In this document: positions 1-64,000 of the stretch, piece after piece | Layout of the letters: each line of letters begins with the position of its first letter | Numbering within the stretch: the first letter of the stretch is position 1 | Assembly: GCA_963847185.1 (NCBI GenBank) | Contig: CAWJYV010000007.1 | Location: forward strand, 160,001 to 224,000 | Direction of reading: 5' to 3' | Length of the DNA stretch: 64,000 nt | Origin: an uncultured Methanosarcinaceae archaeon | GTDB lineage: Archaea; Halobacteriota; Methanosarcinia; Methanosarcinales; Methanosarcinaceae | Program-made: the position numbers and the translations under genes | The notes under the pieces: model-generated | What the model saw: only the letters and a program-made list of their open reading frames with translations | Databases searched by the model: none | Told to the model about the DNA's origin: nothing

Positions 1-1050
1 GTTTACTCCGGCCTTAGCAAGAGATGTAAAGAGTCTTGCTACAGTCCCTACTGCCCCTGCCATCTCGGCACCCGCAACATTAATCAGGGCCACGTTTTTA
101 ATCAGGCTTACTGCTTTTACAACATGCCTGCACTGGAACTTCTCTGCTACAACCAGTGTACCCGGGAACTCCGGATCAAAAGTGTTTTTTACGCGTACAG
201 GGATATGCTCGCGCATTGCAGGTTCAATTGTGCGAGGATGCAGCACATTTGCCCCAAAGTACGAGAGTTCCATTGCTTCAGCATAGGAAATCTGGGGTAT
301 TGTTTTTGCCTCTTTCACGATTCTGGGGTCAGTGGTCATGATCCCGTTTACCTCTTTCCAGAGCCAGATTTCATCAACTTTCAGGGCAGCTCCCAGAATT
401 GAAGCCGTAAAGTCAGATCCGCTTCTTCCCAGGGTAGTAGTAATCCCTTCTTCATTTTCTCCGATGAAACCTGTAACTACAAGAACATGGGACCCGTATT
501 TGCACCCGAGTCTCTTTTCCACAAGCTCGTAGGTCTTTTGCAGAGGCTTTGCATTTCCATAATCTGATGATGTTACTATTCCTGCTTCTCCACCTGTGTA
601 TTCGGTTGATGAGATGCCAAGAGAACGGATAGCTCCTGCCACAATTGGAGCAGCAAGGCGTTCTCCATAAGAGGAAATGTAGTCAATAGACCTTGGAGTA
701 AGCTCGCCCAGATAGCAGATTCCTATCAGGGCTTTTTCGAGCTCGTCAATTCTCAGGTCAAGGATCTGGAGGACTTCTTTTGCAACTACAGGGTTATCAA
801 TGGAATCCCTGACAGCTTCATGATGTTTGTTTGTAAGTTCTGTTCTAAACTCTTTTACAATGGTGACTTTACCTTTTATTGAGGCAAAGCGCGCATTTTC
901 CAGAAGCCTATCGGTTACTCCACTGAGTGCCGAGGTCACTACCACGATCTGGTTGCCTTCTTCACGGTACCTTTTCAGAAGTTGGGCAACGTGACGGATC
1001 TTTTTTCCGTCTCCAACGGAAGTTCCTCCAAATTTCATTACAATTTTCAT
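1..1050 (-). CDS. lysC: Aspartate kinase (3' end runs off window)
   Basis: Absent from the ORF track. Manual translation from ATG at 1050 gives MKIVMKFGGTSVGDG...SYGERL...TTLGRSGSDFTA...DPRIV...EAMELSYFGANVLHP, which are aspartokinase motifs. Confidence 0.93.
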   Translation of the reverse strand, partial: MKIVMKFGGTSVGDGKKIRHVAQLLKRYREEGNQIVVVTSALSGVTDRLLENARFASIKGKVTIVKEFRTELTNKHHEAVRDSIDNPVVAKEVLQILDLRIDELEKALIGICYLGELTPRSIDYISSYGERLAAPIVAGAIRSLGISSTEYTGGEAGIVTSSDYGNAKPLQKTYELVEKRLGCKYGSHVLVVTGFIGENEEGITTTLGRSGSDFTASILGAALKVDEIWLWKEVNGIMTTDPRIVKEAKTIPQISYAEAMELSYFGANVLHPRTIEPAMREHIPVRVKNTFDPEFPGTLVVAEKFQCRHVVKAVSLIKNVALINVAGAEMAGAVGTVARLFTSLAKAGVN

Positions 1051-1460
1051 GATCAGATCACGTTTGGTATTAACTGGGTTATTCTCACACTGTTCTTTGG
1101 TTTCAAAATGTTAATTTTAATAACTTTGATTTTAATTACCGTTACAATTCTGGATTAATTATCAATTAATTTGAGTATATCTTTATGTCTAACAGTCACT
1201 TCTCAATAAAATCGCTTCTTTTGTAAAGAACGCTTTACTTCGGCTCTTTTGCCATTTTATACGTATTATCTTGAGAACTGTTCTGTATAGGATACAGATA
1301 CTATATTATAATATTTGTGTAAAATAAGTTTAGAAATTAAAGTTCGGACAGTAGGAAAACCTGCTGGCAGATACTCAATTAGTGCCGGTAACTAACGTCT
1401 GTAGAAAACGATATTTTTATCTAAAGATAAATGATTGCAAAGTTGAAAAAAGGTGAAGCA

Positions 1461-2657
1461 ATGAAATATGCCATACTTATAGGAGACGGAATGGCTGATT
1501 ACCCAATAGAAAAGTTGGGTGGCAAGACCATTCTTCAGGCAGCTCGAACTCCTGCTATGGATTACATCGCAGCTCATGGAAAAACCGGACTTGCAAAAAC
1601 TGTACCTGATGGTTTTCCTCCAGGTAGCGATGTTGCAAATATGTCTATTCTCGGGTATGATCCGGCAATTTATTATTCTGGAAGGGCTCCTTTTGAAGCT
1701 GCAAGTATGGGTGTGGCCCTTGCAGCTGATGATGTAGCTTTTAGATGCAATCTCATAACTATTGATCATGGGAGAATAAAAGATTACAGTGCAGGGCATA
1801 TCAGTAGCGAAGAAGCAGAGATTCTTATCAAGACACTTGATTCCGAACTCAGTACTGAGGAATTGAGTTTCTATCCTGGAATCAGTTACAGGCACCTCTT
1901 GGTAGCCAAGAAAAATCTGGGAATTGAAATTAAATGCACTCCACCGCATGATATTACAGGAAAGAGAATTGAGGAGTACCTCCCTGAAGGTAAAGATGGG
2001 AAGTTCTTTTCCGGGTTAATTGAAGCCTCCAAGGTTGTTCTCGAACTGCATCCGGTTAATCTGAAAAGGATTGAGGGCGGTAAGAACCCTGCAAATTCAA
2101 TCTGGGTTTGGGGCCAGGGATATGCCCCAAAATTTACGCCTTTTAGAGAACTTTATGGAAAACGCGGAGCAATCATCTCGGCAGTGGATCTGCTCAAAGG
2201 TATTGGAATTTATGCAGGTCTGGATGTAATTGAAGTTCATGGAGCTACCGGCTATCTGGACACTAACTATGAAGGAAAGGCCAGTGCTGCTATTGAGGCC
2301 CTGAAAACCAGGGATCTTGTCTTTGTTCATGTTGAGGCTCCGGATGAAGCCGGGCACGAGGGAAGTACTGAGAAAAAGCTACAGGCTGTTGAAGATTTCG
2401 ATAGCCGGATAGTAGCCCCAATCCTTCAATATGCCGAAGCTTCAACTGAACCTTTTACAATTCTTATACTGCCTGACCACCCTACTCCTATTTCCTTGAA
2501 GACTCATACGAGAGACCCTATTCCCTTTGCAATCTATAGCACAGACAAAGCCGATCAGGATGAAACTGAGACCTTTGATGAGGAAGCTGTTAAAAAAGGT
2601 TCCATGGGCCTTGTGAAAGCTTCAGACCTTATAAGATTGCTTGTTAAGAATGAATGA
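1461..2657 (+). CDS. apgM: Cofactor-independent phosphoglycerate mutase (ApgM family)
   Basis: [20 protein letters not shown] and DHPTP motifs. Start at ATG 1461 after AGGTGA SD (ORF track extends to 1431). Confidence 0.88.
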
Positions 2658-2883
2658 CCATTTTTCGGGTAGCTATCTCATTTTCTGTTCAGCCACCCTC
2701 TTAAATTATCCGAAAATCTCTCTGCTTCGGGTTTTCGGAAATTTTTTATTTACTTTTTGAGTTCTTCTTTTTATACTTCTTTTTGGTGAAATTGCCCAAC
2801 AAAACTTATATATCCTTTCTCAATATATTCAAAATAGCACACGAAAGTCTGCAATATAACTTTTCTTTAGGGGGTATTTTAAT

Positions 2884-3348
2884 ATGAAATGGCCTGTCAG
2901 AAGATCATTTTCAGGGCCCACACGCTGGGATCCTTTTGAAGAGATAAGAAGAACGCAGGAGAGACTGAACCAGATGTTTGAAGATTTTATGCCCATGGAA
3001 GAATGGGGCGGTGGCAAAGTATACACTCCTGCTGTTGACATTAAGGAAGAAGAAGATAAACTCGTGGTTACTACCGACCTGCCTGGAATTAATAAAGAGG
3101 ACGTTGAGATTAACCTTAAAGAGGATATGCTGGAGATAAGTGCAAAGAGTGGAAAAGAAAAAGAAACTGAAGAGGAAGGGTACCTTCGTCGGGAAAGAGC
3201 ATATACGCGCTTCTACCGTGCAGTCCGCCTGCCTACCAGTGTTAAGGATGAGGGAAGCACTGCAAAAATGGAAAATGGTGTCCTGACAATAACGCTTCCG
3301 AAGCTAAAACTGGAAGAGCCAGCAAAGAAGATAGCAATTGAAGAGTGA
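2884..3348 (+). CDS. Small heat-shock protein (Hsp20/alpha-crystallin)
   Basis: WDPF, PAVDIKE, DLPG, ER..RFYR.VRLP and AKMENGVLTITLPK. Confidence 0.93.
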   Translation: MKWPVRRSFSGPTRWDPFEEIRRTQERLNQMFEDFMPMEEWGGGKVYTPAVDIKEEEDKLVVTTDLPGINKEDVEINLKEDMLEISAKSGKEKETEEEGYLRRERAYTRFYRAVRLPTSVKDEGSTAKMENGVLTITLPKLKLEEPAKKIAIEE

Positions 3349-3478
3349 TCTTGCCAGAAAAACAACCTTCACTTCAATCTAAAATGCGAGGAAACCCACA
3401 AATTTTTTGTTTTTGATATTCTCCTATTTAATCTTTGCAGTTACTTCAATCTAAATATTTTTTATTCCTTTATTCTAC

Positions 3479-4474
3479 TTATAACTTGATTCTTTTATTC
3501 GTCTCGGAAACACTCTTTTTATAGTATTCCAAATCGGAGCAGGGCTCTATATGGATTGAAAAATGACCATTTTTACCACAGATTTCCTTTAATCTGTCTT
3601 CGACCTGCGTTGATATTTCGTGCGCATCTACAACATTCAAATCCCTATCTACCTCGATATGGACATCTGCAGCCATGGCGTTTCCAATCTTTCGGGTTTT
3701 AAGTTCATGAAAACCCAATACACCTTCCGTAGATCTCAAAGCTTCCTCAATACTTCTGTAAATATCAGAATCCAGTGAAGCCTCAAGAAGTTCGTTAAGA
3801 TTTTTGTAAGAGATATCAAGTGCCACTTTTAAGATAAAGAAACTCAATATAACGGCCGCTACAGGGTCAAGCACTACCCATCTGCCTCCGAGATAGATCG
3901 CACCTCCTATCCCAATCATGGTCCCCATTGAAGAGAAAGCATCAGATCTATGTTCCCAGGCGTTCGCGATTAGTGCGTCGCTTTGAAGTTTTCTGCCGTG
4001 TACTATTGTGTAGCGGTACAACCACTCTTTTAACACAATTGAAATGATTGCCACAAGAAGAGCGACTTTACTTGGGGCTGGCAATACCTCTCCATTATAA
4101 AAAGCAATAATTTTCTGAAGGCCTCCCCAGAAAATTCCAAAAGCTGCTGCAATAAGCACAAGTCCCGTAAACGCTGCAGCTAAAGTCTCAATTTTCCCGT
4201 GACCGTAATTGTGCGTATCATCTCTTGGTTTTTTAGCAACCTTTAATCCCACAACAACCGCGATATCGGTTATTAAGTCAGATAGAGAGTGAGCTGCATC
4301 GGCAATCATTGCCGTACTATTGCCTACAACTCCCGCCACAAACTTAAAACATGTCAGTAAAGAGTTTAAAACCATTGAAACTTTCGTTACATAGGTAGCT
4401 TTAGAATACCTATAATTCTCCGCCTCATCAGAATCAGAGAGAGTTTTTGTATCCGCACCATTAGCAATACTCAT
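3479..4474 (-). CDS. Cation diffusion facilitator (FieF-like) transporter
   Basis: ADAAHSLSD, HNYGHGKIE, EHRSD and C-terminal HIEP. Confidence 0.92.
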   Translation of the reverse strand: MSIANGADTKTLSDSDEAENYRYSKATYVTKVSMVLNSLLTCFKFVAGVVGNSTAMIADAAHSLSDLITDIAVVVGLKVAKKPRDDTHNYGHGKIETLAAAFTGLVLIAAAFGIFWGGLQKIIAFYNGEVLPAPSKVALLVAIISIVLKEWLYRYTIVHGRKLQSDALIANAWEHRSDAFSSMGTMIGIGGAIYLGGRWVVLDPVAAVILSFFILKVALDISYKNLNELLEASLDSDIYRSIEEALRSTEGVLGFHELKTRKIGNAMAADVHIEVDRDLNVVDAHEISTQVEDRLKEICGKNGHFSIHIEPCSDLEYYKKSVSETNKRIKL

Positions 4475-4762
4475 AATTTCTCAGAGTTATTAGTTTATTT
4501 GAATAAATTGAGATATTATGTTCTGATTTTTATATAATCTCAGAAAGAGAACATAAATTAGGTGATCAACAGATATAAAGATTTTCTCTCATTTGTTATG
4601 AAATTTTTCCAGGTCGCTAGTTGTTGCTTTCGGCTTTTTTGATTCAATAATACTGTTTCAAGTTATGATGGTGATTTCCCGTATTTCTTTTGGACTCAAA
4701 TATTCATTTTCCCCTGGTTTTTTATGTTTTTTCATTTTCTTGAAGAGATTTTTTGTTGAGAC

Positions 4763-5209
4763 TCAGCCATAGTGCGGAAATATGTATTTTATTTCTTTGA
4801 CTTTCTCTCCTACTTCTCCTTCGGTTTCATCAGGAAATTCTTTACTTTTCATAGCTTCAGCCTTTGCAACCTCTGGATGCTGTTTTAGAAATTCCATTGA
4901 GTAAGTAGTAGTTTCTTTTGCAGATGATTGAAAGATCTCGTTGATTTCTTCCCTGCTAAACTGCCCGTGATAAAGAAGAAGTTGAGTTACTTTTTCCCTG
5001 GTGGTCTGAGGTTCATTTTCATAATCAAGGGAGTAAAATAGTTTACTTATGACAACTCTTAAACTGCTAGGTCTGCTTTTTTCGTTATCTTTAAACTCAA
5101 AAGGGCTTTTATTTTTTATTTTTTCTATAATTTCGTTCAGGTCATACTGGCTCGTACTTAACACCCCGTATAAGTTTGTTTTACAACCTAAATAAAAACT
5201 CTTCAACAT
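4763..5209 (-). CDS. Hypothetical protein
   Basis: 148-aa ORF, no recognisable motif, start uncertain. Confidence 0.5.
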   Translation of the reverse strand: MLKSFYLGCKTNLYGVLSTSQYDLNEIIEKIKNKSPFEFKDNEKSRPSSLRVVISKLFYSLDYENEPQTTREKVTQLLLYHGQFSREEINEIFQSSAKETTTYSMEFLKQHPEVAKAEAMKSKEFPDETEGEVGEKVKEIKYIFPHYG

Positions 5210-5492
5210 AGGAAAAGGAATTATAATCTAAATAAGAAGATAAGAAGAGCGAAAACAACTTAAGGAAAATTGATTTTAAAAGTGCGGCATCAGGAAACTG
5301 TTCTCATCATCTTTTGCTCAGTTGGGGTAACTCTCATCATCGCCGCAAGTTTCAGTATATCGGTGGTCTTATTTATGGTTACTGCCTTTACTGCTGCAAA
5401 TTATCCGTTTACGGGTTGTTTTTCCGTATTTGATAAATTAAATTTGATCGTTCTATTCTCTTACCTATTTCACAGATTTTTGAGGAAGACAC

Positions 5493-6257
5493 TTGAAATT
5501 CGAAGTTATAGCCGTAGAAAATATTCCCCTTATACTAAATGGGGACGACCTGCCATTGATAATCAGCCAGAATATTCAGCTTCAGGATAGGGACATTGTT
5601 ATAGTTGCCTCGACTGTCGTTGCTAAAGCTGAAGGAGAGACCTTCAGGCTCGAAGATATTACTGCTGGAGAAAAGGCGCTTGAAATTGCAGCCCGAATCG
5701 GGAAAGATGCAAGGTTTGTTCAGGCTGTACTGGCCCGGAGCAGGGAAGTCCTTGTTGAAAAGCCTTTTATGCTCGTGACAACTCTTGCCGGGCACACCTG
5801 CGTAAATGCAGGAGTTGATGAATCAAATATTGAAGATGGATTTTTGCTTTATCCTCCGGAGAACCCGGATCTTAGTGCCGCAAGACTCGGAAAAAGGCTT
5901 GAAGCGATGAGTGGAAAAAAGTTGAGTATCATTGTCACGGATACAAACGGAAGGGCTTTCAAGATAGGGCAAACCGGTGCCGCCATAGGAATTTTCAAAA
6001 TAAGGCCTATAAAACGCTGGATTGGAGAAAAAGACCTGTTTGGGAAAGTTCTTGAGATTACAGAAGAGGCAATTGTCGATGAACTTGCGGGTGCTGCAAA
6101 CCTTCTAATGGGAGAAGGAGCTGGAGGAATTCCTGTGGTTGTTATCAGGGGGCTTGATTGTTACTGCGAAGATAATACCTCCATAAAGGAAACGTATCGC
6201 CCTGAAGAACAAGATATAATCAAAAAAGGGCTTCGCTGCCTGCAGAAAAAGGATTGA
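5493..6257 (+). CDS. cofE: Coenzyme F420-0:L-glutamate ligase
   Basis: VVAKAEG, CVNAGVDESN, TDTNGRAFK, DELAGAANLLMGEG. TTG start after GAGGA. Confidence 0.93.
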   Translation: MKFEVIAVENIPLILNGDDLPLIISQNIQLQDRDIVIVASTVVAKAEGETFRLEDITAGEKALEIAARIGKDARFVQAVLARSREVLVEKPFMLVTTLAGHTCVNAGVDESNIEDGFLLYPPENPDLSAARLGKRLEAMSGKKLSIIVTDTNGRAFKIGQTGAAIGIFKIRPIKRWIGEKDLFGKVLEITEEAIVDELAGAANLLMGEGAGGIPVVVIRGLDCYCEDNTSIKETYRPEEQDIIKKGLRCLQKKD

Positions 6258-6413
6258 GTTAACATAAGATATGCTTTAGAGCTCAGGTATTAGTTAAGAA
6301 GTATCTTGAACCTCTGTTTTTAAGAGTTTTATGAATACTGAGATGGTTCAGTCTCTTCCTAGAAGACATAACTTCCGCAACTTAAGTTGGGCTACTGTTA
6401 TTATGAGCGGATA

Positions 6414-6737
6414 TTATGAGCGGATCATAGTTAGAATCATTTTGAATCTCTCTATAGCATGGAGTGAATGGGGATTATTGGCAGGCATTATAATCATGTC
6501 TCCCTTCTCCAGAAAATTCTTATGACCGGAAATAGTGATTTCTGCCTTCCCATCTATTACCTGAACCATAGCATCGAAAGGAGCAGTATGCTCGCTCAGT
6601 CCTTCTCCTTTGTCAAAAGCGAATATGGTCACTGTTCCAGTGCCTTTACGGATGATTTCTTTGCTTACAACGGTTCCATCTTGATATTTAACCAGATCTT
6701 CTACCTTTAGTGTCCTGGCTTTTAATTCTTCAGACAT
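6414..6737 (-). CDS. Cupin-domain protein
   Basis: FAFDKGEGLSEHTAP and MPANNPHSL. Confidence 0.88.
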   Translation of the reverse strand: MSEELKARTLKVEDLVKYQDGTVVSKEIIRKGTGTVTIFAFDKGEGLSEHTAPFDAMVQVIDGKAEITISGHKNFLEKGDMIIMPANNPHSLHAIERFKMILTMIRS

Positions 6738-7015
6738 TATCCCACCTCTTACCCCTGTTCCAAACTCGTATGCTTATCCAGGTACTGAAAAATTGTTACA
6801 TGGGCGAAACATACTTATATTTATATTTGTACTATATGCCATTTATTTATCTTCTTTGGATAAATTATCCTCAAAATGAGTTTATATCTTCTTGCATAAA
6901 ACAGATTAATAAAATTAATCAAACCATTTGAATTCTCTTTCTGGAAAATTTCTTCAGCAAGGATAATGCGAAGGACATTTTTAGCACAAAACTGTTAAAT
7001 TCGCAGGTTTAATCT

Positions 7016-7488
7016 TCACCGGAAGTCCTCGTTTTTCAATCCAAAAAGTACATATTCTACTTTTACACCTGCATCCTCGAAGAAATTAAGTGAATCTGTA
7101 TCAGGATAACGGAGTTGCATACACAACTCTTTTATATTTGAGTTAATAATCATTTTCGTGCAGAGAATACAGGGCTGATGTGTACAGTAGATGGTTGCCC
7201 CTGCTATGCTTACTCCATGGATTGCGGCCTGGATGATGGCATTCTGTTCCGATGCACTGCCCTGCATTTTTCATGTCGGGTGCCTGAAGGGATATTTTCA
7301 AGATCTCGGATACATCCGATTTCAAGGCAATGTTCCATACCGCTGGGGGCCCCATTGTATCCGGTTGAGAGGATTCTTTTATCCCGGACTATCACAGCCC
7401 CTACATTGTTTCGAAGACAGGTAGCTCTTTTACCTACCACGAAGGCGATTTCAAGGAAATATTCATCAAGAGAAGGTCTATCTATCAT
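7016..7488 (-). pseudogene. dCMP/cytidine deaminase family protein, frameshifted in this sequence
   Basis: [22 protein letters not shown] then EQNAI..THQPCILC in another frame. The HAE motif is broken by a missing base near 7251, and there is a compensating -1/+1 pair near 7130 and 7108. Confidence 0.85.
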
Positions 7489-7918
7489 TATTTTTAATGA
7501 ACAGTAAGAGGTATATATAGCTGTGACGTTACAACTTGTACCGTTTTTAAGAGTTAATTTTAAATCTAATGAATCAAACGGTTTAAAGATAAATTGTCTT
7601 TCGAAGAAGAATTGATATAATTGGTGAGAATAAAAATAGAGAGATTAACTTATTTATAATATTGATTTACTTATATTATTGATTTTATTTGTATTATTGA
7701 TATATCCAGGACATTACCCCCAAAAGCAATCTGAATTGCATTCAGAGTAAATTTCAAAATTCTTAAAAATCTAATTTATAAGTTTATTATAAATTTCGAT
7801 TTTTCTCGATGTTTCTGGGTTCCACATCTGGATTATCCGTCTAGATTATCCATCTGGATGTGAAGAGTTGTTCGGATAAGTTCGATAAAAATAGATTATG
7901 TATCCGGAGTATTAAATT

Positions 7919-8824
7919 ATGGCAACAGGTTTGACCGAACTTTTAGATAACTTCGTGAAAAATCACGATGATCGCCAGTTGCTGGCACTTCCCCTTGCAG
8001 TACTCGCAATTTCTTTAGCAATACTGCTGGTTTCCTATGTGAGTAGCGGGTCGCCGGTAATTCTGGGAATGGAATTCCAGGGTGGTACCCAGATTTCGGT
8101 GGAAACGACTGATTCTCCTGCTACGCTTGAAAAAATGTATTCATCTTACCCCATCAACGATGCCCGACAGGCAGGAAGCAGGGTTGTCATGCAGTTCGGG
8201 GTTATGGATAACGAGCAGCAGGGCCAGCTTGAAAAGGACGTTATGAGCCGATATTCCAATGTGCAGATTCAGCAGGTTGGGCCCATCTACGGTAAGGATC
8301 TACAGGCGCAGGCCCTCAAAGCTCTGGTAATTTCTTTCATAGGGATGGCAATTGTGGTATTTCTGCTCTTCCGTACTTTCATACCTTCCTTTGCAGTGAT
8401 ACTTTCTGCCTTTGCAGATATCATAATTGCAGCTGCTTTCATGAAGGTTGCAGGAGTCGAACTATCCCTTGGAACACTTGCAGCCCTGCTTATGCTTATT
8501 GGTTATTCTGTAGATAGTGACATTCTGCTCACAAATAGAGTAATTAAACGTCGGGGTCCTGTAGAAGAAAAAGTCTCCCGGGCCATGCATACAGGAATTA
8601 CCATGACCACCACAACCCTTGCGGCTCTTGGAGTTATGTACATAGTTTCAACTTTCTCCTACCTGGTCTTCCCCTCATTCTCACAGATTACTCTGCTTTC
8701 ACATATCTCAATCGTGTTGATTGCAGGGCTTTTTGCAGACATGATGAATACCTGGCTCCTAAACACAGCAATTTTACGCTGGTATGTAACGAAGCCCGAA
8801 TTCAAAGGGAGGTATAACAGATGA
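7919..8824 (+). CDS. secF: Protein translocase subunit SecF
   Basis: LGMEFQGGT, QVGP, LAALLMLIGYSVDSDILL. ATGA overlap with secD. Confidence 0.95.
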   Translation: MATGLTELLDNFVKNHDDRQLLALPLAVLAISLAILLVSYVSSGSPVILGMEFQGGTQISVETTDSPATLEKMYSSYPINDARQAGSRVVMQFGVMDNEQQGQLEKDVMSRYSNVQIQQVGPIYGKDLQAQALKALVISFIGMAIVVFLLFRTFIPSFAVILSAFADIIIAAAFMKVAGVELSLGTLAALLMLIGYSVDSDILLTNRVIKRRGPVEEKVSRAMHTGITMTTTTLAALGVMYIVSTFSYLVFPSFSQITLLSHISIVLIAGLFADMMNTWLLNTAILRWYVTKPEFKGRYNR

Positions 8825-10522
8825 GCGACAAAAAGAGCCTCTTAAAAAATACACGAGTTATTGTTTTCCTTTTGATCTTTCTTGGCTCTATTGTAGCTAT
8901 CCATCCAGGCTATACCCCAGGAAAAGGGACAACTTCCAACCTGAATTTCGGACTCGATCTGGAAGGTGGATCCTGGCTTCAGATAAAGCTTGAAGGGGCA
9001 CTTGCTCAGATAGACGCAGATTCCGGAAAGCTAGCCAGTGGAATTATTGAGCCTTTAATAGGTGCTCCTATCGAAATAACAAAAAATACCCTTGAAGTTG
9101 GTGGATCTGCTGAGAAATCTATCACCTTTACGACATCCGCTCAAGTTAGCGCATCCCAGCTTGAGTCTCTGGGGGAAGTAAGTGTAGACAAGCTGAGCGG
9201 GAATACAACTCAGGTAACTATCTCCTCCACAAGCAAGGAAGCTCTTATTCAGACTTATCTCTCTAAAGCCCTTGATACGGAAGTAGTTACTATCACTTCC
9301 GAGAGTGGGGTTACCTACGAAATCAGGACTGCAGTCACTGAAGAACAGCTTGATGCCCTACTGGAAAAAGTTGGAGCCACAATTCACAAGAACGAGGATG
9401 GGACTTCAACTTACAAAGAAGGAGTCAGTACTCAGACCAGAGACCTTACAAAGAGTATCCTCAGTGACAAACTTAACTCTCTTGGCCTGAAAGATATTCC
9501 TGTCAGGACTGTAGGGGAAGATTATATCCTTATTGATTTTGCAGGTATTGACCTGGCAAAAGCTAAGGAAATCGCCGAGAAACCCGGAAAGTTCGAGATC
9601 AGGATTCAAACCACTGGAAACGAAACTGAGCATGTGATTTACGGCGATTCCATCGTAAGTGTTGGAGTTCCAACTTTCCATGATGAGCAGTGGCACACTC
9701 CCTTTACCCTGAATGATGACGGAGCCAGGACACTTCAGAAAGTTGCACTTGACACCGGAGCAATTGACAATCCGGATGAACACTATTTGATGATGTACCT
9801 GGATGGAGTTGAGATCTATGGAGCTCCTTTAAGTTATTCTGCAGCCGCCAAACTTCGAGAAGCTCCGATCTATTCCTGGGAAGCTTCCACAGGTACTGAC
9901 GAAACTGCTAAAGAACAAGCTGAGGCCCTTCAGATTCACCTCCGAGCAGGAGCTCTTCCTGTCAATGTGGTACTTGTAGGCTCAGGACATGTGGATGCAG
10001 GTCTCGGATCTCAGTTCAAAACTCAAGCCATGATTGCAGGCTTAATTTCCCTGGTTGCAGTAGCAGCTGTGGTTTTATTTAAGTACAGAAGGCCTGAAAT
10101 TCTGATACCCATGGTTGGGACTTCCACAAGCGAAGTTATTATGATTCTCGGATTCGCTGCACTTATAGGCTGGCAGCTTGACCTGCCGGCAATTGCAGGT
10201 ATCATAGCCTCCATAGGTACTGGAATTGACCACCTTGTAATTATTACAGATGAGGTGCTTTATGAAGGCAAACTTCCCCCAACAAAGGTCTTCCATTCCA
10301 GAATCGGAAAAGCTTTTACAATTATTTTAGGAGCAGCCTCCACAAATATCATTGCTCTGTCTCCTCTGGTTTTAATGGGCTTTCGGTACTTTGAAGGGTT
10401 TTGCTATTACAACTATCGTTGGTGTCCTCATAGGTGTGTTAATTGCAAGGCCGGTTTACGGAGTAGTAATCAAGGAATTCCTTCATGTAGATGAAACTGG
10501 AAATGGAGGTATAACTGAATAA
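8821..10522 (+). CDS. secD: Protein translocase subunit SecD (one extra T near 10381 shifts the C-terminus)
   Basis: FGLDLEGG, LRAGALP, IGTGIDH. Removing one T restores MGFGTLKGFAITTIVGVLIGVLIARPVYG... ending at TAA 10520-10522. Confidence 0.92.
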
Positions 10523-10591
10523 ATTTGTAGGGAAAAGACAAATAAAGTTCCTTCAATGTAATATTCAAAAACGAAATATCAAGGTGGAACA

Positions 10592-11617
10592 ATGCAAGAT
10601 CTCTGGACTCTAAAATACAGGGTAAATACCCTGGAAGAAATGCTCGGGAATGACAATGCAGTAACCACGCTTTCCGAACTGACCAGGTCCGGGACTCTTC
10701 CCCACCTTATTTTATACGGCCCGGAAAATTCAGGAAAAACGACTGCTTCTCTGGCTCTTGCTCGGAAACTCTATGGAAGTACCTGGAAAAACAATTTTAC
10801 ATACTTCAATGCGTCGGATTTTTTCGATCAGGGAAAACGTTATCTTGTCAGAGATAAGCGTTTTGTGCGTTTTCTCGGTACCGACGATCCTAAGAAAATC
10901 TATAAAAGTGTAATTGATATTTTTAAGGAAATAATCAATGAATATGCTGGAACGGCCTCTATTGACGCCGATTACAAGCTAATCTACATCGACAATGCAG
11001 AGTCTTTGAGTTCAGATGCACAGCACGCTCTCAGGCGAATTATGGAAAAATACAGTGCAACGTGCAGGTTTATTCTTTCTACCACAAAGCCTTCCAGACT
11101 TATCATTCCGCTTCGGTCAAGAGGCCTTCAAATCTTTTTTACGTATGTTTCTGACTCTCTTCTAAAAGCCCATCTTGAGAAGATCTCCTGTGCCGAAAAT
11201 TTGCAGTTTTCAGATGACGCACTTGATGCGATTCTTTATTTTGCTAAAGGAAATGTAGCAAAAGCTATTCAGACTTTACAGCTTGTTTCCCTGAAGGCAC
11301 AAAATTCAGTTGTTAATGAAGATCTCGTATATGAAGCTACTATGAAAGGCAGGGATGAATCCATAGATGAACTGCTTTATGCGGCTCTTTCAGGAGATTT
11401 TTCCAGAGGAAGGCAGCTAATTGACGATATGATAATAGAAAAGGGGCTTTCGGCAACCGAAATACTTGAAGGGCTCTTAGAAGCTCTTGTAGATTCAGGA
11501 GAAAATGATGCAGACACTGCTCGCCTGATAGTAAAAATTTCCGATGCTGATGCCAGACTCGTAAATGCTGCCAATGAGAGAATACAGCTTGAAAAACTGA
11601 TTTCTATTCTCTCCTAA
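10592..11617 (+). CDS. Replication factor C small subunit (second, divergent small subunit type)
   Basis: LWTLKYR, GPENSGKT, FNASD, AQHALRRIMEKY, PLRSR. Confidence 0.88.
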   Translation: MQDLWTLKYRVNTLEEMLGNDNAVTTLSELTRSGTLPHLILYGPENSGKTTASLALARKLYGSTWKNNFTYFNASDFFDQGKRYLVRDKRFVRFLGTDDPKKIYKSVIDIFKEIINEYAGTASIDADYKLIYIDNAESLSSDAQHALRRIMEKYSATCRFILSTTKPSRLIIPLRSRGLQIFFTYVSDSLLKAHLEKISCAENLQFSDDALDAILYFAKGNVAKAIQTLQLVSLKAQNSVVNEDLVYEATMKGRDESIDELLYAALSGDFSRGRQLIDDMIIEKGLSATEILEGLLEALVDSGENDADTARLIVKISDADARLVNAANERIQLEKLISILS

Positions 11618-12087
11618 CTTCTTTTTTTATAAGTGGGGACTCTGTTCTTATATTCTTTGCTTGACGATAAGTTTCAAAAATTCTATTATATATATACTTC
11701 TATTTTCATTTGTTTGTCGATCGAAATTTATTTATACTATATCCCTAAATCCAATTTTCGATTAGAAAATTATATATACTATTAGTTTTTATCTTTTATT
11801 ACAGAAAGACTTAAAATTAAGGCTTCTCACGAGTTAATTGGCTCAGTATACTCACACGAGCTAAGGCTTAAAGTTCCAGGCTTGTCAGATTGGGTATTCC
11901 TGGATCTAAAGGGTTCAGAGTCTGGTTTTCCTCGAGTAAAAGCCAAGAGTCTTCTTGTAAGAATCCACAAAAATCTCTCCATTGCTCCCTGAATAACTCC
12001 CTCATTTCAGGGAGGCTCATGCTCTTAAGGCAGAATTGTTTACGGTTTGTGGGAAAGGAAAAGATTCTGCCGGATTTCAAAAAAATG

Positions 12088-12120
12088 TTGCCTGCCTGAA
12101 TTCTTCCTTCAGGCGGGCAA
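12088..12120. other. Strong intergenic stem-loop
   Basis: TTGCCTGCCTGAA-TTCTTCC-TTCAGGCGGGCAA, a 13-bp stem with one G-U pair. Confidence 0.6.
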
Positions 12121-12407
12121 ATTTTCTCAAAAGTATTTTTCAGCTTTTTTCAAACAGGTAATCTTCAGTTCTTTCAGTACTTGTAGCGTTTCACTGAGTG
12201 ATACAAAACAACTACAAAGAAAACAATAGCAAGCAAGAAACTAAAAAAGACGCCAGGGTCCCAGACAAAGCCTATCCCTTAGCTTCCTTATCCCCGGAAA
12301 CAAGTACGGCTCCCTATATTTTTATATCAGGAATTTTTATATCCGGTTCCCTAAGCTTAAAGATCCTCATAACCAGTAATTTTCTTAAAATATTTCGCCT
12401 AAGTAAT

Positions 12408-12437
12408 AAAAAAATTAACCAGCGAGAGCCTCGCTGG
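12408..12437 (-). terminator. Putative terminator of mtmCB
   Basis: CCAGCGAG-(3 nt)-CTCGCTGG hairpin at 12419-12437, followed on the minus strand by TTAATTTTTTT, about 45 nt after the mtmB stop. Confidence 0.65.
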
Positions 12438-12480
12438 CTTTCAGGTTACCTCAATATAAATTCAGGCTTATATTTTTAAT

Positions 12481-13859
12481 TTAGAATACAAGTCCGAGGT
12501 CTTCGAGCTTCTTTCTTGCCCCATCGTAGACCTGCATGTATTCGTCAGTTGGAGTCACTGTCTTTACGTCGTAGCATTCCTGGAAGGTCTTTCCTGCGGG
12601 TGCGTTTGCGTAATTCTTCTCGTAGAGAGCTACGAGTTTGTCAAGGATTACGTTAATCTCTGCAATATCGACACCGGCAGTTGCTCTTGCAACTTCTCCC
12701 ATCATCCTGGCTTCCATACCAGTTGTCTTGTCAGTTACGACGCCTTTTGCTGACGCAACACCTGAGAGGATTTCTCTTCCTGATGCAGTGTCAGTAATGG
12801 ACTGGGCTGAAGCTTCAAGAAGACACATCTCAGTACACGGACCTGCACATGGGTAGTACTGGTTTCCTGAGAGAATATCTGTAAACTCGGAAATTGTTGC
12901 ACATGCCCATCCTGCGATTATCAGGGTTTCCCTGGTGTTGGTTGACCCCCAGCGGATGTGGACAGGGCCGTCAAGGTGCCAGCTAGCGCTGCTCATGACA
13001 ACGGAGTTAATGTGGGTTGCAATGTCAACGATTGTGGTTTCTTCAATTCCGCCTGCATACCCTCCGAAAATCGGCATCTGTTCATCCATAATGATGTCGC
13101 TGTTTCCTTTGTAGTGAGCAATAACAGCGATTGCATCAAGATCGATCTTGAGTTCATTTAGCTGAGAGACTTCGTGGCTGTCCGTGGAGCCATCTGGCCG
13201 CCAACGCAGTCAGATGATATATTTCCCTGAGCAGACAGGGAAGTCTCTGGGCCCTATATGCCCATGCCTGGGCGGCCTGCCATTGCGCATGCCTGCTTAA
13301 TCAGGCGGGTTTCTGTCTTTGCGGCAAGTACTTCATATGGGCTGCCTGGTATAGGAGGCTTTCCACGAACAGAAGTCATGACCCCATCTACGATTGTGTC
13401 AACTTCCTTTTCTAGAGCATAGCTCATGTGAACAGGCATGAACACATCTTCGGAAATCGGAGAGCCAGTAGGGCCGCCCTGGACGATGGGCTTTCTCCTG
13501 TCTCCAACGCTTCTCTTCCTTACGTTTACTGCTTCTCTGCCTGTACCGAGGGTAAATTCTTTCTGGACATTGTTGATTGCGTCCCAGATTTCAGCTTCAG
13601 TGTACTTTACGATCCTGTGTGTGTCGGTACAGTAAATACCGCAGTCAAGGAGCATCTCGAAGCCTGCATTGAAGAGTTTTTCCATCATATCCCTGTCCGT
13701 AGGAATAAACTCTCCTTTGAAGTCAAGCCCGTACTTATGCTTGAGCTCCATTGCCTTCATTGGGATCTTCATAAGGTCCCAGTCATCCTGGGTGCATTTT
13801 TCTCCTACTTTTGCTCTGTCGTAGAAGTCATAGCAGTCAACTGATTTCCTAAAAGTCAT
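12481..13859 (-). CDS. mtmB: Monomethylamine:corrinoid methyltransferase, Pyl at codon 202 (TAG 13254-13256), with an apparent frameshift near 13189-13190
   Basis: MTFRKSVDCYDFYDRAK...AGRPGMGI-TAG-GPETSLSAQGN...DSHEVSQLNELKID...MDEQMPIFGGYAGG. Span is 1379 nt, 2 nt longer than a 458-aa MtmB. Confidence 0.95.
13165..13248 (-). promoter_or_regulatory. PYLIS-like stem-loop 3' of the mtmB amber codon
   Basis: AGAGACTTC (13248-13240) pairs with GAAGTCTCT (13173-13165), enclosing CCCTG/CAGGG and CATCTG/CAGATG helices. Starts 5 nt after the UAG. Confidence 0.7.
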
Positions 13860-13879
13860 CGTATTTTGCCTCCTCAGGA

Positions 13880-14533
13880 TTATTTCATAACATCGAGTGC
13901 AACCTTTGCAGCTTCTGCAGCATTTTCTGCAGTTGCGTCAGCTCCGATTTCTGTAATCCATTTATCGGATACTGGAGCTCCTCCGAACATGCACTTTACA
14001 CTGTCCCTGAGGTTTTCTTCCCTGAGCCTGTCCATGAGATCTTTCTGGCCGAGCATGGAAGTGGTCATGAGGGCAGAGCCTACCAGGAGAATCTTTTCTC
14101 CCTTGTGCTTTGCGGCTTCTTCAACAACGGTTTCGTTAAGGACGTCAACTCCAAGGTCAAGGATCTGGAAACCGTTTGCTCCGAGCATGGTAGTAACAAG
14201 CCTGTGCCCAATATCGTGAATATCTCCTTCTGCAACAAAAGTGATCGCAAGTCCAGTTTCATCTCCTTCTTTCTTGTTCTTCGCAAGTTCAGGAGTGAGG
14301 ACTTCCATTGCATTGCTCATTGCCTTTCCAGACATCATGATTTGAGGCAGAAATACTTCGGCGGCTTCGAACTTGTCACCAACGATTTTCATTCCAACGG
14401 AAAGACCTTTTGTAATAATGTCAATAGGTGGAATTCCTGCAGCTAGGGCTTCCTTGCATAACTGTGCAGTGCCTGCGACGTTCTGATTTACGATCGCATC
14501 GCGTAACTTATCAAAAATCTCTTGATTTGCCAT
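13880..14533 (-). CDS. mtmC: Monomethylamine corrinoid protein
   Basis: MANQEIFDKL start after GGAGG SD, B12-binding EGDIHDIG, SALMTT, MFGGAP. Confidence 0.95.
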   Translation of the reverse strand: MANQEIFDKLRDAIVNQNVAGTAQLCKEALAAGIPPIDIITKGLSVGMKIVGDKFEAAEVFLPQIMMSGKAMSNAMEVLTPELAKNKKEGDETGLAITFVAEGDIHDIGHRLVTTMLGANGFQILDLGVDVLNETVVEEAAKHKGEKILLVGSALMTTSMLGQKDLMDRLREENLRDSVKCMFGGAPVSDKWITEIGADATAENAAEAAKVALDVMK

Positions 14534-15010
14534 TTTTAAACCTCCATCGAATTCGCTGTTTATGCGGTGTCGTTGGGATGCACAATGTCTCTGAATCTCT
14601 GTGGAGTGGACAATTCTCGCAAAGGTTTGACTGCCTATATATAGGCCCAAGCTCCGCTAGCTAAAAAAAGCATTCGCATGGGGTCCTTACTCTGGTGCAA
14701 ATCCCTGCTGCCTTATTTCAGCCATTAGGCATAGGGGACTTCCTTTACAGGATTTAATTGTCCATAAAAAATTATTCACTGCCATTTGCCATTTCTAATC
14801 TGAACAGCGTCCAGATATTTGTGAATAATTTCTTTCTCCTGACATTGCTACCTGGGAATTTATTCGCTGGGGACTGCAAATTGATTCATTTTCCAGTCGA
14901 ATTAGCAACTAATGTCCCAAATTTTCCCAAACAGTATACCTGCTGGAACTGCGAAAGGAATTTTCCTGAGTATCCAGACATAAATTCCTATATCAAAGAT
15001 GAAAATTATA

Positions 15011-15025
15011 CTATATAAAGAAACA
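15011..15025 (-). promoter_or_regulatory. Candidate TATA box for mtmCB
   Basis: TTTATATA on the minus strand about 480 nt upstream of mtmC. Assignment is inference. Confidence 0.35.
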
Positions 15026-15373
15026 CTATCTTTCTGTATTAGATGATGTATTCGAGAACTTTAATCGATGGTTTTTTTCCATTGTAGTGCCCAAAATTTG
15101 GGTGTCCATTTACTTTTTTTTGTTAAGTCCCTTGGGTGAATCTAAAAAAACGAAAATTATATATATTATATATCTGCGAATATCGAGATTTGCCATAAAA
15201 AATGGATTCATTGGCTTTGATATTTTTTAAGCAGCATATTTCTCATAGAGAAAACTTTAAATATCAATTCGTTTTCTTCGCGTGTGAGCTGGAGCAAATT
15301 GAAACAAGCTTCCGGAAAATTTGAGAGTTGAATACTCAAAATAAGACTTTTTCAGGCCGACTAAAAATTAAGT

Positions 15374-15405
15374 AAAAAAAAGTGAAGCCGGCCTACATGC
15401 CGGCT
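15374..15405 (-). terminator. Putative terminator of mtbA
   Basis: AGCCGGC-(6 nt)-GCCGGCT hairpin at 15386-15405 followed by a T8 run on the minus strand. Confidence 0.65.
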
Positions 15406-15483
15406 GTTTAATTCCAAATTTATTGAGATTTTTAATTTTGAAACTTTTAATATTAATCAGTACATTGCTCAGCAGGGCATTGT

Positions 15484-16503
15484 TCAGTACTTGTAGTTTT
15501 TGGCACATTCAACCATCTTACGGAGGTTGGCAGTCGGGGTCATGCTGACGATTCCGCAACCAGCGGTGAGCAGCCCGACACCTGCGTCGAGTACCTTCTT
15601 TGAAGCGTTAGCTACATCCTCAGGAGTCCCATTCCAGAGCACGGCTACAGGGTCAAGGTTTCCGACAATGATTGCATTTTCCACGTTGCCTGTTGCGGTC
15701 TTAATGTCTACCCTCTGATCTACGCTGATCCCGTTTACTCCGGTCTTGTCCATAATTCCAAGGCCGTTGGTGGTGTTTCCGCAAATGTGAAGAACCGTAG
15801 CTACATCAAGTTCCTTCATTGCATCAACTATTTTCTTCTGGTAAGGAAGAGCATATTTCTCATAAAACTCTCCGCCGATAAGCTCATAGCTCGCTGTGGG
15901 GTCAATGATAGCTATGGTATCAGCGCCATTTTCAACCATTGCTTTTGCATATGCCACATTGAAGTCTGAGCAGAAGTCCAGAAGTGCAGGAACGATGTCT
16001 TCTCCGGTGAAAAGGTTTCCGAACCAGGCATCTCCGTTGATGTGCTGGGCAAGGGAGAAGGGACCGATCATGGAGCCTATTATGGGGAGTTCTTTTCCGT
16101 ATTTCTCGGAAAGGATCTTTACAGCTTCAAGGATTAATCCAACTCTGCCTTCTTTCAGGTTGTAATCTTTTATTTTGTCCAGATCTTCAAGGTTTTTAAC
16201 AACATGCTTGACAACAGAGGGCTGCTGCTTCAGGTCGCCAGCCTTTATTCCGCAGCCAAAAAGCTCTGCTTCAGCTGTAATGTCAAAGGGGACTCTTACA
16301 GCTTCAAAGCCTGCAACAGTGTGCCCTGCTTCCGCAAGAGTTGCCATTTTCTCTGCGTCTGCGTGGGCTTCTGGCCAGTAGGCTCCGCATGCTTCCATCT
16401 GTTCTACAGTTGCTGTCTGGGTAAAACAGACTGCAGGCATTCTGTCTACTGGCTGTTTTCGTAATGCTCGGTATAATCTTTCTTTTGGTGTATATTCTGT
16501 CAT
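15484..16503 (-). CDS. mtbA: Methylcobamide:CoM methyltransferase (methylamine-specific)
   Basis: MtaA/CmuA family with Zn ligands LHICG and AGCG. 339 aa, next to mtmCB. Confidence 0.93.
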
Positions 16504-16826
16504 CTATAATCCCTCTCTAAGTTATATAGACAGCCCTATTTCAAAAATCCATACTATAAATAAATATGTATTTTTATTTCTTTATTAAAGACTATTTTAT
16601 AAAAATTAACTAAATAAATCCCTCTGATAAGCTGATAATTTCTTTAAAACAAGTAAATTTGTTTTATTCATACTAGCTGTGTAGAAAGTTTAAAATATCT
16701 GGTCATTTGCGGCTTTAACTAATGTTTTGTTGATTCTCAAATTATTAATTTTGGAAAAGATAAATTAAGAAGAAAATGAATTAAGGTATTGTTGAGAAGA
16801 AATTAAGATCTAATGAAGGAAAATAG

Positions 16827-17426
16827 ATGCACCTTTATGTTATTTATGCTCATCCAAGCAAATTCTCTTTTACTTATGAAGTTTTACATTCATTTTTAAA
16901 TGGTCTAAGTGAATCACTTACCACTTTTGAAATAGGCGACCTTTATGAAATGAACTTTAAATGTGAACTGGATATAGACCAATATACACGCGAAGTGAGT
17001 AGAAAGGCATTAATGCCAGTTCCTGATGACGTAAAAAAGGAGCAGGAGAAAATACAGAAGTCTGATGCACTGGTGTTTATTTATCCAGTATGGTGGAGCG
17101 ATTGTCCCTGTATATTAAAAGGCTGGTTTGATCGAGTTTGGTCAAACGGCTACGCTTATTTTTATGATGAAAATGAAGGAAGAAAATCATTCATTAAACC
17201 AAAAAAAGCATTGGTGATATGTACAGCTGGTCATACAGTTGAATATCTTGAAGAAACCGGAATTACTAAAAGTATGCGCTGTATTATGCTTAAAGACCGT
17301 TTGAATAATGTTGGTTTTACAGATGTGAAAATGGAAATACTGGGTGGCATGGCGAACAAAAATGATTTCATAAAAAGTTCAAACCTGGAAAAAGCATATA
17401 ATTTAGGTGTAAACTTTTTTTCTTAA
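16827..17426 (+). CDS. NAD(P)H-dependent oxidoreductase, flavodoxin-like fold (KefF/NQO family)
   Basis: IYAHP..SF, DLYEMNF, EQEKI..SDALVFIYPVWW..P.ILKGWFDRV. Confidence 0.9.
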   Translation: MHLYVIYAHPSKFSFTYEVLHSFLNGLSESLTTFEIGDLYEMNFKCELDIDQYTREVSRKALMPVPDDVKKEQEKIQKSDALVFIYPVWWSDCPCILKGWFDRVWSNGYAYFYDENEGRKSFIKPKKALVICTAGHTVEYLEETGITKSMRCIMLKDRLNNVGFTDVKMEILGGMANKNDFIKSSNLEKAYNLGVNFFS

Positions 17427-17493
17427 CAGGAGAATTATTTCTGCCTATTCAAAGTTGTGAAGTTCTGTTTAAGGTAATACAGGGTGGGATATA

Positions 17494-18999
17494 GTGAGTG
17501 GAATTATCAATTCTGATACAGTCATAGTTGGAGGGGGAATCACAGGTCTTTATACCTGTTATAAACTAAAACAGTTAAAAGGTATTGATCATACTATTTC
17601 CTTGTTTGAAGGTACAAATCGTTTTGGAGGACGAATTGAGACCGTGGAAATGGGTGGGTTTTTGGCAGAATATGGTCCGATGCGATTTGAGAAGATGGCC
17701 CAGCCCCTTCTCATGAACCTTATAGCTGAGCTTGGTCTGGAGACAAAATACTTCGTTCCCTATGCAGCAGCAAGTGATTCAGATTCTCTTTTTGATTTAA
17801 CATATGATGAATCAGAAGGCAAGCATCATGGGAGTAAATTGACTGCTCTTGAGATTTTAAAACTGGGCATTTTACGCCTTTTGAATGCAAGTAGCGGTAA
17901 TATGGATGATCCTGATGATCCTCGACATCTGGAGTGGTGGGCTACTCTTGATGAAGGGTATTACGGTTATGTGCGTAATAAGGCTGTGTATAACGGTAAA
18001 TATCTCTATCAAATGGGTTTCTGGAACGCACTCAGTCTTGTTCTTAGCCACCGTGCGGTAAATAAGATTATCCATTATGGGACATTTTACCATCTTATTC
18101 ACTTTAACCCCAACGCAGCAGAGTGGATTATTTTCTGGTTGCGTGGATTACATCCTAAAGACGAGCTGGTCGGTATAGCGCAAGGGACAGAATCTCTTGT
18201 TCGTGAGTTAGTTCGCAGATTGGATTCTGTATCAGAACCTTCTGTCTCGCTTCATCTTAATCACAGATTAACAACCCTCTTTTCCCAAGCTGATGGACGG
18301 ATTTTACTGGAATTCAAGAATGACGATAATACAGTTAAAGTACTGGCAAAGAATGTTGTGCTGGCATTACCTCATTATCCTTTGATGCAACTTTGTCCTC
18401 ATTTACCTGGGTATATTGGAGAGCTGGTAGATTCTGTAATCCCTATCCCATTAGCAAAATGTTTTTTTGTAAACGAAAATCCCTGGTGGGATGAGTCCAC
18501 ACCACCACAGACAGGAGTCTCATCTACTCCAGCAAGGGAAATCCATTATGCTGTTAAGAGGGACAGAGGTAATAAACGCGGGATTGTTATGGTTTATGGT
18601 GACTTCCCCAGTATGAATTACTGGACGCCGTTTGTAAAACAACAAGAGCATTTAAAAGCAGAACTAAATCTTGATCAACGCCTTGTTGAAGGCTATCTTC
18701 AGTATTTACGATCAAACCCTGATAATACAGACATTGAAGGAATAGGCGCAGAAGCTGAATTAATTAGTTGTTTCGGTATCCGGGATTGGAGTCGAAAGCC
18801 CTTTGAGGCTGGTTGTCATGTCTGGAAAGCTGGGGTCCATGTTGACGAGGCAATAAAAGAGTTAACTGCATTCTCATTAGATGGTGCTTCAATACCAACT
18901 AAAAATGTTCATATTTGCGGTGAGGCTTACTCCGACTTTCAGGGTTTCATCGAAGGAAGTTTGCGTACATCCTTGCAAGCTATAAAGCATATCATTTGA
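17494..18999 (+). CDS. Flavin-dependent amine/amino-acid oxidase family protein
   Basis: FAD motif VIVGGGITGL, E..RFGGRI, EYGPMRF, C-terminal HICGEAYS..QGFIEGSL. Confidence 0.85.
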   Translation: MSGIINSDTVIVGGGITGLYTCYKLKQLKGIDHTISLFEGTNRFGGRIETVEMGGFLAEYGPMRFEKMAQPLLMNLIAELGLETKYFVPYAAASDSDSLFDLTYDESEGKHHGSKLTALEILKLGILRLLNASSGNMDDPDDPRHLEWWATLDEGYYGYVRNKAVYNGKYLYQMGFWNALSLVLSHRAVNKIIHYGTFYHLIHFNPNAAEWIIFWLRGLHPKDELVGIAQGTESLVRELVRRLDSVSEPSVSLHLNHRLTTLFSQADGRILLEFKNDDNTVKVLAKNVVLALPHYPLMQLCPHLPGYIGELVDSVIPIPLAKCFFVNENPWWDESTPPQTGVSSTPAREIHYAVKRDRGNKRGIVMVYGDFPSMNYWTPFVKQQEHLKAELNLDQRLVEGYLQYLRSNPDNTDIEGIGAEAELISCFGIRDWSRKPFEAGCHVWKAGVHVDEAIKELTAFSLDGASIPTKNVHICGEAYSDFQGFIEGSLRTSLQAIKHII

Positions 19000-19154
19000 A
19001 GCTTAATTTCCCTGATATTTATACGATTTTGAGTAGTTGTTGGATACTCGCTATTTCTCCCTTTGTTTGCCTATAACCATCTGGAAGTGCATAAAAATAA
19101 CAATTACCAGCAGGAATGGCATCTTCTAACTAGATAGCTATCAGAGGAGCCGAT

Positions 19155-19856
19155 ATGAAACAATATCCAAAATGGTATTATGATGAATTCAAACAAGTTG
19201 GAACTGATTATTCAAATATCGAAGAGGTATACGCTTATGATTTACGCATGCAGAAATTAAGAGATACTGAATACGAATCTAACTGCATCCGAGAGCTTCT
19301 TAGAATAAAGAAGAACGATTTAGTTCTTGAAATTGGAACGGGAACAGGAGAATTAGCTCTCAATATTTCAACGCATTGTAGACAGGTTGTCGCTATTGAT
19401 GTTTCGGAAACGATGATAAACTTTGCAAGAATGAAGGCTAAAGCCCAAAATAAAACAAATATACAGTTTTGTAATGCTGGTTTTTTGACATACGAAAATT
19501 GTGATGAACCGTTTGATATTATTATTACTCAGTTAGCCTTGCACCACCTTCCCGACTATTGGAAAATGATTGCCTTGAGACGAATTTATGATACGTTAAA
19601 GAAAGATGGAAAATTCTATTTGAATGACGTGGTATTTCCTTCCTCAATCCAAAATTATGATAGTTATTTTGCTAAAATCATTAATGATCTGGATAAATCT
19701 GCAGGAGATGAAATCGCTCTAGAGACTGAAACGCACATAAGAGAAGAATTTTCAACGCTGGATTGGATTATGGAAGGTCTGCTTAAAAATGTGGGATTCT
19801 GTATTGAGTATGTTAAACACGAAGGATTTATGGCAAGTTACATTTGCAAAAAATAA
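19155..19856 (+). CDS. Class I SAM-dependent methyltransferase
   Basis: VLEIGTGTG, IDVS, FDII, ALHHLPD, LKKDGKF. Confidence 0.9.
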   Translation: MKQYPKWYYDEFKQVGTDYSNIEEVYAYDLRMQKLRDTEYESNCIRELLRIKKNDLVLEIGTGTGELALNISTHCRQVVAIDVSETMINFARMKAKAQNKTNIQFCNAGFLTYENCDEPFDIIITQLALHHLPDYWKMIALRRIYDTLKKDGKFYLNDVVFPSSIQNYDSYFAKIINDLDKSAGDEIALETETHIREEFSTLDWIMEGLLKNVGFCIEYVKHEGFMASYICKK

Positions 19857-20066
19857 CTTATTTGGAATTGGAATAGCTTGAAATTCAAGCAATAGTAATA
19901 GTTTATATAATTTATAAGTTCTAATTTACATAATTAGCAAGTTCTAAAAATATTGCATCCTTTTCCTGTGTCGAATTAGAATCAAACCCCCATATCCCAT
20001 CCTTTTTCGGGGCAGCCATGGTGCCGGGCTCCTCGAGATTATGTTCACTATCGGAGGATCTAAAAA

Positions 20067-21686
20067 ATGTATGGAATAGCCCTTGATCTGGGTACCAGCG
20101 GTTTTCGAACCCAGCTTATTGACCTTGAAACTAATGAGACTTTAAAAACAGTCATAACCATGGGCCACCCTCTCCCAGGAGGAAATGTTATGGACCACCT
20201 GGATTTTGCGATCACAACAGGTGAGGATGTAGCTCATGCGGTAATTATCGAAACCATCAGGAGAATGTTCCTGAAATTTGAGATCGACCTTTCTCTGGTA
20301 GAAAGACTTGCAGTTTGTGGAAATCCTATTCAGCTATCCCTTTTCCAGAATATAGAGATAAGAGATCTTGCATACGCCGGAGAAAACAAGCAGAAGCAGC
20401 TTGGAGTCCAGAATGTAAAGAGAGACGCCCGCCTATTTCCTGCTTCAGAGATTTTTGGGAAAGACCTGCCTAACTGCGAAGTCATCGTTCCTCCTGCAAT
20501 CAAACATGAGATCGGAGCGGATGCTCTTGCAATGATGCTTGAAACCGATTTTCTTATCCAACCCGAACCTTCACTTGTAACGGATTACGGGACAAACGCC
20601 GAAATGGCTTTGAAAGTAGGAAACAGGATCATCACGGCAAGTGCTGCAGCAGGACCTGCAATTGAAGGGCAGGGTATAAGCTGCGGAATGCTTGCAAGTC
20701 CTGGCGCAATCTGTGACGTAAAACCCGAAGGCCAGTACTGGAAAATTATGGTCCTTGATAAAGAGATGGAAAAGCAGGAAGCTTACCTTATCCATCCGGT
20801 CACAGGCGCGATAATAAAGTCCTATGGACACAAGGCAGTTGGGATTACAGGTACAGGAGTGATCTCGGCGTTCTCGCTGGCACTGAGAAGCGGGCTGATT
20901 GAGAAATCTCCCAAACTTCCTAATGGAAAGCTGATTCTGGGCCCTGGAATTGAAATTACTGAAAAAGATGTAGAGGAGGCCGGAAAAGCTATTGGTGCAA
21001 TCCGTGCCGCTCATATGACCCTTATCATTGAGTCGGGGATTAAATACGAAGATCTGGAATACGCATACATGTCAGGAGCCTCAGGTGCCTATGTAGATGC
21101 TGAAGACGCCCGCATACTCGGAGCTACTCCAGGTTATGCAAAAAAGATCGTTCAGTTCGGAAATACCTCTCTTGCCCTTGCACGTGAACTTGCCCTGGAC
21201 AAATCCAGGCTCGATGACGTAATTCAAATTGCAAAAAAAATCACTGCTGATCATCTTATGATGGCAACCAGTGACACATTCAACAACTTCTATCTCTGTG
21301 AACTTTCCTACTGGACTCAGGGAATGCCCCTGGAAATGTATGACCAGATGCTTGAACTCTATGGCCTGCCAAAACTTCCAAAAACCCTTGAACACGCCGA
21401 CATAAAAAAGAGAGTTCGAAAAGACATAGAACAGGTAGGGACCGGCGGTCTTGCCATCCTCAAAGAAATAGGCATATTCCTCGAAGTCCCTGTAGACAAG
21501 TGCATCTACTGTCAGAAATGCGTAGAAGAATGCCCCGAAAAGGCTATTGAAATCATAGAAACCGACGACCAAAGAATCGCAAAATACGACAGCCAGAAAT
21601 GCCTCGGCACAAGCTGTCGTCGCTGCGTAAGCATCTGCCCTGAAAACGCCATAGACATCACAAAACTGAAAATTAAATCAAAATAA
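20067..21686 (+). CDS. ramA: Methylamine methyltransferase corrinoid reductive activase
   Basis: ASKHA motifs DLGTSG and DYGTNAE, C-terminal ferredoxin CIYCQKCVEECP and CLGTSCRRCVSICP, position next to pyl. Confidence 0.94.
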   Translation: MYGIALDLGTSGFRTQLIDLETNETLKTVITMGHPLPGGNVMDHLDFAITTGEDVAHAVIIETIRRMFLKFEIDLSLVERLAVCGNPIQLSLFQNIEIRDLAYAGENKQKQLGVQNVKRDARLFPASEIFGKDLPNCEVIVPPAIKHEIGADALAMMLETDFLIQPEPSLVTDYGTNAEMALKVGNRIITASAAAGPAIEGQGISCGMLASPGAICDVKPEGQYWKIMVLDKEMEKQEAYLIHPVTGAIIKSYGHKAVGITGTGVISAFSLALRSGLIEKSPKLPNGKLILGPGIEITEKDVEEAGKAIGAIRAAHMTLIIESGIKYEDLEYAYMSGASGAYVDAEDARILGATPGYAKKIVQFGNTSLALARELALDKSRLDDVIQIAKKITADHLMMATSDTFNNFYLCELSYWTQGMPLEMYDQMLELYGLPKLPKTLEHADIKKRVRKDIEQVGTGGLAILKEIGIFLEVPVDKCIYCQKCVEECPEKAIEIIETDDQRIAKYDSQKCLGTSCRRCVSICPENAIDITKLKIKSK

Positions 21687-21819
21687 ATTATAGTGGGATT
21701 TTACCCCCACCCATTTTTTCTGATTTTTTCGTTTCTTTTCACTGAGCATATTTGAGCCAAGACTTTATGCCATAAGCTAACCTTCCAAAGCAAAACTCGG
21801 GATTCTAAGCCATAAGTTA

Positions 21820-21902
21820 GTCCTCTTGAGCGAGCGAAGCGAGGGAAAAGGACCGCGTACTCCCGAGGCGCAATTCGGGTGGTGCAATTCGGGTGGTGCA
21901 AC
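21820..21902. repeat. GC-rich structured intergenic element with 14-bp tandem duplication (possible MITE/REP-like)
   Basis: GTCCT...AGGAC and CCCGA...TCGGG stems, GAGCGAGCGAAGCGAG core, GCAATTCGGGTGGT x2 at 21870-21897. Confidence 0.5.
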
Positions 21903-21909
21903 TAGGATG

Positions 21910-22689
21910 TTACAGGACCGAATAAAGCATAGATGCTGTTCCTATTCCAAGAGGCTCCATTATAAGCTCCACATTGTATTTTTTTCTGAGCTCATCGGAA
22001 ATTGCACAGGGAATTCCTGGTGTGGAGATTACACAATTCTTCGACAACGCGACTTCAGGAATTGTATCCTCACATGGCGTCGCCTCAAAAATAATTGAAA
22101 ACTTTCTTGAGCTTGAAGGGTCAAAAGGGATAATCCCGAGATTGAAGACAGCTTTCTCAAGAAGTGCTTTGTCAGCATCGTAACCGTACACCCTGAAACC
22201 TTTTTGCACAAAATGAGCCGCTCCTGGAAATCCTACTTTTCCGAGTCCTATCACAAGTACGTCTTTTGAGTCGGCTTTCAGGTGCCTGGATGCGATTTCT
22301 GCATAAATTATGCCTGTACAGGGCTGATTATTGGCTATTTTTCCGTTTTTGAGGTTGTGAGCAAGGAAAGTGTGGTCATCAGCCATCAGAATGATTTCCG
22401 CACCTTTTTGTACTGCCTCATAATAGCCGCTGACATCAGGCATATCTGTAACAAAACTCTCAAACCCGAAATATTTTGTAATTTCGTTGAGAGAAGCCGA
22501 AAAACTTCCTATTATTCCATTTCCTGAAGTTACAGGTATAATTCCTACCCTTTCACAACAAAGAGACGTGCCGTAAAGGGCTTTACAGATTTCTTTTATA
22601 TCAAGCCCTGTTACTCTATGAACGGCAGAATCTGCTTCTTTAAGCTGTCTATTAATATTATTCAGGTCTTCTGGGGTTAAAAGTGCCAT
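21910..22689 (-). CDS. pylD: Pyrrolysine synthase (3-methylornithyl-N6-lysine dehydrogenase)
   Basis: MALLTPEDL, ILMADDHTF, Rossmann VIGLGKVG, EPLGIG. GGTGA SD before ATG 22689. Confidence 0.96.
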   Translation of the reverse strand: MALLTPEDLNNINRQLKEADSAVHRVTGLDIKEICKALYGTSLCCERVGIIPVTSGNGIIGSFSASLNEITKYFGFESFVTDMPDVSGYYEAVQKGAEIILMADDHTFLAHNLKNGKIANNQPCTGIIYAEIASRHLKADSKDVLVIGLGKVGFPGAAHFVQKGFRVYGYDADKALLEKAVFNLGIIPFDPSSSRKFSIIFEATPCEDTIPEVALSKNCVISTPGIPCAISDELRKKYNVELIMEPLGIGTASMLYSVL

Positions 22690-22724
22690 TTTTATCACCA
22701 TTTTTATTTCGGAGATTTTTGAAT

Positions 22725-22798
22725 CTCTTTCCACTTCTTTTCCTACTTCTCTTTCCACTTCTTTTCCTGCTTCTTTCCCTACTTCTCTTCCTACTTCC
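22725..22798. repeat. 12-bp tandem repeat (about 6 units) in the pylC-pylD spacer
   Basis: CTCTTTCCACTT, CTTTTCCTACTT, CTCTTTCCACTT, CTTTTCCTGCTT, CTTTCCCTACTT, CTCTTCCTACTT. Confidence 0.85.
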
Positions 22799-22799
22799 C

Positions 22800-23891
22800 T
22801 TATACCGCCGCTCTGAAGTTTTCCTTTAATATCAAAAGTCCTTTCCTTTTTCTTTCGCCGGCTTCTTCCCTATCCTTGCCCCAGAAGACCAGAGTAAATA
22901 CAGGATTCTCTCCTTTACAGAGGAAAATCTCAATTCCGGGTTCTTCATAATATTTCCCGTAATCAGTTCCCATAGAAAGTACCTGTTCTCCTACAGGAAT
23001 GAGAGATCCGTTTTCTCCAAGCATTAAATGTTCGTAAATGCAGTATTTGTTTTCAGGAAGAGTTTTGATTTCCTCAACACCTTCGCCAAAGGCGCGGAAC
23101 AGAAGCTCTATCAGGTTAATGCCTGAAGAATAATAGACAGCAGTTGGGGTCTGGCTTGGAAAACGAGCATCTATTTCAATTATTTTGAGCCCTTTCGGGC
23201 CTGAGATCGCTTCCACATCCATGATCCCTTTTAAGGAAAGATTTGCTGCAAGGGCATAGGATATCTCCCTGAAATCAGGGTCAAGAGGAAGAGGGGTAAC
23301 CATATGACAGTCGTAGGTTTCGTCAATATGCACAAGGGTTTCTTTTACTACAGCAAAGCGGTTTCCATCTCCGACTACTTCAAGGGAGACAACCTCTCCT
23401 TCCACGTATTCCTCAATTAGCATGCCGGATTCAAGATCTTTGAGCTCTTTTTCGTCATAAATAATCCTGGCTCCCACACTGCTGCTCTCGCAGGGAGGTT
23501 TTACAAAATAAGGGGGTTCTAAGGGTTTATCTGCCGGAGTCGGAACTCCTATGGATGCAAAATATTCTTTTGACTTCTTCTTGTCCCTGCTGATCCAGTA
23601 TGCATCAAAATCGAAGAGTACAGGGCAGGAGGACTTATCTTTTAGGGAGCTCAGAAACTCAATACATTCAAGGTTCTCGTTTACCGGTAGTAAAGCATCA
23701 GCTCTTTTTGAGAGCTCAAGGAGCTTTTCAGGCTCCTTTGTTACATCAAAACAGTAAAACTCATCAGCGTAATTCCGGATAAGTGCCTGCGGATTTTTAT
23801 CTACTACAATCACTTTCATTCCGGCTTTTTTAGAGAGATACACAGCCTCGAAGCCCTGGAGTTTTCCACCTACAAGACATATCGTTTTCAG
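22800..23891 (-). CDS. pylC: 3-methylornithine--L-lysine ligase (ATP-grasp), probable CTG start
   Basis: KTICLVGGKLQG, VKPPCESSSVG, EIDARFPSQT. CTG at 23891 gives 363 aa, the usual PylC length. Confidence 0.95.
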   Translation of the reverse strand: MKTICLVGGKLQGFEAVYLSKKAGMKVIVVDKNPQALIRNYADEFYCFDVTKEPEKLLELSKRADALLPVNENLECIEFLSSLKDKSSCPVLFDFDAYWISRDKKKSKEYFASIGVPTPADKPLEPPYFVKPPCESSSVGARIIYDEKELKDLESGMLIEEYVEGEVVSLEVVGDGNRFAVVKETLVHIDETYDCHMVTPLPLDPDFREISYALAANLSLKGIMDVEAISGPKGLKIIEIDARFPSQTPTAVYYSSGINLIELLFRAFGEGVEEIKTLPENKYCIYEHLMLGENGSLIPVGEQVLSMGTDYGKYYEEPGIEIFLCKGENPVFTLVFWGKDREEAGERKRKGLLILKENFRAAV

Positions 23892-23892
23892 T

Positions 23893-24945
23893 CTAGCACC
23901 CCAGGAAGGCTTCAAACTCATCCTGTTTGGCAGGCTCCATCCCCATAATTTCAAGCCTTTTGATCACGCTCTGGATATCTCTGTCCCGCTCTTCGAGATC
24001 ACGGTCATAGTTTGCAACACCTTCCAATCTGGAATCTGGGGGGAGGATAGAGGTAACTATATTTGCCCCTGCGTTCAGGCGGTGAACCATACCGTCTATG
24101 CCTTCAAGGTCAAGGGAGGCTGGAATAAGGCATGTGGGAAACATTAATCTGAGAATCGAGATGATTTTGAGTTCCGAGAGATTTGATTTCTCCCTGAAAC
24201 CTGAAAGTGGGGTTCCTTCCTGGGGCAGGAAGGTCATAACCCTAACCATGTCAGGATCGTTTGTTTTCATTCCTCTCAAAGATAGAATGGTTGATTCTAT
24301 GTCGTTTCCAACTCCAGTGAGAATCCCGTCTTCTATGCAATATCCCTGCTCTTTTGCAAAGCGGCGGGCGTTGACCCTTCCTTCAAATGACTGTCCAACC
24401 CTGAGTCTCTGGTAGAGTTCAGCATCATAAGTTTCCTGATAAAGGGCAAAGAAGTTTGCTCCTTTTTCCCTGGCTTTGAGAAGAGTTGCATTATCCATCA
24501 CTCCTGGAGAGATCATTATGGGAAGCTTGAGTTCTTCCTTTACCATCTGAACAAGCTCAACAAAGCGTTCAGGCTCTTCGTGGTAGTAGGGGTCTTCTCC
24601 CATGGTCAGATCAATCATGTGAAAACCTGCCCCTTTTAAGACTGTACAGATTTCTTTGATCTCCTCTCTGGCCAAACGGTAGCGGTTAATCTCGTTTTTA
24701 CAGTTATAATAACAAAAAGCACACTGATTTTTACAGTGAGTGGAGAAATAGATAAAACAGTTAAGAAATACCCTGTTGCCGAAATAGTGATTTCTCACCT
24801 TCCGGGCAGCGTAATAAAGCTTTTCCAGATCTTCTTCGGACTCAAGGGAGAGAAGAGCCCTCAGATCATTGTCAGATAATTGAAAACCTTCAATTATTTT
24901 TTCTCCGAACCTGTCAGGTTCGTCAAGTGCCATTTTTTGGATCAA
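23893..24945 (-). CDS. pylB: Methylornithine synthase (radical SAM), ends in TAG
   Basis: CKNQCAFC motif, DLTMGED, PASLD, GANIVTS. TTG start after GAGGGTGA. Confidence 0.97.
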   Translation of the reverse strand: MIQKMALDEPDRFGEKIIEGFQLSDNDLRALLSLESEEDLEKLYYAARKVRNHYFGNRVFLNCFIYFSTHCKNQCAFCYYNCKNEINRYRLAREEIKEICTVLKGAGFHMIDLTMGEDPYYHEEPERFVELVQMVKEELKLPIMISPGVMDNATLLKAREKGANFFALYQETYDAELYQRLRVGQSFEGRVNARRFAKEQGYCIEDGILTGVGNDIESTILSLRGMKTNDPDMVRVMTFLPQEGTPLSGFREKSNLSELKIISILRLMFPTCLIPASLDLEGIDGMVHRLNAGANIVTSILPPDSRLEGVANYDRDLEERDRDIQSVIKRLEIMGMEPAKQDEFEAFLGC

Positions 24946-24989
24946 AATTTCACCCTCTCATAGATTTTTCGATACTTAATCCAGCCCTT

Positions 24990-25193
24990 TTAGGGACTGG
25001 TTGCCATTTTAGTATCTTTTCCTGCTTTTTTGTAATTTTGAGTTTTTATTGTCCTGTTTTTGCCATTATTTTTCTATCCTGTTTTTACGTTCTTTTTCGC
25101 AGTTGGTTTTTTACCTTTTTTGCCAGTATATTTTTGCCATTCTATCTTTGCCAGTTTATGTTTTTGCCATTCTGTTTTTGCTCTTTTTGCCAT
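24990..25193 (-). other. Candidate Lys-rich upstream ORF with in-frame TAG, within degenerate TGGCAAAAA repeats
   Basis: ATG 25193, TAG 25074-25076, TAA 24990-24992. 13 Lys in the first 39 codons. No clear SD. Confidence 0.25.
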
Positions 25194-25250
25194 TTAAGTA
25201 TCTTTAATCCGTTTTAGTTGCTCCACATTAATTCAAACAGTTTTTTCAGC

Positions 25251-26552
<1,302 letters not shown>

Positions 26553-26762
26553 TTAAAAGCCCGGATGATTTCCAAGAAACAGTATTTCAGAATCCCGGCT
26601 TACCGAATATAAGCACGGAGCCAGCAATTTGCTGACAGCTACCCGGAAAAAGAAAGATCCCAAAAAACAGAAACAATTCATAGACTCCGGAAAATATCTC
26701 CAGAACACTATAAACAATTTCAACGGAATGTTATGTATACGTCATTCCGGGATTCGGAAACA

Positions 26763-26834
26763 TGGCGGAAACCCCGGGAATCTAACCCGGCTGAACGGAT
26801 TTAGAGTCCATTCGATCTACATGATCCGGTTTCC
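26763..26834 (-). tRNA. pylT: tRNA-Pyl (CUA anticodon, encoded CCA)
   Basis: GGAAACCGGATCATGTAGATCGAATGGACTCTAAATCCGTTCAGCCGGGTTAGATTCCCGGGGTTTCCGCCA, anticodon at 26802-26804. Confidence 0.98.
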
Positions 26835-26868
26835 TCCTGGATAAAACAGTTTGATCAAGGTTTTGTTT

Positions 26869-26885
26869 CCTATATATTTGTCTTA
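26869..26885 (-). promoter_or_regulatory. Candidate TATA box of the pyl operon
   Basis: AAATATATA about 37-45 nt upstream of the mature tRNA 5' end. Confidence 0.5.
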
Positions 26886-27121
26886 ATTAATACTATAAAA
26901 TAATATTGTTTAATATATATGTTTGTTGGTTAAATCCGGACAAAAATGGAGTTTGTATTTATATTTATCGGATGATATTTTTTGTGCAGCCATTTCAAAA
27001 AATAAGACAAATGAGTGAATCAAATGGATGAAACAAATGAGTGAAACAAAATTATAAAGAATAGATAAATGCAGGAAATAATAAGAAGAAGGAATAACAA
27101 GAAGAGGTAAGTTTCCTTCTT

Positions 27122-27862
27122 TCAAGTCTTTTCATAGAGCCCAAGAGTACTTAGAGACAGCGCAGTAGCATTTATGTCTTCTTCCTTATTTCCCCAGGCG
27201 CCGTTTTTATTAGCTTTTTTAAGGAGCCATTGGATTGAATCTTCAATCTCCTCTTTAAAGCCTGCGAGAATAAGGGCCTGAATTGCCAGATTGCTTGTGG
27301 AAATATGTTCCCAGCCTCCGTCCTGCCCTTTTCTTGAAAGGATCCACTCTCCCTTTTCCCGAATAAATGTCTCGAAATCTTTGCTTTCTGCAAGATTTTC
27401 CTGTTTTTCAAGAGCCGTAATTATAAGAGAAGTAGTCCCAACCTGTTCCCAGGCAGGGCAGTAATGTTCGTATAACCACTGGCATCCTTCTCTGTCCTGT
27501 GTTCCCATATCTGCAAGAGCTCCCAGGGCATAGGCTGTGTCATAAACATCCTCATTCCAGGAATTTTTGCTTTTTCTTGCAAGCAGCCATTTTTCTGATT
27601 CCATGTAAATTATTCCTTCAGTCGAAAGGGCTGAGCACGCTCTGGCAGTGTCCCTGAGAGATGAATTCCAGGATCCATTTTCCTGTTTAAGAATCAGTTG
27701 AGTTATGTAAGGATTCTGAAGTTTCCAGAGGGCATGAGCCGTTACTGTACTGGAAAGTTCCTTTACAGAGTTAATTTTTTGAGTAGAGAGCCATTCAAAG
27801 CCTTTTTTCACAATATCAATTTCCAGGTCGCTTAACATTTTACTGTGCTTTTCAGACTTCAT
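27122..27862 (-). CDS. Prenyltransferase/squalene-oxidase repeat (alpha-alpha barrel) protein
   Basis: Repeated WL...Q..NGSW/DGGW/NGAWG plus TA.A..AL motifs. Confidence 0.75.
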   Translation of the reverse strand: MKSEKHSKMLSDLEIDIVKKGFEWLSTQKINSVKELSSTVTAHALWKLQNPYITQLILKQENGSWNSSLRDTARACSALSTEGIIYMESEKWLLARKSKNSWNEDVYDTAYALGALADMGTQDREGCQWLYEHYCPAWEQVGTTSLIITALEKQENLAESKDFETFIREKGEWILSRKGQDGGWEHISTSNLAIQALILAGFKEEIEDSIQWLLKKANKNGAWGNKEEDINATALSLSTLGLYEKT

Positions 27863-28197
27863 CTATTAATACCTGACTGGACATCAAAAGTTCCTTACTT
27901 TTGGTAACCGTTTTCCGGAAGTCAATTCTTTATTCTTTAGGACTTACGCAGTTGAACTGAAAAACAAAAACGGAAAACACTTAACTGTATAAATCAAAAT
28001 TCTCTCTACAAGGTTGCATGTGCTTGATTTCAGCCCTCAAATGCGTAAGTCCTATCTTATTTGTTGCATTTATCTGAAAATTATATTCTATTTATTTTTT
28101 CAGGGGAAGGGTGCGCTTACAGGACTTCGACATTTGGATTCCTTCCTACCTTCTCCAAAAGTCTCCAAGCAGAGCTTTATCTTCAAATTTATGTATT

Positions 28198-28659
28198 TTA
28201 AATACTCCAAGGTCCCTTGCCATGTACGACAAGCACCGGGACTTTAGCATTCCTTACGATTTTTTCAGATACGCTTCCCAGGAGAAAACGTTCAACGTCT
28301 GTTTTCCCGAGGGAACCTACAACAATCATGTCAATATGATGTTTTTCTGCAAAATTGAGAATTTCTTCTGCAGGGTGTCCTTCAAGAATCAGAGTCTCAA
28401 CCTCTACGCCTGCTTTTTCAGCCGAGCTTTGCACATAAGAGACAGCTTCCTTCCCAGCTACTCGGAACTGAACATACATTGCTTCCTCCCACCTCGCGTC
28501 TTTGGGCATTGAAGAATAAGCAAAAGTATCGATAATATAGACTGCCTGGATTTTTGCACCTATAAGGCGAGCGAGTTCAATTCCTGTATCTGCTGCGAAT
28601 CTGGCGCCCTCAGAACCGTCGGTTGCAATCAGCATTTTTCTGTAGAACTTGCTTTCCAT
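28198..28659 (-). CDS. Universal stress protein
   Basis: LIATDGS, GHPAEEI, IVVGSLGK..LLGSVSEKIVRNAKVPVLVV. Confidence 0.95.
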   Translation of the reverse strand: MESKFYRKMLIATDGSEGARFAADTGIELARLIGAKIQAVYIIDTFAYSSMPKDARWEEAMYVQFRVAGKEAVSYVQSSAEKAGVEVETLILEGHPAEEILNFAEKHHIDMIVVGSLGKTDVERFLLGSVSEKIVRNAKVPVLVVHGKGPWSI

Positions 28660-29167
28660 ATACTTGCCCTCGAATTTTATCCTCCTATCTGAATATATAT
28701 ATTAATATTAATAATTTTCATCCTTAATATGCAATAAAAGGGCGAAGAACTTACGGAAACAAAAATATCCATTTCAAAAAACCGAATATGTTGATTTCAA
28801 TAAGGAAGATATACTTTGGAAAACCAGAGTTGATCACAGTAATTAAACAATCATACAAAAAGGGAAAAATACATAGAGTTAATTTCATTGAAAATTATAC
28901 ACGATGCCGCTATCGAAAATATTCAAGGACTAATCAGAGACGAATTTGCAGGCGTATAAGAATACTACCAGTTGACATCTTCAATTAATTTTGCAGCCTC
29001 AAACTCCGAAAAAAATATATTTTGTTTTTCCGAACTATCAGTTACTAACAGGATTTTTGTAAGATTTTCAAAATTTATTCTTATGCCTCGTTCCACTTAT
29101 TTTAAACTTCTAATTAAATGAACTGATTTTAATATAGTGAGATAATTTTATTTTCCTCGTAAGCTCA

Positions 29168-29662
29168 TTATGCTTGTATCAACTTTTTCTCACTTTTATG
29201 CCGTTCTCGAACAATCAGGACAGGGACTTTTGCGTGCCTAATAACTTTTTCAGATACGCTTCCAAGTATAAGACGGTCATATCCGCCTTTTCCAAGCGAC
29301 CCTACTATGATCATATCCATATTGTTGTCTTCTGCAAAACTCACAATCTTTTCAGCCGGATTTCCTTTAAGTATTCTGGACTCGACTTCAGCTCCTGCAG
29401 CTTTCGCAATTCTTTCTACATAAGATGTTGCTTCATACCCTGTTTTCTCATGGTCTTCAAGTACTTCCTTTGACCAGATTTGATCCAGCGGAACAGAACG
29501 GTAAGGAACAGTATCGATAACGTGTACAGCATAAATTTTTGCTCCACTACATCCAACCATTTCAATTCCGAAGTCTGCTGCTTCGTTTGCAGTTTCTGAA
29601 CCGTCGGTAGCGATCAGTATTTTTCTTTGCGGTCTGCATTCAATTTCATAAGTCTCTTCCAT
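29168..29662 (-). CDS. Universal stress protein
   Basis: KILIATDGS, GNPAEKI, GSLGKGG..LGSVSEKVIRHAKVPVLIV. Confidence 0.95.
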   Translation of the reverse strand: MEETYEIECRPQRKILIATDGSETANEAADFGIEMVGCSGAKIYAVHVIDTVPYRSVPLDQIWSKEVLEDHEKTGYEATSYVERIAKAAGAEVESRILKGNPAEKIVSFAEDNNMDMIIVGSLGKGGYDRLILGSVSEKVIRHAKVPVLIVRERHKSEKKLIQA

Positions 29663-29724
29663 GTTTACTCCCTCATACTCTGGATTTATTCTTCATATAT
29701 TCTCTCTGTACTGAATTTTTATGT

Positions 29725-29900
29725 TTTCACAGGCTCGTTGCCGTACAACAAGAATTGGGGTCTTTGCATCTATGACCATTTTTTCCGGGTATGCTACTTT
29801 TCTGGAAGCATTCAATATCTGGTTTCAGGATCGAGCCCATATAATAGCATTAATTCCCGGTTTTTCAAAATTGAGGATTTCTTTTTCCCGGCACTCCGTT
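29725..29900 (-). pseudogene. Degraded USP remnant (C-terminal half)
   Basis: Across frameshifts reads KEILNFEKPGINAII/MGSILKPDIECFQKSSIP/EKMVIDAKTPILVVRQR, matching the C-terminus of the neighbouring USPs. Confidence 0.6.
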
Positions 29901-30084
29901 AACTGCGATAGGATTTCTAGAAATTTTACCTCTATTTTCCGGCCCCACAAATTGATCCCCTATTTGAATATTGACGCACGCATATTAATAATTTTCATCA
30001 AATAACTCTTAAAAAAGGAGAAGTCTCCATAAAATGCAAAAATGAATATACTTTCAAACATAACTAAAAAGTGGAGGATAAAGC

Positions 30085-31056
30085 TTGGAAATACGCGGAA
30101 TCAAGTCGTCTCATGCCTTATTTTTGTTATTTTTTGTTATTGCCTTCGCTTTTAGTAGCGGTTGCGTCCAAGATTTTGAAGAAAGAAGTTCCTACAATAT
30201 AAGGAGTATGGACATTTCGGCAGACCGCATAGGAACTGCCTTTGTAGATCTCAATGTCACGACATATATTGAAAAATATGACGGAAATGCAGCGAAAAAC
30301 ACTTCCCTCCTTCTTAAAGCGTATAGCAAAGAAAGCGGGCTGCTTGAAGCACAGAAAGAAGTAAAACTGGAGACTATAAAAAAAGGAGAAACAAAATCAG
30401 TAAATCAGATCCTGAGTCTTCCGAAAAATGGAGGCTACTCTCTTCGTTCTGTCCTATACGAAGAAAATAAAGAAAAAAGCACTGGAGAAATCGAAGTCTA
30501 TAATCTGGACTCTCTGCCTGCAGATGTACAGGATACAGGACTTGAAATTTCCGAAATGGACTTCAGGGTAAAGGGAGTAGAAAGCGGAAAAGTCCTTGTT
30601 GAGAATGATATCTACCTGACAAATGAAGGAAGAGAGGCCAGCAATGATTTCCCTATACTTGTTAAAGTCCGGGAAATGGATGCAGGGCTTTTAGCTGATA
30701 AAATCTGGACTCAAACAGGAAAAATCGAACCCGAATCAACAGTTATCCGGAGTGTCAATCTGACAATGCCAGATCAGTACAACTACATTGTTGAAGTCTT
30801 AATCTGGAACAACGACACTATAGTCAAGCGTGGAGAAGGATATATTCAGCTAAGTCCTACAGTTAAGATTCAAGATAAAAACATCACCGAATCCCGGAAG
30901 ATTCAGACAAGCGAATTCGAAGTCAATGACGTAGTTGAAGAGATCCCAGAGCCTGAGTATGCTGAAAACGGAGGAGAAGAAACGCCTGGATTTGGCTTGC
31001 TTTTATCTACAGTCCTTCTCTGTTCGACAGTACTTTTCAGGAGGCGGTTTAAGTGA
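30085..31056 (+). CDS. Secreted surface protein with lipobox-like signal and PGF-CTERM
   Basis: Hydrophobic N-terminus ending FSSGC, C-terminus TPGF + TM helix + RRRFK. Confidence 0.8.
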   Translation: MEIRGIKSSHALFLLFFVIAFAFSSGCVQDFEERSSYNIRSMDISADRIGTAFVDLNVTTYIEKYDGNAAKNTSLLLKAYSKESGLLEAQKEVKLETIKKGETKSVNQILSLPKNGGYSLRSVLYEENKEKSTGEIEVYNLDSLPADVQDTGLEISEMDFRVKGVESGKVLVENDIYLTNEGREASNDFPILVKVREMDAGLLADKIWTQTGKIEPESTVIRSVNLTMPDQYNYIVEVLIWNNDTIVKRGEGYIQLSPTVKIQDKNITESRKIQTSEFEVNDVVEEIPEPEYAENGGEETPGFGLLLSTVLLCSTVLFRRRFK

Positions 31057-31310
31057 GTGAAGCAGAAAATACCACGTCAGAGCCAAAAAGGAATAAGACA
31101 TCAGATATGGGAGAGAACTTTAAAAAAGGAATTTTCCTCATTGCTATGTTGCTTCTCCTTATAGCAACCTTCCAGCTCTATTTTTCCATAGAGAGTATAA
31201 TCAATACGTGGTTCGAGTATCAATATATCCCTATTTTCAGGGCTGTATATAACTTCATTGTCCTTATCGTGAGCCTGTATATTATCAGACTGTATATTGT
31301 AAAACGTTGA
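31053..31310 (+). CDS. Small two-TM membrane protein
   Basis: GTGA overlap with the upstream gene, two hydrophobic segments. Confidence 0.75.
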   Translation: MSEAENTTSEPKRNKTSDMGENFKKGIFLIAMLLLLIATFQLYFSIESIINTWFEYQYIPIFRAVYNFIVLIVSLYIIRLYIVKR

Positions 31311-31400
31311 GCGTAAAAACGTTAAGTGTAGGATTGCATATAGTAAAACGTTGAGTGTAAAAACATTGAGTGCAGGATTGCATATAATAAAACGTTGAGT
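31300..31400. repeat. 44-bp tandem repeat (about 2.3 copies)
   Basis: TAAAACGTTGAG(C/T)GTAAAAAC(G/A)TT(A/G)AGTG(T/C)AGGATTGCATATA(G/A) twice, then TAAAACGTTGAGT. Confidence 0.8.
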
Positions 31401-31514
31401 ATGGTAAACTGTTGAATGAATAAAATTGAAAGAATAAACATCTAACAGGATCCTGAAGGTCTCTAAATATAAGAAATCGCTGAAAGAAACAGCTGATTTC
31501 AAGAGACCTTATTT

Positions 31515-32174
31515 TCAGGCCTCTTCAATCATTTTTTTAATGGTTTCAAGCACAAGAATTGCATCTTCTCTTTTTACGTCAACTTCATTTTTAGTGCAAA
31601 AATCTAACAGGTTTTTTCTCTGGTCTTCCGAGATAAGGCCTCTTTTATTTCCTTCTTTTGTAAGTCCGAGATAACTTCTATCCGGATAATACGTATTAAC
31701 TGCAAGTTGCAGAAGATCACTATGTTCTTTTTCGCTTATAATCCCGGCAGAGAAAGCGGCTTTCAGAGTTTCTCTCATGTTAACCAGGGGCACGGAAATA
31801 GGTTCGAAGGTGTCAGGATTTGTGCTTACGGCTACTTCATCATCTGACTCGATTATGCCATCCCTGTACCATTCGTAAACCTTTCCTACTCCTATCATCC
31901 CGTGGGTATCCAGCTCCGAAGCTCTGAGGGCTCCCATGCTGGCGCCCCCAATTACCTTTACTCCTGAATCCAGGGCAGACATAATCTCTCTGTGCCCGAC
32001 TGCAGCCCGGTCAAAAAAGATTCCGTCTATTATCCCTATGAATTTGTATCCTTTTTGCACGAATTTCTCAAGCTGGAACCTGCGCACAGGAGGCTGGTAG
32101 TTTGCCCTCAGGATCTTTTTTGCATCCTCATGAATGATGCTGTTTCCGGTAAAAATTACTGCTCTTGCCTTCAT
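31515..32174 (-). CDS. tfuA: TfuA (McrA glycine thioamidation partner)
   Basis: IIDG.F..AVGHREI, GGASMGALRASEL, DDEVAV. ATGA overlap with ycaO. Confidence 0.93.
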   Translation of the reverse strand: MKARAVIFTGNSIIHEDAKKILRANYQPPVRRFQLEKFVQKGYKFIGIIDGIFFDRAAVGHREIMSALDSGVKVIGGASMGALRASELDTHGMIGVGKVYEWYRDGIIESDDEVAVSTNPDTFEPISVPLVNMRETLKAAFSAGIISEKEHSDLLQLAVNTYYPDRSYLGLTKEGNKRGLISEDQRKNLLDFCTKNEVDVKREDAILVLETIKKMIEEA

Positions 32175-33445
32175 CGTCTTTTCCATGGCTTGTCGTTTCT
32201 GTCCCTGGAAAATTCTTTCTTTTTTCCGGAGGTAATTCTTCTTCCTTTGCGGTCGCGGTCAATGGTAAATAGTTCAAATCCAGGGATGATTACTCTTACA
32301 ACCGGCACTGGAACTTCTTCCCTTGAGAGATCTATTAGCAGCACCCTTTCAACAAGTCCCTTTAATTTTTCCAGTATCACATCGATGTTTTCAGCAGGGC
32401 TTTTTCCGGACAGATCCTGAATATCAGAAAGGGAGATTTTTTCTCCTTCTTCAAACCAGAACCAGTTAAGGCGTTTCATGCGGTCGTACCCGACACTTCG
32501 GATAAAGCCTTCCCTGTCCGTATCTTCCCTGGCTCCCTGAATCTGGACTACCCGCGACTGGGCAGCTTCGGTTATGGCTCTTGCAACTGCAATTTCAGGT
32601 TTAAGGTGAGAGCCTGCTCCCATTACCAGAAGAGCCGGGTCTTTAAGCTTCACATCATCAGTTGCCGCAATTACTGTTGGAATTCCAGTATCCGTGGGAA
32701 CCAGCCAGACCTTCAGTTCTATTCCTGCATCTTTGAACTTTTTGGCAAGCTCGTACAGATAGCCGTCTTCTTCAGTCAGCACGATTTCTTTCCCAAGGCT
32801 TCGGGAAAACTGGGCTGTGCTGATTGCATCTCTTTCTATGACCTCAAGCAGACCGTGCAGAATTGCTTCTTCAAGCACGTTTCCGGAAGCCAGTCCATTG
32901 GTGTTGCTCGGGAAAAACTTCTGACACTGCCCAGGGGCATCATATGGATGATAAACAGCGTTTGCGCTTACGAAAATTTCTTCTTTGTTCATCAAATCAT
33001 ATGCTCCAACCCATTCCATTAAGGACTGGGGGATATAGGGCTGGGGCAGTAGAAGCTCCTTTGGGTTAAGCACATTGTGGTTTTCTCTGGCAGTTACATA
33101 GGACTCCACAAGGGCAGGGGCTGAAATGTTGCCTGCGACATTTGCGTTCAGGCCTGGTCTTTCTGCCAGGCAGCGTTCAAAACTTTCCATTATCGCTGAT
33201 ATTCTGGCTCTCTGATCAGTCGAGCCCTTTCCTGAGTAGATACTGATAGCTCCTTTTGCAGCACTTGGGCGGATTGCCGAGAAAATCGGGATTCCCAGTC
33301 TGTCCAGGTTTGTAATATCTGCAATTCGGGTAACACCTATCTTTTTTATCTGGTCTTTAGTTTTTTCCAGGGTTGTGGCTTCGTCATAAACTCGCTGTGT
33401 GCCTTCGAGGTATGAGAGAGACCTGTCAATTTTTATCTCGGGCAT
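32171..33445 (-). CDS. ycaO: YcaO thioamidation enzyme (methanogenesis marker 1)
   Basis: ITNLDRLGIP, SGKG, MESFER, NTNGLASG, EVIERDA, EAAQSR, PVVRVIIPG. Confidence 0.94.
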   Translation of the reverse strand: MPEIKIDRSLSYLEGTQRVYDEATTLEKTKDQIKKIGVTRIADITNLDRLGIPIFSAIRPSAAKGAISIYSGKGSTDQRARISAIMESFERCLAERPGLNANVAGNISAPALVESYVTARENHNVLNPKELLLPQPYIPQSLMEWVGAYDLMNKEEIFVSANAVYHPYDAPGQCQKFFPSNTNGLASGNVLEEAILHGLLEVIERDAISTAQFSRSLGKEIVLTEEDGYLYELAKKFKDAGIELKVWLVPTDTGIPTVIAATDDVKLKDPALLVMGAGSHLKPEIAVARAITEAAQSRVVQIQGAREDTDREGFIRSVGYDRMKRLNWFWFEEGEKISLSDIQDLSGKSPAENIDVILEKLKGLVERVLLIDLSREEVPVPVVRVIIPGFELFTIDRDRKGRRITSGKKKEFSRDRNDKPWKRR

Positions 33446-33679
33446 AGTTAGAAACCTTCTCATTTCTTGTTATATATTTTGCTATTTTTCGGGAATTTAT
33501 GGGTCTTTTCAGATTCATGGATCTTGTCATATAGACCTGCGTGGTTCTTCTTTGAAGGCGTTTTGACACCTTAAATAAAGTGTAACATAAGCAGAATATA
33601 AACAAAATACAAACAGAATAACGCTATATATTGAGGGGCTTATAAGTATGTAAGAGGGTTTATAAGGGGGTTTTGTCCG

Positions 33680-33904
33680 ATGAATCTTAAAAAATTGTTT
33701 CTGGAAGAAAATGTGGGAGGCTTTGATCTCCTGTTCAGAGCGGTATATGGAACACTTGCAATAATTGCACTGGCAACAGGCCTTGTGAAAAGCTCTCCCT
33801 GGAAATGGATTGTTGCAGCAATAGCTTTTACAGGACTCTTTAGTTCAATCCTGAGACACTGCACTCCTTATTCCATTCTTGGAATCAACACCGCAAAGAA
33901 ATAA
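33680..33904 (+). CDS. Small membrane protein (DUF2892/YgaP-like)
   Basis: ENVGGFD..R, two TM segments, HCTPYSILGINT. Confidence 0.8.
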   Translation: MNLKKLFLEENVGGFDLLFRAVYGTLAIIALATGLVKSSPWKWIVAAIAFTGLFSSILRHCTPYSILGINTAKK

Positions 33905-34460
33905 TAGCTTCGATTTTTTCATAATTGGTCGATATTTTTTTGTCGCTTCCCATTTCTTCGGCTTTTTGATGCCTTTTCGATATGAAAAACGATGCTGTCG
34001 ATGTTCAAAGTAATATGATCAGCAGAGCCAGTTTGTGTTTTTAGAATCCAATTTTTTATGGGTTATATTTTTTTGCATTTCCTCGGTTTTAAAATCGTCT
34101 CTGAGTCATTTTAAAAGCTCATCCCAAAACCAATTTTGTCCTCGGGTCAACAAGGATTTCAGGACTTATTTTCAGGATCAGGAATTTTATTGGTTTATAA
34201 ATAATTCGAATTTAGGAGGATCAATTTTGAGTTTTGGGGTTAGCTCTAAGTAAATAATTGATACTGATTTGTTGAAATCTATAATACTCTATTTCCCTGA
34301 TGACGATTCTCACCAGATTTTTGGAACTAATTACAAACCTCCCAACACTAATTATTTATTTATTCATTTGATACTGAGTATTGAATTTATTGAAGGCTAA
34401 ACTCTTTCTGTTAAATTCAATAATTCAATCAGAACATGCAAAAATAACTAGATTATAGAA

Positions 34461-35318
34461 ATGATTGGGGATACTATGAAGAACTTTAATAAGATTTGTT
34501 CCACAGCAGACTGGGGCGACCCGGAGTTGTCAGAGATAATGCAGGAGATTCTTCATCCTGGCGCCGAGAAAGATATCGACCTGACAATTCGGCATCGGAA
34601 GCACTGGGAATGGGCTATCGGGATGCTCACGCTGAAAAAAACAGGCAAGTTGGACAATAACTGCACGTTCTTGGGCATAGGAAGCGGTACCGAGGCACCT
34701 GTTTTTTATCTGACGAACCACGCGAAGTATGTTTTCTGCACTGATCTATACACCATAACCTCCGGAAAGTGGAAAGAAGCAAATACAGGCATGTTGGCGA
34801 GTCCGGAAAGTTTTGCTTCTGGTCAGTTTAACCGCAGAAGACTCGGCGTACAGATAATGAGTGGCACTGACATTCATTTTGAAGACAATACTTTCGATGC
34901 AATCTTCAGCTATTCTTCAATTGAGCACTTTGGGGGAAAAGATGCAGCTGCGAAGTGTATGAAAGAGATCGAACGGGTGTTGAAGCCTGGGGGTGTGGCC
35001 AGTATCGCAACTGAGATCTTCGCAGGCACCGAATTAGTAAAACTGCATAGATATCGGGAGAAATACGGCAAATTTCCGCACAATTTGTTTCGACGTTACA
35101 AAATATTTTCTGAGATGTTCACTCGCGATGAACTGGAACAGTATCTGTTAGCTTCTACAAACATGAAGCTTCTGTGTCCCATTGATTTCAGCATAGATCT
35201 GAAGGATCTAGCAGGGGCTGTGAGATTTCCTGTGACCAAAGAGTATGCCACACATATTTTTCTTGACATGAAAGGTATTCTCTGGGGGTCTATACATATC
35301 GCCCTGATTAAACAGTGA
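34461..35318 (+). CDS. Class I SAM-dependent methyltransferase
   Basis: FLGIGSG, FEDNTFDAIFSYSSIEH, RVLKPGG. Confidence 0.88.
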   Translation: MIGDTMKNFNKICSTADWGDPELSEIMQEILHPGAEKDIDLTIRHRKHWEWAIGMLTLKKTGKLDNNCTFLGIGSGTEAPVFYLTNHAKYVFCTDLYTITSGKWKEANTGMLASPESFASGQFNRRRLGVQIMSGTDIHFEDNTFDAIFSYSSIEHFGGKDAAAKCMKEIERVLKPGGVASIATEIFAGTELVKLHRYREKYGKFPHNLFRRYKIFSEMFTRDELEQYLLASTNMKLLCPIDFSIDLKDLAGAVRFPVTKEYATHIFLDMKGILWGSIHIALIKQ

Positions 35319-35572
35319 ACTTGAAAAGTGGGAAGAACAACTAAACAGGGAGGACAATTTATAATCTATCGTCATTAACAAAAATTCTGCACTATTATCC
35401 TCCACAAAAATTCTAATCCGCTATAAAATATAAAAATCCTGTACAGTTTTTCTTAATAGAAGTCTTACTTTTTCAATGTTTGCTTCAATCACTAAAACCG
35501 TTTAGAATGTACACTTGCTTATGCATATTCTTATTTAGCTTCTCTATCTGTTCTTCTTTAGTTTTCAGCTGA

Positions 35573-37651
35573 TCACTTTTTACATATTGCCATATTTTTC
35601 GAATCATTAGTATTGCTGAAACTAATTATGAACTCCGTTCCTGAATCTTTTTTAAGTTCTAAGTGGCCGTCTATCTGTTCTACGAGAAGACTTATGAGCT
35701 GAAGCCCGAGTGAATCCGTATTTTTAATACCTGCATCCGGGATTCCAGCGCCATTGTCAGCTACTGTCAGGGTATACTGCAAACACTTATCGCTGTTACA
35801 GCAGGTATTTTCTTTTGGATCTGCAAATTTTTCGCGGATTTTTCCGGAGTTCTCATATCTATGGAGGGTTATTCGAATTTCTCCTCTCTGGCCTGGCTGA
35901 AAAGCGTGTTTAAGGGAATTTGATATAAGTTCGTTTACAATAATTCCAAGAGGAATTGCAATATCCATATCCAGATAGACAGGTTCAAGATCCAGTTTAA
36001 GATCTATATTCTGATTCTCTATCGCGTAAGAATCGAGAAGATTTGTGGTCAGTTTCTGCAGATAACTGGCAAAATCTAACGTAGCCATATCCCTGGATTT
36101 ATACAGCTCTTGATGAATAAGAGCCATTGATACCACACGGTTCTGGCTGTCCTTAAATGCAGCGAGAACTTCTTGAGTCTGAACAGTTTCTCGCCTACTG
36201 AACCTTTCTGCCTGAAGGTCAAGCAGAGAAGTTATTACCTGCAAGTTATTCTTTATCCTGTGGTGAATTTCTTTTATGCGGGCTTTGTCGTACTTTTCCA
36301 GGGATTCCATAATATATTTCCGTTCAGTAATGTCGTGAACAGAACCCTGGAATTCTATTCTTTTTCCAGCCGTTTTGGGATTTTGTCTTATAATCTCTCT
36401 TAACCATCTCACTTCTCCATCTTTTTTCCGTATCCTGTATTCGAATTCTACAGGCAATTCAGGAATGGAGACCGTATTAGCTCTTTCTTTAGAATAGATG
36501 GGCATGTCTTCAGGTACTGCAATTTCATTCCAATTTAAATTCCCGGAAAGAAAATCTTCTTTACTATAACCCTTGATTTCCTGTACAGCTCCTTCTATAA
36601 ATGTCAGTGACAGATCTCTATCCAGCTGAAACAGGATTCCACTGAAATTCTGCATAAATGAATGATAATTTTCTTCAATTATCGGAGATTTTTTTGTTGC
36701 AGTTTTTTTTTCGAGATGACCTTTACCTGCTGCAAAATGAGTGTAAATAAGAGCCTTTTCTGACTTTTGGAAAGTTGCCTCTTCGTTTAAGGCTTCTTCT
36801 CTCTGCTTAAGTTCTCTGAAAATAATACTATTAGGCTGTTCAAAACCAGTCACCACGATTGCTTTATAGATAAGGTAAAGAGACATCATTTTAAACATGT
36901 GGGCAACAAAACTTGGAAATTTGTCCACATGATTGTAAACAATAAAAGGCAGTTCTCCGAGTGTTGCTAGAAATATGGATATTGCTATCAATCTGAACAC
37001 TTTTTTGTCGAATCTGTTTCGCTTTGTATATAGTAGAACAAAGGAGACGCAAAAAATGAAAAAGATCACATATCCGCTTGTTTGCGTAAATAAAGTAAGT
37101 CCCAAATCTTCGATATTATATAACGGAAATTTAGTCAAATAAAATACTGAAGTGAAGATACATGCTGCAACTATAGAGTAGATAAGGAAAATATTTCTGA
37201 CAAATCTAGAATTTTCAAGGAACGTCAAATCATTATTTTCATTATTATTCTGTACCAGAAAAAACGGGGCTATCATAAACGAAACACTAGCTATATATCT
37301 TGCAAAAATTCCGAATTGAATAGTCATATTCAGGTCAATTATCGGCAAAATTCCGATTCCTCTAAATGCAAGAATATGCAAAAGATCAAAACTTCCTATG
37401 AAAAAGAAAGATGCCCCTATCAGTAGTAAATACCTGTTTAAAAGCAGGCTTTTTGATTCCCATATTATTAGGAAAATAATGTATGCCATCAGGGCGCTGA
37501 ATAACTCTGCCAGTGTGTGAAAAAGAAGAAAACTTTTGAGGTTAATCATACGCAGTAAAATAGCTATAATTATCCATATTATTAAGTCATTTAACTCTAT
37601 GAAAGATGATCGAAAGATAGATATTTTCTTTTCAGTTTCCTTTATTTTCAC
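35573..37651 (-). CDS. Membrane sensor histidine kinase (MASE3-like TM region, PAS, HisKA_2/HATPase)
   Basis: FHTLAELFS and FDLLHILAF TM region, EYRIRKKDGEVRW, EIHHRIKNNLQ, NELISNSLKHAF, DNGAG, SLGLQL. Confidence 0.9.
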   Translation of the reverse strand: MKIKETEKKISIFRSSFIELNDLIIWIIIAILLRMINLKSFLLFHTLAELFSALMAYIIFLIIWESKSLLLNRYLLLIGASFFFIGSFDLLHILAFRGIGILPIIDLNMTIQFGIFARYIASVSFMIAPFFLVQNNNENNDLTFLENSRFVRNIFLIYSIVAACIFTSVFYLTKFPLYNIEDLGLTLFTQTSGYVIFFIFCVSFVLLYTKRNRFDKKVFRLIAISIFLATLGELPFIVYNHVDKFPSFVAHMFKMMSLYLIYKAIVVTGFEQPNSIIFRELKQREEALNEEATFQKSEKALIYTHFAAGKGHLEKKTATKKSPIIEENYHSFMQNFSGILFQLDRDLSLTFIEGAVQEIKGYSKEDFLSGNLNWNEIAVPEDMPIYSKERANTVSIPELPVEFEYRIRKKDGEVRWLREIIRQNPKTAGKRIEFQGSVHDITERKYIMESLEKYDKARIKEIHHRIKNNLQVITSLLDLQAERFSRRETVQTQEVLAAFKDSQNRVVSMALIHQELYKSRDMATLDFASYLQKLTTNLLDSYAIENQNIDLKLDLEPVYLDMDIAIPLGIIVNELISNSLKHAFQPGQRGEIRITLHRYENSGKIREKFADPKENTCCNSDKCLQYTLTVADNGAGIPDAGIKNTDSLGLQLISLLVEQIDGHLELKKDSGTEFIISFSNTNDSKNMAICKK

Positions 37652-38139
37652 TCATTTGAGGTAGTATTCTTTCTATATATCTCTTATTGGGAACTTTAAT
37701 AGGGATGGCTTTTTAAGGAGTATATAGACTTATTTTTGAGAATCAGTTTTAACTGGATGAGAATGCAAAAAAGTAATCAATCCCCAACAAGTGAAGAATA
37801 TCAATTTACAGAAATTCGCTTATTGAATCTATTAAAGATAGCTGTTGACGTAGTTTTATTCAGGTTGAATAATTCTAAATTTTTTTATACTTTGTTGAGA
37901 AGTTAATCATCATTAACTCTGTAAAAACAAAGATAGTTTCTGTAACGTTTTCAGGGGCCGAAGTATTAATAATTTTGAAGCTACTGAAAAAGAATCTAAA
38001 GTCCCGAAGACTTTACAGAACTCCCTTACCTAACAGTAAATTATTTTTAAAGTGTATTTTATTTATCGGCGCTGTCCCATGTTGCAAATTTTTTTTGCTC
38101 TCTTCATGCTTTCTTCATGCTTTCTTCTATTACTGCTTG

Positions 38140-38403
38140 TTAATTCGTTCCGCCACAAGCATGGACAGCGTCATTAAGTATTCCCATTATCGTCCCACAG
38201 GGGAGAATTAATGGCTTATCCGTAACAGTAACAGTGATATTCGCTGCCCCATCCCATTTGAAATGGCCTTTAACTCCATATCCTTCGATTTCACCTTCGT
38301 TTCCTGCAGGTACTTTTATACCGGCATTTTCAAGTTTCTTTTTCAAACAATTAAATACATTTTGCGTAACGTTGTGGTAAGTTACAGAATCACATCCACC
38401 CAT
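38140..38403 (-). CDS. Small hypothetical protein (87 aa, 4 Cys)
   Basis: ATG 38403 after AGGGGG SD, MGGCDSVTYHNVT...HACGGTN. Confidence 0.7.
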   Translation of the reverse strand: MGGCDSVTYHNVTQNVFNCLKKKLENAGIKVPAGNEGEIEGYGVKGHFKWDGAANITVTVTDKPLILPCGTIMGILNDAVHACGGTN

Positions 38404-38899
38404 ATTTTTCCCCCTATGTTTATTAAAAGACTTTTTTAGATTTAAGCATTTAAACCAGTAATCCAAAAGCATTATTTATCAGGAGTACTCATATCCCAAA
38501 GTTTACTCTTCTATATTCTATGTTTTGTGGATAACTTGCAATCAGTATTTTTTATACAATTATTTGCAAATTATATGAGTATGTTTCAGAATAAGCACTC
38601 TTGTAGCCCTTATCCATTTTTGATGTAGTTTGTTTTTTCGTAATATTCTTACGGATAAACTTTACCTATACATTAATACAAGATAGCAATATTTATATAA
38701 TCATGTTATTATAAATTCCTTGTAGAAAATATATTTAGAACAAAACATATTTAGAAGATCTCTTTACTATTAAATATCAGCTGCATCTGCAGGCATACAT
38801 TAAAATCCTAAAAATCTTCTAAATCTTAAAAATCTTCTATTTCTCTCCTTCCTCCGGTCCAACATATTGAATAAAATTACAATCAGGAGCATTGGGGAT

Positions 38900-41334
38900 A
38901 TGCAGGCTGAAGAGACGGGAAAGGGTACCAATAATTTCAATGCTCAAGTAAATGAGCCTTCCCCTCACGGTAAAAAATACAACTCGGGAATGGAAATGTC
39001 AGGAGATTCTCATGAATTTCACGAAGAGAGGGGGCATAATCCTGCTGGAGAAGTATAGTGCATGAAGACCATCCAGAAGATCAAACGATGCATACTGAAG
39101 AGAAATCGCTGGACTATGACCATCATAAAGAAATGAAACATGAGCAGCGTACGGAAGAGAAGCTCTATGGTCACCGGCAGCACGAAGAAATGAATCATGA
39201 GGGCCATGAGCAACATGAGGAAATGAAACATGGCCAGCACGAAGGAATGAAACACGAGGGGAAACATGAAGGTCACGAGAAGTCAGGCGGGAAAGCTCAC
39301 GGCAATCATCACACTCATATGCTTGAAGATTTTAGAAGAAGATTCATTGTTTCTTTTATATTGACCTTCCCGGTTTTGTTGCTCTCTCCTACAATTCAGG
39401 ACTTTTTTAATTTTGAGCTTCACGTCCCTGGGGCGGATTTTATTACATTTTTGCTGTCCTCTGTTGTTTATTTCTATGGAGGCTATCCTTTTCTCAAAGG
39501 GATAAAAGAAGAGTTTGCTGAGAAGTCCCCCGGAATGATGACTCTGATAGCAATTGCTATCAGTGTGGCTTATTTTTACAGTTCAGCTGTGGTTTTCGGG
39601 CTCCATGGAGAGGTATTTTTCTGGGAACTGGTGACCCTTATCGATGTAATGCTGCTCGGGCACTGGCTGGAAATGCGTTCGGTAATGGGAGCTTCAAGAG
39701 CTCTTGAGGAACTGGTAAAGATCATGCCGTCGGTTGCTCACCTGAAGAATAATGGCGAAATTGTTGACGTGGGAGTTGACCAGTTAAAAATAGGGGATAA
39801 GGTTCTGATAAAGCCCGGAGAAAAAGTGCCTGTAGACGGAACTGTTTTGGAAGGTACAAGCAACGTCAACGAATCAATGCTTACAGGAGAGTCAAAGCCT
39901 GTCACGAAAAAACCGGGAAACGAAGTCATCGGCGGCTCAATAAATGGGGAGGCAGCTTTTGTTGTAGAAGTGGAAAAAACAGGCAAAGACACTTATCTTA
40001 ATCAGGTTGTCGAACTCGTCAGAGCCGCTCAGGAGAGCAAATCAAAAACTCAGGACCTGGCAAACAGGGCTGCAATGTATCTTACGATTATAGCTCTTTC
40101 CGTGGGTACTCTGACATTCCTTCTCTGGATTTTCCTTGGCCAGCAGCTTGTCTTTGCTCTGGAGAGGGCAGTAACTGTAATGGTTATTACCTGTCCTCAT
40201 GCTCTTGGGCTTGCAATTCCTCTCGTTGTTGCGGTTTCTACATCAATTGCCGCAAAATCCGGGCTTCTTATTCGAGACCGGCAGGCATTTGAGAGGGCAC
40301 GAGATCTTCAGGCTCTCATTTTTGACAAAACGGGTACGCTTACTGAAGGCAGGTTTGGAGTCACTGATATAGTTTTCCTTTCTGGAGGGGAGACTGAACA
40401 CGAAGAGGAAAATGAAAGCGGAAAGGGAAGTAAAAGCGGAGAGGAAACCAAAAATGAAAACACAGAGGAAACTGAAAACAAAAAAGAAATTATTTTGAGC
40501 CTGGCAGCTTCTCTTGAAGCCAGTTCTGAACATCCTATTGCATCAGGCATTCTGGAAAGTGCAAGGGAAAAAGGAGTGAAGATCCTGCCTGTAGAAGAAT
40601 TCAATTCAATCCCTGGGAAGGGTGTGGAAGGCCTGGTTGAAGGAAAGAAGCTCCTTGTTGTAAGTCCGGGTTATCTTGAAGAAAAGGGGATTTCCTTCAA
40701 AAATAAAAAAATTGAGGAAATTGAAGCACAGGGAAAAACCGTTGTGTTCTTACTTGAAGGAGACAGGTTATTTGGAGCTCTTGCCCTTGCCGATATTATT
40801 CGAAAAGAGTCAAGGGAAGCAATTTCAAAGTTAAAAGATATGGGAGTAAAGTGTCTCATGCTCACGGGGGATAACCGTTATGTGGCTGCCTGGGTAGCCA
40901 GAGAACTGGATCTTGATGATTACTTCGCAGAAGTCCTTCCACATGAAAAGGCAGAGAAGGTCAAAGAAGTCCAGAACCAGTATCTCACAGGCATGGTTGG
41001 GGACGGAGTTAATGATGCGCCTGCCCTGGCTCAGGCTGATGTCGGGATTGCCATAGGAGCTGGTACGGATGTTGCAATCGAAACCGCGGACATCGTACTG
41101 GTCAAAAACGACCCCAGGGATGTTCTCAATATTATCAGGCTTTCCAGGAGTACTTACTCCAAAATGTATCAGAACCTTCTCTGGGCAACTGGATACAATG
41201 TCTTTGCAATTCCTCTTGCAGCAGGAGTTCTCTATGGATACGGAATTTTACTGAGCCCTGCTATGGGTGCAGTTTTCATGAGTCTGAGTACGGTAATTGT
41301 AGCTATAAATGCAAAAACTTTAAAGATGGGGTGA
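38900..41334 (+). CDS. copB: Heavy-metal P1B ATPase, CopB-type (CPH), His-rich N-terminus apparently frameshifted near 39052
   Basis: TGES, CPHALGL, DKTGT, SEHP, GDGVNDAP, YN and MSLST. His/Met/Glu-rich N-terminus. Main ORF is 39058-41334. Confidence 0.88.
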
Positions 41335-41340
41335 TTGATT

Positions 41341-41460
41341 TTGGGCATATTTCGCAGTCTGAAAAAGATACTGGCTTTAGCCGCACTGGCTTCTGCAGGA
41401 ATCCGATTCATTTCAAGGCTCACAGGAAGAAAAAGGAAAAAAATAAGTCGCAAACACTGA
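41341..41460 (+). CDS. Putative 39-aa basic small protein
   Basis: GGGGTGA SD then TTG at 41341, MGIFRSLKKILALAALASAGIRFISRLTGRKRKKISRKH. Confidence 0.5.
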   Translation: MGIFRSLKKILALAALASAGIRFISRLTGRKRKKISRKH

Positions 41461-41537
41461 AAAACTGAAGATTTGAGGAATAAAATCTTTTCTTTTCTTT
41501 TCTTTTTATTTCTAATTTCTTTTTCTGTAATTTTTAT

Positions 41538-41771
41538 GTCCGTATAAGACCATCTACCCAGAATAGGGGCTCCTATGAGCTGAAATATTAGATACATGGC
41601 ACTGGCCAGCTCGCAGATAAATGCATTTCCTCCAAACCTGTCCACAAGCAACTCAAGGAACGGGAACACAATGCTGAATCCGTGTTTTCCTATAAAGTTG
41701 ACAGCAAGGGCGGTAGAAGCGAAATATTTTCTCCTATCGGAAGTCAGAACTCCTTCTTACACTCTCTCCAT
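41538..41771 (-). pseudogene. Truncated MFS (TetA-like) transporter N-terminus
   Basis: LAVNFIGKHGFSIVFPFL..FGGNAF..LASAMYLIFQLIGAPILGRWS (TM1-TM2 and start of motif A), early TAA, rest missing. Confidence 0.7.
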
Positions 41772-41897
41772 GTCTTCGGTTAATACCTGGCAAGCTATTC
41801 CTGTTTATTCTCAGGAGTCTTCCCTTTTCTCTCTAATCATTTCACAAGCAATATTATTTTTCTCCTCAAGTAACAGTTTACTCTTAGTAACAATTTG

Positions 41898-42226
41898 TTA
41901 CTTAATCTTCAGAATCTCAGCCCAGGCACGTTTTCCGCACTTCGGACACCTGAGATATTTTTTATTGACGCCATTAGGGCCAAATAAGTCTTCCATTGCC
42001 GAAACCTCAAAAATCTCCCCACATCCCGGGCAACGGTACGCAAAATTTTTAGCATGCCAAGTAACAATTAGTGTCATTCCTTCCACAACTATCAGGAGCC
42101 AGAAATACCAGTGTTCTGGAAACAGTATAATAGAAGAGAGATTCATTACCATGACAAATATAAAAAGTAAAAAGCTGTTTTGCCCCAGTCCTTACCTGTA
42201 ACCGTCTGGTACTTTTCTCCGTTCAT
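41898..42226 (-). CDS. Small membrane protein with zinc ribbon (apparent frameshift in T-runs near 42165-42175)
   Basis: TM segments then YRCPGCG and LRCPKCG. The upstream ATG at 42226 with GGGGGTA SD is 1 nt out of frame. Confidence 0.7.
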
Positions 42227-42505
42227 AGTTGTTTTTACCCCCCTTTCTTATCTTTCTTCGGTATGAAATTTATATCAAAAATTTGGATCTGGAGTTATTT
42301 AAGAGTATTTTACCTCCAGAACTTTTCAGATACAGATAGAGGAACACTTTTCCTGAAAAATATTCACTGTTTAAAAACAAACCAAAAAATGAAAAAAGAT
42401 TGCCTGTTATCAGGAACAGGCGTTTATTGACTTAATTCAGGTCAAGAATAAGCCCTATAAAAGTAGCTTTAAGCCTTATGCGGCTTAACTTATTTGGCTT
42501 TTACC

Positions 42506-43984
42506 TCATATTCTGCAAACTTCACTTTTTCTGAGCCAGTCTATGTCGGACTGATAGAGGAGTCTCAAGTCTTTAAGCCCGAGTTTCAGCATAGCAAGCC
42601 TGCTGACTCCTAGACCCCAGGCAAGAACGGGTTCTTTGATCCCGAAAGGTTCGGTAACTTCCTTTCTGAAAACGCCTGCACCTCCGAGCTCAACCCAGCC
42701 AAGGCCGTCAACATAAACTTCAGGTTCCACGCTTGGCTCGGTATACGGGAAATATCCGGGACGGAAACGAATCTCTTCGAACCCCATCCTGTGATAGAAT
42801 TCTGCCAGAAGCCCTAAAAGGTCTGCAAAAGACATGTTTTTGTCCATTACAACTCCTTCAAGCTGCTCGAATTCGGGAGTATGGGTAGGGTCAATTGTCT
42901 CCCTGCGGTAAGCCCTGTCGATGCAGAAAGCTTTTACAGGGGGTTCTGGATTATCTGCCAGGTACTTGATTGTGACTGAGGTTGTATGGGTTCTCAACAC
43001 ATTGCGTCTGGCAAGTTCCCTATCCCAGGTTCCACCCCAGCCACAGGAGTCGATATCCCCTCCGCATTCGTGCATTGCTGCTACTCTGTCAGAGTATTCT
43101 TCTGGGAGCTTGCAGATACTGCCAAGGTGAAATGTGTCCTGCATATCTCTTGCCGGGTGATCCTGAGGCTGGAAAAGGGCATCGAAATTCCAGAAAGAAC
43201 TCTGAATAATTCCGCCTTTGATCTCGGTAAAGCCCATTTCCAGAAAAATCTGGCGCATCTGTTCTATAAGGCGCCTGTAAGGATGAATCTTGGACCCGTA
43301 GAGAGGCTTTGGAGTTATATCGAGTCTATATGGCCTGAATTTTTTCTCTTTCCACGCTCCGCTCTTAAGTAATTCGGATGTGATCTGGGCAATTTCTTCT
43401 TCAAGGACAAGCCCCTGGGCTGCAAGAGCCTTTCCTGTATCAGTTATGGAAACAGTTCTGGATTTCTCCTCATGCTTTACAACGAGTTTCCTCTTGAGAA
43501 GGTCCTTTACTGTTCCTTCGTCGGCTGCAAGCTCCTCAAGTGTTTTTGCTTTGCCTGCGAAAGCCACAAGTATCTCTTCATCTTTTCCGGCATCGGTTTT
43601 TCCGGAAGGGGCTATCACTCCATTTTCAACTTTTGCCCATCCTTTTTTTACGAGCCAGCCAGTAGCAATTCCTACCATTTGAGGAGAAAAGCATTTTCTT
43701 AAATCTTCAAGGGAAGTGGGGGCTTTGAGGGAATCAATAATCTGACGCTCCGGAAGCCCATTTTTCGTATAATCTTCTCCTTCACTGGTAAGGGAGTAAC
43801 TTTCGAGCACCTTTTCGGAAACTGAAGCCAGCCCTTTTTCCGCAAGCATGAAGGCTGCTTGCATTGCCGCATCTACCTGCAGCCCTGATTTTTCTTCCAA
43901 TCTTTCGGGAGCTGCAGATCCCAACTCTTCAAGGGCAAGCAAGACTTTTTTCTCGTTAATTGTGAGGTTTTCCTGAACACTCAT
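42506..43984 (-). CDS. pheS: Phenylalanyl-tRNA synthetase alpha subunit
   Basis: [41 protein letters not shown]. Confidence 0.97.
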
Positions 43985-44099
43985 ACATGATCATATCCTG
44001 AGATTCCTGAAACTATTAAGAGCTTGATATTAGAGTTTAATGAGTTTGCTACAGTTTAATACTTGAGTTTAACGAGTTATTAGAATTTGGTACATTGAT

Positions 44100-45575
44100 T
44101 TAATTTTTGTAAATAATTCTATATTCATCGAGGTGTTCCCTTGCAAGTTCACGTTTTTCCTGATGATCTTTGAGGAACTCATACATTTTTTCTGCTGCAA
44201 GCTGTTTACATGAGCCGCACATTCTGGTTCCGCAGACACACTCCTCTCTGATTTCCAGCAGTTCTTCATCGTCTTCTATCAGGTGGAAAAGCATTAGTTC
44301 AAAGACAGAGCATTCATCAGGTTTTCCACCCAGTTTTTTCTGTTCCTCAAGGGTCACACAGCCTCCTGTCTTTGCTCTCTTCACCTTTTTTGCCCCTTCT
44401 TTCGGGTCATCCGTAAGAGCAATATGACTGTCAGGAATGCTGCTTGACATTTTTCCTCCCTGCAGCCCGCTCATGAAGCGATGATACGTAGACGCAGGGG
44501 GAATGAAAGCATAGCCTCCGAACTCAGTTGTGACTTCTGCCACAACTTCTTCAAGGATTTTCCTTGTTGTTTTCCAGATTTTTCTAAAAACGAAGTATTT
44601 TTCATACTCAGAAAATTCAGGTGGCTTAGCTCCATTAGCAAATTTAGCGATTTCCTGAATCTGGGTCATGAAGTATTCCCTTTTCTCAGGCTGGCTTATT
44701 TGTAAACCAAACCTTTCAAGGAATGCATAGTCAGGGGTCTGGAGTACATCAATGTGCTCTTCATAGAGCTTTACTTTCCCAGGAATGCGCTTTTTGAGTT
44801 CCTGCAAAGCTTCCTTTGGAGCCCCTTTTCCGCGAATGCTGAGGTACTTTCCGCCGTTTGCTGTTTCTCTCTCCTCGATCCTGAACATGTTCATTTTGCC
44901 TGCAAGTCCCCGTGTCAGCCGAAGGTGAGGGTCCTGGTCAGGGCCTACAGGAACTACAACAGGTTTTGGACCTCCGAATTCTTCTAACTGGGGCTGGAGG
45001 ATATCTGCAGCCTGAGTTGCCACGCTGAGCATATGGGAAAGGTTTGTTTCTCCTGAAAAACCGTATATGGCGCTCAGTTCTGAGAAATTGACCTTAGCTC
45101 CGAGTTCAAATGCCAGATCTTTTACGCTTCCGCACCCTGACTGGAAGTAAATAAGGCCATCTGGCTTAAAACCAAGGGCAATAAGGCTTAAAATATACTC
45201 TTCTACTCCTATTTCTCTGCACTTCTGCCAGGAAAAACCGCGTACTGAAAATGCTTCTCTGTCCGCAATCCCAACAAAGGCGGAAGCTCCTCTTTCCTGG
45301 TGCCAGATAATCTGGTCCATAACCATTTTGTGTCCAAGGTGAACTCTTCCGGAGGGCATGAACCCGTCCATAACCGAAAAAGGGGCACCTGTCCTCATCG
45401 CCTCTGCAATCTGTTCGTAATCACGGTGCCCGAAGATAACTCTTCTCCGCATGTACATATGCGGGGATGGGATTTCAGGAAGCAAATTATCGAAAGGAGA
45501 AATCCCGAATTCTTCGAATAACTTAGAATAGTCAGTAATGTCGCTTGAACTCCATGGGTCAAGTTTATTAGTCAT
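44100..45575 (-). CDS. trpS: Tryptophanyl-tRNA synthetase
   Basis: [23 protein letters not shown]. Confidence 0.96.
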
Positions 45576-45960
45576 AAAGTCCCTCGTTGGCCGCCGATTT
45601 TCTGGGGAAAAGCCTCAGGCAGGCAGCTTTCTCTTGCTGAAAATAAAAAGCTAATAACGTTACTCCAGCTAAATCTCTCTTTAAAAATACCTGCTCATAT
45701 GTAAATGTTTATCCTTGGGCGGTCAGTTCCAGAAATTTGCTTTCACTTTATTCTTTTTGATTTACCTTATGCTCTTTTATTGACTGTTTTCTTTTATCTT
45801 CTTTATCCTGCAGGTTATCTGGCAGATCCTGCTGAATATAAGATAAGGAAAAAGGAACAGGCAAAAGTAACGACAAAAATACTGAAAAGAGATAGCTATA
45901 AAACCAGCTCTCAAAAAATGTATAATTTCCTGAAAATCATTCTTTAAAAAGATTATAAGG

Positions 45961-47181
45961 TTATTTCCTGTAAACCTTTTCAAAAGTATAAGGCAATTTC
46001 GCTCCTTCCGGGATTCTGTCAATGAATTCCAGAAACTCAGGGTCATGCATTGGAGTCAGGTTTTTCTGCTTCTGGAAATAAGGATAATTCCTGATTTTCT
46101 GCCAGAGTTCTTTCAATGGCTCATTTTTTACATTCCCAAAACTGAAAGGAGGGTAAGGACTGGGCTTCACGTCGCCGTCTGCTGTTACGTGCATCCAGCG
46201 CCTGCCTGCCATTGCGCCCATCATCTGTCCTTCAAAATAAGTGTTAGAAAACATTCGAGGACCTTCAGGATTTGAATTTATTCTGTGATACATTTCCAGA
46301 ATAGTTTTTCTGTTCTCATCAGTAATTGCAGGCTCATTTCTATTTTTAGGCATGGCTTCCCAGACTGAAAACTCCTGAACCCCAAGTTCCGATGCAAGGG
46401 CGTAAAGGGCTGGAAGCTCCTGTATGTTTGAAGAAGATGTATGGGTTGTCATTACTACCAGGAGTCCTGCTTCAAGGGCCAGTTTTATTGCAGATACAGC
46501 TCTTTCGTAAGCTCCTTTGGACTTTCTTATGGCATCATGTTTTTCAGGATTTGTTGAATAAATGCCTACCATCAGGGAATAAAGCCCTGCTTCTTTGAGG
46601 CGGAGGGCAGTTTCTTTTGAAAAATTCGTGCCCCATGTGGAGCAGTTCACTATGGCCTGTTTTTTGTCCACATAACTGATAAGTTCGAAAACCTCTTCCC
46701 TCAGAAGAGGGTCATTTTCGGTAAATGTGATAATGAAAGAACCAAGTTCAAGGGCTTCATCTATTATTCTTTTTATAGTGCGTGAATCCAGTTCGTCTGC
46801 AACTGTTCCTGGAGGATATCTTGAACTGTTCTGGCGGGTAAGCTCAATAGATACGGTTTCTGGAATATATTTTCCCAGAGCGATTTGAATTTCTGCAAAA
46901 ATCAGCCGTTTTAATACAGGACCAGGTATTGGAGGAAGCCAGGCCGAGGCAATGACTCTATCTTCCAGTACAAGAGCTGGCTTTTCTTCCTGCAGGCGGG
47001 AGTTAATCTTTTTAAGGATGGGGCTGCAAGCTGCTTTTAGAGTCCCGCTTGCTGTAAGTTCCAGGTTCTCCCCTTTATGCCGAAGGCTCACTGATATTCC
47101 GGGCATGGAAAGGACTTCTATATTTTTATCCTTTAATATGGATTTTGGGGGATTTGCTTTTTCAGAAGTCATTTTTCTCAC
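45961..47181 (-). CDS. Radical SAM/SPASM-like protein lacking cluster-binding cysteines
   Basis: Radical-SAM architecture (SIELT, EL..IKRIIDEA.ELG, DPLLR, HDAIR..GAYE, AGRR..V..DGDVKP, FGNV..L.ELW) but no CxxxCxxC. Confidence 0.75.
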   Translation of the reverse strand: MRKMTSEKANPPKSILKDKNIEVLSMPGISVSLRHKGENLELTASGTLKAACSPILKKINSRLQEEKPALVLEDRVIASAWLPPIPGPVLKRLIFAEIQIALGKYIPETVSIELTRQNSSRYPPGTVADELDSRTIKRIIDEALELGSFIITFTENDPLLREEVFELISYVDKKQAIVNCSTWGTNFSKETALRLKEAGLYSLMVGIYSTNPEKHDAIRKSKGAYERAVSAIKLALEAGLLVVMTTHTSSSNIQELPALYALASELGVQEFSVWEAMPKNRNEPAITDENRKTILEMYHRINSNPEGPRMFSNTYFEGQMMGAMAGRRWMHVTADGDVKPSPYPPFSFGNVKNEPLKELWQKIRNYPYFQKQKNLTPMHDPEFLEFIDRIPEGAKLPYTFEKVYRK

Positions 47182-47440
47182 ACTTTCCTGACTTTATTGT
47201 TGTGCTTAGCTGGCAGATGTTTTGAATCACTAATAGATTTTTCGGCGGCTGAACTCAGGAAATTTTCGAATTAAAAAAATCGTCTAAAGAAAGTCGTCTA
47301 AAGAACATCTAAAATTTTAAAAATAGGAAATATCGAATGTAAATTCTTAAAATAAGACTTAAAAGACTTAAGCTGTCCGGGCACGAGAACTGAATAGAGA
47401 AGTAGTCGGCCTGGACTGCCTTAATGAAAAAAGCTTAACC

Positions 47441-48052
47441 TCAGGCTGCTCTCTCTGAGAAGGCGAGGTTTCCACTGATTTTCTTTATTTTTACTTTGAC
47501 CACGTCGCCTTTTGAGGCTCCGGGCACGAAAACCGTATACTTATCAATCTTAGCTATCCCGTCACCTTTGGATCCTACGGCATCAATCCGGAGTTCGTAA
47601 ATTCCTCCTTCTTCGATGGCGTCCCTGACAACCACATTGCTTACCTTTCTCTTTTTGACAGGTCTGTGAGCTCCGCAAGCAGAACATTTCAGGACAAGTA
47701 CCCTCTCTACCCTTACAAGCTGGGTGTCAGGGCGTTTGCATTCCGAACACATGACGTATTCGTCCACATAGGCCTGAATGTTATCAGTAATCTGAGCTCT
47801 CGTAAACCTTCCCTGGAAGACTGCGCGTGTACCTTCTATCTTCCCTGCAGTCCCCAGTTCCCTGGTGAGATACTTCATCAGGTGGTCAGGGTCCCGGTTA
47901 AGGATATCTGCAATATTTCCGAAGTTATCCAGAATTGTGGTTTTACCTTCGGAAAAGAGTCTTGGCTCAGGGATTACGAATCGAGCATCCGTAGTCTCAG
48001 TGTCAGGCATCTTTGCCATTGCACGGTTCAAAAGCTCTTCGTAATCGTACAT
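47441..48052 (-). CDS. eif2b: Translation initiation factor 2 beta subunit with C-terminal TRAM domain
   Basis: [40 protein letters not shown]. Confidence 0.95.
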
Positions 48053-48099
48053 ATTATGCTCCTTTTGATCTTAACAGTTTAACTGGTTATTGTAACTGG

Positions 48100-48720
<621 letters not shown>

Positions 48721-48917
48721 TTAGCAAACCATTCAGTATGAGATATGTGCATATAGAGATACCTGCCTGTATTTACATTTATCTGTAAACCTGCCCTGTG
48801 GGCTTAAGCAGGCAGCTTCTGCATTTCCGGGTACATTGGCATGGTTTTCCGGAATTGAATTTTTATAACCCCTGAAAATTTATATATTCTGGGCTTAAGT
48901 GACTTACTTCCTACTAC

Positions 48918-50039
48918 TTAGTGGTTTATAAGTTTTATTGATGGTTCCGGGTACTTCTCAAAAAATCCTGCGAGTAGCCCAAAACAGCCTGAAAGCATCA
49001 TGCTCCCGAAAGGTGCGGCAAAATGAAGCTTTTTAAAGATCTCCTGCCTGACCTCCGAATCCTGAACTTTTTCAAGCATTTCTCTTTTCGGCCCTGTGAC
49101 CATTATAGAGCGAATTTGTTCAAATCCAGGAGCTTCCTTTATATACGCACCGTGCCCGTCATCATCAAAGACTTCTTCAAAACCAAGCTTCCCATCGGCA
49201 AGCCTTGTAATATAATCCTGAAGTTTTTCGGCGTTCATAAGGAAACTGTGGTGCTCAAAAACTGCCGTAATCCTGTTTTCATTTACAATAGCTCCCAGAG
49301 TATGCCCGTTTCCAATATTAACCACCACAGAAGGCTGTACGGCTGCAGGATCAGTAAGAGCCCCAAAGATGGCTGCAGGTCCTGTATCCATGAAAACTGC
49401 CTTTATTTTCGGATTCCCGGTAGTTTTGAGAAGGGAGTCTGCCTGGGCTTTCATTCTGGTAAAAGCCTCAGGGATTTCTTCAGGCCTGTATACAAAGTTT
49501 TCAAGCTCTCCTCCCTTTTCAATGAGTTCTCTAAGCAGCTCAAAACGGTAAACCCTATTACTCTTCTCAGGAGCGTTCCCATGGTCCTGTACCGCCACAG
49601 CATAGTTTGTCGGCATCTGAACCTCAAAGACCGAAAATGCAGACAAAATTGATTCCGGATCGAAGTCCTGCATAACAATTTCCAGCGTATTTTCCTCAGA
49701 TGCAAGCTTTTTTGCTTCCTCTTCGGAGACAATTTGAATCCCGAAAGCCTTAACTTTTTCAATGTTATCATTGATAGTCAGAGCAGCCTTTTCTGTCGCA
49801 TAAACAGGAAATCCTGCCTTTATATGGTCCCTTATAGCAAATGCTGAAGGCCCTCCCCCCATTATGTTTCCGGTAAGCACTATTGTCTTTCCCTTTTTGG
49901 TCGCCTTCCGCACCTTTTTCGCAATGATCTGGGTAGGGGCAGGCATGACCATAAGCAGGCTGTTTTCCACTTCTTTTTTCGAATTAAAAAGCAGAATGTC
50001 CTGTGTGCCTGTTCCTACATCCGCTGCAAGTATAAGCAT
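48918..50039 (-). CDS. DUF1786-family (ASKHA-like) protein
   Basis: DVGTGTQDIL, MGGGP, AVQDHG, MDTGPAA, NIGNGHT, FEHH. Confidence 0.8.
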   Translation of the reverse strand: MLILAADVGTGTQDILLFNSKKEVENSLLMVMPAPTQIIAKKVRKATKKGKTIVLTGNIMGGGPSAFAIRDHIKAGFPVYATEKAALTINDNIEKVKAFGIQIVSEEEAKKLASEENTLEIVMQDFDPESILSAFSVFEVQMPTNYAVAVQDHGNAPEKSNRVYRFELLRELIEKGGELENFVYRPEEIPEAFTRMKAQADSLLKTTGNPKIKAVFMDTGPAAIFGALTDPAAVQPSVVVNIGNGHTLGAIVNENRITAVFEHHSFLMNAEKLQDYITRLADGKLGFEEVFDDDGHGAYIKEAPGFEQIRSIMVTGPKREMLEKVQDSEVRQEIFKKLHFAAPFGSMMLSGCFGLLAGFFEKYPEPSIKLINH

Positions 50040-50151
50040 ACTTGAGCATTGGCTGATAAGTTATTAAAATATAGGGCGGAAAGTAAAAGTAAAAAAGAAG
50101 CTAGATAACAGGAAACTGAATAAAAGGAACAAAAATGGAGAGCGTTGTTTC

Positions 50152-50691
50152 ATGAAAGAATCCACACCTGAAATTCACAAAAAAGAAGCTAAAAAATCCT
50201 TTTCTTTTGCCTTAATTACAATTTCTACCTCAAGATATGAAAAATACGGAAATTCTGCCTCGCCTGAAGAAGCTGAAGACCTTTCAGGAAAAGCCATGAA
50301 GGATCTTCTTGAAGCCGCTGGCCATAAAGTTTCTTTCTACAGGCTGGTTTCCGATGAAAAGACCTCAATTACAGAGGCAGTTTTTGCCGCCCTGGAAAGT
50401 TCTGCAGATATCGTAGTTACAAGCGGGGGTACGGGACTTGCCCCAAAAGACGTCACAATCGAGTCTATAACTCCAATTTTTGAAAAAGAAATTCCAGGCT
50501 TTGGAGAACTTTTCAGGTACAAAAGCCTTGAAGAAATAGGAACATCGGTAATCCTTACCAGAGCTTCAGCAGGCGTGATTAAAGGAAAAGCGGTATTCTG
50601 TCTCCCAGGTTCTCCGAATGCAGTAAAACTGGCTCTTTCCAAAATTATCATTCCCGAAGCCGGCCATATTGTCAGGCATGTGAGGGAATAA
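50152..50691 (+). CDS. moaB: Molybdopterin biosynthesis protein MoaB/MogA
   Basis: DLSG, TSGGTG..DVT, PGFGE, LTRA, LPGSP. Confidence 0.92.
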   Translation: MKESTPEIHKKEAKKSFSFALITISTSRYEKYGNSASPEEAEDLSGKAMKDLLEAAGHKVSFYRLVSDEKTSITEAVFAALESSADIVVTSGGTGLAPKDVTIESITPIFEKEIPGFGELFRYKSLEEIGTSVILTRASAGVIKGKAVFCLPGSPNAVKLALSKIIIPEAGHIVRHVRE

Positions 50692-50909
50692 ACCTGAAGC
50701 TGGTAAGTATACAGGGAAATATTTCAAAGGGGACAGTGAAGAACTGAATGGGCTTATTTTTCTCAAAACCTTTGTTTGTTCGTGGTTTTAAATCCCAGTC
50801 CCTATCACCGTTCGCCATGCGAACGGCTTTCCCATAACGTAAATTCAAAAACCAATATCTTCATACCGTATCATATGAATGCAAGTGATAACATACTGTG
50901 AAGTAAATT

Positions 50910-53401
50910 TCACTTTTGTTCCATTTTAGCCTTAAGAGCCTGAATATTTTTTTCAGTTGCCTTGAAAAGTGGATGATCAGAACCAAGTTTACTCTCAAAT
51001 ATCTTCAGGGCCCTCTCAATCAAAGGTAAGGCTTCTTGATATCTTTCAGTACAATAATAAAGTGCTGAGAGATTGTTTAGAGTTGTTGCAACTTCTGGGT
51101 GTTCCATCCCCAGCACCTTTTCACGAATTTCAAGTGCCCTTTTACATAGTGGAAATGCTTTTTCGTAATCTATCATGCTTTCATATAGTAATGCGAGATT
51201 GTTTAGTGTTGTTGCAACTTCTGGGTGTCTTGGCCCCAAGACCTTTTCACGAATTTCAAGTGCTCTTTCATAAAGTGGTAGTGCTTTTTCGTGATTCCCC
51301 ATACTTTTATAGAGTAATGCAAGATTGTTTAGTATTGTTGCAACATCTGGGTGTTTTGGACGAACACCTTTTCACGAATTTCAAGTGCCCTTTCATAAAG
51401 TGGTAGTGCCTTTTCGTACTCCTCCATTTGACGATAGAGTTCTGCGAGACTGTTTAGTGTTATTGCAACATCTGGGTGTTTTGGACCGAACATCTTCTCA
51501 CGAATTTCAAGTGCCTTTTTATTAAGAGGTAATGCTTTTTCGTACTCCCCCATACTTTTATAGAGTCCTGCGAGATTGTTTAGTGTTGTTGCAACGAATG
51601 GGTGTTCAGGTCCCAGCACTTTTTCATAAATGTTAAGTGCTCTTTTATAAAGTGGGAGTGTTTTTTCGTACTCTCCCATACTTTTATAGAGTAGTGCGAG
51701 ATCGTTTAGTGTTGTTGCAACATTTGGGTGTTCAGGTCCCAGCACCTTTTCATGAATGTCAAGTGCCTTTTTATAAAGAGGTAATGCTTTTTCGTACTCT
51801 CCCAAATTTTCATAGAGTCCTGCTAGATTGTTTAGTGTTGTTGCAACATCTGGGTGTTCATGCCCGAGTTTTGTTTCCAGAATTTGAAGCATTTCTTCAT
51901 GTATTGGGGTAATTAATTGCCAGAATGCCGCTCTGTAGAACGGATCAGATACAGAAATAAACCAATTGAGCAGATCTTCTGCTTCAAGTGCCTCTTTTGA
52001 ATGGTAGAAGGCTTCGGTAAGGGCTAATTCGTGTTCAGAAGTAATTGTCCTAATATCTATGTCCTCAAGTTTATTAGTATAATAATCACTAATGGCTTTA
52101 TGAATTTTTTTTACTGAATCTGGTCTTTTCTTTTCCTGAGTTTTTTGAAGAGATTCCTGCATCAACTGGTGCATCTGATATCTGTTGTTTTCGGCTTTGC
52201 TAATAAAAGAAAAACTGCAGAGTTCTTCGTAATTAGTTGTGGGATATCCTGTGTTGAACTCTTTTACTAGATATTCAAATAGGTCATAATCCCAGAAATG
52301 GGGAATAGAAAGGACATTCAATGCGCTCTTTTCTTCAGGACTTAAAAATTTAAAGAATCTATCTGTGATTTTTTGATGTGTATCTCCAAAGTCTTCAGGT
52401 TTTGGCTTCCTAGTTTCCATAACCCCTTCATAGATGTAGACAGATAGTTCCAGATAATATGGAACGCCTTTACTCCCTTTAAATATGGCTTCCTGTATAT
52501 CTTTATCATAAATTTTTTGGCTTTCAAGATATTTTATACAGAAATCTTCCGACAGTTCTTCTACCTTATACTGGGTAAAGTATTCACTCCATCCGCAGTC
52601 TATTTCTTCCCACTTAAGAGCTTCTTTGCCGCAAATAACCCACAGTACTTTTCTTGGCAGCCGGGGGATTAGCTCTTCTCGTATCCATTCATCTCGGGAA
52701 TGGCCGTCACTTCTATGGTTTTCCCACAGGGCTTCGTATGTGTCTATAAATAAAACCGCAGATTTTGAAGCGTGTTCCAGATAATTATTGAGGTCCTGTG
52801 CCCAGAAATAGGGAAGAGTCTCTTCAATTTCCAATGCTTCTTTTTCTGAAAGATGTAAAAGCTCCTCTTCTCCATTCACCCACCATTTTCTAAAATAGTC
52901 AGGAAGATTTTTTAATAATCTTGCAGTAGCAGGCACGATACTAAAATAAGGTATTTTCTCGACAACTCCAAAATAGTCATCAAAAGCATTGTCACCTTCA
53001 AAAAACAGGTAGTTATCTTTTCTTAGAGGAATTTCCGGATTTGCCTTTTTCCAGTAAATAGCATGTGCAATTTCAAAAGCAGGGAAGTGTATTTTGTGTT
53101 TCTTTTGTAGCTCATTTTTTAAGCTTACCAAAAAGGTATTTTTCTCTCTGTGTTTTTCTAGGCGGAAGTCTATTGAAGCCCATACAGTTTTACGATATTG
53201 GTATTCTCTGTTGTGTTTTTCCAAGTGCTTTGGAAATTCTTTCCTTAAACTTGTTTTACCAATACCGGCAACCCCATAATACACAAGTATGCTGAATTTT
53301 TTTTGCCCAATATTATATACAGTTTCTTTGAAGTTCTGAATATGACCTTCCCTATCAACAAAAGGTTGTTGTTTAAAGGGATTTTTGGGGGCAATTACCA
53401 T
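50910..53401 (-). pseudogene. P-loop NTPase + TPR protein (STAND-like), split by a 1-nt deletion near 51361
   Basis: FVDRE, Walker A GVAGIGKT, Walker B LFIDTYE, KGVPYYLEL, seven 42-aa TPR repeats. TTC-GT-CCA here versus TTC-GGT-CCA in the previous repeat. Confidence 0.82.
50975..51865 (-). repeat. 126-bp coding tandem repeats (TPR)
   Basis: HP.VATTLNNLA.LY..MGEYEKALPLY.RAL.I.EK.LG x7. Confidence 0.9.
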
Positions 53402-53630
53402 GGAATTCCTCTATAAATGGTCTTGAAATCAGAACATTTTGTTTGTGGAACTATTTTCAACTTGTACTATATTACACTGCTGAAATCTTTCAATTTCAAA
53501 AATCAGACAATGGAGGCTCATTAATAATAAAATCGAAATTTTTCCGGAATACCGATTGTAGAATCAAGGGAACTTTGAAACGGCTTGCTCCATATCATTT
53601 TTAATATATCTTCCTTCTTTATACAAATAT

Positions 53631-56600
53631 ATGATAATTCTTCATGCAGGGAGAGTTGGAAAACAGTTCTTCTTATGGGGTGAAAGCCCGGCTGAAAACG
53701 AAATTCCGGTTGCTCGGCGTGGGAGAAAACCTAAAAATCAGACTGCAAAACCTTATCCTTATGATTCGGGTTTTGAAAACCTTTCTTCTGCCCTTGAGCT
53801 GCTGCTGGGCAGTGCTGGCAGGAAAAAGACGGAGAATATTAACGTCTGGGTCCCGACGATAGGCGGGAATCCGGTTCCTTCCAGCCCTCTGGTTGCTGAA
53901 ATGTCTGCTTCGAAAACAGAGCCTGTACTGGCTCCCTGGACTGTTCGTGCATATCCTCTGGAAGCTGAAGAGGTTCTGGTTCTTCTCTGCGCCTGCATGG
54001 GGAAAAGGGTTCTTGCCCCAGGCATAATCTCGGGAAACGACCTTCTCTGGTGGGCAGATGCCCTGAAATTTGCAGGTTCGCTGGTAACAGGACAGAAATA
54101 TCTGCCTGGCGTCAGGGGTGAAGAAAGGGAGTACAGGGCTTTCTGGGAGCCCGTATTTTCCGGAGAAGATGCAGGAGAGCTGGCAAAACTTGCAAAGCAA
54201 ATGCCTCCTGCTACAAGGGCTCTTTCTCCTGAAGCCTCTGCCATACCGCCGGAAATGCCTGCAGCTTTAGCGGCAAGGCAGTTTATCGAAGATACTCTTG
54301 ACTGGATAGTCCGATCCGAGATAGGGGAAAAAGAGCTTGCGAAAGAGACGCGCAAAAGAAAATCCTTTGATAGCGTCCACGATGCCTGGGTTTCTGCCCT
54401 GAAAAGCCCGGACGGGCTGATCTATGGGGAGGAAAAAGAACTCCTGCAGCTTGAGGCTCGAGCCCGTGAATGGCAGCGCCCCCTCACCATCCTTACTACT
54501 TCCCCTTTCAGGTTCTGTTTCCGGCTGGAAGAACCAGCTGTGGAAGAAGAAACCGAAGAAAATGAAGACGGGGAAAGAGATACTACAAAAAGCAGGGAAG
54601 GAATAGCTGGCATAGAGATTTCGGACGGGCTCTGGTATGTCCGCTACATGCTTCAGTCTTATGAAGATCCAAGTCTTCTGATCCCTGTAAAAGAAGCCTG
54701 GAAGCCAAAAAAAGGCAGCCCGTTGAAAAAGTATGATGTGAAAAACATCCGTCAATTTCTGTTATCTTCCCTCGGGCAGGCTGCAGGTATCAGTGCAGGA
54801 ATTGCTTCCAGTCTTGAGGCTCCCGATCCGTCCGGATATTCCCTTGATACTAAAGAGGCTTATCGCTTCCTGACTGAAAGTGCAGTAAACTTAAGCCAGG
54901 CCGGTTTTGGGCTGCTTCTCCCTGGCTGGTGGACCCGTAAAGGTACAAAAACCCACTTAAAAGCCCAGGCAAAAGTTAAGGGCAAGAAACTGCAGGCAGG
55001 AAACGGGCTTACTCTTGAAGAAATAGTCAGTTTTGACTGGGAAATTGCCCTTGGGGATAGGGTATTAACAGTCAAAGAATTGCAGGCACTTGCAAAGCTC
55101 AAAGCTCCGCTTGTGAAGATCCGCGGGCAGTGGGTAGAGGTAAACGATGCGGAAATCCGCGCTGCTCTTGAGTTCTGGAAGAAGAATCCCCACGGGGAAG
55201 CAAGTCTGCGAGACGTCATAAAGCTGGCTGTTGGCGCTTCTGAAACGGCTGACGGTGTGGACATTGAAGGGCTCAATGCAACTGGCTGGATTGAAGAATT
55301 AATCAGCCGCTTGAAGGATAAAACCGGATTTGAAGAACTCCTGGCCCCCAATGGTTTTTCAGGAACCCTTCGCCCCTACCAGTATCGAGGTTACTCCTGG
55401 CTTGCTTTCCTCAGGCAGTGGGGCATAGGAGCCTGCCTTGCAGACGACATGGGGCTTGGTAAAACCATCCAGACCCTTGCTCTTATCCAGCATGACCTGG
55501 AACAGGTTGAAGAAAAGATTGACAGACGTAAAGATTCAAAACCGATTAAAGCCTCAAAACCGGTTCTTCTGGTCTGTCCTACTTCTGTTATCAATAACTG
55601 GAAAAAAGAGGCTTCCCGCTTTACGCCTGAACTTTCAGTAATGGTTCACCACGGGATCAGCCGGAAAAAAGAAGAGGAATTCAAAAAAGAAGCCATGAGT
55701 CATGCTATTGTTATCTCAAGCTACGGGCTTTTGCAGAGGGATGTTAAGTTTTTAAAAGGGGTTTCCTGGGCCGGAGTGGTACTTGACGAAGCCCAGAATA
55801 TCAAAAATCCGGAAACTAAACAGGCAAAGGCAGCCAGGGCTCTGGAAGCCGATTACCGCATAGCTCTTACAGGAACTCCGGTTGAAAATAATGTTGGTGA
55901 TCTGTGGTCCATTATGGAGTTTTTAAACCCCGGCTTCCTCGGTAACCAGGCAGGTTTCAAGCGAAATTTCTTCATTCCCATTCAGGCCGAAAGAGATCAG
56001 GAAGCTGCAAGGAGGCTAAAAGAAATTACAGGGCCATTCATTCTGCGCCGCTTGAAAACCGATACTTCGATTATATCCGATTTGCCGGAAAAAATGGAGA
56101 TGAAAACCTACTGTACACTGACAAAAGAACAGGCTTCACTCTATGCCGCAGTCCTCGAAGACATTGAAGAAGCAATGGAAGAAGCTGAAGAGGGCATCCA
56201 GAGAAAAGGTATAATCCTATCCGCCCTTACCAGACTAAAACAGGTCTGTAACCACCCTGCACAGTTTTTGAAAGATAATTCCGGAATCCCTGGCAGGTCA
56301 GGAAAACTCGCAATGCTTACTGAAATGCTGGATGTTGTTCTGGAAAATAAGGAAAAAGCTCTTGTTTTTACTCAGTTTTCGGAGATGGGTAGAATGCTAA
56401 AAGAACATCTACAGGCAAGCTTCGGCTCTGAAGTCCTTTTCTTGCATGGTGGAGTTCCCAGGAAGCAGCGAGACAGGATGATTGAGCGTTTTCAGGAAGG
56501 ACAAGAGCACCTCCCTATTTTTGTTCTCTCCCTTAAAGCAGGAGGCACTGGACTTAACCTGACAGGAGCAAACCATGTTTTTCATTTCGACCGCTGGTGG

Positions 56601-56840
56601 AATCCGGCTGTTGAACGCCAGGCAACCGATAGGGCATTCCGTATAGGCCAGACAAAAAATGTTGAGGTCCATAAGTTTATCTGCGCGGGCACGCTTGAGG
56701 AAAAAATCGATGAGATTATCGAGCGCAAAATGCAGGTCGCAGAGAACGTTGTCGGAACAGGTGAAGGTTGGCTGACAGAACTTTCCAATGAAGAATTGAA
56801 GGATCTTCTTGCTCTTCGAGAAGAAGCGGTAGGTGAATAA
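53631..56840 (+). CDS. SNF2-family helicase/ATPase
   Basis: LRPYQ, LADDMGLGKT, DEAQ, LTGTPVEN, GGTGLNL, WWNPAVE.QATDRAFRIGQ. Confidence 0.95.
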   Translation: MIILHAGRVGKQFFLWGESPAENEIPVARRGRKPKNQTAKPYPYDSGFENLSSALELLLGSAGRKKTENINVWVPTIGGNPVPSSPLVAEMSASKTEPVLAPWTVRAYPLEAEEVLVLLCACMGKRVLAPGIISGNDLLWWADALKFAGSLVTGQKYLPGVRGEEREYRAFWEPVFSGEDAGELAKLAKQMPPATRALSPEASAIPPEMPAALAARQFIEDTLDWIVRSEIGEKELAKETRKRKSFDSVHDAWVSALKSPDGLIYGEEKELLQLEARAREWQRPLTILTTSPFRFCFRLEEPAVEEETEENEDGERDTTKSREGIAGIEISDGLWYVRYMLQSYEDPSLLIPVKEAWKPKKGSPLKKYDVKNIRQFLLSSLGQAAGISAGIASSLEAPDPSGYSLDTKEAYRFLTESAVNLSQAGFGLLLPGWWTRKGTKTHLKAQAKVKGKKLQAGNGLTLEEIVSFDWEIALGDRVLTVKELQALAKLKAPLVKIRGQWVEVNDAEIRAALEFWKKNPHGEASLRDVIKLAVGASETADGVDIEGLNATGWIEELISRLKDKTGFEELLAPNGFSGTLRPYQYRGYSWLAFLRQWGIGACLADDMGLGKTIQTLALIQHDLEQVEEKIDRRKDSKPIKASKPVLLVCPTSVINNWKKEASRFTPELSVMVHHGISRKKEEEFKKEAMSHAIVISSYGLLQRDVKFLKGVSWAGVVLDEAQNIKNPETKQAKAARALEADYRIALTGTPVENNVGDLWSIMEFLNPGFLGNQAGFKRNFFIPIQAERDQEAARRLKEITGPFILRRLKTDTSIISDLPEKMEMKTYCTLTKEQASLYAAVLEDIEEAMEEAEEGIQRKGIILSALTRLKQVCNHPAQFLKDNSGIPGRSGKLAMLTEMLDVVLENKEKALVFTQFSEMGRMLKEHLQASFGSEVLFLHGGVPRKQRDRMIERFQEGQEHLPIFVLSLKAGGTGLNLTGANHVFHFDRWWNPAVERQATDRAFRIGQTKNVEVHKFICAGTLEEKIDEIIERKMQVAENVVGTGEGWLTELSNEELKDLLALREEAVGE

Positions 56841-57792
56841 AATGGCAGCTTACTGGGACGGCTATGGGAATTATGAGCCCACAAAGCCAATTGAAGTCAA
56901 AGGTGGAATAAAAGCAAAATCCAAACGTGGAAGCTTTGTCCAGAGCTGGTGGGCAAAACGCTGGATTAAAACTCTTGAAAGCTTTAACATAGGGACCAGG
57001 TTAAGCCGGGGAAAAAGCTATGCCCGTAAAGGCCAGGTCACCTCTATAAAAATAGAGGCCGGACTTGTAAGGGCTAAAGTCCAGGGTTCAAGCCCCAAAC
57101 CTTATTCGGTAACGATCAAAGTCCGGACACTGACAGGTTCCGAATGGGAACTCCTTGCAGAAAAACTTGCTTTGAAGCCTATCTTTACAGCAAAGCTCCT
57201 CGCAGGTGAGATGCCGGAAGATATTGATTCCGCATTCAAGGAAGTAGGACTCTCCCTTTTTCCTGAAACTCTCGACGACCTTGAAACCGACTGCTCCTGC
57301 CCTGATTGGTCAAACCCCTGTAAGCATATTGCAGCCGTCTACTATTTGCTCGGGGAAGAATTTGACAGGGATCCTTTTCTTATCTTTAAGCTGAGAGGTG
57401 TGGACATGGACGATTTTATGTCCACTCTCGGAAAGAGTACAGGTCCTGAAACCCGAAGCCTTGTGGCAGAAGCCAGGGTCTTTTCGGAAAATCCTGATTA
57501 TGAGGCCGGAACTGAAACAAGAGGTGAAAAAGAAGAAGAAATAGTTCCTTTTTCCCCGGAACCACTTTCTCTTGATCCGGAAGCCTTCTGGGGCAGCTTT
57601 CCTGAAGATACTGAAGAGAAAAAAAGCTCCTCTCTTGAGGCTCACATTCCTCCGGTTCCAGCAATTCTTCCAAAAAGGCTTGGAAAATTTCCTTTCTGGT
57701 GCGGTGAAGATGATTTGCTTGAAGTGCTGGAGGAAATCTACAAAAGAGTTTCACTTACAGGGATGATGATCTTCCTCGGAGAACGTAAATGA
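56833..57792 (+). CDS. SWIM zinc-finger protein (SNF2 partner)
   Basis: RL.RGKSYARKG, VQGS, CSCPD..PCKH, DPFL. Overlaps the SNF2 stop. Confidence 0.92.
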   Translation: MNKMAAYWDGYGNYEPTKPIEVKGGIKAKSKRGSFVQSWWAKRWIKTLESFNIGTRLSRGKSYARKGQVTSIKIEAGLVRAKVQGSSPKPYSVTIKVRTLTGSEWELLAEKLALKPIFTAKLLAGEMPEDIDSAFKEVGLSLFPETLDDLETDCSCPDWSNPCKHIAAVYYLLGEEFDRDPFLIFKLRGVDMDDFMSTLGKSTGPETRSLVAEARVFSENPDYEAGTETRGEKEEEIVPFSPEPLSLDPEAFWGSFPEDTEEKKSSSLEAHIPPVPAILPKRLGKFPFWCGEDDLLEVLEEIYKRVSLTGMMIFLGERK

Positions 57793-57865
57793 ATGCCTTT
57801 GCATATTCTTTCTTCAAACCGGGAGAAATTTTACGTTATTGATACGATATATTGTAAATGCAATT

Positions 57866-57941
57866 GCCCATTTCCAAAATATATAGCCCATTTCCAAAAT
57901 ATAATAGCTCATTTACAAAATACAATAGCCCATTTACAAAA
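57866..57941. repeat. 20-21 bp tandem repeat x4
   Basis: GCCCATTTCCAAAATATATA, GCCCATTTCCAAAATATAATA, GCTCATTTACAAAATACAATA, GCCCATTTACAAAA. Confidence 0.85.
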
Positions 57942-58524
57942 GAACATTCTGTACCAATTAGTGGGAGCTATCAAACTAAGGGCTTTCAATAAACTAAAAA
58001 ATAAAAATTCAGTTTAGTATAAAAAACTTTTGTAAGAAATTAGCTGGATATCACCTTTCATTAAATGAATCACTGGTGAGGAAAATTGAACTGAAATTGA
58101 TATATTTTAAAAATCATTCTTATGCTACTTTTTCATGCTAATTTTTATTTTTAATTGATAAAGTACTCTTGAAAATTCAACGAAAAATATATGAAACTGA
58201 TCTAAATTTATAATAATGTAATTAATTCATTTATTTAATATGTAGGATGTAATTCTACTAAATTAAGTAAAAAAGTTTTAACCTGCGAATTTGCAAGAGT
58301 CGAAGTTCATTAAAGTTCTTCAATATTGTATGCTAGTTTATTTTTTTTGATATAGTGGCATCTAAAACTGTAGAAATAAATTTATATAATAATGGCAGTA
58401 GAACTCTTGAATTTTAATTATGGTGGAGACATCTAAACATATTCAATATATGAAATACTTTAGTAAAAATATTAAATAACAGACTAAATATAATTGCAAA
58501 ATAGTCCGAAAAGGAGTATTTCCC

Positions 58525-61500
58525 GTGAAAAAAACAATTAATCGCTTTAAAAAGGGAAAAGAACTGGCTTTTATAGCCGCTTTTTTTTCAATTCTACTTT
58601 TACTGTCTATTTCCCCCGCAGCTGCATCTGTTAATGATTGGAAATTTTCCCCTCAAAACCTTGTTTCTGGTGATGCCCTTAATATAAAAGGGAGTGCATC
58701 CCCTGGAGAGAATATTGACTTATTCGTGAATTTTGAAAAAGCTGTTCCTGTTTCAGAGGGGGAGTTTGAGTACGTTCTTGAAGACGTAAAAATCCCTGAG
58801 GGCTTTAACAATAAATTTACGGTCGAAGCCATCGGAGCTGAAAACCTTAATGTTAAGGTAAAAATGCTAATCTGGTTAACAAAAAGTTCTGAGGCTTCAG
58901 GAAATTCTGCAGTAGTAAGTCAGTCAAGTGTACCCCAGGGGACCTACAAGATAAAGATTGAAGGGGATGCTGCAGAAGGTGTTTCAGAAGTAAACCTGAA
59001 GATTACGGCTTTTCAGGGAATAAAAGCTGATTCTAAAGGAAACTTCAGATATTGCTATGAAACAAAATCGATTCCTCCAGGAAACTTTGAGGTGAACGCA
59101 GGAGGAATTAAGAAATGCATAACTGTTCTGCCTGTTGAATGTCCAGGCCCGACTAACTCCATGAGTATTAATTTTACTGATAAGGTTGTTTACATACTGA
59201 ACCATACCAGCGATCTCTCAGAAGGAAACTGGATTGAGATGGAAAGTCCCTCTGAAGGAAGAAATATCCAGCTTCCTCAGCCAATAACAGTCACATATTC
59301 AGGTCCTAAATTTGAGGATTACGGAGGAGTTTCCTGGAACCTATCCTCTGATGAGAACGTAAATTATACTCTTAACTATTCCTCGTTATCTCCATGCACC
59401 ACTTTCCCAGTTTATCTACCTGGTGAGAATGTAAATATGTCTTTCTTTGGAAATTCATCTTTGAAAGGAAATGCTGACATCTATGTTCTTAATGTAACCT
59501 CTAAATCAGTTTCTGGAATTGTTGAGACTTTTACTTCAGAAAATATAAGCAACCTGGGAAGCCTTTTCAATAAAACCGTTGGCGAGGACTACAAAAACTT
59601 CTCTGCCGTTCTTGGAGAGAATGGAGATTTATTAAATTATGACATGGGATCTTTTGGTCCTGGACAATATTGTATAGTAATGGTCCAGGAAAACGAAGAT
59701 GATAGCCTTACAGTTCTTTCTGCAAGCGCCTTTGTGGTCTCGGAATATGAAATGAATGCCATAGCTCCTGCAAGTATAGTAAAAGGAGAAAATCTGGATA
59801 TAGGCCTTGAACTTGAAGGCGCCCCTGAAAACAATAACTGTACCTACGGAGCTGTACTGATCAGCGAAGAGGCATACAGGGCAAATGTAGAAATCAATTC
59901 AAACGGTGCAATTAACAACACTTCGGTAATGGTAAACGGAGTAAGCATCATTGATGAATTTGGCATTAACTCGTCAAATTATAACTCCAAACTAACTAAA
60001 TCCGAACTCCAGAAAGAAATCCAAACCTTAATAGGAGAAGGAAACGGGTCAATAGCAATAGGCGAAATCGGACAGAATTCTCTTTCACTTACTGCCTCCG
60101 AACTGCCTGAGGGTCACTACTACCTCTTTGCAGGCGCATATGACCCGAACAGGAAGATTGCAGGGCTTACACAGCTCGAAGTTGAGATTTCACCAGTGCT
60201 GGATCAAGAGCAGCCTGAAACAGTGCTTCCTGTAGCAAATTTCAGCACCAACGTTACCAGTGGTTATGCTCCCCTGACTGCTCAGTTTACAGATCTGTCC
60301 GAAAATGCAGCCGAATGGAACTGGGACTTTGGAGATGGAACTAATTCAACCGAGCAGAGCCCTGCTCATACTTATTCCTCAGCAGGTACCTATACCGTTA
60401 ATCTGACGGTAAGCAATCAGAACGGCACAGCTTTAAAATCTGTCATAGTCACTGTTCCTGAAATCCCGGGTCCGTATGCATATATTACGAACTATTACAA
60501 CAGCAGTGTTTCAGTACTTGATACAGCCATAAACGCTGTTGTAAGCACAGTGAATGTAGGAATCAATCCTTTTGGAGTTGCAGTCAGTCCTGATGGAACA
60601 ATGGTATATGTTACAAACTCAGGCAGCAACACTGTCTCTGTAATTGATGCAACCACAAACACTGCTACAGCGACCGTGAATGTAGGAAAGCGGCCTTTTG
60701 GAGTTGCAGTCAATCAGGATGGAACAAAGGTATATGTGACGAATGAATTAAGCAATACTGTCTCTGTAATTGACACGGCAACAAATACCGTTATAGCGAC
60801 TGTGGATGTAGGAAGCTATCCTGCCGGAATCGCAGTCAGTCCTGACGGAACAATAGTATATGCTGTGAATGAGGGAGGATCTGTTTCTGTAATTGATGCA
60901 GCTACAAACACTGTTACAGCCACAGTAGGTTTAGAAATTAATCCAATCGCAGTTGCAGTCAGTCCTGACGGGACAAAGGTATACATAGCAAACTGGGGCA
61001 GCAGTACTGTCTCTGTAATTGATGCAGCCACAAACACTGTTACAGCTACAATAAGTGTAGGTTCCTGTCCCGGAGGAATCGCAGTCAGTCCTGATGCTAC
61101 AAAGGTGTATGTGACGAACGAATTAAGCAATACTGTCTCTATAATTGATGCAGAAACAAATACTGTCACAGCCACGGTAGATGCAGGAAACAGTCTTTGG
61201 GGAATTGCATTGAATCCTGACGGAACAAAGGTGTATGTAGCAAATGAAAACGATAATATCGTCTCTGTAATTGACACAGCTACAAACACTGTTACAGCAA
61301 CCGTTAATGTAGGAAGCGGGCCTATCGCCTTCGGGAAATTCGTAGGTCCTGACCAGGCACCTGTTCCTGCGTGCAACACCTCAACAATCACTGGCTACAA
61401 TTTCGATGACTTAAACAAGAACAAAAAAATGAATGGTAAAGAAGTCGGGCTTTCCGACGTTACTATAAGCTTGAATGGCTACGATACATGCAGAGGAAAG

Positions 61501-61704
61501 CTGGTCAAAACAACAACTAAAGCAGATTCCACAGGATACTATGAATTCAAAGACGTTAATCCTGGTATCTATGTGGTCTCGAAAAGCTTTGTCATTGGCT
61601 GGCTGCCCACAACAAAAGCAGCTTATACTCTGACTGTTCCCTCGGATTCGACGAGCATCAGAAAAGACTTTGGAAATACCCAATTTGTCAAAAAACAAAA
61701 ATAA
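58525..61704 (+). CDS. Multidomain cell-surface protein (signal peptide, methanogen extracellular domain, PKD, YVTN beta-propeller, SdrD/CnaB-like C-terminus)
   Basis: Signal ending PAAA, PKD (PVANF..FTDLS..WDFGDG..HTY), 7 YVTN repeats, GYNFDDLNKN..E.GL..V.I.L..G.Y.F..V.PG.Y. Confidence 0.88.
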   Translation: MKKTINRFKKGKELAFIAAFFSILLLLSISPAAASVNDWKFSPQNLVSGDALNIKGSASPGENIDLFVNFEKAVPVSEGEFEYVLEDVKIPEGFNNKFTVEAIGAENLNVKVKMLIWLTKSSEASGNSAVVSQSSVPQGTYKIKIEGDAAEGVSEVNLKITAFQGIKADSKGNFRYCYETKSIPPGNFEVNAGGIKKCITVLPVECPGPTNSMSINFTDKVVYILNHTSDLSEGNWIEMESPSEGRNIQLPQPITVTYSGPKFEDYGGVSWNLSSDENVNYTLNYSSLSPCTTFPVYLPGENVNMSFFGNSSLKGNADIYVLNVTSKSVSGIVETFTSENISNLGSLFNKTVGEDYKNFSAVLGENGDLLNYDMGSFGPGQYCIVMVQENEDDSLTVLSASAFVVSEYEMNAIAPASIVKGENLDIGLELEGAPENNNCTYGAVLISEEAYRANVEINSNGAINNTSVMVNGVSIIDEFGINSSNYNSKLTKSELQKEIQTLIGEGNGSIAIGEIGQNSLSLTASELPEGHYYLFAGAYDPNRKIAGLTQLEVEISPVLDQEQPETVLPVANFSTNVTSGYAPLTAQFTDLSENAAEWNWDFGDGTNSTEQSPAHTYSSAGTYTVNLTVSNQNGTALKSVIVTVPEIPGPYAYITNYYNSSVSVLDTAINAVVSTVNVGINPFGVAVSPDGTMVYVTNSGSNTVSVIDATTNTATATVNVGKRPFGVAVNQDGTKVYVTNELSNTVSVIDTATNTVIATVDVGSYPAGIAVSPDGTIVYAVNEGGSVSVIDAATNTVTATVGLEINPIAVAVSPDGTKVYIANWGSSTVSVIDAATNTVTATISVGSCPGGIAVSPDATKVYVTNELSNTVSIIDAETNTVTATVDAGNSLWGIALNPDGTKVYVANENDNIVSVIDTATNTVTATVNVGSGPIAFGKFVGPDQAPVPACNTSTITGYNFDDLNKNKKMNGKEVGLSDVTISLNGYDTCRGKLVKTTTKADSTGYYEFKDVNPGIYVVSKSFVIGWLPTTKAAYTLTVPSDSTSIRKDFGNTQFVKKQK

Positions 61705-61923
61705 GTGGTATTAAAGTAAAGTAAGAAGTAAGAACATTTCAGAAGGGCTTGCACACTTGGACCGAGAAATCAATAAGCTTTAATCCATGATTCAAATGCA
61801 AATTTAATTGCAAACTCTGGTGAGCTTGATTTTGTACTTCAAGTGCCTAAGTCCTAATTTTTTTACTTCTTTTTAATTTTCACTCTAACTTCCCTCTTGT
61901 CCCTACTTCTTGCAGGTTTCTTT

Positions 61924-61948
61924 AATGGAAGAGCCAGCTTCTTCCATT
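61924..61948. terminator. Hairpin between convergent genes
   Basis: AATGGAAGA-GCCAGCT-TCTTCCATT. Confidence 0.45.
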
Positions 61949-61984
61949 GTGACTTCCCTTTTCGCTTTTAAGCAGGACTGCGAA

Positions 61985-62236
61985 TCAATAGCTTACGTAG
62001 ATATGGTTTGCTATTTCACTGTCCACAGCATATCGTGTTTGGTCTACTTCCAAAAGGTATGAAGGGAACCGCCTGAGCAGGGTAACAGGCATTCCTGGCA
62101 GGATGCCCATAGATACAAGTTTCTGCAAAATCCCGGGATCTTTTGTTTCAAGATGGGATATTCTTCCGGTTTTTTTAGGTTCCATTGAGCAAAGAGTGGT
62201 GGTTTGCAGGGATATGTGTGTTTTTTCTGTTACCAT
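61985..62236 (-). CDS. feoA: Ferrous iron transport protein A
   Basis: KL.SMGILPG..V, downstream of feoB. Confidence 0.88.
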   Translation of the reverse strand: MVTEKTHISLQTTTLCSMEPKKTGRISHLETKDPGILQKLVSMGILPGMPVTLLRRFPSYLLEVDQTRYAVDSEIANHIYVSY

Positions 62237-62397
62237 TTGAAAAACTTCCTAATGGATTGTATTACTTTTACTTCTTTTACGAGCTCATACCCGCAGTTGG
62301 GACAGCACTGTCTGTTACAGCTGTGCAGTTTCCCGCAGCCTGTACATTTTGTTTCATCAGCTTTCTCAAATTCGTTTCCGCAAAGAGGGCATTTCAC
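62230..62397 (-). CDS. 55-aa Cys-rich small protein (8 Cys) in the feo operon
   Basis: GTG overlaps feoB TGA and TAA overlaps feoA ATG. MKCPLCGNEFEKADETKCTGCGKLHSCNRQCCPNCGYELVKEVKVIQSIRKFFKW. Confidence 0.8.
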   Translation of the reverse strand: MKCPLCGNEFEKADETKCTGCGKLHSCNRQCCPNCGYELVKEVKVIQSIRKFFKW

Positions 62398-64000
62398 AGG
62401 CTTACCCCCAGTTCTGTCAATAAAGTCTTTACAACAAAACCTGTAAGAAATGCAAATGGGAATATGAATCCTGAGATCATGAGAGCTGTTTTCAATCCTC
62501 TTTCCTTTACTGTCATCATGAATTGCGCAATACAGGGCATAAAAAGGGTAAGGGTGACTGCTGCAACTACAAGCTGTGCGCCTGTCAATAACCCTGAGTC
62601 ATACATTCCGTAAAGTCCGGCTGCTCCGAAGTCTCTCCTGAAGAAGCCGAATAGGAAAACATCAGCTGCCTCCGGAGGCAAGCCTATCCAGACTGAAGGG
62701 TATTCCATCACTTTCAGGGCAAGGGCAAAAAGACCTGTTAGTCTTCCTATCCATATCAGGACGCTCGCCAGGATAAACAAAGGCAGAACTTCCAGGAAGT
62801 ACCAGTGCATCCTTGAATAAGTTTTTACAAGTATGTTCGAGAGTTTTGGCATCCTGAGGGGAGGCATCTCAAGGATAAATGTAGGAGCTTTTCCTGGAAG
62901 GACTCTGGAAGCCAGGTAACCTATTAAGACAAACTCGAGCATTATAATGCCTGCCCAGACAAGCAGTCCCTTCGGGTTTCCTGAAAGGATTGAAAGAATG
63001 AGGCCTAACTGTGCGGAACAGGGAATTGCAAGTGCAAGCAGGATATTTGCAATAAGCCTTTCTCTTTTTGTTTCAAGGGTACGGGTGACCATAGTCGCCA
63101 TTGTGGAACAGCCAAACCCAAGTACCATGGGAATTACTGCTCTTCCGCTAAGCCCTATTTTTTTGAACATGCCGTCAAGCAGCAGGCTAAGCCTTGGAAG
63201 ATATCCGGTATCCTCTATAATGGAAAATACAAGGAAAAAGGCTCCGACTATCGGAAGTATAAGAGCAATTGCATATGTTACAGCCTGGGTAAAAATCCCG
63301 TATTCTCCTACGAAAAGATCCTGCAGAGCAGGGTAGGGTATAAGGGATGTAAATTCTGAGGTTACCAGGGGATTTATATGCTGTCCGAATACAGTATTTT
63401 CCAGAAAGTCTACAAGGGTCCCGGCTGCAAAGACGCCTACGAAAAGGTAGAGCCCGAGGTACAGGACCAGGAGCAGCACAGGTATTCCAAGCACAGGATG
63501 GATTAGAATATTATCTATCTTTTCCGAGAACATTATTTTTTTATTTTCCGTTTCTCTCTTCCCGGTTTTACCTGTTTTCTTTTTTGTTTCCTTCTCAGCT
63601 TTTTCCCATGAAGTACCAATTATTTCCTTTTCTATGCAGCTTTTTTCTTCAGGGGTTCCATTGAAGCTGTCAATGTTTTCTTTCTCTCTTCCAGGAACTT
63701 CCATTACCTGATTCACTATTTCGTTTACAGGTTCCTGGCGTCTCAGGGTTAACAGGTATGAGAGGGGAATACTGGCTTTTGTTGAAGCTGTTTCCACAAA
63801 TTTCTGGATTTCTTCATAATCTTGTTTGAGATTTTCGTTTTTATCATCCTGTTTTTTTTCGATTTTAAGTGCACATTCCTGAGCTGTCCTGTCCCCCTGA
63901 AGGAGAAGGAGTGCAACAGCTCTATTTGAGATTCCGACTCTTTCCAAAGATTCAAGCCGGTTTTCAATTTCTGAAAGGTATGGTTCAATTTCTGTTCCGT
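62394..64000 (-). CDS. feoB: Ferrous iron transporter B (5' part outside window)
   Basis: EDTGYLPR, GLSGRAVIPMVLGFGC, IPCSAQ, FILEMPPLR.P, PCIA. Confidence 0.94.
   Translation of the reverse strand, partial: GTEIEPYLSEIENRLESLERVGISNRAVALLLLQGDRTAQECALKIEKKQDDKNENLKQDYEEIQKFVETASTKASIPLSYLLTLRRQEPVNEIVNQVMEVPGREKENIDSFNGTPEEKSCIEKEIIGTSWEKAEKETKKKTGKTGKRETENKKIMFSEKIDNILIHPVLGIPVLLLVLYLGLYLFVGVFAAGTLVDFLENTVFGQHINPLVTSEFTSLIPYPALQDLFVGEYGIFTQAVTYAIALILPIVGAFFLVFSIIEDTGYLPRLSLLLDGMFKKIGLSGRAVIPMVLGFGCSTMATMVTRTLETKRERLIANILLALAIPCSAQLGLILSILSGNPKGLLVWAGIIMLEFVLIGYLASRVLPGKAPTFILEMPPLRMPKLSNILVKTYSRMHWYFLEVLPLFILASVLIWIGRLTGLFALALKVMEYPSVWIGLPPEAADVFLFGFFRRDFGAAGLYGMYDSGLLTGAQLVVAAVTLTLFMPCIAQFMMTVKERGLKTALMISGFIFPFAFLTGFVVKTLLTELGVSL

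Follow-up and report, generated by a model that had tools for sequence, protein, structure and literature searches.

The window, by which we mean the whole 64,000 nt stretch of DNA from an uncultured Methanosarcinaceae archaeon, carries on its minus strand a pylTSBCD cluster in which the genes for tRNA-Pyl (CUA), PylS, PylB, PylC and PylD lie adjacent and co-directional. ARAGORN places pylT, the tRNA-Pyl with anticodon CTA, at 26763..26834. The pyrrolysyl-tRNA synthetase gene pylS (25251..26534; NCBIfam NF007083, 719.7 bits) begins with an ATG directly preceded by AGGGGTGA and 4 nt, and the methylornithine synthase gene pylB (23893..24945; TIGR03910, 577 bits), which encodes 350 aa followed by TAG, begins with a TTG directly preceded by GAGGGTGA and 5 nt. 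Further along are pylC (22800..23891; NCBIfam TIGR03909, 552 bits) and, after a gap of about 110 nt made up of purine-rich repeats, pylD (21910..22689), which TIGR03911 matches from residue 25 of a 282-aa ORF and which likely starts at an ATG near 22689, after GGTGAT and 4 nt. The four protein models are NCBIfam equivalogs and all scores exceed the cut-off. Both PylB and PylC match solved structures over their full length: PylB matches PDB 3t7v, a 350-aa chain with an identical C-terminal LGC, and PylC matches PDB 4ffl, a 363-aa chain whose first residue falls at the position of codon 1. The species is not M. acetivorans; among the best 80 of 183 relatives the closest PylC is 93% identical (locus L004).

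Where pylB meets pylC the minus strand reads CTG GGG TGC TAG A CTG AAA ACG ATA TGT. The TAG that ends pylB (23895-23893), the single A (23892) and the CTG (23891-23889) opening a PylC of 363 aa all lie where a sequence-only reading had put them, and a TAG read as pyrrolysine (O) would, as that reading held, extend PylB by O-TENDMSCRWKTPGLRGCVSL up to a TAA at 23832-23830, 59 nt inside pylC. The Leu-Gly-Cys codons at the end of pylB contain GGGGTG (23897..23902), 5 nt before pylC codon 1, which we call SD-like on the anti-SD sequence that we take to apply here. The amber codon (23893..23895) makes up three of the five spacer bases, and by lying between GGGGTG and codon 1 it puts the choice between termination and readthrough where it can physically affect pylC initiation. 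SD-like motifs of the same type are found 4-5 nt upstream of the pylS, pylB and pylD starts in the window. Among the best 80 of 183 relatives, 50 junctions have a TAG, one base and a start, and GGGGTG is exact in 35 of these, with the Gly codon being GGG in 46. The pair thus has the layout expected of genes coupled by termination-reinitiation: they are co-directional, stop and start are +1 nt apart, and an SD lies within the 3' end of pylB.

The start codon itself is less uniform. The CTG at 23889..23891 is the putative start of pylC, as relatives have ATG, TTG or GTG at the same position and the crystallised PylC chain begins there. The sequence-only reading saw no nearer ATG, GTG or TTG; this was an oversight, since an in-frame TTG (23915-23913, -8 codons) and ATG (23921-23919, -10 codons) lie upstream within the 3' end of pylB (together 23913..23921), and the frame is open as far as a TTG at 23954. 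On the downstream side there is a GTG at codon 17 and an ATG at codon 25. Nor is the weak CTG, on which that reading leaned, a conserved element: of the 50 TAG+1 junctions from the best 80 of 183 relatives, 20 have ATG at codon 1, 19 TTG, 9 CTG and 2 GTG, the CTG having at least three independent origins and being spread over about three clades. ATG is thus found at 20/50 TAG+1 junctions versus 22/24 of the relatives with an NTGA overlap. We found no documentation of CUG initiation in Methanosarcina in the literature surveyed.

The comparison of pylB-pylC junctions across relatives that the sequence-only reading called for came out in its favour. In the best 80 of 183 relatives the arrangement of TAG, one nucleotide and a start codon occurs at 50 of 80 junctions (the window and 49 further loci), and the stops of neighbouring genes turn over. 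By group these are 40 of 42 loci in the Methanosarcina clade, the window included, all 9 Methanococcoides-like loci and one Methanosalsum locus. Methanohalophilus, Methanohalobium, Methanimicrococcus, Methanomassiliicoccales and bacterial pyl clusters were left out of the survey. On a tree of 77 rows only three changes separate TAG+1 from the rest, and the arrangement is found on both sides of the deepest split. In being retained at one and the same place in orthologous genes, the pylB UAG resembles genuine Pyl-coding UAGs. Another junction type in the best 80 of 183 relatives is an NTGA overlap (24/80), and in all evaluated relatives but two loci the stop-start distance lies between -13 and +1 nt. 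In locus L003 the pylB TAG has become TAT and is followed by a TTGA overlap, while in L077 a TGA directly abuts the ATG. These two loci and the 24 NTGA loci keep full pyl clusters, and therefore any function of the TAG would be modulatory and not essential.

We then set the pylB stop against the use of TAG elsewhere. A greedy set of 47 window ORFs of at least 100 aa, from which pylB itself was removed by the overlap filter, ended with TAA in 23 cases, TGA in 22 and TAG in 2, the last two being one ORF that lies antisense within pylB and the N-terminal stretch of mtmB, whose TAG is internal. The only gene of the window to end in TAG is pylB, in line with the count made by eye; two short TAG-ending ORFs admitted by a laxer filter (106 and 145 aa) had no Pfam match. 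The background use of TAG is 24 of 598 ORFs (4.0%). Within the Methanosarcina clade the stops of pylS, pylC and pylD have flipped between TAA and TGA at least six, six and seven times, respectively, and the pylB stop has changed twice. Four of 11 control genes in this clade also show two changes or fewer, three of them with an invariant TAA or TGA, so the low turnover of the pylB stop is not significant alone, and what carries the argument is that this codon is a TAG. The TAG stops of other genes are not conserved (1/9, 2/12 and 6/11 orthologues), and 21/21 mtmB orthologues retain the catalytic Pyl codon. Other +1 junctions in the surveyed loci end with TAA in 14 cases, TGA in 13 and TAG in 2, thus the +1 spacing does not by itself require TAG. 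On these comparative grounds, and not from the window alone, we judge the junction pattern to exceed chance.

The PylB extension produced by readthrough would comprise 20 codons after the Pyl position and the TAA at 23830-23832, all in the -1 frame of pylC (23830..23892). In the 49 loci scored from the best 80 of 183 relatives it is 14 aa long in 8, 20 in 26, 23 in 6 and 42 in 9. The tail gave no sign of being constrained: the overlapped pylC codons 2-21 show 6.2 synonymous changes each versus 6.6 in codons 22-90, and the tail residues that stem from pylC third positions vary freely. The sole standout is the TCT codon for PylC Ser20, the source of the TAA backup stop, which 33 of 34 loci retain. 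We accordingly reject selection on the tail peptide, which had been put forward as a possible determinant of PylB stability. The conserved homologous protein that follows a genuine Pyl-coding UAG is absent after the pylB UAG, and in the crystal structure PylB has the 350 aa of the UAG-terminated form, its last residue being the one before the UAG.

Signals in the RNA were sought as well. No PYLIS-type stem-loop was found 3' of the UAG when 39 Methanosarcina-clade junctions were folded with RNAalifold from -8 to +72 (z = 0.14 against column shuffles), and a PYLIS-like hairpin just 3' of the UAG was rejected on this basis; the result agrees with the PylB portion of a preprint (bioRxiv 10.1101/2024.09.30.615893), where none was detected. 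RNAalifold proposed a possible long-range helix (23847..23916) in which 23911-23916 and 23898-23906, the latter holding the SD, pair with 23854-23862 and 23847-23852 (pylC codons 11-15). In 49 sequences 94.4% of its cells are pairable against a shuffled mean of 94.6%, its covariation score was reached by 439 of 500 shuffles, and both arms encode conserved residues; with covariation not above shuffles we retain this possible SD-sequestering helix as a lead only. The fold of the window junction is unremarkable (MFE z = -0.03). A +1 frameshift of the prfB kind fusing PylB to PylC was also rejected, as the last sense codon before the TAG cannot re-pair and is unconserved, taking 10 forms in 50 junctions: TGC in 32, TGT in 4, CAA in 4, ATG in 3, CGA in 2 and TTA, TAC, TTC, CAT and CTT in one each.

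Several pieces of this picture have been reported for M. acetivorans. In the passages of PMC12626013 on UAG decoding, the codon yields both short and long products, and the authors note the C-terminal TAG of PylB, in the article as in its preprint, find it 'tempting' as a tuner of Pyl biosynthesis and credit Pyl in PylB to O'Donoghue et al. 2014. The relevant section of the preprint cited above (bioRxiv 10.1101/2024.09.30.615893) lists PylB among the proteins with experimentally confirmed Pyl. Charging of tRNA(Pyl) is about 21% on methanol versus 58% on TMA, and ribosomes of M. acetivorans pause most strongly at UAG, which has the highest ribosome occupancy of all codons under both growth conditions and a dwell time that varies with tRNA(Pyl) charging (PMC13663744). 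Published TMA/methanol log2 fold changes are 2.03 (pylB) and 2.11 (pylC) for RNA and 1.75 (pylB) and 1.57 (pylC) for Ribo-seq, from which we compute a shift in PylC per PylB of about -0.27 log2 with a propagated standard error of about 0.32; this is in the predicted direction and within error, and the values are gene-level only, at which the junction is not resolvable. The PylB TAG, insertion of Pyl there and a possible tuning of Pyl synthesis are hence already published for M. acetivorans. In a full-text literature search neither the pylB-pylC junction nor its conservation or coupling was found described, and the pylB passages of PMC3941956, PMC8318568, PMC9499178 and PMC8211752 are silent on its stop codon; the deep conservation and the coupling geometry of the junction appear to be new.

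We propose that selection has kept the UAG in the pylC ribosome-binding site and that it ties the output of PylB and PylC to the supply of Pyl-tRNA, a reading that we favour while giving it somewhat less than an even chance. When a release factor wins at the UAG, the 350-aa PylB would be released and PylC would be started one base downstream, either by the same ribosome through termination-reinitiation or by a new one on the cleared SD; non-AUG starts of pylC (UUG, or CUG here) would be tolerated at that spot. When Pyl-tRNA(Pyl) wins, Pyl would be inserted and translation would run for 14-42 codons (20 here) through the pylC start in the -1 frame, giving a tailed PylB, and pylC initiation would presumably be skipped or occluded. 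[quoted passage not shown] With more Pyl-tRNA, both the PylC made per PylB and the amount of tail-free PylB would then fall, which is most simply a negative feedback. In favour of the proposal, termination-reinitiation in H. volcanii and E. coli is almost eliminated by a distance of about 20 nt (PMC10666635). Against it, pylD, being about 110 nt away from pylC, would not be coupled, and lowering PylC while PylB continues is not obviously economical as feedback. That the UAG acts as the sensor of a cis-acting, attenuation-like loop is a step we hold to be somewhat less likely still.

The proposal is put forward as the best explanation of the anatomy of the junction, the deep conservation of TAG+1, the SD and the unconstrained tail peptide, taken together with the ambiguous UAG, the substrate-dependent tRNA(Pyl) charging and the Pyl in PylB that the cited portions of the papers describe for M. 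acetivorans; from these we infer the coupling, the loss of pylC initiation upon readthrough and the direction of the feedback. The feedback interpretation in the sequence-only reading is thus partly supported, with the feedback itself being a proposal.

Four other explanations have to be weighed. The TAG might have no regulatory role, being an old accident tolerated thanks to a backup stop 14-42 codons on and kept by some local constraint unrelated to Pyl, for example a feature of the ribosome-binding site or mRNA. Invariant stops do occur in 3 of 11 neighbouring control genes of the Methanosarcina clade, the tail is unconstrained, lineages without the TAG exist, and a stop in another frame should turn up about every 20 codons regardless. 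Against this, a single transition turns TAG into TAA, TAG is depleted genome-wide (about 4%), other TAG stops decay in the same species, 27 of 29 other +1 junctions use TAA or TGA, and the arrangement is present on both sides of the deepest split of the tree. The A and G of the TAG are moreover noncoding for pylC if codon 1 is the start, and they are presumably unneeded for pairing with the anti-SD we assume. We regard an accident of this kind as somewhat unlikely. It is very unlikely, in our view, that pylC instead starts upstream, at ATG 23921 or TTG 23915, overlapping pylB, so that the TAG would be conserved as PylC coding sequence (GCT-AGA, Ala-Arg), with the CTG simply encoding a Leu within the protein. 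The window frame is open with both starts present, an in-frame TTG or ATG lies upstream in 9/9 CTG junctions versus 23/31 of the rest (Fisher p = 0.16), and upstream starts are what gene callers as well as NCBI records choose in relatives (forms of 371-384 aa). But in 8 of the 31 non-CTG Methanosarcina junctions the upstream frame either offers no usable start or is closed by a stop (p = 0.16), and an upstream start has no power to explain a conserved TAG in species lacking it. The first and second codon positions of the putative extension vary exactly at pylB wobble positions, the upstream TTG lacks a conserved SD, codon 1 has GGGGTG and 5 nt, and the solved PylC structure begins at codon 1. 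For the choice of start in CTG species this alternative may nevertheless hold.

The remaining two explanations keep a function for the UAG and change its nature. The tailed PylB could itself be the purpose, Pyl and 14-42 further residues altering the stability or activity of PylB so that Pyl supply controls the first enzyme of the pathway after translation. Reports of Pyl in M. acetivorans PylB (the sections cited from PMC12626013 and bioRxiv 10.1101/2024.09.30.615893) fit this, as do a statement in PMC8225853 that Pyl production in E. coli is limited by the steady-state level of a degradation-prone PylB and the near-invariant Ser20 TCT that makes the TAA backup stop (33/34 loci). The differing tail lengths (14, 20, 23 or 42 aa), the lack of added synonymous constraint and the freely varying residues at pylC third positions argue against it, and we find it improbable. 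Slightly more improbable to us is that UAG is kept as a slow stop and not as a Pyl sensor, a long dwell over the pylC SD and start enforcing 1:1 termination-reinitiation at a weak start whatever the Pyl level. In the best 80 of 183 relatives codon 1 is non-ATG in 30/50 TAG+1 junctions versus 2/24 NTGA overlaps and stop and start are tight in every lineage (-13 to +1 nt), and the top ribosome occupancy of UAG in M. acetivorans (PMC13663744) points the same way; yet an ordinary ATGA overlap gives relatives their tight coupling. Since the dwell at UAG depends on tRNA(Pyl) charging, such a pause would still carry information on Pyl.

Compared with known systems, the nearest is the C-terminal TAG of M. 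acetivorans PylB, where the gene, the codon position and the idea of tuning are the same. The passages concerned in PMC12626013 and the preprint amount to one sentence without mechanism, cross-genus conservation, the one-base spacing, the position in the pylC ribosome-binding site or non-AUG pylC starts, and the window represents another species, with CTG at pylC codon 1. Termination-reinitiation at ATGA and TGATG pairs in H. volcanii and E. coli (PMC6728339, PMC10666635) likewise involves genes of one operon, a stop lying only a few bases from the next start, and an SD in the upstream 3' end, with spacings of -4 or -1 where the pyl pair has +1. The pylB stop differs in being ambiguous and readable by a dedicated tRNA, so its coupling to pylC could be conditional; among the best 80 of 183 relatives 24 have the classic NTGA overlap between these two genes. 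The catalytic UAG of mtmB (13254-13256 in the window), conserved in 21/21 orthologues against 40/42 for the pylB UAG in the Methanosarcina clade of these relatives, is followed by 256 conserved codons, whereas the pylB UAG is followed by 14-42 unconstrained codons overlapping pylC. In the autoregulatory +1 frameshift of RF2 (prfB), decoding of an in-frame stop is set by a product-linked factor and an SD-like G-run lies upstream. The pylB stop would share this logic, its decoding depending on a factor linked to the product of its own gene, and it too has an SD-like G-run just upstream; it differs in lacking a slippery P-site codon, the alternative event being readthrough by Pyl-tRNA. In trp and his leader-peptide attenuation, the behaviour of a ribosome at codons for the amino acid being made signals how much charged tRNA is available, as a ribosome at the Pyl codon would do here to the pyl operon. 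The pylB sensor codon, however, ends a full-length enzyme gene and not a leader peptide, and the output would be translational; no terminator or antiterminator structure at the pylB-pylC junction was supported by RNAalifold, covariation shuffles or MFE.

How Pyl-decoding archaea sense Pyl supply and balance it against an ambiguous UAG is a question that PMC12626013 and PMC13663744 (PNAS) leave standing, and a passage of one of the two postulates a UAG-containing regulator. A conserved UAG in the pylC ribosome-binding site of the pyl operon is a concrete candidate for it, and a single-codon edit in M. acetivorans, where Cas9 editing and ribosome profiling exist, would suffice as a test. Should the function prove false, the conservation of the TAG would still want explaining. 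If the proposal is true, this would be the first natural recoded stop to tell a biosynthetic operon how much is available of the non-canonical amino acid that the operon makes and the stop encodes, and a recoded stop would be a new input among the known forms of translational coupling and autoregulatory recoding. The mechanism would be relevant, too, to heterologous pylBCD in genetic-code expansion, where the native junction is placed in UAG-suppressing or non-suppressing hosts. The arrangement would then be older than the divergence of Methanosarcina and Methanococcoides, and its conserved layout, compared here at the level of sequence in about 50 related methanogen species, suggests that they may carry a built-in gauge of their pyrrolysine supply.

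The window carries a complete pyrrolysine (Pyl) cluster on its minus strand, with pylT (26763-26834), pylS (25251-26534), pylB (23893-24945), pylC (22800-23891) and pylD (an ORF from 22758, its start most likely the ATG near 22689); the four protein-coding genes score above the NCBIfam equivalog cut-offs. At the pylB-pylC junction the minus strand reads ...CTG GGG TGC TAG A CTG AAA ACG ATA TGT..., where the pylB amber TAG (23895-23893) is followed by a single A (23892) and the CTG that is codon 1 of pylC (23891-23889), just as the sequence-only reading had described. The readthrough product it had derived was likewise reproduced: with the TAG read as Pyl (O), PylB gains O-TENDMSCRWKTPGLRGCVSL and then meets TAA 23832-23830. 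The crystallised 3t7v and the 350-aa PylB that terminates at the UAG align over their whole length, the LGC terminus being common to both, and residue 1 of 4ffl (363-aa chain) aligns with PylC counted from the CTG. The earlier count by eye, that the other genes here end in TAA or TGA, was confirmed for 45 of the 47 ORFs that reach 100 aa. Of the two ending in TAG, one runs antisense within pylB and the other is the N-terminal portion of mtmB, where the TAG is internal; pylB is the only gene in the window ending in TAG.

Elsewhere in the cluster, the pylS-pylB spacer (25058-25192, minus strand) holds TGGCAAAA five times in exact form, all inside 135 nt upstream of pylB, and near-copies besides; the whole 64-kb window has nine exact copies. 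This group may be an array of sites bound by a regulator acting on the pylBCD promoter. The purine-rich pylC-pylD spacer (22690-22799, minus strand) contains a GAAGTAGGAAAAGAAGTGGAAAGAG-like near-repeat twice; its roughly 110 nt separate the probable pylD start from pylC, and the two genes are therefore not tightly coupled. Codon 17 of pylC (23841-23843), inside the conserved GGKLQGFEAAYL N-terminal stretch, encodes Val in the window and Ala in each of the remaining 41 Methanosarcina-clade rows (of 42).

An alignment of 17 PylC sequences was used to retrieve the best 80 of 183 loci from species-representative genomes, pylB and pylC were located in each by tblastn, and the junctions were read frame-aware. 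One retrieved locus had no pylB on its contig, hence 79 loci and the window were evaluated (n = 80). The TAG-N-start arrangement, for which a comparison among relatives had been suggested, was found in 50 of these 80 junctions (best 80 of 183 loci). A stop overlapping the start as NTGA (-4) was seen in 24, a TAG with a 13-nt overlap in three and a TGA directly abutting ATG in one (L077), and two (L055 and L057) were left unassigned by the script. On a PylB+PylC tree of 77 rows (IQ-TREE quick search, LG+G4, junction residues excluded) only three changes separate TAG+1 from the rest. It occurs in 40 of 42 Methanosarcina-clade rows, the window among them and L003 and L077 being the exceptions, in 9/9 of a Methanococcoides-like clade across the deepest split of the tree, and in one Methanosalsum locus outside the tree. 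At L003:9990-10010 the TAG has become TAT with one inserted base and the stop now lies in a TTGA overlap; at L077:9990-10010 the abutting TGA and ATG put pylB and pylC in one frame; and at L058:2970-2990 pylC codon 1 is ATT and pylB extends 13 nt further to a TAG.

Within the Methanosarcina clade stops switched between TAA and TGA at least six times in pylS, at least six in pylC and at least seven in pylD; pylB shows two stop changes. Low stop turnover is by itself unexceptional: four of 11 control genes had two or fewer stop changes, three of these being invariant TAA or TGA, and the weight rests on the codon being TAG. Background TAG use in the retrieved loci is 24/598 ORFs (4.0%), in a set from which pylB and long-readthrough ORFs were removed and where some spurious ORFs remain. 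Other TAG stops are lost among orthologues (kept in 1/9, 2/12 and 6/11), and mtmB retains its catalytic Pyl codon in 21/21. The +1 spacing does not require TAG, since other +1 junctions in the same loci are mostly TAA (14) or TGA (13), with TAG in two, counts that are not independent because orthologous pairs recur. From turnover, background, other TAGs and geometry we infer that selection very probably maintains the terminal TAG of pylB.

The sequence-only reading had seen no nearer ATG, GTG or TTG start for pylC. This must be corrected, as the frame is open upstream of codon 1 and has a TTG at -8 codons (23915-23913), an ATG at -10 (23921-23919) and a TTG at -21 (23954), all on the minus strand; downstream, GTG stands at codon 17 and ATG at codon 25. 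An open upstream TTG or ATG accompanies 9/9 CTG junctions versus 23/31 other Methanosarcina junctions (Fisher p = 0.16), and gene callers often pick such starts. Comparison of the junctions nevertheless favours codon 1 as the probable start, because no conserved SD was found before the upstream TTG, the putative PylC extension varies at codon positions 1 and 2, which are pylB wobble positions, and an SD at the correct spacing fits codon 1. In the 50 TAG+1 junctions (from the best 80 of 183 loci) this codon is ATG in 20, TTG in 19, CTG in nine and GTG in two; the 24 NTGA junctions have ATG 22 times and TTG and GTG once each. The CTG has at least three origins (the window with L004; L017; and a clade of six loci in which it was kept through speciation), and the start codon changed eight times within the Methanosarcina clade. 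With such fast change the CTG, earlier given a key role as a weak start, is one state among several and not the conserved feature.

Five nucleotides before pylC codon 1 the hexamer is GGGGTG in 35/50 TAG+1 junctions (best 80 of 183 loci), and its Gly codon is GGG in 46/50, though the last PylB residue spans 10 different codons. Motifs of the same type and distance precede pylS (AGGGGTGA, 4 nt, ATG), pylB (GAGGGTGA, 5 nt, TTG) and pylD (GGTGAT, 4 nt, ATG) in the window; presumably they match the 3' end of 16S rRNA. On this likeness the TAG supplies three of the five spacer bases in a plausible pylC ribosome-binding site. The base between TAG and start is C in 24 of the 50 loci, A in 14, G in 12 and T in none, a bias that could be related to termination context.

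The readthrough tail has 14 residues in eight of 49 scored loci, 20 in 26, 23 in six and 42 in nine, and pylC shows 6.2 synonymous changes per codon where the tail overlaps it (codons 2-21) versus 6.6 in codons 22-90. Given these varying lengths and similar rates, the tail is, as judged from the alignments, under no constraint as a peptide. We looked across the junctions for a conserved hairpin directly 3' of the UAG and found none, in agreement with a preprint (bioRxiv 10.1101/2024.09.30.615893), which states that PylB lacks a PYLIS. The SD region can pair with pylC codons 11-15 in 94% of cells, with covariation not beyond shuffles, and the fold of the window RNA was ordinary. Among individual codons, PylC Ser20 (23832-23834) is TCT in 33/34 loci with Ser (one change, against about six per codon elsewhere), and together with the next Lys codon it creates the backup TAA of the readthrough frame; Gln12 is CAG in 42/42.

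In the window mtmB (12481-13859, minus strand), beside a corrinoid-protein gene (13880-14650), is split near 13185-13186. Its N-terminal part (201 aa, Pfam MtmB positions 1-195) stops at TAG 13254-13256, the Pyl codon expected there, and the rest (positions 218-450) lies in another frame, since two nucleotides are inserted about 70 nt past the TAG in comparison with L001, L006 and L009; in twenty relatives the frame continues past the TAG, for 256 codons in most. The split could reflect a pseudogene, an error of sequencing or another cause. In Methanolobus (L044:3552-6410; also L048, L051 and L055) TAG terminates a sensor histidine kinase of 952-954 aa (Cache-HAMP-PAS-HisKA_2-HATPase) that is encoded upstream of the pyl genes at a distance of a few kb; in L044 an ATG comes one base later. 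The kinase is reminiscent of the Pyl-containing kinase RdmS of M. acetivorans. A DUF1638 ORF (265 aa, L014:12066-12863) downstream of the pyl cluster has a 5-codon readthrough and exemplifies a TAG stop with turnover, with TAG in 6/11 and TAA in 5/11 Methanosarcina orthologues.

We tentatively prefer, as a possible rather than a probable account, that the UAG in the pylC ribosome-binding site splits termination from Pyl readthrough, by which the operon would sense its own product. A ribosome finishing PylB would meet the UAG within that site. Where release factor wins, the canonical 350-aa PylB would be freed and PylC begin one base downstream, by reinitiation or by initiation on the just-cleared SD, start-codon identity having little weight. 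Where Pyl-tRNA wins, the ribosome would run on for 14-42 codons, crossing the start of pylC in another frame, and give tailed PylB and, we infer, no PylC from that pass. If the split tracks charged tRNA(Pyl), the simplest outcome would be negative feedback. Such a scheme would combine autoregulatory recoding with translational coupling, both of known kind. Of its elements, the sequences themselves show the junction anatomy, the conserved TAG, the SD and a tail free of constraint. Published work supplies several others: UAG gives truncated and full-length RdmS in M. acetivorans (PMC12626013), tRNA(Pyl) is charged to about 21% on methanol and about 58% on TMA (PMC13663744), and Pyl is listed as experimentally confirmed in PylB (bioRxiv 10.1101/2024.09.30.615893). 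In H. volcanii and E. coli, termination-reinitiation almost ceases when stop and start lie about 20 nt apart (PMC10666635). In the charging study the log2 fold changes by gene (TMA relative to methanol) are 2.03 (RNA-seq) and 1.75 (Ribo-seq) for pylB, 2.11 and 1.57 for pylC, and 2.17 and 1.51 for pylD; from these we compute a shift in PylC per PylB translation of about -0.27 log2 (propagated SE about 0.32), which is in the predicted direction but within error.

The pylB TAG might instead be a tolerated relic under some local constraint. Lineages that replaced it by NTGA overlap or abutting TGA keep full pyl clusters, so its role, whatever its nature, would be modulatory; set beside its retention elsewhere, a relic seems unlikely, yet deserves serious thought. 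That the tailed PylB isoform itself has the role is improbable. In its favour are the Pyl listed for PylB in the above preprint and the limit that the steady-state PylB level sets on Pyl output in E. coli (PMC8225853); against it, the tail varies freely. The UAG is the strongest pause site in PMC13663744, and it could be a slow stop enforcing coupling independently of Pyl level, an option we regard as quite improbable beside the substrate-dependent charging. Least credible is that pylC starts upstream, with the TAG then falling inside its coding sequence; the frame is open there, and the wobble-matched changes and SD position point to codon 1.

For M. acetivorans the pylB TAG observation and the idea of tuning Pyl synthesis are already published, in PMC12626013 and its preprint version. 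A full-text literature search found no description of the junction geometry, conservation or coupling of pylB-pylC. What appears new is that TAG at +1 is conserved in about fifty lineages at species level, from three genera or more, that it sits within the pylC ribosome-binding site, that non-AUG starts of pylC predominate and that the tail is without constraint. With these points a speculation of one line becomes a specific mechanism open to test.
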